From Candidatus Hodarchaeota archaeon (GTDB lineage Archaea > Asgardarchaeota > Heimdallarchaeia > Hodarchaeales > Hodarchaeaceae), in the NCBI GenBank assembly GCA_016840035.1, contig JAEOTC010000061.1, positions 1 through 11,076 of the forward strand: a stretch of 11,076 nucleotides of DNA, read 5' to 3'. The position numbers and the translations under genes are program-made. The notes under the pieces were generated by a model, which had not been told where the DNA came from, searched no databases, and saw nothing but the letters and a program-made list of their open reading frames with translations. This document shows, in pieces, positions 1 to 11,076 of this stretch (position 1 is the first letter of the stretch; every line of letters begins with the position of its first letter).

Positions 1-168
1 ACGCAGATTATGGATGATAAAAACAACACCTTCTGGGTAAGAACAGTAGCCCCTGATGATATTACAGTATTTAATAACACTGAACTACTTGAAAATACAC
101 ATCTTTACCCAGCTATTCGGAGTACTCCAGTGTTAGAATTTCCTTACTTCTCTTTCTGGATGAACTAA
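1..168 (+). CDS. 3' end of an unidentified gene entering from the left (partial)
   Basis: Frame +1 is open from base 1 to TAA at 166-168 (TQIMDDKNNTFWVRTVAPDD...PYFSFWMN*). No recognisable motif. Confidence 0.5.
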   Translation, partial: TQIMDDKNNTFWVRTVAPDDITVFNNTELLENTHLYPAIRSTPVLEFPYFSFWMN

Positions 169-176
169 AGTTCATC
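159..176. repeat. Perfect 8-bp inverted repeat GATGAACT-AA-AGTTCATC overlapping the stop codon of the left partial gene
   Basis: Read directly from the sequence. Function (terminator hairpin, protein-binding site or recombination site) unknown. Confidence 0.6.
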
Positions 177-240
177 ATGGGTCACAAACTAAGTCAGAGC
201 TTATCAAAAGCGTCCATAGAAGTGGAATATTGTTCGAGAT

Positions 241-260
241 TGAATTATTGGTAGCCCTAC
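241..260 (+). repeat. Imperfect direct repeat, copy 1 (TGAATTATTGGTAGCCCTAC), immediately beyond the stop codon of the cas1-like gene
   Basis: Aligns with 3314-3332 (TGAATTATTGTTAGA-CTAC) at 17 of 20 positions with one gap; the first 10 bases are identical. Confidence 0.45.
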
Positions 261-262
261 GA

Positions 263-3244
263 TTACTGATTATATTGAGTAAAATCTGGAAAAAAAATTA
301 ACGGTTTGTACTCGTTTTTCAGAAATTTTATACGATTGTTTATATCTCTATATTCTAATGAATCTTCTAGTAACAAACAGAGAGATTTGGTATGAAGTTT
401 GTGAGCTGATTCAAAGGTCATCCACTGATTGTTGTAAAATAACATTTTTTGAAAGATCTTCTTTTTTACAAGGACCCCTCGTAACCATCTGACTAGTGAA
501 TCCCTGGGAACATAATAAGGCAGCCTATCATCGTCATATCGTTTCTGAAAAGACAAAGGAGTAATTTCACCGCTTACGATTACTTCACATAATGTTAAAC
601 GAGAGAGAATCCTCCCTACTTCTTCAAGATCCAGATGACCAGAACGCCCAGTTTTGTCTTTAGCAGTATGCACAAATAAAGGTATAGTTTCATACCCTAA
701 ACCTTGTTTCGCATTCCAGATACGTAATTGATTTCGTAACCTTCGATTAACACAATTTAATGCAGTATCAAATGGTGTATACCCTCCCATGAAATCCACA
801 CCTTTTTTCTCTTCTTTATTAACTCGTCGAGCAACACTACGACCGTAAGGACGTTGAATGAGTGGATTATTCTGATCTTGAATTGCCTGTATAAATTTAC
901 GAACTCCCTCAGCAAAAGGTCGTGAAAACCAGGCTTCTAAAGCAGATACTTGACGGAAAGATCTTAAGGATACATCTTGATAATAATTTTCTAATCTTGT
1001 TGGACATTTCAGAAGAATTTTGTTCATCCAGTAATAATATCGATTAGCTAACCAATTTTGATTATTTAAACGAGCAATTTCCGTCAGACAATAGGTCGCG
1101 TTCATTAGTGAAATCATCAAACTTCGGACATGAAGCTGTTGGAGCGCTTCACGAACTCCTGGAAGTTCCATCGTTTCTTTGATTGCCTGTGTAGGTTCTT
1201 GTAACACTCCTTTTGTTGACGAATGAATAACATCAACTCCCCAAGATTTAAAGATTTTATTTAAACGCGGTTTCCCCACGTTATAGACTGTTCGGAGCTT
1301 ATTAAGAGGGTAGGTGTCCATTTCTTTTATTCGCGGTCGTTTGATTTGAAGAATGGGAATTGTATTATTAAGTAGTGTTGCTTTATCCTCTCTTGCTAAA
1401 TTAGCGTTGTCTGGACGATAATTAAATTTTAGATGTAGATTATCATCAGCCAATGTTTGAAGCATAAAATTCCATTTTTCGGTGTCAACAAAGGTTAGTT
1501 TATCAGTAGAGTGAATAATTTTATTAATCAGTAGTTGTTTTTGGCTCTGGTCGTAATAAACGTAATCATTCTCGTGGATGTAAAGGTAACCATTTTTATT
1601 TTCTGAAAAACGCTTAATTTTCTCAATTTGAGACCGAAAAAGTTGTTTCGGTTTTAGTACTGGTTCTTCTACTTTGGTAAAATCATGTTTTGTCATTGCT
1701 TCAATCAGTAGTTCGTGGAGTCCATGTTCTAGAAAAATTCCTTGCTGCTCAATATTTTGATATTGAAAGACGTTATTTCTCGTCATTTCTGGGGAAATAT
1801 ATGAGTAATTAGCACCACACTCACAGGTAACAGATGAGTCAAAAGCAGGCACTTTCTCTAAGGATTCATGACAAAATATACAAGCAATTCTATCTCCTCT
1901 AACTGCTGATAACTGGATTGAAAAACCTCCTTTCAACTCTAAAAAGGAGCATGCTACTTTTGTAGAGAATATTGGCTTAATTCGATCATTGTAGAGTGAT
2001 TTTAAATTGTCAGGAATGGTGATATGCCCAAACGAGACTAAGTATTCAAGTCTTTTAAAAAATAAACAATCAATCTTAGTATGGGAACTATAATGGTTAC
2101 AACACACACAGGAAAAGTTGATATTTTTTCTTTGTTCACCTTGAGATCGATCTATCAGATTACTAGTGATATTGAATACTAATACACGTCGTTTCTTATT
2201 CGGATATACCTTGATATACTCCAACATCAAATGCTTACGAATGAAGGTAACTAACTCTAGTGGTTTTATCCCAACCTTGTCGAATTGCTTTAGAGATTCA
2301 GTTTTAATAAGAAATATTTTATCTCGATTCGTGATTTGTTTTTTAAATATCCAAGTAATAGCTCGTGTATATTGAGAATCATGTACTGCTTTAACAGCAT
2401 CAACCTTTTTTTCATTGTCCCTGAATGTGACTTTTGCTTCTCTTGCATGAACTAAAATATCGAAAAATGGAGGATCATAATTTTTTGTTGCATTCTTATC
2501 GGTAATTGAAACATACGTTGTTATCCAATCATATATTTCAGTCAATACCTTCAACAGGACTAACCCCCTCTCCCTATGAGGTTTTTTTGGTAAGATGAAC
2601 GGTTCTTTCGTTGGTTGATGAATAGGGATACCTCTTCTTTTCATCATTTGTTTAGGTCTTGATTCAAGCTGTAGGTAAAGCTGATTTAGATGATCCTTGA
2701 GTAAGGGTCGAATAGATGTTTTTAAATAATCACGGTCTAAATACCAGTCAAATGCTTGACAAAGGACATCTTGAAAGGTTTGAAGTTTCCATCCAGAGTA
2801 CTGATCTCTTAGGATAGAAATGTACCACTTACTACAAGATATTAGTAAGAGTTCAAAGTCTTTAATACCAATTTTTGATGTCTGATATCTATCAAAAATA
2901 AATTTATGCTTATTATGGTATAATTGAAGATAATCCAAGATTTTCAGGTTGTATGCAAGAAGAAAGGTGCCAAGAATTGATCTTTGATAATATTTACGTT
3001 TAAGAAGCCCAGCCAATCGTAATAACAATATTACTTTTTTAATAAAATCCAGATTTACTGCTGAATCAAAATAGTCGATCCATAATTTCCGGAGATGGTG
3101 AAAGAATTCTTCTTTTGATTGACTTAATCGACTGGAATTCAAGATTGAATGGAGAAATGATTCAATATTTTGGTCTGACTGGAACAATGAAGCAAGAAAT
3201 GACCTAGAGATCTCAGTTTCCAACTGAACTGTCAATCTAATCAC
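263..3244 (-). CDS. cas1: Large (993 aa) multidomain protein with Zn-binding motifs and a C-terminal divergent Cas1-family integrase domain
   Basis: The C-terminal part follows Cas1 motif order: VSALE(770)AWFSRPF (cf. LxGxEGxAAxxYF), YGRSVARR...TPFDTALN (cf. GRxRR...DPxNAxLN), GLGYETIPLFVH(859) (cf. GLDPxxGFLH), D(872)LEE(875)VGR (cf. DLMEEFR), then GEITPLSF. Cys clusters CVCCNH (~379) and CIFCH...CECG (~455-476). GTG start with an in-frame stop shortly upstream (3275-3277). Confidence 0.8.
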   Translation of the reverse strand: MIRLTVQLETEISRSFLASLFQSDQNIESFLHSILNSSRLSQSKEEFFHHLRKLWIDYFDSAVNLDFIKKVILLLRLAGLLKRKYYQRSILGTFLLAYNLKILDYLQLYHNKHKFIFDRYQTSKIGIKDFELLLISCSKWYISILRDQYSGWKLQTFQDVLCQAFDWYLDRDYLKTSIRPLLKDHLNQLYLQLESRPKQMMKRRGIPIHQPTKEPFILPKKPHRERGLVLLKVLTEIYDWITTYVSITDKNATKNYDPPFFDILVHAREAKVTFRDNEKKVDAVKAVHDSQYTRAITWIFKKQITNRDKIFLIKTESLKQFDKVGIKPLELVTFIRKHLMLEYIKVYPNKKRRVLVFNITSNLIDRSQGEQRKNINFSCVCCNHYSSHTKIDCLFFKRLEYLVSFGHITIPDNLKSLYNDRIKPIFSTKVACSFLELKGGFSIQLSAVRGDRIACIFCHESLEKVPAFDSSVTCECGANYSYISPEMTRNNVFQYQNIEQQGIFLEHGLHELLIEAMTKHDFTKVEEPVLKPKQLFRSQIEKIKRFSENKNGYLYIHENDYVYYDQSQKQLLINKIIHSTDKLTFVDTEKWNFMLQTLADDNLHLKFNYRPDNANLAREDKATLLNNTIPILQIKRPRIKEMDTYPLNKLRTVYNVGKPRLNKIFKSWGVDVIHSSTKGVLQEPTQAIKETMELPGVREALQQLHVRSLMISLMNATYCLTEIARLNNQNWLANRYYYWMNKILLKCPTRLENYYQDVSLRSFRQVSALEAWFSRPFAEGVRKFIQAIQDQNNPLIQRPYGRSVARRVNKEEKKGVDFMGGYTPFDTALNCVNRRLRNQLRIWNAKQGLGYETIPLFVHTAKDKTGRSGHLDLEEVGRILSRLTLCEVIVSGEITPLSFQKRYDDDRLPYYVPRDSLVRWLRGVLVKKKIFQKMLFYNNQWMTFESAHKLHTKSLCLLLEDSLEYRDINNRIKFLKNEYKPLIFFPDFTQYNQ

Positions 3245-3259
3245 TTGTTTTGTACAGTA

Positions 3260-3270
3260 ATTATATTTAA
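3260..3270 (-). promoter_or_regulatory. Candidate archaeal TATA box (TTAAATATAAT) for a leaderless cas1-like transcript
   Basis: Lies 16-26 nt upstream of the GTG at 3244, and no SD motif precedes that start. The AT-rich background limits specificity. Confidence 0.35.
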
Positions 3271-3308
3271 TCGGTTATTTTGTATGTTACACTTGAATCA
3301 GGAGGATT

Positions 3309-3402
3309 AGCACTGAATTATTGTTAGACTACAGTGATAAGTTCTGTATTCGAAAACAGCAGTAGAACCTTTCAATAGCCAAACAGACAATAATCCAGCG
3401 CT
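3309..3402 (-). ncRNA. Candidate structured ncRNA: ~94-nt imperfect hairpin with a UUCG tip, containing AUUGAAAG
   Basis: Manual fold of the minus strand: 16-bp uninterrupted stem AGCGCUGGAUUAUUGU/ACAAUAAUUCAGUGCU, 6-bp stem GGCUAU/GUAGUC, 10-of-11-bp stem UGAAAGGUUCU/AGAACUUAUCA, and tip UGUU-UUCG-AAUA. The six G-U pairs would be A-C mismatches on the plus strand. Confidence 0.55.
3314..3332 (+). repeat. Imperfect direct repeat, copy 2 (TGAATTATTGTTAGACTAC), upstream of the cas1-like gene and within the 3' arm of the hairpin
   Basis: 17/20 match to 241-260. Confidence 0.45.
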
Positions 3403-3411
3403 TTTTGATGC

Positions 3412-3450
3412 TTTAAAGACTTATAAAGGAATAAATGTGTATAATTATTT
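3412..3450. promoter_or_regulatory. Cluster of TATA-like boxes in the divergent spacer (TTTAAA 3412-3417, TTATAAA 3421-3427, minus-strand TTTATAAG 3427-3420, TATAATT 3440-3446)
   Basis: Positioned so that it could drive the plus-strand operon and/or the minus-strand hairpin RNA starting near 3400. Confidence 0.35.
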
Positions 3451-3479
3451 AGTATTCATTCATTACGGAGTTATATATA

Positions 3480-3932
3480 ATGGATTCAAAATTTAATAAA
3501 AATTTTTCTACTCATTCTATTCGTACTACATGTCAAGAATTGCAACTTAGACAACTATTCTACCAAGAGAATATTTCTTTTGAATTTCAAAAGCAGTATT
3601 CTTTGCCTGATCGTCAATATGTTGTTGACTTTCTTCTCCCTCAACAAACCATTTTAGAGTGTTCTTTTACTAAGATGGACAAATATCATGTCGCGTTTCG
3701 CAATAAAGCGATTACTTTAGAAGCGAAAAGCTATCAATTGAAAAAATATTTTCCTGATCTGAATATTTGGGTACTTCTTGAGACACATCGCTCTATCTTA
3801 GAAATGTTTCATCGTACTCTAATCCAATTAATGCCATCAGTAGATCAGATCTTTTTTTCCCAAAATGAGCTAAGAGAGTTTCTCCATCTCTATCGCTTTT
3901 CATCTATGAAATCAGAGGAGGTGGTTCTATGA
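3480..3932 (+). CDS. PD-(D/E)xK-fold nuclease, Vsr/DUF559-like (150 aa)
   Basis: The pattern QELQLRQLF...ISFEFQKQY...YVVDFLL...ILEC matches the E...F-x-x-Q...Y-x-x-DF...x-E layout of DUF559/Vsr-like endonucleases. GGAG SD at 3467-3470. Confidence 0.7.
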   Translation: MDSKFNKNFSTHSIRTTCQELQLRQLFYQENISFEFQKQYSLPDRQYVVDFLLPQQTILECSFTKMDKYHVAFRNKAITLEAKSYQLKKYFPDLNIWVLLETHRSILEMFHRTLIQLMPSVDQIFFSQNELREFLHLYRFSSMKSEEVVL

Positions 3933-4648
3933 GGAATACTGATGAAAAAACAATTGATATGCAGAATTTCTCCTTTTATGAATACCAATTTCCATTATCT
4001 GAATGGATCCAAGGGTCTTATTCGTTAAAGGAAATGATCTCTATTGTTACGAAGAATCTAACAATTCTTCAACAATTATATGCCTGGGAAAATAAAGGAT
4101 TCGTTTTTTCTAAACCCACACGAAGTCTCCGCAATACATTTGTGTTTTGGATCGATGAATCGCTTATTGAATCAGTTCGTGAATTTAGGAATATTCGTGG
4201 TGGACTTCCAGTATCAGATATGAAAGATAGCTTAGCTGATTCTTCAACCTACAAAGGAAAGAAAGTTTCTCCAAGACCCCGAAGAATTTTGCTAGATATC
4301 GGTTGTGATTCGCCTTCTCTAGTCAAACACTTAGAACAATTGGGACTAGAAGTTATCAGCTTATGGGAATATGTAGCTGATTTAATTCATCATGAAATTA
4401 TTGATCAATGTCACGCTCAATACATTGACCTCTTAGTATCAACTAATGAACGGGTATTAATGCCAACAGAGGAATGGATTACTTATCTGATGCCCCATCG
4501 AACACGATTATTTACTGTTCCCAGGGATATTGTCTCCAATTATGAAAATCTGGCTATAGTGATTAAACAGAAAGCTTTCCAAAAACGGCGCTACAGTAAG
4601 TGGTCAGAAAAAAACAGTCAACAAAGAGTGTTAAAGAGAAGGGGGTAA
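3929..4648 (+). CDS. Protein with an unknown N-terminal domain and a C-terminal PIN-like domain (DUF5615/Mut7-C/VapC45-like), active site partly degenerate (239 aa)
   Basis: RILLDIGCDSPSLVKHLEQLGLEVISL...HEIIDQCHAQYIDLLVSTNERV resembles KFLLDENL...LxxxLRxxGxDVxxV...DxEIxxxAxxExRxLLTxDxDF. ATGA overlap with the upstream gene; strong SD GAGGAGGT at 3915-3922. Confidence 0.6.
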   Translation: MRNTDEKTIDMQNFSFYEYQFPLSEWIQGSYSLKEMISIVTKNLTILQQLYAWENKGFVFSKPTRSLRNTFVFWIDESLIESVREFRNIRGGLPVSDMKDSLADSSTYKGKKVSPRPRRILLDIGCDSPSLVKHLEQLGLEVISLWEYVADLIHHEIIDQCHAQYIDLLVSTNERVLMPTEEWITYLMPHRTRLFTVPRDIVSNYENLAIVIKQKAFQKRRYSKWSEKNSQQRVLKRRG

Positions 4649-4655
4649 ATCAATA

Positions 4656-5558
4656 ATGGCAAAGAGTACTTCAAAACGATCGAGTGGTAAAACTGAATCC
4701 CCGTTAAAGACCATTATTCCTGACCAAACAATTTCCATTCCACGCAAGATTCTAAAAGTAAAAGCATTTACTCCTATTTGTAAGCCACTAAATGGATCAT
4801 TACCTAGTTCAAAAATCTCACACCTGTTAAAGCTATGGACTTTTGAATATCAGTATAAAAATGGAAAGGAAACAAAGACAAGCACTGCTACTGCTTATAT
4901 GATAAAAGGTTTAAGAGGAGCATTACGACATCAAGTAATGACACATTGTAAAGAACGGGGATTAGAAGTATGCCACACAAGTGATAAAGAAACAGATCAA
5001 AAAGGGAATTCTCTTTTACCAGAAGGATTTCATCTACTAGGTAGCTGTACCGACAGTGATGAATGCATAGTGCATGCAGTATTTGGATCAAAGGGAAATT
5101 CAAGCAAAATCCGCGTTTCAGCTAAACCGATAGCGAATATTAGCCATAAGACATTCCAAGCACCAGTCAGCATTCAGAATGTACAAATAGCAACTGAAAA
5201 ACGAGTAGCACTAACTTTTGAAGGAAAAGCAATACAGGACTTCGGTGAAAGGTACCTTGCAGGAGAGTTCGAGTTTGAAATTGATATAACAAAATGCACC
5301 CCTGAAGAAATGGGAATGATAATAGAAGCCACAATGTACATGCATAAACTAGGAGGGGGGTATAACGCAGGATATGCAGAACTACAAATAAAGGGGTTGG
5401 ATTTAGTAAAATCTACAACAAACAGACAACCAAAAATTACTGATCAAAATAGCTTCACCATTGAAGAGGAGATCGACGAAGAAAAACTACCAGAAGAATT
5501 CACCAATGCACTCACAGCATGGAAGAAACATCTAAGAGAATACAAAGAAGTAAAATAA
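4656..5558 (+). CDS. cas7: Cas7-group RAMP protein (Csm3/Cmr-like fold), 300 aa
   Basis: RAMP hallmarks in order: beta1 ILKVKAFTP, IKGLRGALRH (cf. SSLKGALR), Cys/His cluster and CIVHAVFGS...SKIRV (cf. CxVCxLFGS...GRL), GEFEFEI, and glycine-rich loop LGGGYNAGYA. Starts 7 nt after the previous stop, with an SD-like AAGGGGGT. Confidence 0.8.
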   Translation: MAKSTSKRSSGKTESPLKTIIPDQTISIPRKILKVKAFTPICKPLNGSLPSSKISHLLKLWTFEYQYKNGKETKTSTATAYMIKGLRGALRHQVMTHCKERGLEVCHTSDKETDQKGNSLLPEGFHLLGSCTDSDECIVHAVFGSKGNSSKIRVSAKPIANISHKTFQAPVSIQNVQIATEKRVALTFEGKAIQDFGERYLAGEFEFEIDITKCTPEEMGMIIEATMYMHKLGGGYNAGYAELQIKGLDLVKSTTNRQPKITDQNSFTIEEEIDEEKLPEEFTNALTAWKKHLREYKEVK

Positions 5559-5572
5559 GGAGAAATAGGTAC

Positions 5573-6457
5573 ATGGGCAGTCAGGAATGTAGATTAGTGG
5601 TAAGAGGACAATTATTAACTCCAATGATAACTAAAAAGATAAAATTCACACTTCTTGGGTGTAAAGCCACAATCATTAATCCACGAAGGCGTTACTACCT
5701 AAAAATTAACGCCTCAAAACCCATGTATCCATATTCCTATATCAGTTATCTGGGAAAAATCGAAATAAAAGTAAAGAGTAGCTCATTAACGGTTCTGAAT
5801 CAAAAGTGTAAATTATTACTTCAAAAAACACATATAGGAAGATATCAAAGCGAAGGATTAGGAGAAATTAAATGGAAGGGAGGATATATTGATAATTATG
5901 TTACAAAATCAGAAAAACATGTAAAAGAACGAAAATTACGTATTAGAAAAGGACTCCCATTAAAATTAACCTTAGAACAACAAAAGCTGCTGAAATACGC
6001 ATTACTCCACGATTTCTTCCACACACCCAGACATCAGTCAAAAATCTACCAGGAACCACAAATAAAAGACCAACAACTGGTAGAGAAAATAAAAAAACAT
6101 CATGAGAAGACGACCAATCCAATGATTAAACAATTTCAATACTACGACAGACTAGCAGCTAGTATAACACGAAAAATACGATCACCAATAATAAGTAGAT
6201 ATAACTGGCAAGCAAAGAAGAGCAGAAGAAGAATTAATTTCACAAAACTAGCAAAAGAAATACAGGAGGTGGCAGAAACAAATATATGGAATTTATACAG
6301 ATATATGTATGAAAGCAAGGAACTAAGATTGGTAAATGAATCAATGACTTATGGACATACAACACTACGAAATCACTTATTAGTAATAGCAAATTTGATA
6401 GTGCAGGACTTTGGAAACGAAAGTAGACAAAAGAACAAGCACAAAAAAAGCAGATAA
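5573..6457 (+). CDS. Fusion of a minimal Cas5-like RAMP domain and a Cas10-type circularly permuted HD nuclease (294 aa)
   Basis: N-terminus has beta1 LVVRGQLLTP and G-loop IGRYQSEGLGEI. C-terminus has ALLHDF (6008-6013), HH (6098-6103), YDRLAA (6146-6148) and TLRNHL (6374-6376). The ATG at 5573 is preferred over 5519 because it follows AGGAG (5558-5562) and avoids overlap with cas7. Confidence 0.75.
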   Translation: MGSQECRLVVRGQLLTPMITKKIKFTLLGCKATIINPRRRYYLKINASKPMYPYSYISYLGKIEIKVKSSSLTVLNQKCKLLLQKTHIGRYQSEGLGEIKWKGGYIDNYVTKSEKHVKERKLRIRKGLPLKLTLEQQKLLKYALLHDFFHTPRHQSKIYQEPQIKDQQLVEKIKKHHEKTTNPMIKQFQYYDRLAASITRKIRSPIISRYNWQAKKSRRRINFTKLAKEIQEVAETNIWNLYRYMYESKELRLVNESMTYGHTTLRNHLLVIANLIVQDFGNESRQKNKHKKSR

Positions 6458-6535
6458 TGGCCGTTAACCGCTTGAATGAAAGTAATAGGGCTGGAAAGCG
6501 GAGTAGAGGATTATTTGTGGAAAACCTAGAAACGA

Positions 6536-6937
6536 TTATAGATCTTCGTACGTTTCGTCAATCTCAGTGGGTTCCTCATCTTCTTCACTTGCCATCTCTT
6601 CCATGGCGGCTTTAACTTTCAAAACATACTCTGAATAGCGCTCTAGTAAACGTTCAACGTCATCATCTGATAAACGCTCTCTTGTCACAGCTTTGACATC
6701 AGTAGCTGTTTTGGGATTAAGATTAACAAGTTGGACAGCTAGTAATCTTGTCAATTCAAAATCAGATTGTAACATTTCTAAGACTTCTTCAGAGTAGGCA
6801 GCATTTTTTGAAAGTTTCTCTGCATGCTGAGCTGTTACACGTTGAACATAGTTTATCCCCGACTCCTCTCTCATCTGAAGATATTCGTAAACTTGCCCTA
6901 ATGGTATTGGCTTTTCTTCCTTGACCTTACGTACCAA
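6536..6937 (-). CDS. rpo4: DNA-directed RNA polymerase subunit Rpo4 (RpoF, Rpb4 family) with an acidic C-terminal tail
   Basis: EEKPIPLGQVYEYL, YVQRVTAQHAEK and AVQLVNLNPKT match RpoF, and the gene is in its canonical position after rpl21e. TTG start with an upstream GGAG. Confidence 0.9.
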   Translation of the reverse strand: MVRKVKEEKPIPLGQVYEYLQMREESGINYVQRVTAQHAEKLSKNAAYSEEVLEMLQSDFELTRLLAVQLVNLNPKTATDVKAVTRERLSDDDVERLLERYSEYVLKVKAAMEEMASEEDEEPTEIDETYEDL

Positions 6938-6981
6938 CTTTTAAGATCTCCAAAAACAATTTTCCTATTCTCTCAAGATCA

Positions 6982-7272
6982 CTACTGGGCCTTCAAGTGC
7001 TCTGGACGTGTTATGATTTTTTTGTAGCTGTTTCCATCTGTAACACGTACAACATAAGCTTGACCGCGTTTTTCTAAAACGACTCCCGTTTTACCATGAA
7101 ATCGCCTATGTGGACGACTTTTTTGGACGCTAGGTTCAATGACAATATTAACCTTTGAATTTATCTCATATTCTGCTAAAGAGCGAGATAATGATGGTAA
7201 ACCTCTTTTTCGTGGGTGTTTCGAAAAGATTCTGCGTGTGCGAAAGTTAGTACCCTTTGATTTTCTGACCAT
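6982..7272 (-). CDS. rpl21e: 50S ribosomal protein L21e (eL21)
   Basis: MVRKSKG..RTR, PSVQKSRPHRRFHGKTGVV..KRGQAY, RPEHLK. The ATG at 7272 fits the family N-terminus; alternative TTG at 7287. Confidence 0.97.
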   Translation of the reverse strand: MVRKSKGTNFRTRRIFSKHPRKRGLPSLSRSLAEYEINSKVNIVIEPSVQKSRPHRRFHGKTGVVLEKRGQAYVVRVTDGNSYKKIITRPEHLKAQ

Positions 7273-7542
7273 CTTGGTATGCCCCAAATTTTCCGAGCAT
7301 TCCTATGCAATCAACTTACATTGAAGTACTCTTACAGGCTTTAAAGACAAATGGAAGGTGTTTAATTAGACTATTTTTGACTTTCTAATATTACTGGAAT
7401 TAACGTAATTATAAATTATGAGTGCCTAAGATCCTACAAACGGAAAGTCAATCTGAATTTTAGAAATAAATTAGAAATGTTGCCCAGAATATTCTACTAA
7501 AGTAGCTTTAATTGAATCTTGTGTCGGTTCTACATTTCAGAA

Positions 7543-8898
7543 TTAAATCTGGTCTGTGGACTTAAATACTTCAATTACGTCCAATTCTTTAACTTTTGCT
7601 GAGATTCCAAGTTTTTCGGAGAAACTTGGTTGTGTACGACCCTGATCTCCACTAATTAATTCTTTTACATATAACCCTCCCTCACATACGATATGTACGG
7701 TGATTTCGTTTTTAGTTACATTTTCAATTTTGAAAGAAGAAATTTTACGTGTTCTGATTTTATCTGCTCTTCTATGGGCTACTCTATGTGGGGTACGTTG
7801 TTGGATGAGTATACCTGAAAGTTCTGTGGAAATTTCCTCTAGAAATGACTGATCATCGGGTAATGATGCTTCTAAGGTCACAATTGCTCTATATGCTTTT
7901 GCGTTTCTACTTGAACGAGTTTTTATTTCCCGTACCTTAGATCTGTTTGTTAATCCGTCAATTGTGACCTCTACTTTTCCATTTGAGGTGTCAGATATCT
8001 GTTTGATAATTTTTCCAAAGTCCAGATTCCTAATCTTTGGTTCGGAAATTTCAATAACAAATGGTCTCCCTGTACCTAACATTCGAGCATCAATATCTTC
8101 TCTTCCTGAACCATGAAATTTACTAGAGATACCTTTAGCTGCTTCAAAGAATGGTGTGGTAGTATACTCTTCAACGGATTCTTGATACATCTTACCTGTA
8201 TAATTGCAATGATTGCATCCTACTCCTCGACACTTACGACAGAACCATTTAGACTGAGGAATACCTCGTTCCAATTTTTTATATCTTCCTAATATGAAAA
8301 GTGGATTACTCTTAATATCTACCTCATTATGAATCAGATCAAAGGTAAAAACGATATCAGGAGCCTTGAAATCAACCTCTGCTTCAGGTAAAAGAGTTGA
8401 AAGAATCTTCCCAAGTTCACGGTTGAAATCAGATTTAATAGATTCTCCATATTCAATGTTAAAGGTACTACGAATAATATCTTCATTATCAATGATGTTG
8501 GGGGGAAAAATTGAGCCAACTAAAAACGTAGAAAACTCATACTCGCTTACAAGATCTCTCGCTTCTTTAGCTAAACTCTCAAGAACTGGAACTGAAAGGA
8601 AATCCTGACAAATCGTACATGATAGTGTACTTGGCTCAGCTTCCGAGAAATATCGTTGTATTGATTTACTACCAATTATGAAATCCTTTGACATTAATGA
8701 TGAAATGTTATTTATGCCATCTTTCACTTGGCGATGTTTAATCTCCCATTCCATGGTTAGAAAAATCTTTAGGGCCAATCCACGCTCCCTATTAGACAGA
8801 CCAGTTAATAAATTGCCAAACTGTCTTCCTAAGCATGAATTACATGTATGATTGCTTTCAGCAAAAGGTACTACAGTATTAAAAAGATATGATTCCAT
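7543..8898 (-). CDS. pus10: tRNA pseudouridine(54/55) synthase Pus10
   Basis: CNSCLGRQF, CTIC, GRYKKLERGIPQSKWFC, FHGSGREDIDARMLGTGRPF (catalytic D), QRTPHRVAHRR, GGLYVKELISGDQGRTQPS. The ATG at 8898 follows a purine-rich SD-like run; alternative ATG at 8934. Confidence 0.96.
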   Translation of the reverse strand: MESYLFNTVVPFAESNHTCNSCLGRQFGNLLTGLSNRERGLALKIFLTMEWEIKHRQVKDGINNISSLMSKDFIIGSKSIQRYFSEAEPSTLSCTICQDFLSVPVLESLAKEARDLVSEYEFSTFLVGSIFPPNIIDNEDIIRSTFNIEYGESIKSDFNRELGKILSTLLPEAEVDFKAPDIVFTFDLIHNEVDIKSNPLFILGRYKKLERGIPQSKWFCRKCRGVGCNHCNYTGKMYQESVEEYTTTPFFEAAKGISSKFHGSGREDIDARMLGTGRPFVIEISEPKIRNLDFGKIIKQISDTSNGKVEVTIDGLTNRSKVREIKTRSSRNAKAYRAIVTLEASLPDDQSFLEEISTELSGILIQQRTPHRVAHRRADKIRTRKISSFKIENVTKNEITVHIVCEGGLYVKELISGDQGRTQPSFSEKLGISAKVKELDVIEVFKSTDQI

Positions 8899-9119
8899 TT
8901 TAAATGTCCTTCTTCCTATTCCAAGGAAATCCATTTTCCGTGCAATTTCCTCTAGTACAAAGGTTTGAAAAGCTATTTGTGGAGGCTTTTCAGCAATTCA
9001 AGCCTGAGAAGAAAGGGCAATTATTTGTTTCGAGTTTCTTCTCAAGCTTTCAAAGAATATATTTCCTCTATTCATTTACATCTGAATTGAGTTCCAAGCT
9101 TCAAAGGTGGGTACCAAAT

Positions 9120-9653
9120 CTGAAAAGAATATTTTTGATAACATCCAATACAGTGGATACTTCTAAATCCCTTTCTATTAATTCTTTAACTAGCTTTGGT
9201 CGCTTAGATGTAATTTGTAGGTGTATATCAGCGGCATTTTTTCTTTCCAATGATTTTCGGAAAAATGTTGATATCTATATTTTTTTCACAATCAATAAAA
9301 GGATTTTACACATGGATGGGTCGGTGGTAAGAGGTATTAATCCAGATGAGAGAGCTATCGCTGGAATTTTGAAACGGGTATTCCAAGGATTGCCAGTTTC
9401 AGGGATAAGCTTCTATAATGGAGAATTAAAGGATTTAATTTCAAAATATCAACCTGTCATACTTGATGTCCATGGAGAGGTAAATCAAGAATTTATCCGT
9501 GCTAGTCACTCCTTTATTATAGGTGATCAAGTTGGGTATCCAAAGGAATTCGAAGAAGTATTTTCTGTGTTAAAAAAGATATCTTTAGGTATTAACGAGT
9601 ATTTGAGTTCCCAGACTATATCGATTGTAAATTATATTCTTGATCAAGTCTAA
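9120..9653 (+). CDS. trmY: tRNA (pseudouridine(54)-N1)-methyltransferase TrmY (SPOUT family)
   Basis: GRLDVICRCISAAFFLSNDFR, GINPDERAIAG, FIIGDQVG, ISLG..YLSSQTI. Family similarity starts at LKRIF. Start is uncertain: CTG 9120 after AGGTGG, or TTG 9087. Confidence 0.9.
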   Translation: MKRIFLITSNTVDTSKSLSINSLTSFGRLDVICRCISAAFFLSNDFRKNVDIYIFFTINKRILHMDGSVVRGINPDERAIAGILKRVFQGLPVSGISFYNGELKDLISKYQPVILDVHGEVNQEFIRASHSFIIGDQVGYPKEFEEVFSVLKKISLGINEYLSSQTISIVNYILDQV

Positions 9654-9834
9654 TTCGATATAATGGGGGTACTATCGCTACTACCAGGGAGGAAGTCATT
9701 ATTAAAGCACAGGTGGATGATGAAATAAATCAAAATGTTGGATCATCTCCATCGAACTGAACTCAAAACCAAAAATATTAACCAAAAAAATTATTTGAGA
9801 TATTCGTATCGGTCGAAAATTAGAGGTAGACAAG

Positions 9835-11076
9835 TTGCTAGATTCACTAGGATCGTCATTGCGTAAAACAATAATGAAAATAAGAGGAGCCCCTATTGTC
9901 GATGAAAAATTAATCAATGAATTAATGAACGATTTAGAAAATGCATTACTTGGGGCGGATGTGAATTTAGACTTAGTTTTAAACATGTGTGATGCAGTAC
10001 GAGAGAAAGCATTGAAGGATAATATCCCTCCAGCTTTAAGCCGTCGTGATTACACATTAAAGGTTATTTATGACGAATTAACCGTTCTCTTAGGGAAAAA
10101 ACATAACCCATTGCGATTAAATCCTAATGAGAAATCGATATTACTACTTATAGGAATTCAAGGCTCTGGAAAGACAACAGTAATAGGAAAACTTGCGAAT
10201 TATTATCAAAAACGTGGGTTTAAAATCGGAGCTATCGGTGGAGATACATTCCGGCCAGGTGCTCTTGCCCAGCTTCAACAAAATCTTGCACCAATTGATG
10301 TAGAAGTTTATGGCAACGAAAAAGAGAAAAAAGCCACAAATGTCATTAAAAAGGGATTAAAATACTTTGATGAAAAGAAGAACATTAATCTTATTTTAAT
10401 CGATACTACAGGGCGGCATAAAGAAGAAAAAGCTTTATTAAAGGAAATGCAATCTATAGCTAAGGTTGCCAAACCAACTGAAATAATTCTCGTTGTTGAT
10501 GCAACAATTGGACAGCAAGCTCAAGCTCAAGCAGATGCATTTAATCGTACAACCCCTCTAGGATCGATTATACTAACAAAACTAGATGGATCGGCAAAAG
10601 GTGGTGGTGCAGTCTCTGCTGTATCTGTTACAGGAGCGGTAATTCGTTTTTACGGGGATGGTGAAAGAATTCAGGATCTAGAAGAATTTAACCCAACAAG
10701 ATTTGTCGGTTCTCTCTTAGGAATGGGCGATTTAGAGGGGTTGGTAACAAGGGTAAATGAGGCATTTGATGAAGAGGATACAGCAGAAATTCGAGATGCG
10801 TTTAAGCGAGGTAAAATCACTCTAAGACATTTTCAGAAGCAAATGGAAACGGCAAACAAACAATCTTCAATAGGAAAGTTGGTTTCAAAAATACCTGGGG
10901 TTAGTGGTATGATGGGCCAACAGACAGATCTAGAAGAGGAGAGTAGAATAGGTATGAAACGATTTCTCGCAATTTGTGGGTCAATGACCGAAGAAGAACT
11001 TGATGATGCTCGAATAATTAAAGGAAAGCGAATACAACGTATCGCTCGAGGTTCAGGCACTTCACCACAAGAAGTA
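9835..11076 (+). CDS. srp54: Signal recognition particle 54 kDa protein (SRP54/Ffh), 3' end beyond the window
   Basis: Not in the supplied ORF track; translated by hand from the TTG at 9835 (SD GAGGT 9823-9827): MLDSLGSSLR...ALLGADVN, GIQGSGKTT, DTFRPGA, DTTGRH, TKLDGSAKGGG, M-domain SMTEEEL...RIARGSG. Confidence 0.97.
   Translation, partial: MLDSLGSSLRKTIMKIRGAPIVDEKLINELMNDLENALLGADVNLDLVLNMCDAVREKALKDNIPPALSRRDYTLKVIYDELTVLLGKKHNPLRLNPNEKSILLLIGIQGSGKTTVIGKLANYYQKRGFKIGAIGGDTFRPGALAQLQQNLAPIDVEVYGNEKEKKATNVIKKGLKYFDEKKNINLILIDTTGRHKEEKALLKEMQSIAKVAKPTEIILVVDATIGQQAQAQADAFNRTTPLGSIILTKLDGSAKGGGAVSAVSVTGAVIRFYGDGERIQDLEEFNPTRFVGSLLGMGDLEGLVTRVNEAFDEEDTAEIRDAFKRGKITLRHFQKQMETANKQSSIGKLVSKIPGVSGMMGQQTDLEEESRIGMKRFLAICGSMTEEELDDARIIKGKRIQRIARGSGTSPQEV

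Follow-up and report, generated by a model that had tools for sequence, protein, structure and literature searches.

A probable ARAMP-type module in an Asgard archaeon: a predicted Cas1-fold protein divergent from Cas7-like and Cas5-like/HD genes

What kind of system is encoded by a group of CRISPR-related genes that has no CRISPR array beside it? The question is raised by a contig of a Candidatus Hodarchaeota archaeon (assembly GCA_016840035.1, contig JAEOTC010000061.1), the window analyzed here being its full length of 11,076 nucleotides. Reading of the open reading frames of the contig reveals five genes in two divergent arms, the gene for Cas1L on the minus strand and a four-gene operon on the plus strand (Table 1). 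Because the window is the entire contig, only 262 nt of sequence are known past the gene for Cas1L. Direct reading of the junctions confirmed the layout given in an earlier note on this DNA, which had described divergent arms with tight packing and SD motifs on the plus strand: P0002 and P0003 share an ATGA overlap at 3929-3932 with GAGGAGGTGG ahead of it, P0003 and P0004 are separated by a 7-nt gap with AGGGGGT ahead, and P0004 and P0005 by a 14-nt gap with AGGAG ahead. The open reading frame of P0005 can begin at 5519 or 5573 and ends at 6457, and alignment to orthologues identifies M19 at 5573 as the true start. As judged from these junctions, the RAMP pair, P0002 and P0003 form one predicted co-transcribed operon, divergent from Cas1L. 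The other reading frames of the window belong to housekeeping genes, namely RpoF, L21e, Pus10, TrmY and SRP54.

Table 1. Features of the locus, with positions counted from the first nucleotide of the window
Feature	Position	Strand	Description or basis
Cas1L	263..3244	(-)	993 aa; ~610-aa N-terminal part and predicted C-terminal Cas1 domain
Cas1-fold region (aa 612-986)	287..1411	(-)	AF2 model and Foldseek
Divergent promoter region	3245..3479		alignment of six orthologous intergenic regions
94-nt hairpin	3309..3402	(-)	folding energy against shuffles
P0002	3480..3932	(+)	150 aa; putative PD-(D/E)xK-type nuclease, invariant residues
P0003	3929..4648	(+)	239 aa; no Pfam or PDB match
P0004, predicted Cas7-like RAMP (Csm3-like)	4656..5558	(+)	300 aa; Pfam RAMPs, PADLOC Csm3
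P0005, predicted Cas5-like RAMP with Cas10-type HD	5573..6457	(+)	AF2 model, structural matches

The largest protein, Cas1L, was analyzed through both its sequence and its predicted structure. The full protein has no sequence match in Pfam, NCBIfam, PADLOC or the PDB, and none of its 22 homologues, all of which are from Asgard archaea, carries a Pfam domain. Searches directed at Cas1 itself gave the same picture: PF01867 matched neither Cas1L nor the genome at E<=1, a profile search of the PDB with Cas1L found no Cas1, and hhalign against 14 canonical Cas1 proteins returned a probability of 8.8%. The AF2 model of the C-terminal part (pLDDT 84.5) contains a beta N-domain followed by an alpha-helical catalytic domain, and the 59 Foldseek matches at E<=1e-3 consist entirely of Cas1 and casposase structures, headed by 4n06 at 9.5e-10. 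Comparison by VIA with 4n06, the Cas1 of A. fulgidus, gave Z 20.6 and an rmsd of 3.0 over 261 aligned residues, and that with the casposase 6opm gave Z 19.7, level with CRISPR Cas1. Furthermore, E770, H859, D872, E874 and E875 are invariant among 18 sequences, and H-x12-DLEExxR parallels, at the level of the motif only, the H-x10-LDLxEEFR of canonical Asgard Cas1. The last ~375 residues of Cas1L are thus predicted by the model to adopt the Cas1 integrase fold and to keep its catalytic residues intact, in agreement with the giant Cas1 proposed from the sequence. The N-terminal extension carries the zinc-cluster cysteines, conserved at C379, C382, C393, C432, C455, C458, C474 and C476 in alignment A1. 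It can be observed that the Cas1 identity of this protein is visible to a fold search and was missed by all sequence models.

The two RAMP genes occupy the distal half of the operon. P0004 scores 27.9 bits against Pfam RAMPs (PF03787; cut-off 22.1) and 2.6e-6 against PADLOC Csm3, while its profile matches the type VII Cas7 (3.5e-4), Cas7-11 and gRAMP in the PDB, which supports the predicted Cas7-like RAMP. Its homologues number 94, nearly all Asgard among those with a named source. A cluster of C106, H107, H126 and C131 is invariant, and C137 is conserved in at least 90%. The AF2 model of P0005 (pLDDT 90.1) comprises, counted from M19, a RAMP domain at residues 2-115 and an HD domain at residues 132-288. 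The N-terminal domain, with its conserved loop G-x-x-E-G-x-G-x-I-x-W, aligns at Z 7-8.6 with RAMPs from systems of types III, IV, VII and I-A. Among the top matches, chains sized like Csm4, Csf3 and Cas5a are mixed with Csm3, Cmr and Cas6, all within one Z unit, so that the modelled RAMP/RRM fold is termed Cas5-like here at a range of Z that does not separate Cas5 from Cas7. The best matches of the C-terminal domain are to Csm1/Cas10: Z is 8.7 for 6ifn_A and 8.6 for 7v01_F, with 142 residues aligned at 16-17% identity to residues 1-221/229 of the chains. These values lie in the range of Z <13, where the tool warns that a match of a helical domain may be generic. H146, D147, H154, H176 and H177 are invariant among 37 sequences and D192 is conserved in at least 90%; the score against Pfam HD is 19 bits, under the cut-off of 22. 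Model, structural matches and metal ligands therefore bear out the fusion of a Cas5-like RAMP to an HD domain that the earlier note had suggested, and the structure prediction it called for yielded Cas1 and RAMP/RRM folds for Cas1L and P0005, respectively.

The first two genes of the operon are less readily assigned. In P0002, read previously as a nuclease, E20, D50, E60, K76, E101 and D122 are invariant; set against the E...D...(D/E)xK motif, E20, D50 and E60 are spaced as in Hjc, Ser or Ala takes the place of the Lys expected at +2, and K76 is conserved throughout. Significant similarity to a nuclease family was absent in Pfam, in the PDB (best match T7 endonuclease I at E=2) and by hhalign, which gave 0.3% against Hjc, equal to controls. 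By its motif, P0002 is possibly a PD-(D/E)xK-type nuclease. All Cas1L loci read have P0002 next to Cas1L in divergent orientation, in one of them as part of a 1104-aa fusion. A set of 1.84 billion proteins contains only 22 representatives of P0003, and the N-terminal half of P0003 resembles a single Helicase_C-bearing open reading frame on a 775-bp scaffold. Its reading as a PIN domain was not supported: the hhalign probability against nine PIN domains from this genome was 0.2%, with a shallow alignment (Neff 2.2), none of seven members matched Pfam, and no PDB match was found.

Between the two arms, a TATA-like TTTAAAGACTTATAAAG lies at 3412-3428, with a conserved TCCAGCGCTTTT immediately upstream, and conservation across the six aligned orthologous regions is confined to this promoter-proximal block. 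The corresponding spacer measures 38-276 nt in most other loci and 939 nt in the related locus L067. On the Cas1L strand, the 94-nt hairpin has a folding energy of -32.1 kcal/mol (z -4.4, 0 of 200 shuffles as stable), and its opposite strand one of -18.3. In the closest relative, L001, the same 94-nt span recurs with the outer stem only, the differences in the arms all being compatible with G.U pairing and the overall z being close to 0. The hairpin was absent from the other loci in the intergenic comparison and has no Rfam match. The candidate RNA consequently did not hold up as a conserved part of the system, and is better described as a local feature, a candidate leader or sRNA element, than as one shared across the system.

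The distribution of the module was surveyed in 301 Asgard genomes. Cas1L was found in 13 genomes, the Cas7-like protein in 22 and both in eight, and in all eight the two lie on one contig, no more than about 6 kb apart. Fourteen of the 22 genomes with the Cas7-like protein lack Cas1L, and in one variant of the locus Cas1L is paired with the 1104-aa P0002 fusion and RAMPs are absent, which indicates that the arms can work apart. The expected co-occurrence of the two arms is therefore seen wherever a genome holds both, but only part of the loci do so. The Cas7-like and Cas5-HD genes are adjacent in 27 of 28 loci, the contig of the 28th ending inside the Cas7-like gene. In class B loci the pair occupies a fixed chromosomal site with no Cas1L, and in both class B and class C loci it stands alone. 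The RAMP pair is the core of the module, and the Cas1 arm occurs in a subset. The five-gene order is repeated in B3_Heim, in two paralogous loci, and in Hodarchaeota and Promethearchaeota MAGs, among Cas1L paralogues that are only 30-33% identical; the B3_Heim genome (Heimdallarchaeota), which has been public since 2017, holds an orthologous locus with 65% identity. One Cas1L locus has TnpB genes close by. That the module is confined to Asgard archaea was borne out by all 22 Cas1L homologues and by nearly all named sources of the Cas7-like protein. Within the group the module is patchy, reaches up to eight copies per genome and has different flanks even in close relatives, features typical of defence or mobile modules.

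The absence of the remaining CRISPR-Cas machinery was assessed at three scales. In the window, TRF detected no array and profiles gave no match to cas2, cas6, cas3, a large subunit or PolB, as stated previously. In the genome, which is a MAG 87% complete and of a kind in which arrays often fail to assemble, no array, cas2 (PF09827), canonical cas1, cas4 above the cut-off or second RAMP was found. Likewise, an array, cas2, canonical cas1 and a second RAMP were all missing from 438 kb of related loci, with an array finder that in a control detected arrays beside eight of 20 canonical cas1 loci. At these three scales, the array that marks a canonical CRISPR-Cas locus was not found.

Comparison with known systems places the locus in a published group. 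ARAMP (Makarova et al. 2020, CRISPR J), according to its description in PMC8730458, is found in Asgard archaea and consists of diverged Cas7 and Cas5 with nucleases, is array-less and mostly has a distinct Cas1. The Asgard host, diverged Cas7/Cas5, extra nucleases, missing array and distinct Cas1 of the present locus display no demonstrable difference from that description, by which, rather than by family sequences, it matches the ARAMP class, already published and functionally uncharacterised (Koonin and Makarova 2022); the earlier note was correct that such a class is known. HRAMP of Haloarchaea (Makarova et al. 2019), as outlined in PMC8730458, is likewise an array-less Cas5/Cas7 pair with extra nucleases, of weak type III affinity and predicted to be a non-CRISPR defence system, and differs, as far as the two descriptions can be compared, in having no Cas1. 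P0005 is nearest to the HD domain of Csm1 and to RAMPs of types III, VII and IV, and P0004 matches Csm3 models. The core of a type III effector includes the HD domain of Cas10, Csm4/Cmr3 as Cas5 and Csm3/Cmr4 as Cas7, and Cas10 sits on Cas5 in the assembled complex. The locus differs from type III in lacking the Cas10 palm/cyclase, Cas11, Cas6, an array and CARF effectors, and in the direct fusion of HD to a Cas5-like RAMP of ~115 aa. As a rule, type IV systems come with arrays and with DinG or another helicase, but without Cas1. In the reduced class 1 effector of subtype IV-C, Csf1 bears a Cas10-related HD (PMC8730458), which is similarly the sole enzymatic part retained from the effector, but it is located on the large subunit there and on the Cas5-like protein here. 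With casposases and Cas1-solo proteins, Cas1L shares a Cas1 fold outside a CRISPR context; it differs in having no PolB or TIR/TSD, in its cysteine-cluster extension of ~610 aa and in its constant association with P0002. The hallmarks of a casposon or Cas1 transposon were not found: PolB is absent from the window, and flank alignments fall within the shuffled range.

The best explanation, favoured with moderate confidence, is an ARAMP-type module, that is, an array-less and highly diverged derivative of class 1 (type III-like) CRISPR-Cas in Asgard archaea. The parts are identified with high confidence, and a functional coupling of the two arms is probable. A nuclease-based defence module is the most likely function. 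As a tentative mechanism, the Cas7-like and Cas5-HD proteins would assemble on RNA from a source other than a CRISPR array, and the HD site would cut nucleic acid in defence. Cas1L, with its obligate partner P0002, may provide DNA cutting and joining for fragment capture or integration.

The five genes are not flanked by terminal repeats, inverted or direct, beyond what chance would give, and the 14-nt repeat found on either side of Cas1L is one among 20 comparable families that arise by chance. Together with the lack of PolB and TnpB in the window and the fixed site of the class B pairs, this argues against a mobile element, an unlikely reading although the best surviving rival, in which Cas1L and P0002 would be a transposase or integrase (casposon or aCas1-TnpB-like) and the RAMP pair its cargo or RNA-guided targeting, as in CAST. 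Cas1-family enzymes are the transposases of casposons. Asgard Cas1 variants have been proposed as transposases of TnpB elements (PMC10691335), and the different flanks of relatives 65% identical, the multiple copies and the TnpB genes near one locus also agree with mobility. Less likely still is the presence of two independent neighbouring systems, Cas1L with P0002 and Cas7-like with Cas5-HD, in a defence-island-like spot. The solitary RAMP pairs and the fusion without RAMPs are consistent with it; however, the arms adjoin in all eight genomes that hold both, the same divergent order persists across distant Cas1L subfamilies, and P0002/P0003 are translationally coupled to the RAMP genes through the overlap and short gaps.

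Genes for translation or RNA modification flank the module in six of seven independent contexts (RpoF/L21e/Pus10/TrmY/SRP54; RNase P/L15e; TGT; L11/TruD/L34e; S15; aEF-2), and the RNAs bound by type IV-B systems are cellular and heterogeneous (PMC8730458), which would suit a non-defence role of an RNA-binding RAMP complex in RNA or ribosome metabolism, for instance in the surveillance of ribosomes or of cellular RNA, or in RNA processing. Such a role is improbable: the flank pattern was noticed after the fact, 22 of 301 genomes with swings in copy number fit accessory rather than housekeeping genes, and the nuclease and integrase sites are conserved. That the genes are a fragment of an ordinary CRISPR-Cas locus continuing beyond the contig end is scarcely credible, for despite the short sequence past Cas1L and the incomplete MAG, neither an array nor cas genes lie within 8-10 kb of those orthologous modules that sit on contigs of 40-95 kb, none were found in the whole genome, and canonical Cas1 was found in only one of seven genomes sampled from the genus, compared with 54 of 151 for the phylum as a whole.

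As an orthologue of a published class, the locus leaves current understanding unchanged; the present analysis adds support at the level of structure for an intact predicted Cas1 domain (Z 20.6) and the modelled Cas10-type HD on a Cas5-like protein. It is very improbable that Cas1L and P0002 form an integrase directed by Cas7-like/Cas5-HD loaded with a locus-encoded RNA, for example the 94-nt stem. If true, an RNA-guided integrase of this kind would represent a CAST-like system for DNA insertion or memory, with Cas1 in the place of Tn7 proteins. Asgard archaea are the archaeal lineage closest to eukaryotes. Few known CRISPR derivatives are as reduced as their ARAMP modules, which combine a Cas1-family integrase with a RAMP core of two proteins and are array-less. 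The Cas10-type HD, which from the models appears to be the sole enzymatic remnant of the type III large subunit, is fused to the Cas5-like subunit, and would make the pair a compact, testable two-protein effector.

The host is an Asgard MAG of 4.3 Mb in 293 contigs, 87% complete and with 36% GC, in which the window forms one entire contig; the nearest relatives are MAGs named Hodarchaeales and Heimdallarchaeota B3_Heim. Within bases 263-6457, five genes are arranged in two arms, one gene on the minus strand and four on the plus strand, separated by a spacer of 235 nt. The junctions, when read, agreed with the earlier note in the ATGA overlap, in the gaps of 7 nt and 14 nt and in the SD motifs, which are purine-rich. 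The remaining genes of the contig are housekeeping genes (RpoF, L21e, Pus10, TrmY and SRP54). At 7543-9653, the genes for Pus10 (tRNA pseudouridine 54/55 synthase) and TrmY (pseudouridine-54 N1-methyltransferase) adjoin in divergent orientation with a slight overlap, and their products perform consecutive reactions at one tRNA position.

Genes of the five-gene block and the conserved element upstream of the TATA-like box
Feature	Position	Strand	Length
P0001 (Cas1L)	263-3244	-	993 aa
P0002 (putative nuclease)		+	150 aa
P0003		+	239 aa
P0004 (Cas7-like)	4656-5558	+	300 aa
P0005 (putative Cas5-HD)	start M19 at 5573	+	294 aa
TCCAGCGCTTTT conserved region	window 3390-3428; L001 (orthologous locus of B3_Heim) 9756-10000; L002 (variant without RAMPs) 7919-8000		

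The giant minus-strand protein is, by its predicted fold, a Cas1, and this identity was recovered by fold search only. No Cas1 match was obtained by any sequence method (Pfam, NCBIfam, PADLOC), searches of PDB by phmmer with the single sequence and by hmmsearch with an 18-member profile gave zero matches, the Pfam Cas1 model returned nothing at E<=1 across the whole genome, and a comparison by hhalign with 14 canonical Asgard Cas1 proteins reached a probability of 8.8%. An AlphaFold2 model of aa 540-993 was built with the family alignment as input (pLDDT 84.5), and all 59 of its 59 Foldseek matches at E<=1e-3 were Cas1 or casposase, the top one being 4n06 (9.5e-10). VIA-align aligned 261 residues with A. 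fulgidus Cas1 at Z 20.6 and an rmsd of 3.0 A, followed at Z 19-20 by a Cas6-RT-Cas1 fusion, Cas4/Cas1 complexes and casposase. The giant Cas1 of the earlier note is thereby upheld. The match comprises model residues ~73-447, equivalent to P0001 aa 612-986, and covers both Cas1 domains; an extra beta-rich segment, aa 540-611, lies immediately N-terminal to the Cas1 N-domain. The predicted active site looks intact, since E770, H859, D872, E874 and E875 are invariant in 18 homologues and the block H-T-x-K-D-K-T-G-R-S-G-H-L-D-L-E-E-V-G-R, with its H...DLxEE pattern, parallels H-T-D-R-S-G-K-P-S-L-x-L-D-L-x-E-E-F-R of canonical Asgard Cas1. Conserved Cys clusters in the N-terminal ~610 aa (C379, C382, C393, C432, C455, C458, C474, C476) are probably zinc ribbons. 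At two related loci (L011 1050-3338 and that of P0019), a DEAD/Helicase_C/MZB helicase is encoded directly downstream of Cas1L-like genes; the window contig stops 262 nt past Cas1L, and an equivalent helicase gene could be missing here.

In the RAMP arm, P0004 scored 27.9 bits against the Pfam RAMPs model (cut-off 22.1) and was also matched by PADLOC Csm3 models, which bears out its assignment as Cas7-like. Its 33-member profile retrieved type VII Cas7, Cas7-11 and gRAMP chains from PDB, and its 94 homologues, many of them pre-annotated as RAMP or Csm3, are nearly all Asgard where the source is named. A conserved cluster of C106, H107, H126, C131 and C137 in P0004 suggests a zinc site. In the model of P0005 (pLDDT 90.1; residues counted from M19), residues 2-115 form an RRM/RAMP domain with type III, IV, VII and I-A RAMP subunits as top matches (Z 7-8.6), and residues 132-288 align with the HD domain at the N-terminus of Csm1/Cas10 (6ifn_A, Z 8.7; 7v01_F, Z 8.6; 6o74_A, Z 7.6) in alignments of 142 residues at 16-17% identity. 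CRISPR proteins occupy 48 of the best 50 rows of structure matches, and among 37 sequences the HD, H and HH ligands are invariant and the D is conserved in at least 90%. A Cas10-type affinity of the HD domain is graded as likely rather than proven because the Z values are modest and the alignment tool cautions on helical domains. Of the Cas5-HD that had been proposed, a RAMP domain joined to an HD domain stands by the model and its invariant ligands, but Z-scores alone do not separate Cas5 from Cas7. In type III complexes the HD-bearing domain touches Cas5. The Cas5 reading is favoured because the gene follows cas7 and the domain is fused to a Cas5-contacting one.

Regarding the two smaller proteins, E20, D50, E60, K76, E101 and D122 are invariant in P0002, with Hjc-like spacing. 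These residues speak for the nuclease of the earlier note, but the family searches do not: Pfam gave no significant match, the PDB match to T7 endonuclease I had E=2, and the hhalign comparison with Hjc stood at 0.3%, the same as controls. P0002 is therefore termed a putative nuclease from its motif. A complex prediction of two Cas1 domains with P0002 scored 0.00, which neither supports nor opposes binding. For P0003, the proposed PIN domain was abandoned: Pfam and PDB returned no match, and the probability was 0.2% when hhalign compared it with nine PIN domains from its own genome. An exhaustive search of 1.84 billion representatives with its profile yielded only 22 relatives, none tying it to a known family, and a match of 1451 aa was a low-complexity artefact. 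P0228, a 220-aa metagenomic ORF (L068 70-732) on a 775-bp scaffold that may be an assembly chimera, is homologous in its N-terminal part to P0003 aa 45-111 (hhalign 98%) and continues into a Helicase_C domain with Q-x-x-D-R-x-H-R-I-G-Q. P0003 as a Helicase_C relic was rejected, the link running through P0228 alone and generic Helicase_C profiles giving 3%; the helicase connection is no more than a lead.

A Cas1-based mobile element would account for the module neighbourhoods, which vary among related genomes, but direct and inverted repeats at the ends of the five-gene block, sought as TIR or TSD, lay within shuffled expectation, and this explanation is considered unlikely. A 14-nt direct repeat bracketing Cas1L (241-254 and 3314-3327) was discarded as one of 20 comparable chance repeats.

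The two arms could also be independent units that happen to be neighbours, which we regard as rather doubtful. The five-gene arrangement occurs twice in B3_Heim, with Cas1L of 993 aa (65% identity) and of 1336 aa (33% identity), and also in Hodarchaeota and Promethearchaeota MAGs. The Cas7-like profile led to 28 loci; in 27 of them the genes for Cas7-like and Cas5-HD stand side by side, and the contig of the 28th stops within the Cas7-like gene. The P0002/P0003 arm is present in ~9 of the 28, seven of which have Cas1L too. In about 13 Heimdall-type loci the RAMP pair adjoins a gene for a LAGLIDADG-domain protein (~530 aa), of which a recognisable copy is present in 11 of the 14 loci L018-L031; these loci are without Cas1L, and aEF-2 lies downstream in four. 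A few of the 28 loci hold the RAMP pair alone. Cas5-HD is longer in the Heimdall-type loci (330-370 aa). In a variant at L002 4604-7918 (= L066 5382-8696), a Cas1L of 983 aa faces a protein of 1104 aa, and RAMPs are absent. Only the first 150 aa of this Thor-named neighbour match P0002, the other ~950 aa giving neither a Pfam match nor any sign of a RAMP, and its interpretation as a fusion of four operon proteins was rejected. From this variant and the RAMP-only loci it follows that P0002 is the constant companion of Cas1L, and that the RAMP pair forms a core which can stand apart. Across 301 sampled Asgard genomes, Cas1L was found in 13 and Cas7L in 22. Eight contain both, and in all eight the two genes share a contig and lie within ~6 kb. 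This linkage is long-standing across deeply diverged Cas1L paralogues, which argues for functional coupling of Cas1L and RAMPs, though not an obligatory one. Up to 7-8 Cas7-like copies per genome occur in G041, G123 and G259; several of these matches contain an in-frame stop, which could reflect a pseudogene or a match extending past the start codon.

The module flanks differ between relatives, yet with few exceptions they consist of genes for translation or RNA modification (window 6536-11076; L001, L002 and L004; the loci of P0008 and P0019): the housekeeping genes RpoF to SRP54 in the window, and RNase P p30/Rpp14/L15e, TGT, L11/TruD/L34e, S15 or aEF-2 elsewhere. This pattern, spotted post hoc, could reflect an insertion-site preference or a functional link. 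Its recurrence hints at a role in cellular RNA metabolism, a reading that we hold to be improbable.

That the locus is a fragment of a canonical CRISPR-Cas locus is barely credible: Cas2, Cas4 above cut-off, canonical Cas1 and a second RAMP are all absent from the 87%-complete genome, and canonical Cas1 is common in other parts of the phylum (54 of 151 genomes). A k-mer array finder detected nothing CRISPR-like in the host genome and no arrays in 438 kb of related loci, and as a control recovered arrays at 8 of 20 loci with a canonical Asgard cas1; the lack of an array noted earlier for the window thus extends to the whole genome and the related loci. The two hits that it gave in the host genome were coding repeats; the ~72-nt periodic repeat that it flagged at 17-700 of C24, a contig of the same MAG, was an imperfect coding-type tandem repeat and not a CRISPR array.

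The spacer contains a 94-nt hairpin (3309-3402), with -32.1 kcal/mol (z -4.4) on the Cas1L (minus) strand and -18.3 on the other. On the Cas1L mRNA it would be part of the 5' leader, and a bidirectional TATA-like block (3412-3428) directly precedes it. The B3_Heim spacer has a stem of equal 94-nt span, where RNA-level selection is hinted at because all four arm differences are G.U-compatible on the Cas1L strand; its interior is unconserved and its fold no better than shuffles. Spacers of the other loci are unrelated (38-276 nt, 939 nt in one) and without consistent structure, and Rfam gave no match to the hairpin at E<=1. The candidate RNA is thus not retained as a component of the system, and the hairpin would at best be a local regulatory element, not a system-wide guide. 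The motif TCCAGCGCTTTT, with the palindrome AGCGCT inside it, immediately precedes the TATA-like box and is conserved in three loci, one of them the variant that has no RAMPs; it may be a regulator binding site.

As described, the earlier observation is confirmed and its interpretation largely right. By its host, its gene content and its lack of an array, the locus matches a known, functionally uncharacterised class, the array-less Asgard RAMP systems or ARAMP (Makarova 2020; Koonin and Makarova 2022); no experimental study of an ARAMP-type module was found in a literature search. From the identity of the parts we infer that Cas7-like subunits capped by Cas5-HD would form a minimal type III-like effector, which would bind RNA of non-array origin and cut nucleic acid at its HD site. 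This effector would be coupled to a Cas1L-P0002 unit for cutting and joining DNA, and the whole module would be an accessory defence.

Follow-up and report, generated by a model that had tools for sequence, protein, structure and literature searches.

A strand-specific hairpin beside the divergent promoter of an Asgard ARAMP cassette, a possible 5′ leader of its giant cas1 gene

The minus strand at positions 3309-3402 of the window, meaning the whole 11,076-nt stretch of DNA analyzed here, contains a 94-base hairpin that is real and strand-specific, located between the gene for a giant Cas1 protein and the RAMP operon of an Asgard RAMP (ARAMP) cassette. This element begins about 26 nt downstream of a conserved TATA-like box, lies on the cas1-sense strand, and has counterparts at the same place in related loci. 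A structured cas1 leader, one of the roles suggested when the hairpin was first flagged, fits these properties best: the hairpin would be the folded 5′ end of a putative promoter-proximal non-coding leader or transcript that acts in cis on cas1, an explanation to which slightly less than even confidence is attached. The role of RNA component of the Cas5/Cas7 complex, also suggested at that time, is weakened on five counts that are given below.

ARAMP systems are array-less CRISPR derivatives with a distinct Cas1 (Makarova et al. 2020, as relayed by PMC8730458 and PMC12669027). The 2025 classification of CRISPR systems treats both ARAMP and HRAMP as array-less and type III-derived (PMC12669027), and a 2022 review describes the ARAMP mechanism as enigmatic (PMC8730458). 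Within these two reviews, which are the scope of the comparison made here, no ARAMP RNA, leader, promoter motif, or regulatory element is mentioned.

The hairpin occupies a 235-nt gap between a 993-aa minus-strand gene (263-3244) and a four-gene plus-strand operon (3480-6457), and its reported position between cas1 and the RAMP operon holds, with the Cas1 call resting on a Foldseek match of the modelled C-terminal 354 aa. The model of these last 354 residues (pLDDT 83.6) has a Cas1/casposase fold and matched solely Cas1 and casposase structures (E 1e-6, prob 1.0, TM about 0.5), and searches of Pfam, NCBIfam, and PDB sequences with the 993-aa protein did not recognize Cas1. The distinct Cas1-family integrase that is expected of ARAMP is therefore predicted here at fold level only. 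The N-terminal ~640 aa (residues 1-639), which are outside the modelled part, contain conserved Cys pairs.

The RAMP operon opens with a gene for a 150-aa protein (3480-3932, plus strand) predicted to have a PD-(D/E)xK nuclease-like fold; its model (pLDDT 82.5) gave weak Foldseek matches to T7 endonuclease I, XisH, Hef, and Can2 nuclease domains. According to profile searches, the rest of the operon (3929-6457, plus strand) encodes a 239-aa protein, a 300-aa Cas7-like RAMP protein (Pfam RAMPs 4e-6, above the cut-off; PADLOC Csm3 2.6e-6), and a 312-aa weak-HD protein, whose HD match of 0.0018 is below the cut-off. A predicted Cas7-like RAMP protein, a putative Cas5-like/HD protein, and a nuclease, with an array absent from the contig, place the cassette with ARAMP on gene content, and the likeness extends to the giant, distinct Cas1 and to the Heimdall-group Asgard host. 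Heimdallarchaeota B3_Heim supplies the closest named protein. Set against this shared inventory, the hairpin and the conserved promoter motif are additions to the described system and not a defining part of it. Other genes near the cassette encode L21e, Rpb4/RpoF, Pus10, and SRP54 (Pfam) and mark the window as archaeal.

The family is small: a search of 1.84 billion representative proteins gave 41 matches, and about ten of these are full length. Repeating the protein search with the alignment as the query returned the same nine proteins again, and protein patterns derived from the Cas7-like protein found no match in a scan of genome contigs. A long form of ARAMP Cas1, about 1280-1430 aa with ~290-430 additional N-terminal residues, is encoded at L006, L011, L016, L020, and L022 and is represented by P0012, P0014, P0016, and P0017; these loci keep the divergent promoter layout, and their leader is just 45-55 nt with a small hairpin. 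At loci of the L004 type, the gene divergent from cas1 is called as at least 1104 aa (L178/L179, 1-1418, minus strand) and starts with a homolog of the 150-aa nuclease, which may reflect fusion of the whole RAMP operon into one protein. A TnpB-type gene (OrfB_IS605 / Cas12f-like TNB) lies at 2544-3782 on the minus strand of L027, a short metagenome contig, 470 nt downstream of a 5′-truncated ARAMP cas1.

The minus-strand sequence described in the sequence-only reading is present from 3402 to 3309. It folds into a 16-bp closing stem, P1 (3387-3402 paired with 3309-3324), followed by P2 (3372-3380/3327-3337; 6+3 bp), P3 (3364-3370/3339-3345; 7 bp), and an apical region at 3346-3363. The nested stems that had been proposed are recovered in part: the 16-bp and 6-bp stems stand, but the 4-bp top stem capped by UUCG does not, as the apex of the minimum free energy (MFE) structure has only 2 weak pairs and its loop is not a C(UUCG)G tetraloop. 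An extension of the fold through AUCA/UGAU to 3297-3409 is absent from the predicted structure as well. Pairing probabilities in the closing stem are 0.83-1.0 when the whole leader is folded.

The MFE of the minus-strand 94-mer in RNAfold is -32.1 kcal/mol (z -4.37), a value equalled by 0 of 200 dinucleotide shuffles, and a second shuffle run gave z -5.5, whereas the plus strand of the same interval reaches only -18.3 (z -2.30). The asymmetry persists under DNA folding parameters (z -2.95 for the minus strand versus -0.48 for the plus strand). Among the 34 pairs of the hairpin are 17 A-U, 11 G-C, and 6 G-U pairs, and both this pair table and the folding of the two strands bear out the six G-U pairs and the strand asymmetry of the sequence-only reading. 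The G-U asymmetry favors one strand and not RNA in particular, because G-T wobbles form in DNA too. In a scan of 880 overlapping 100-nt segments on both strands of the 11-kb window, the segment over the hairpin has the third lowest MFE, and the exact 94-mer falls below all 880 (lowest -28.7). The hairpin sequence is present as a single copy in its own genome, and the description of it as unannotated holds in the sense that no Rfam 15 covariance model matches anywhere in the window at E≤1. The lowest-MFE segment of the scan, 8951-9050 (plus strand -28.7; minus strand -26.8, z -4.35), falls within an RNA methyltransferase gene, just beyond its overlap with the Pus10 gene.

Upstream of the hairpin, the cas1-proximal intergenic regions of 16 distinct loci with Cas1 identities of 28-65% share an ordered set of promoter elements. 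In alignment A3, which covers 76 nt ending just within the hairpin, an ATAT core is followed by TTTATAAA, two bases, TTTAAAG, 8-9 mostly A residues, and AGCGYTGGAWT, the last of which is replaced in two groups by TCTTTGGAAAA or CCACTGGAAAA. Across the 16 loci, neither the three AT boxes nor the G-A of YTGGA varies. In the window, the two adjacent TATA-like boxes on the minus strand (3411-3427) are TTTATAAG at 3420-3427, which is the upstream box of the sequence-only reading and lies 18-25 nt upstream of 3402, and TTTAAAG at 3411-3417; both are nearly invariant in relatives. They precede the start-proximal motif AAAA-AGCGCTGGATT (3392-3406, minus strand), which supplies the 5′ strand of the closing stem. 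The third conserved AT box, with the ATAT core (3430-3440, plus strand), likely serves the divergent operon beginning at 3480 as its TATA box. Among 400 Asgard genomes, the pattern of boxes and motif was found only at ARAMP loci, with the remaining matches at the level of a reversed-pattern control, and a DNA pattern scan of genome contigs produced chance matches in bacteria only.

Transcription in archaea usually starts about 26 nt from the TATA box. With TTTATAAG as the box, this spacing therefore predicts a start at ~3398-3402, which are the first paired bases of the hairpin. In addition, the first paired base of the stems lies 0-4 nt ahead of YTGGA, and none of the stems reaches back into the A-rich stretch, a pattern that fits an RNA with its 5′ end at this point, ~26 nt past the first TATA-like box. 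From the TATA distance and the upstream limit of the stems, we infer that transcription starts within the motif. TTTAAAG could be the working TATA box instead, in which case the start would fall inside the 5′ arm.

Under the leader explanation, TBP and TFB would bind the TTTATAAG box, transcription would start at or within AGCGC (about 3398-3402) and proceed towards the giant cas1, and the first ~94 nt would fold back, with the extreme 5′ end locked in the 16-bp stem. The hairpin would then act in cis on cas1 expression, and possible effects include stabilization of the RNA 5′ end, stalling or attenuation of read-through into cas1, interference with the cas1-proximal promoter, and provision of a binding site for a cassette protein. 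The bacterial ompA and aprE leaders are 5′-terminal stabilizer stem-loops of mRNAs, and they resemble the present element in having a helix at or near the (here inferred) 5′ end, in keeping its position while sequence varies, and in standing ahead of the regulated gene. The comparison differs in that the host here is an archaeon with other RNases. A further difference is that its first 11 nt are conserved in sequence, which would be unneeded for a pure stability element.

The arrangement just before cas1 complicates a simple leader. A TATA-like box, TTAAATATAA (3261-3270, minus strand), starts 26 nt before the cas1 GTG (3244), and a similar box ~25 nt before the cas1 start is also found in L017, L021, L023, L024, and L182. 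Such boxes are a feature of the window and of most loci lacking a Shine-Dalgarno site, and Group C and L013 have a clear GAGGAG or GAGGG site before cas1 instead. The cas1 gene may therefore be expressed as a leaderless mRNA from its own second promoter, and the hairpin RNA, instead of being the cas1 leader, may form a unit of its own. As a transcription unit placed in tandem upstream, the element could modulate cas1 through read-through, attenuation, or promoter interference. In loci of the L004/L178 type, 19 nt separate the motif from the called cas1 start downstream. In the window, the TATA-like box before cas1 lies between two 17-nt direct repeats (3238-3254 and 3268-3284; 82% alike and 30 nt apart), which a regulator may bind. 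Some loci have a partial second copy of the promoter block of AT boxes and motif 77-146 nt downstream, immediately ahead of cas1 (L023, 408-439 and 485-516; L017, 3672-3693 and 3818-3839), an arrangement that fits tandem promoters.

Attenuation by a terminator of familiar type finds little in the window itself, where no oligo-U run occurs at or after the 3′ arm and the only T4 run lies in the apical loop; a scan for bacterial-type terminators also found none, with a model that is bacterial and a host that is archaeal. A T5-6 run is present at +97 to +113 in 7 of 13 loci, with the window and L003 among those without one, and L005 has a T8 run at +44 that could end the RNA before the 3′ arm. An "anti-SD-like" CCUCC after the hairpin was considered as a further feature and rejected, as it is not conserved and its Group C counterpart, AAUCAC, is the 3′ strand of an inner stem.

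Most loci with a short Cas1 use the motif as the 5′ strand of a hairpin of ~46-116 nt, and the hairpin sequences differ by lineage. Across lineages, statistical support for a hairpin at the same place is strong in two, moderate in others, and absent in some. Pairing of the 5′ 22 nt with the region from +33 to +150 was compared with 500 shuffles in 13 loci, and six passed (window p 0.002, L005 0.002, L180 0.008, L007 0.012, L017 0.024, and L013 0.028). L024 (p 0.09) and L003, the closest relative of the window (p 0.18), were marginal, and L021, L023, L026, L182, and L004 were at chance level. Whole-hairpin z values were -5.5 for the window, -6.0 for L180, -5.1 for L024, -3.2 for L023, -2.7 for L007, -2.3 for L005, and -2.2 for L017, with values from -0.9 to +0.2 for L003 (-0.6), L182, L013, and L021. 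The hairpin of L180 is as strong as that of the window (-30.1) and, except for the motif, unrelated to it in sequence. A shorter hairpin of 47 nt, in which three G-U pairs are conserved, occurs in L023 and L024, and three G-U pairs are retained in 3/3 members of Group B. The sense-strand duplex was better than the antisense duplex in 10/11 loci, and in 11/13 when the comparison was repeated with two loci added; the palindrome of Group C is equally good on both strands.

The covariation check proposed for homologous spacers had a mixed outcome. Pairing exceeds chance in some loci, as described above, but the arms are near-invariant within groups and true covariation counts are therefore tiny, at 1-2 within-group double changes in 3 sequences. 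No consensus pairs emerged from a cross-group MAFFT alignment, in which the anchor was misaligned. Among close relatives the hairpin interior is homologous and differs by point changes only.

These data also bear on whether the hairpin has any function of its own. It might be a chance inverted duplication in an AT-rich promoter region, with an unusually good copy in the window, and this is regarded as improbable though worth weighing. Hairpin size (0, 47, or 94-116 nt) and sequence are highly variable, L003 is no better than its shuffles, and a 10-bp helix arises in about half of the shuffles of these AU-rich leaders; a cruder test based on ungapped helices was passed solely by the window, L005, and L180. 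A chance origin accounts less readily for two lineages whose hairpins, in the same place, reach z of -5 to -6 and whose arm extensions past the shared GGAWW core are wholly different, as they are between groups generally. It also sits poorly with the distance to the best pairing partner, which clusters at 95-121 nt in 9/13 loci over a searched range of 33-150, and with the G-U bias towards the sense strand. A Fisher combination with one median p per lineage gave about 0.01, a figure drawn from few lineages.

A separate small RNA is an unlikely explanation of comparable standing. The hairpin would here be an RNA of ~95-115 nt with its own conserved promoter, serving as a trans partner (scaffold, guide, or regulator) of the Cas7/Cas5-HD complex or of the N-terminal part of Cas1. 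Its appeal lies in the conserved promoter and in the 5′ motif, which could be a protein handle; in the cas1-proximal TATA-like boxes, which suggest that cas1 has a promoter of its own; and in the T5-6 runs of seven loci, which could terminate a discrete RNA. The reviews, moreover, give ARAMP no RNA partner (PMC8730458, PMC12669027). The more specific proposal of a trans-acting ARAMP RNA with the 5′ motif as handle for the giant Cas1, through its N-terminal zinc-finger-like region, or for the Cas5-HD/Cas7 complex, is more doubtful still. If true, a trans-acting hairpin RNA would connect integrase and effector in what has been regarded as an RNA-less system.

Several observations count against such a partner and, with it, against the Cas5/Cas7 role in the sequence-only reading. 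Hairpin presence tracks cas1 and not the RAMP genes: the long-Cas1 loci and those of the L004/L178 type retain RAMP genes and are missing the ~100-nt hairpin. The interior changes by point mutation and not by replacement, and the region proposed as a guide is buried in helices. No target was found in the genome or in IMG/VR, where two 22-mers had no match, and matches elsewhere in the genome reach 14-17 nt at best, which is about the level of chance. The supposed repeat end, ATTGAAAG, is not conserved. Finally, a far better conserved and covarying hairpin directly follows the HD gene. Because the leader hairpin is missing in some RAMP-bearing loci, has an interior that varies by point changes, lacks repeat character, and has no detectable target, and because the tail hairpin after the HD gene fits the role better, the leader hairpin is probably not the RNA partner of the effector. 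Known small RNAs such as CreA/CreR, scaRNA, and tracrRNA (PMC8730458) are similar in that a small RNA gene lies in a cas locus beside a cas promoter. They differ in that the present hairpin has no repeat-derived part and no complementarity was found to the promoter, the tail, or another site; neither the repeat-like handle nor the promoter complementarity of a crRNA-like regulator was seen.

The tail hairpin lies on the plus strand at 6458-6513, directly after the HD stop codon, and consists of GCCGTT, a stem (6468-6473/6496-6501), a conserved loop of 22 nt, and the box AGTAGAGGATTA. The stem is 8 bp in the consensus and 6 bp in the window. In an alignment of 14 sequences, compensatory double changes occur at 8/8 stem pairs and 87.6% of cells are paired, versus 58% in shuffles; the covariation score is 0.85, versus 0.29 for shuffles and 0.09-0.19 for slid controls, which is far better than for the leader hairpin. 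The folding energy of the tail is unremarkable (z -0.7). Both elements belong to the same cassette, both are outside Rfam, and both are candidate RNAs, but the tail is on the opposite strand, covaries strongly, and is dispersed, whereas the leader hairpin is single copy, thermodynamically stronger, and far less conserved. No cognate relationship between them was detected: local alignment of leader and tail was at chance level (p 0.5), their duplex energy had no cognate advantage, and a 5x5 test placed the cognate pairing 54th and 76th of all 120 pairings. The conservation and covariation of the tail hairpin make it a likelier candidate than the leader hairpin for the RNA partner of the Cas7/Cas5 proteins. 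Fragments comprising the last 50-140 codons of the HD gene plus the tail are scattered through genomes of the genus (L195, L196, L198, L199, and others), and a second copy of the HD 3′ end and tail is found in the window's own genome on contig C224 (about 6730-7066, minus strand), a distribution suggestive of either spread of the cassette's right end or its persistence as a remnant.

Recognition at the DNA level, as a cruciform or single-stranded hairpin bound by the Cas1 integrase or the adjoining PD-(D/E)xK nuclease, has clearly less to recommend it and is judged quite unlikely. A single-stranded DNA hairpin as integrase substrate was the third role in the sequence-only reading. Casposases and CRISPR integrases act at inverted or palindromic repeats adjoining an AT-rich leader, and it is these enzymes that the Cas1 domain resembles in Foldseek; the 150-aa protein weakly matches junction-resolving nucleases (T7 endonuclease I, Hef/Mus81). 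The Group C palindrome, as good on either strand, and the better-than-shuffled folding of the minus strand under DNA parameters also suit such a site. The six G-U pairs of the window and the three of Group B become A-C mismatches on the opposite strand, however, so that one arm of a cruciform would pair poorly. Searches for direct repeats, target-site duplications, and extra copies found none, and since the interior is homologous among close relatives, apparently nothing has been inserted there.

A lone CRISPR repeat or one-unit mini-array giving a crRNA-like RNA, suggested by a 5′ arm that ends in a ATTGAAAG handle (3369-3376), an octamer identical to the 5′ tag of many archaeal crRNAs, can be dismissed as very improbable and is refuted as far as sequence tells: the octamer reads ATTGGAAG in L003, is absent from all other groups, and occurs 508 times in its own genome; a 16-mer around it is at control level in 22 genomes of the genus; a k-mer scan found no array in the 4.3-Mb assembly, which is 87% complete, so that arrays elsewhere are possible; and the hairpin is an inverted repeat only, with no second direct copy and no spacer-like match. 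The locus does resemble a CRISPR leader with its first repeat in having an AT-rich conserved promoter, a palindromic unit at a fixed distance, and an adjoining Cas1 integrase gene, but it differs in being one inverted repeat without direct repeats, spacers, turnover of the interior, or further copies.

A leader hairpin by itself is an ordinary kind of element, and the hairpin at 3309-3402 is best regarded as a fresh example of the familiar structured 5′ leader in a poorly understood system. Together with its promoter motif, it is an addition to the picture of ARAMP given in the reviews (PMC8730458, PMC12669027), and it offers three features of one ARAMP subfamily that can be tested: the conserved divergent promoter, the start-proximal motif, and a hairpin that keeps its position while its sequence changes. 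The hairpin that was flagged is probably not the long-sought RNA partner of ARAMP, a role for which the tail element is the better fit.
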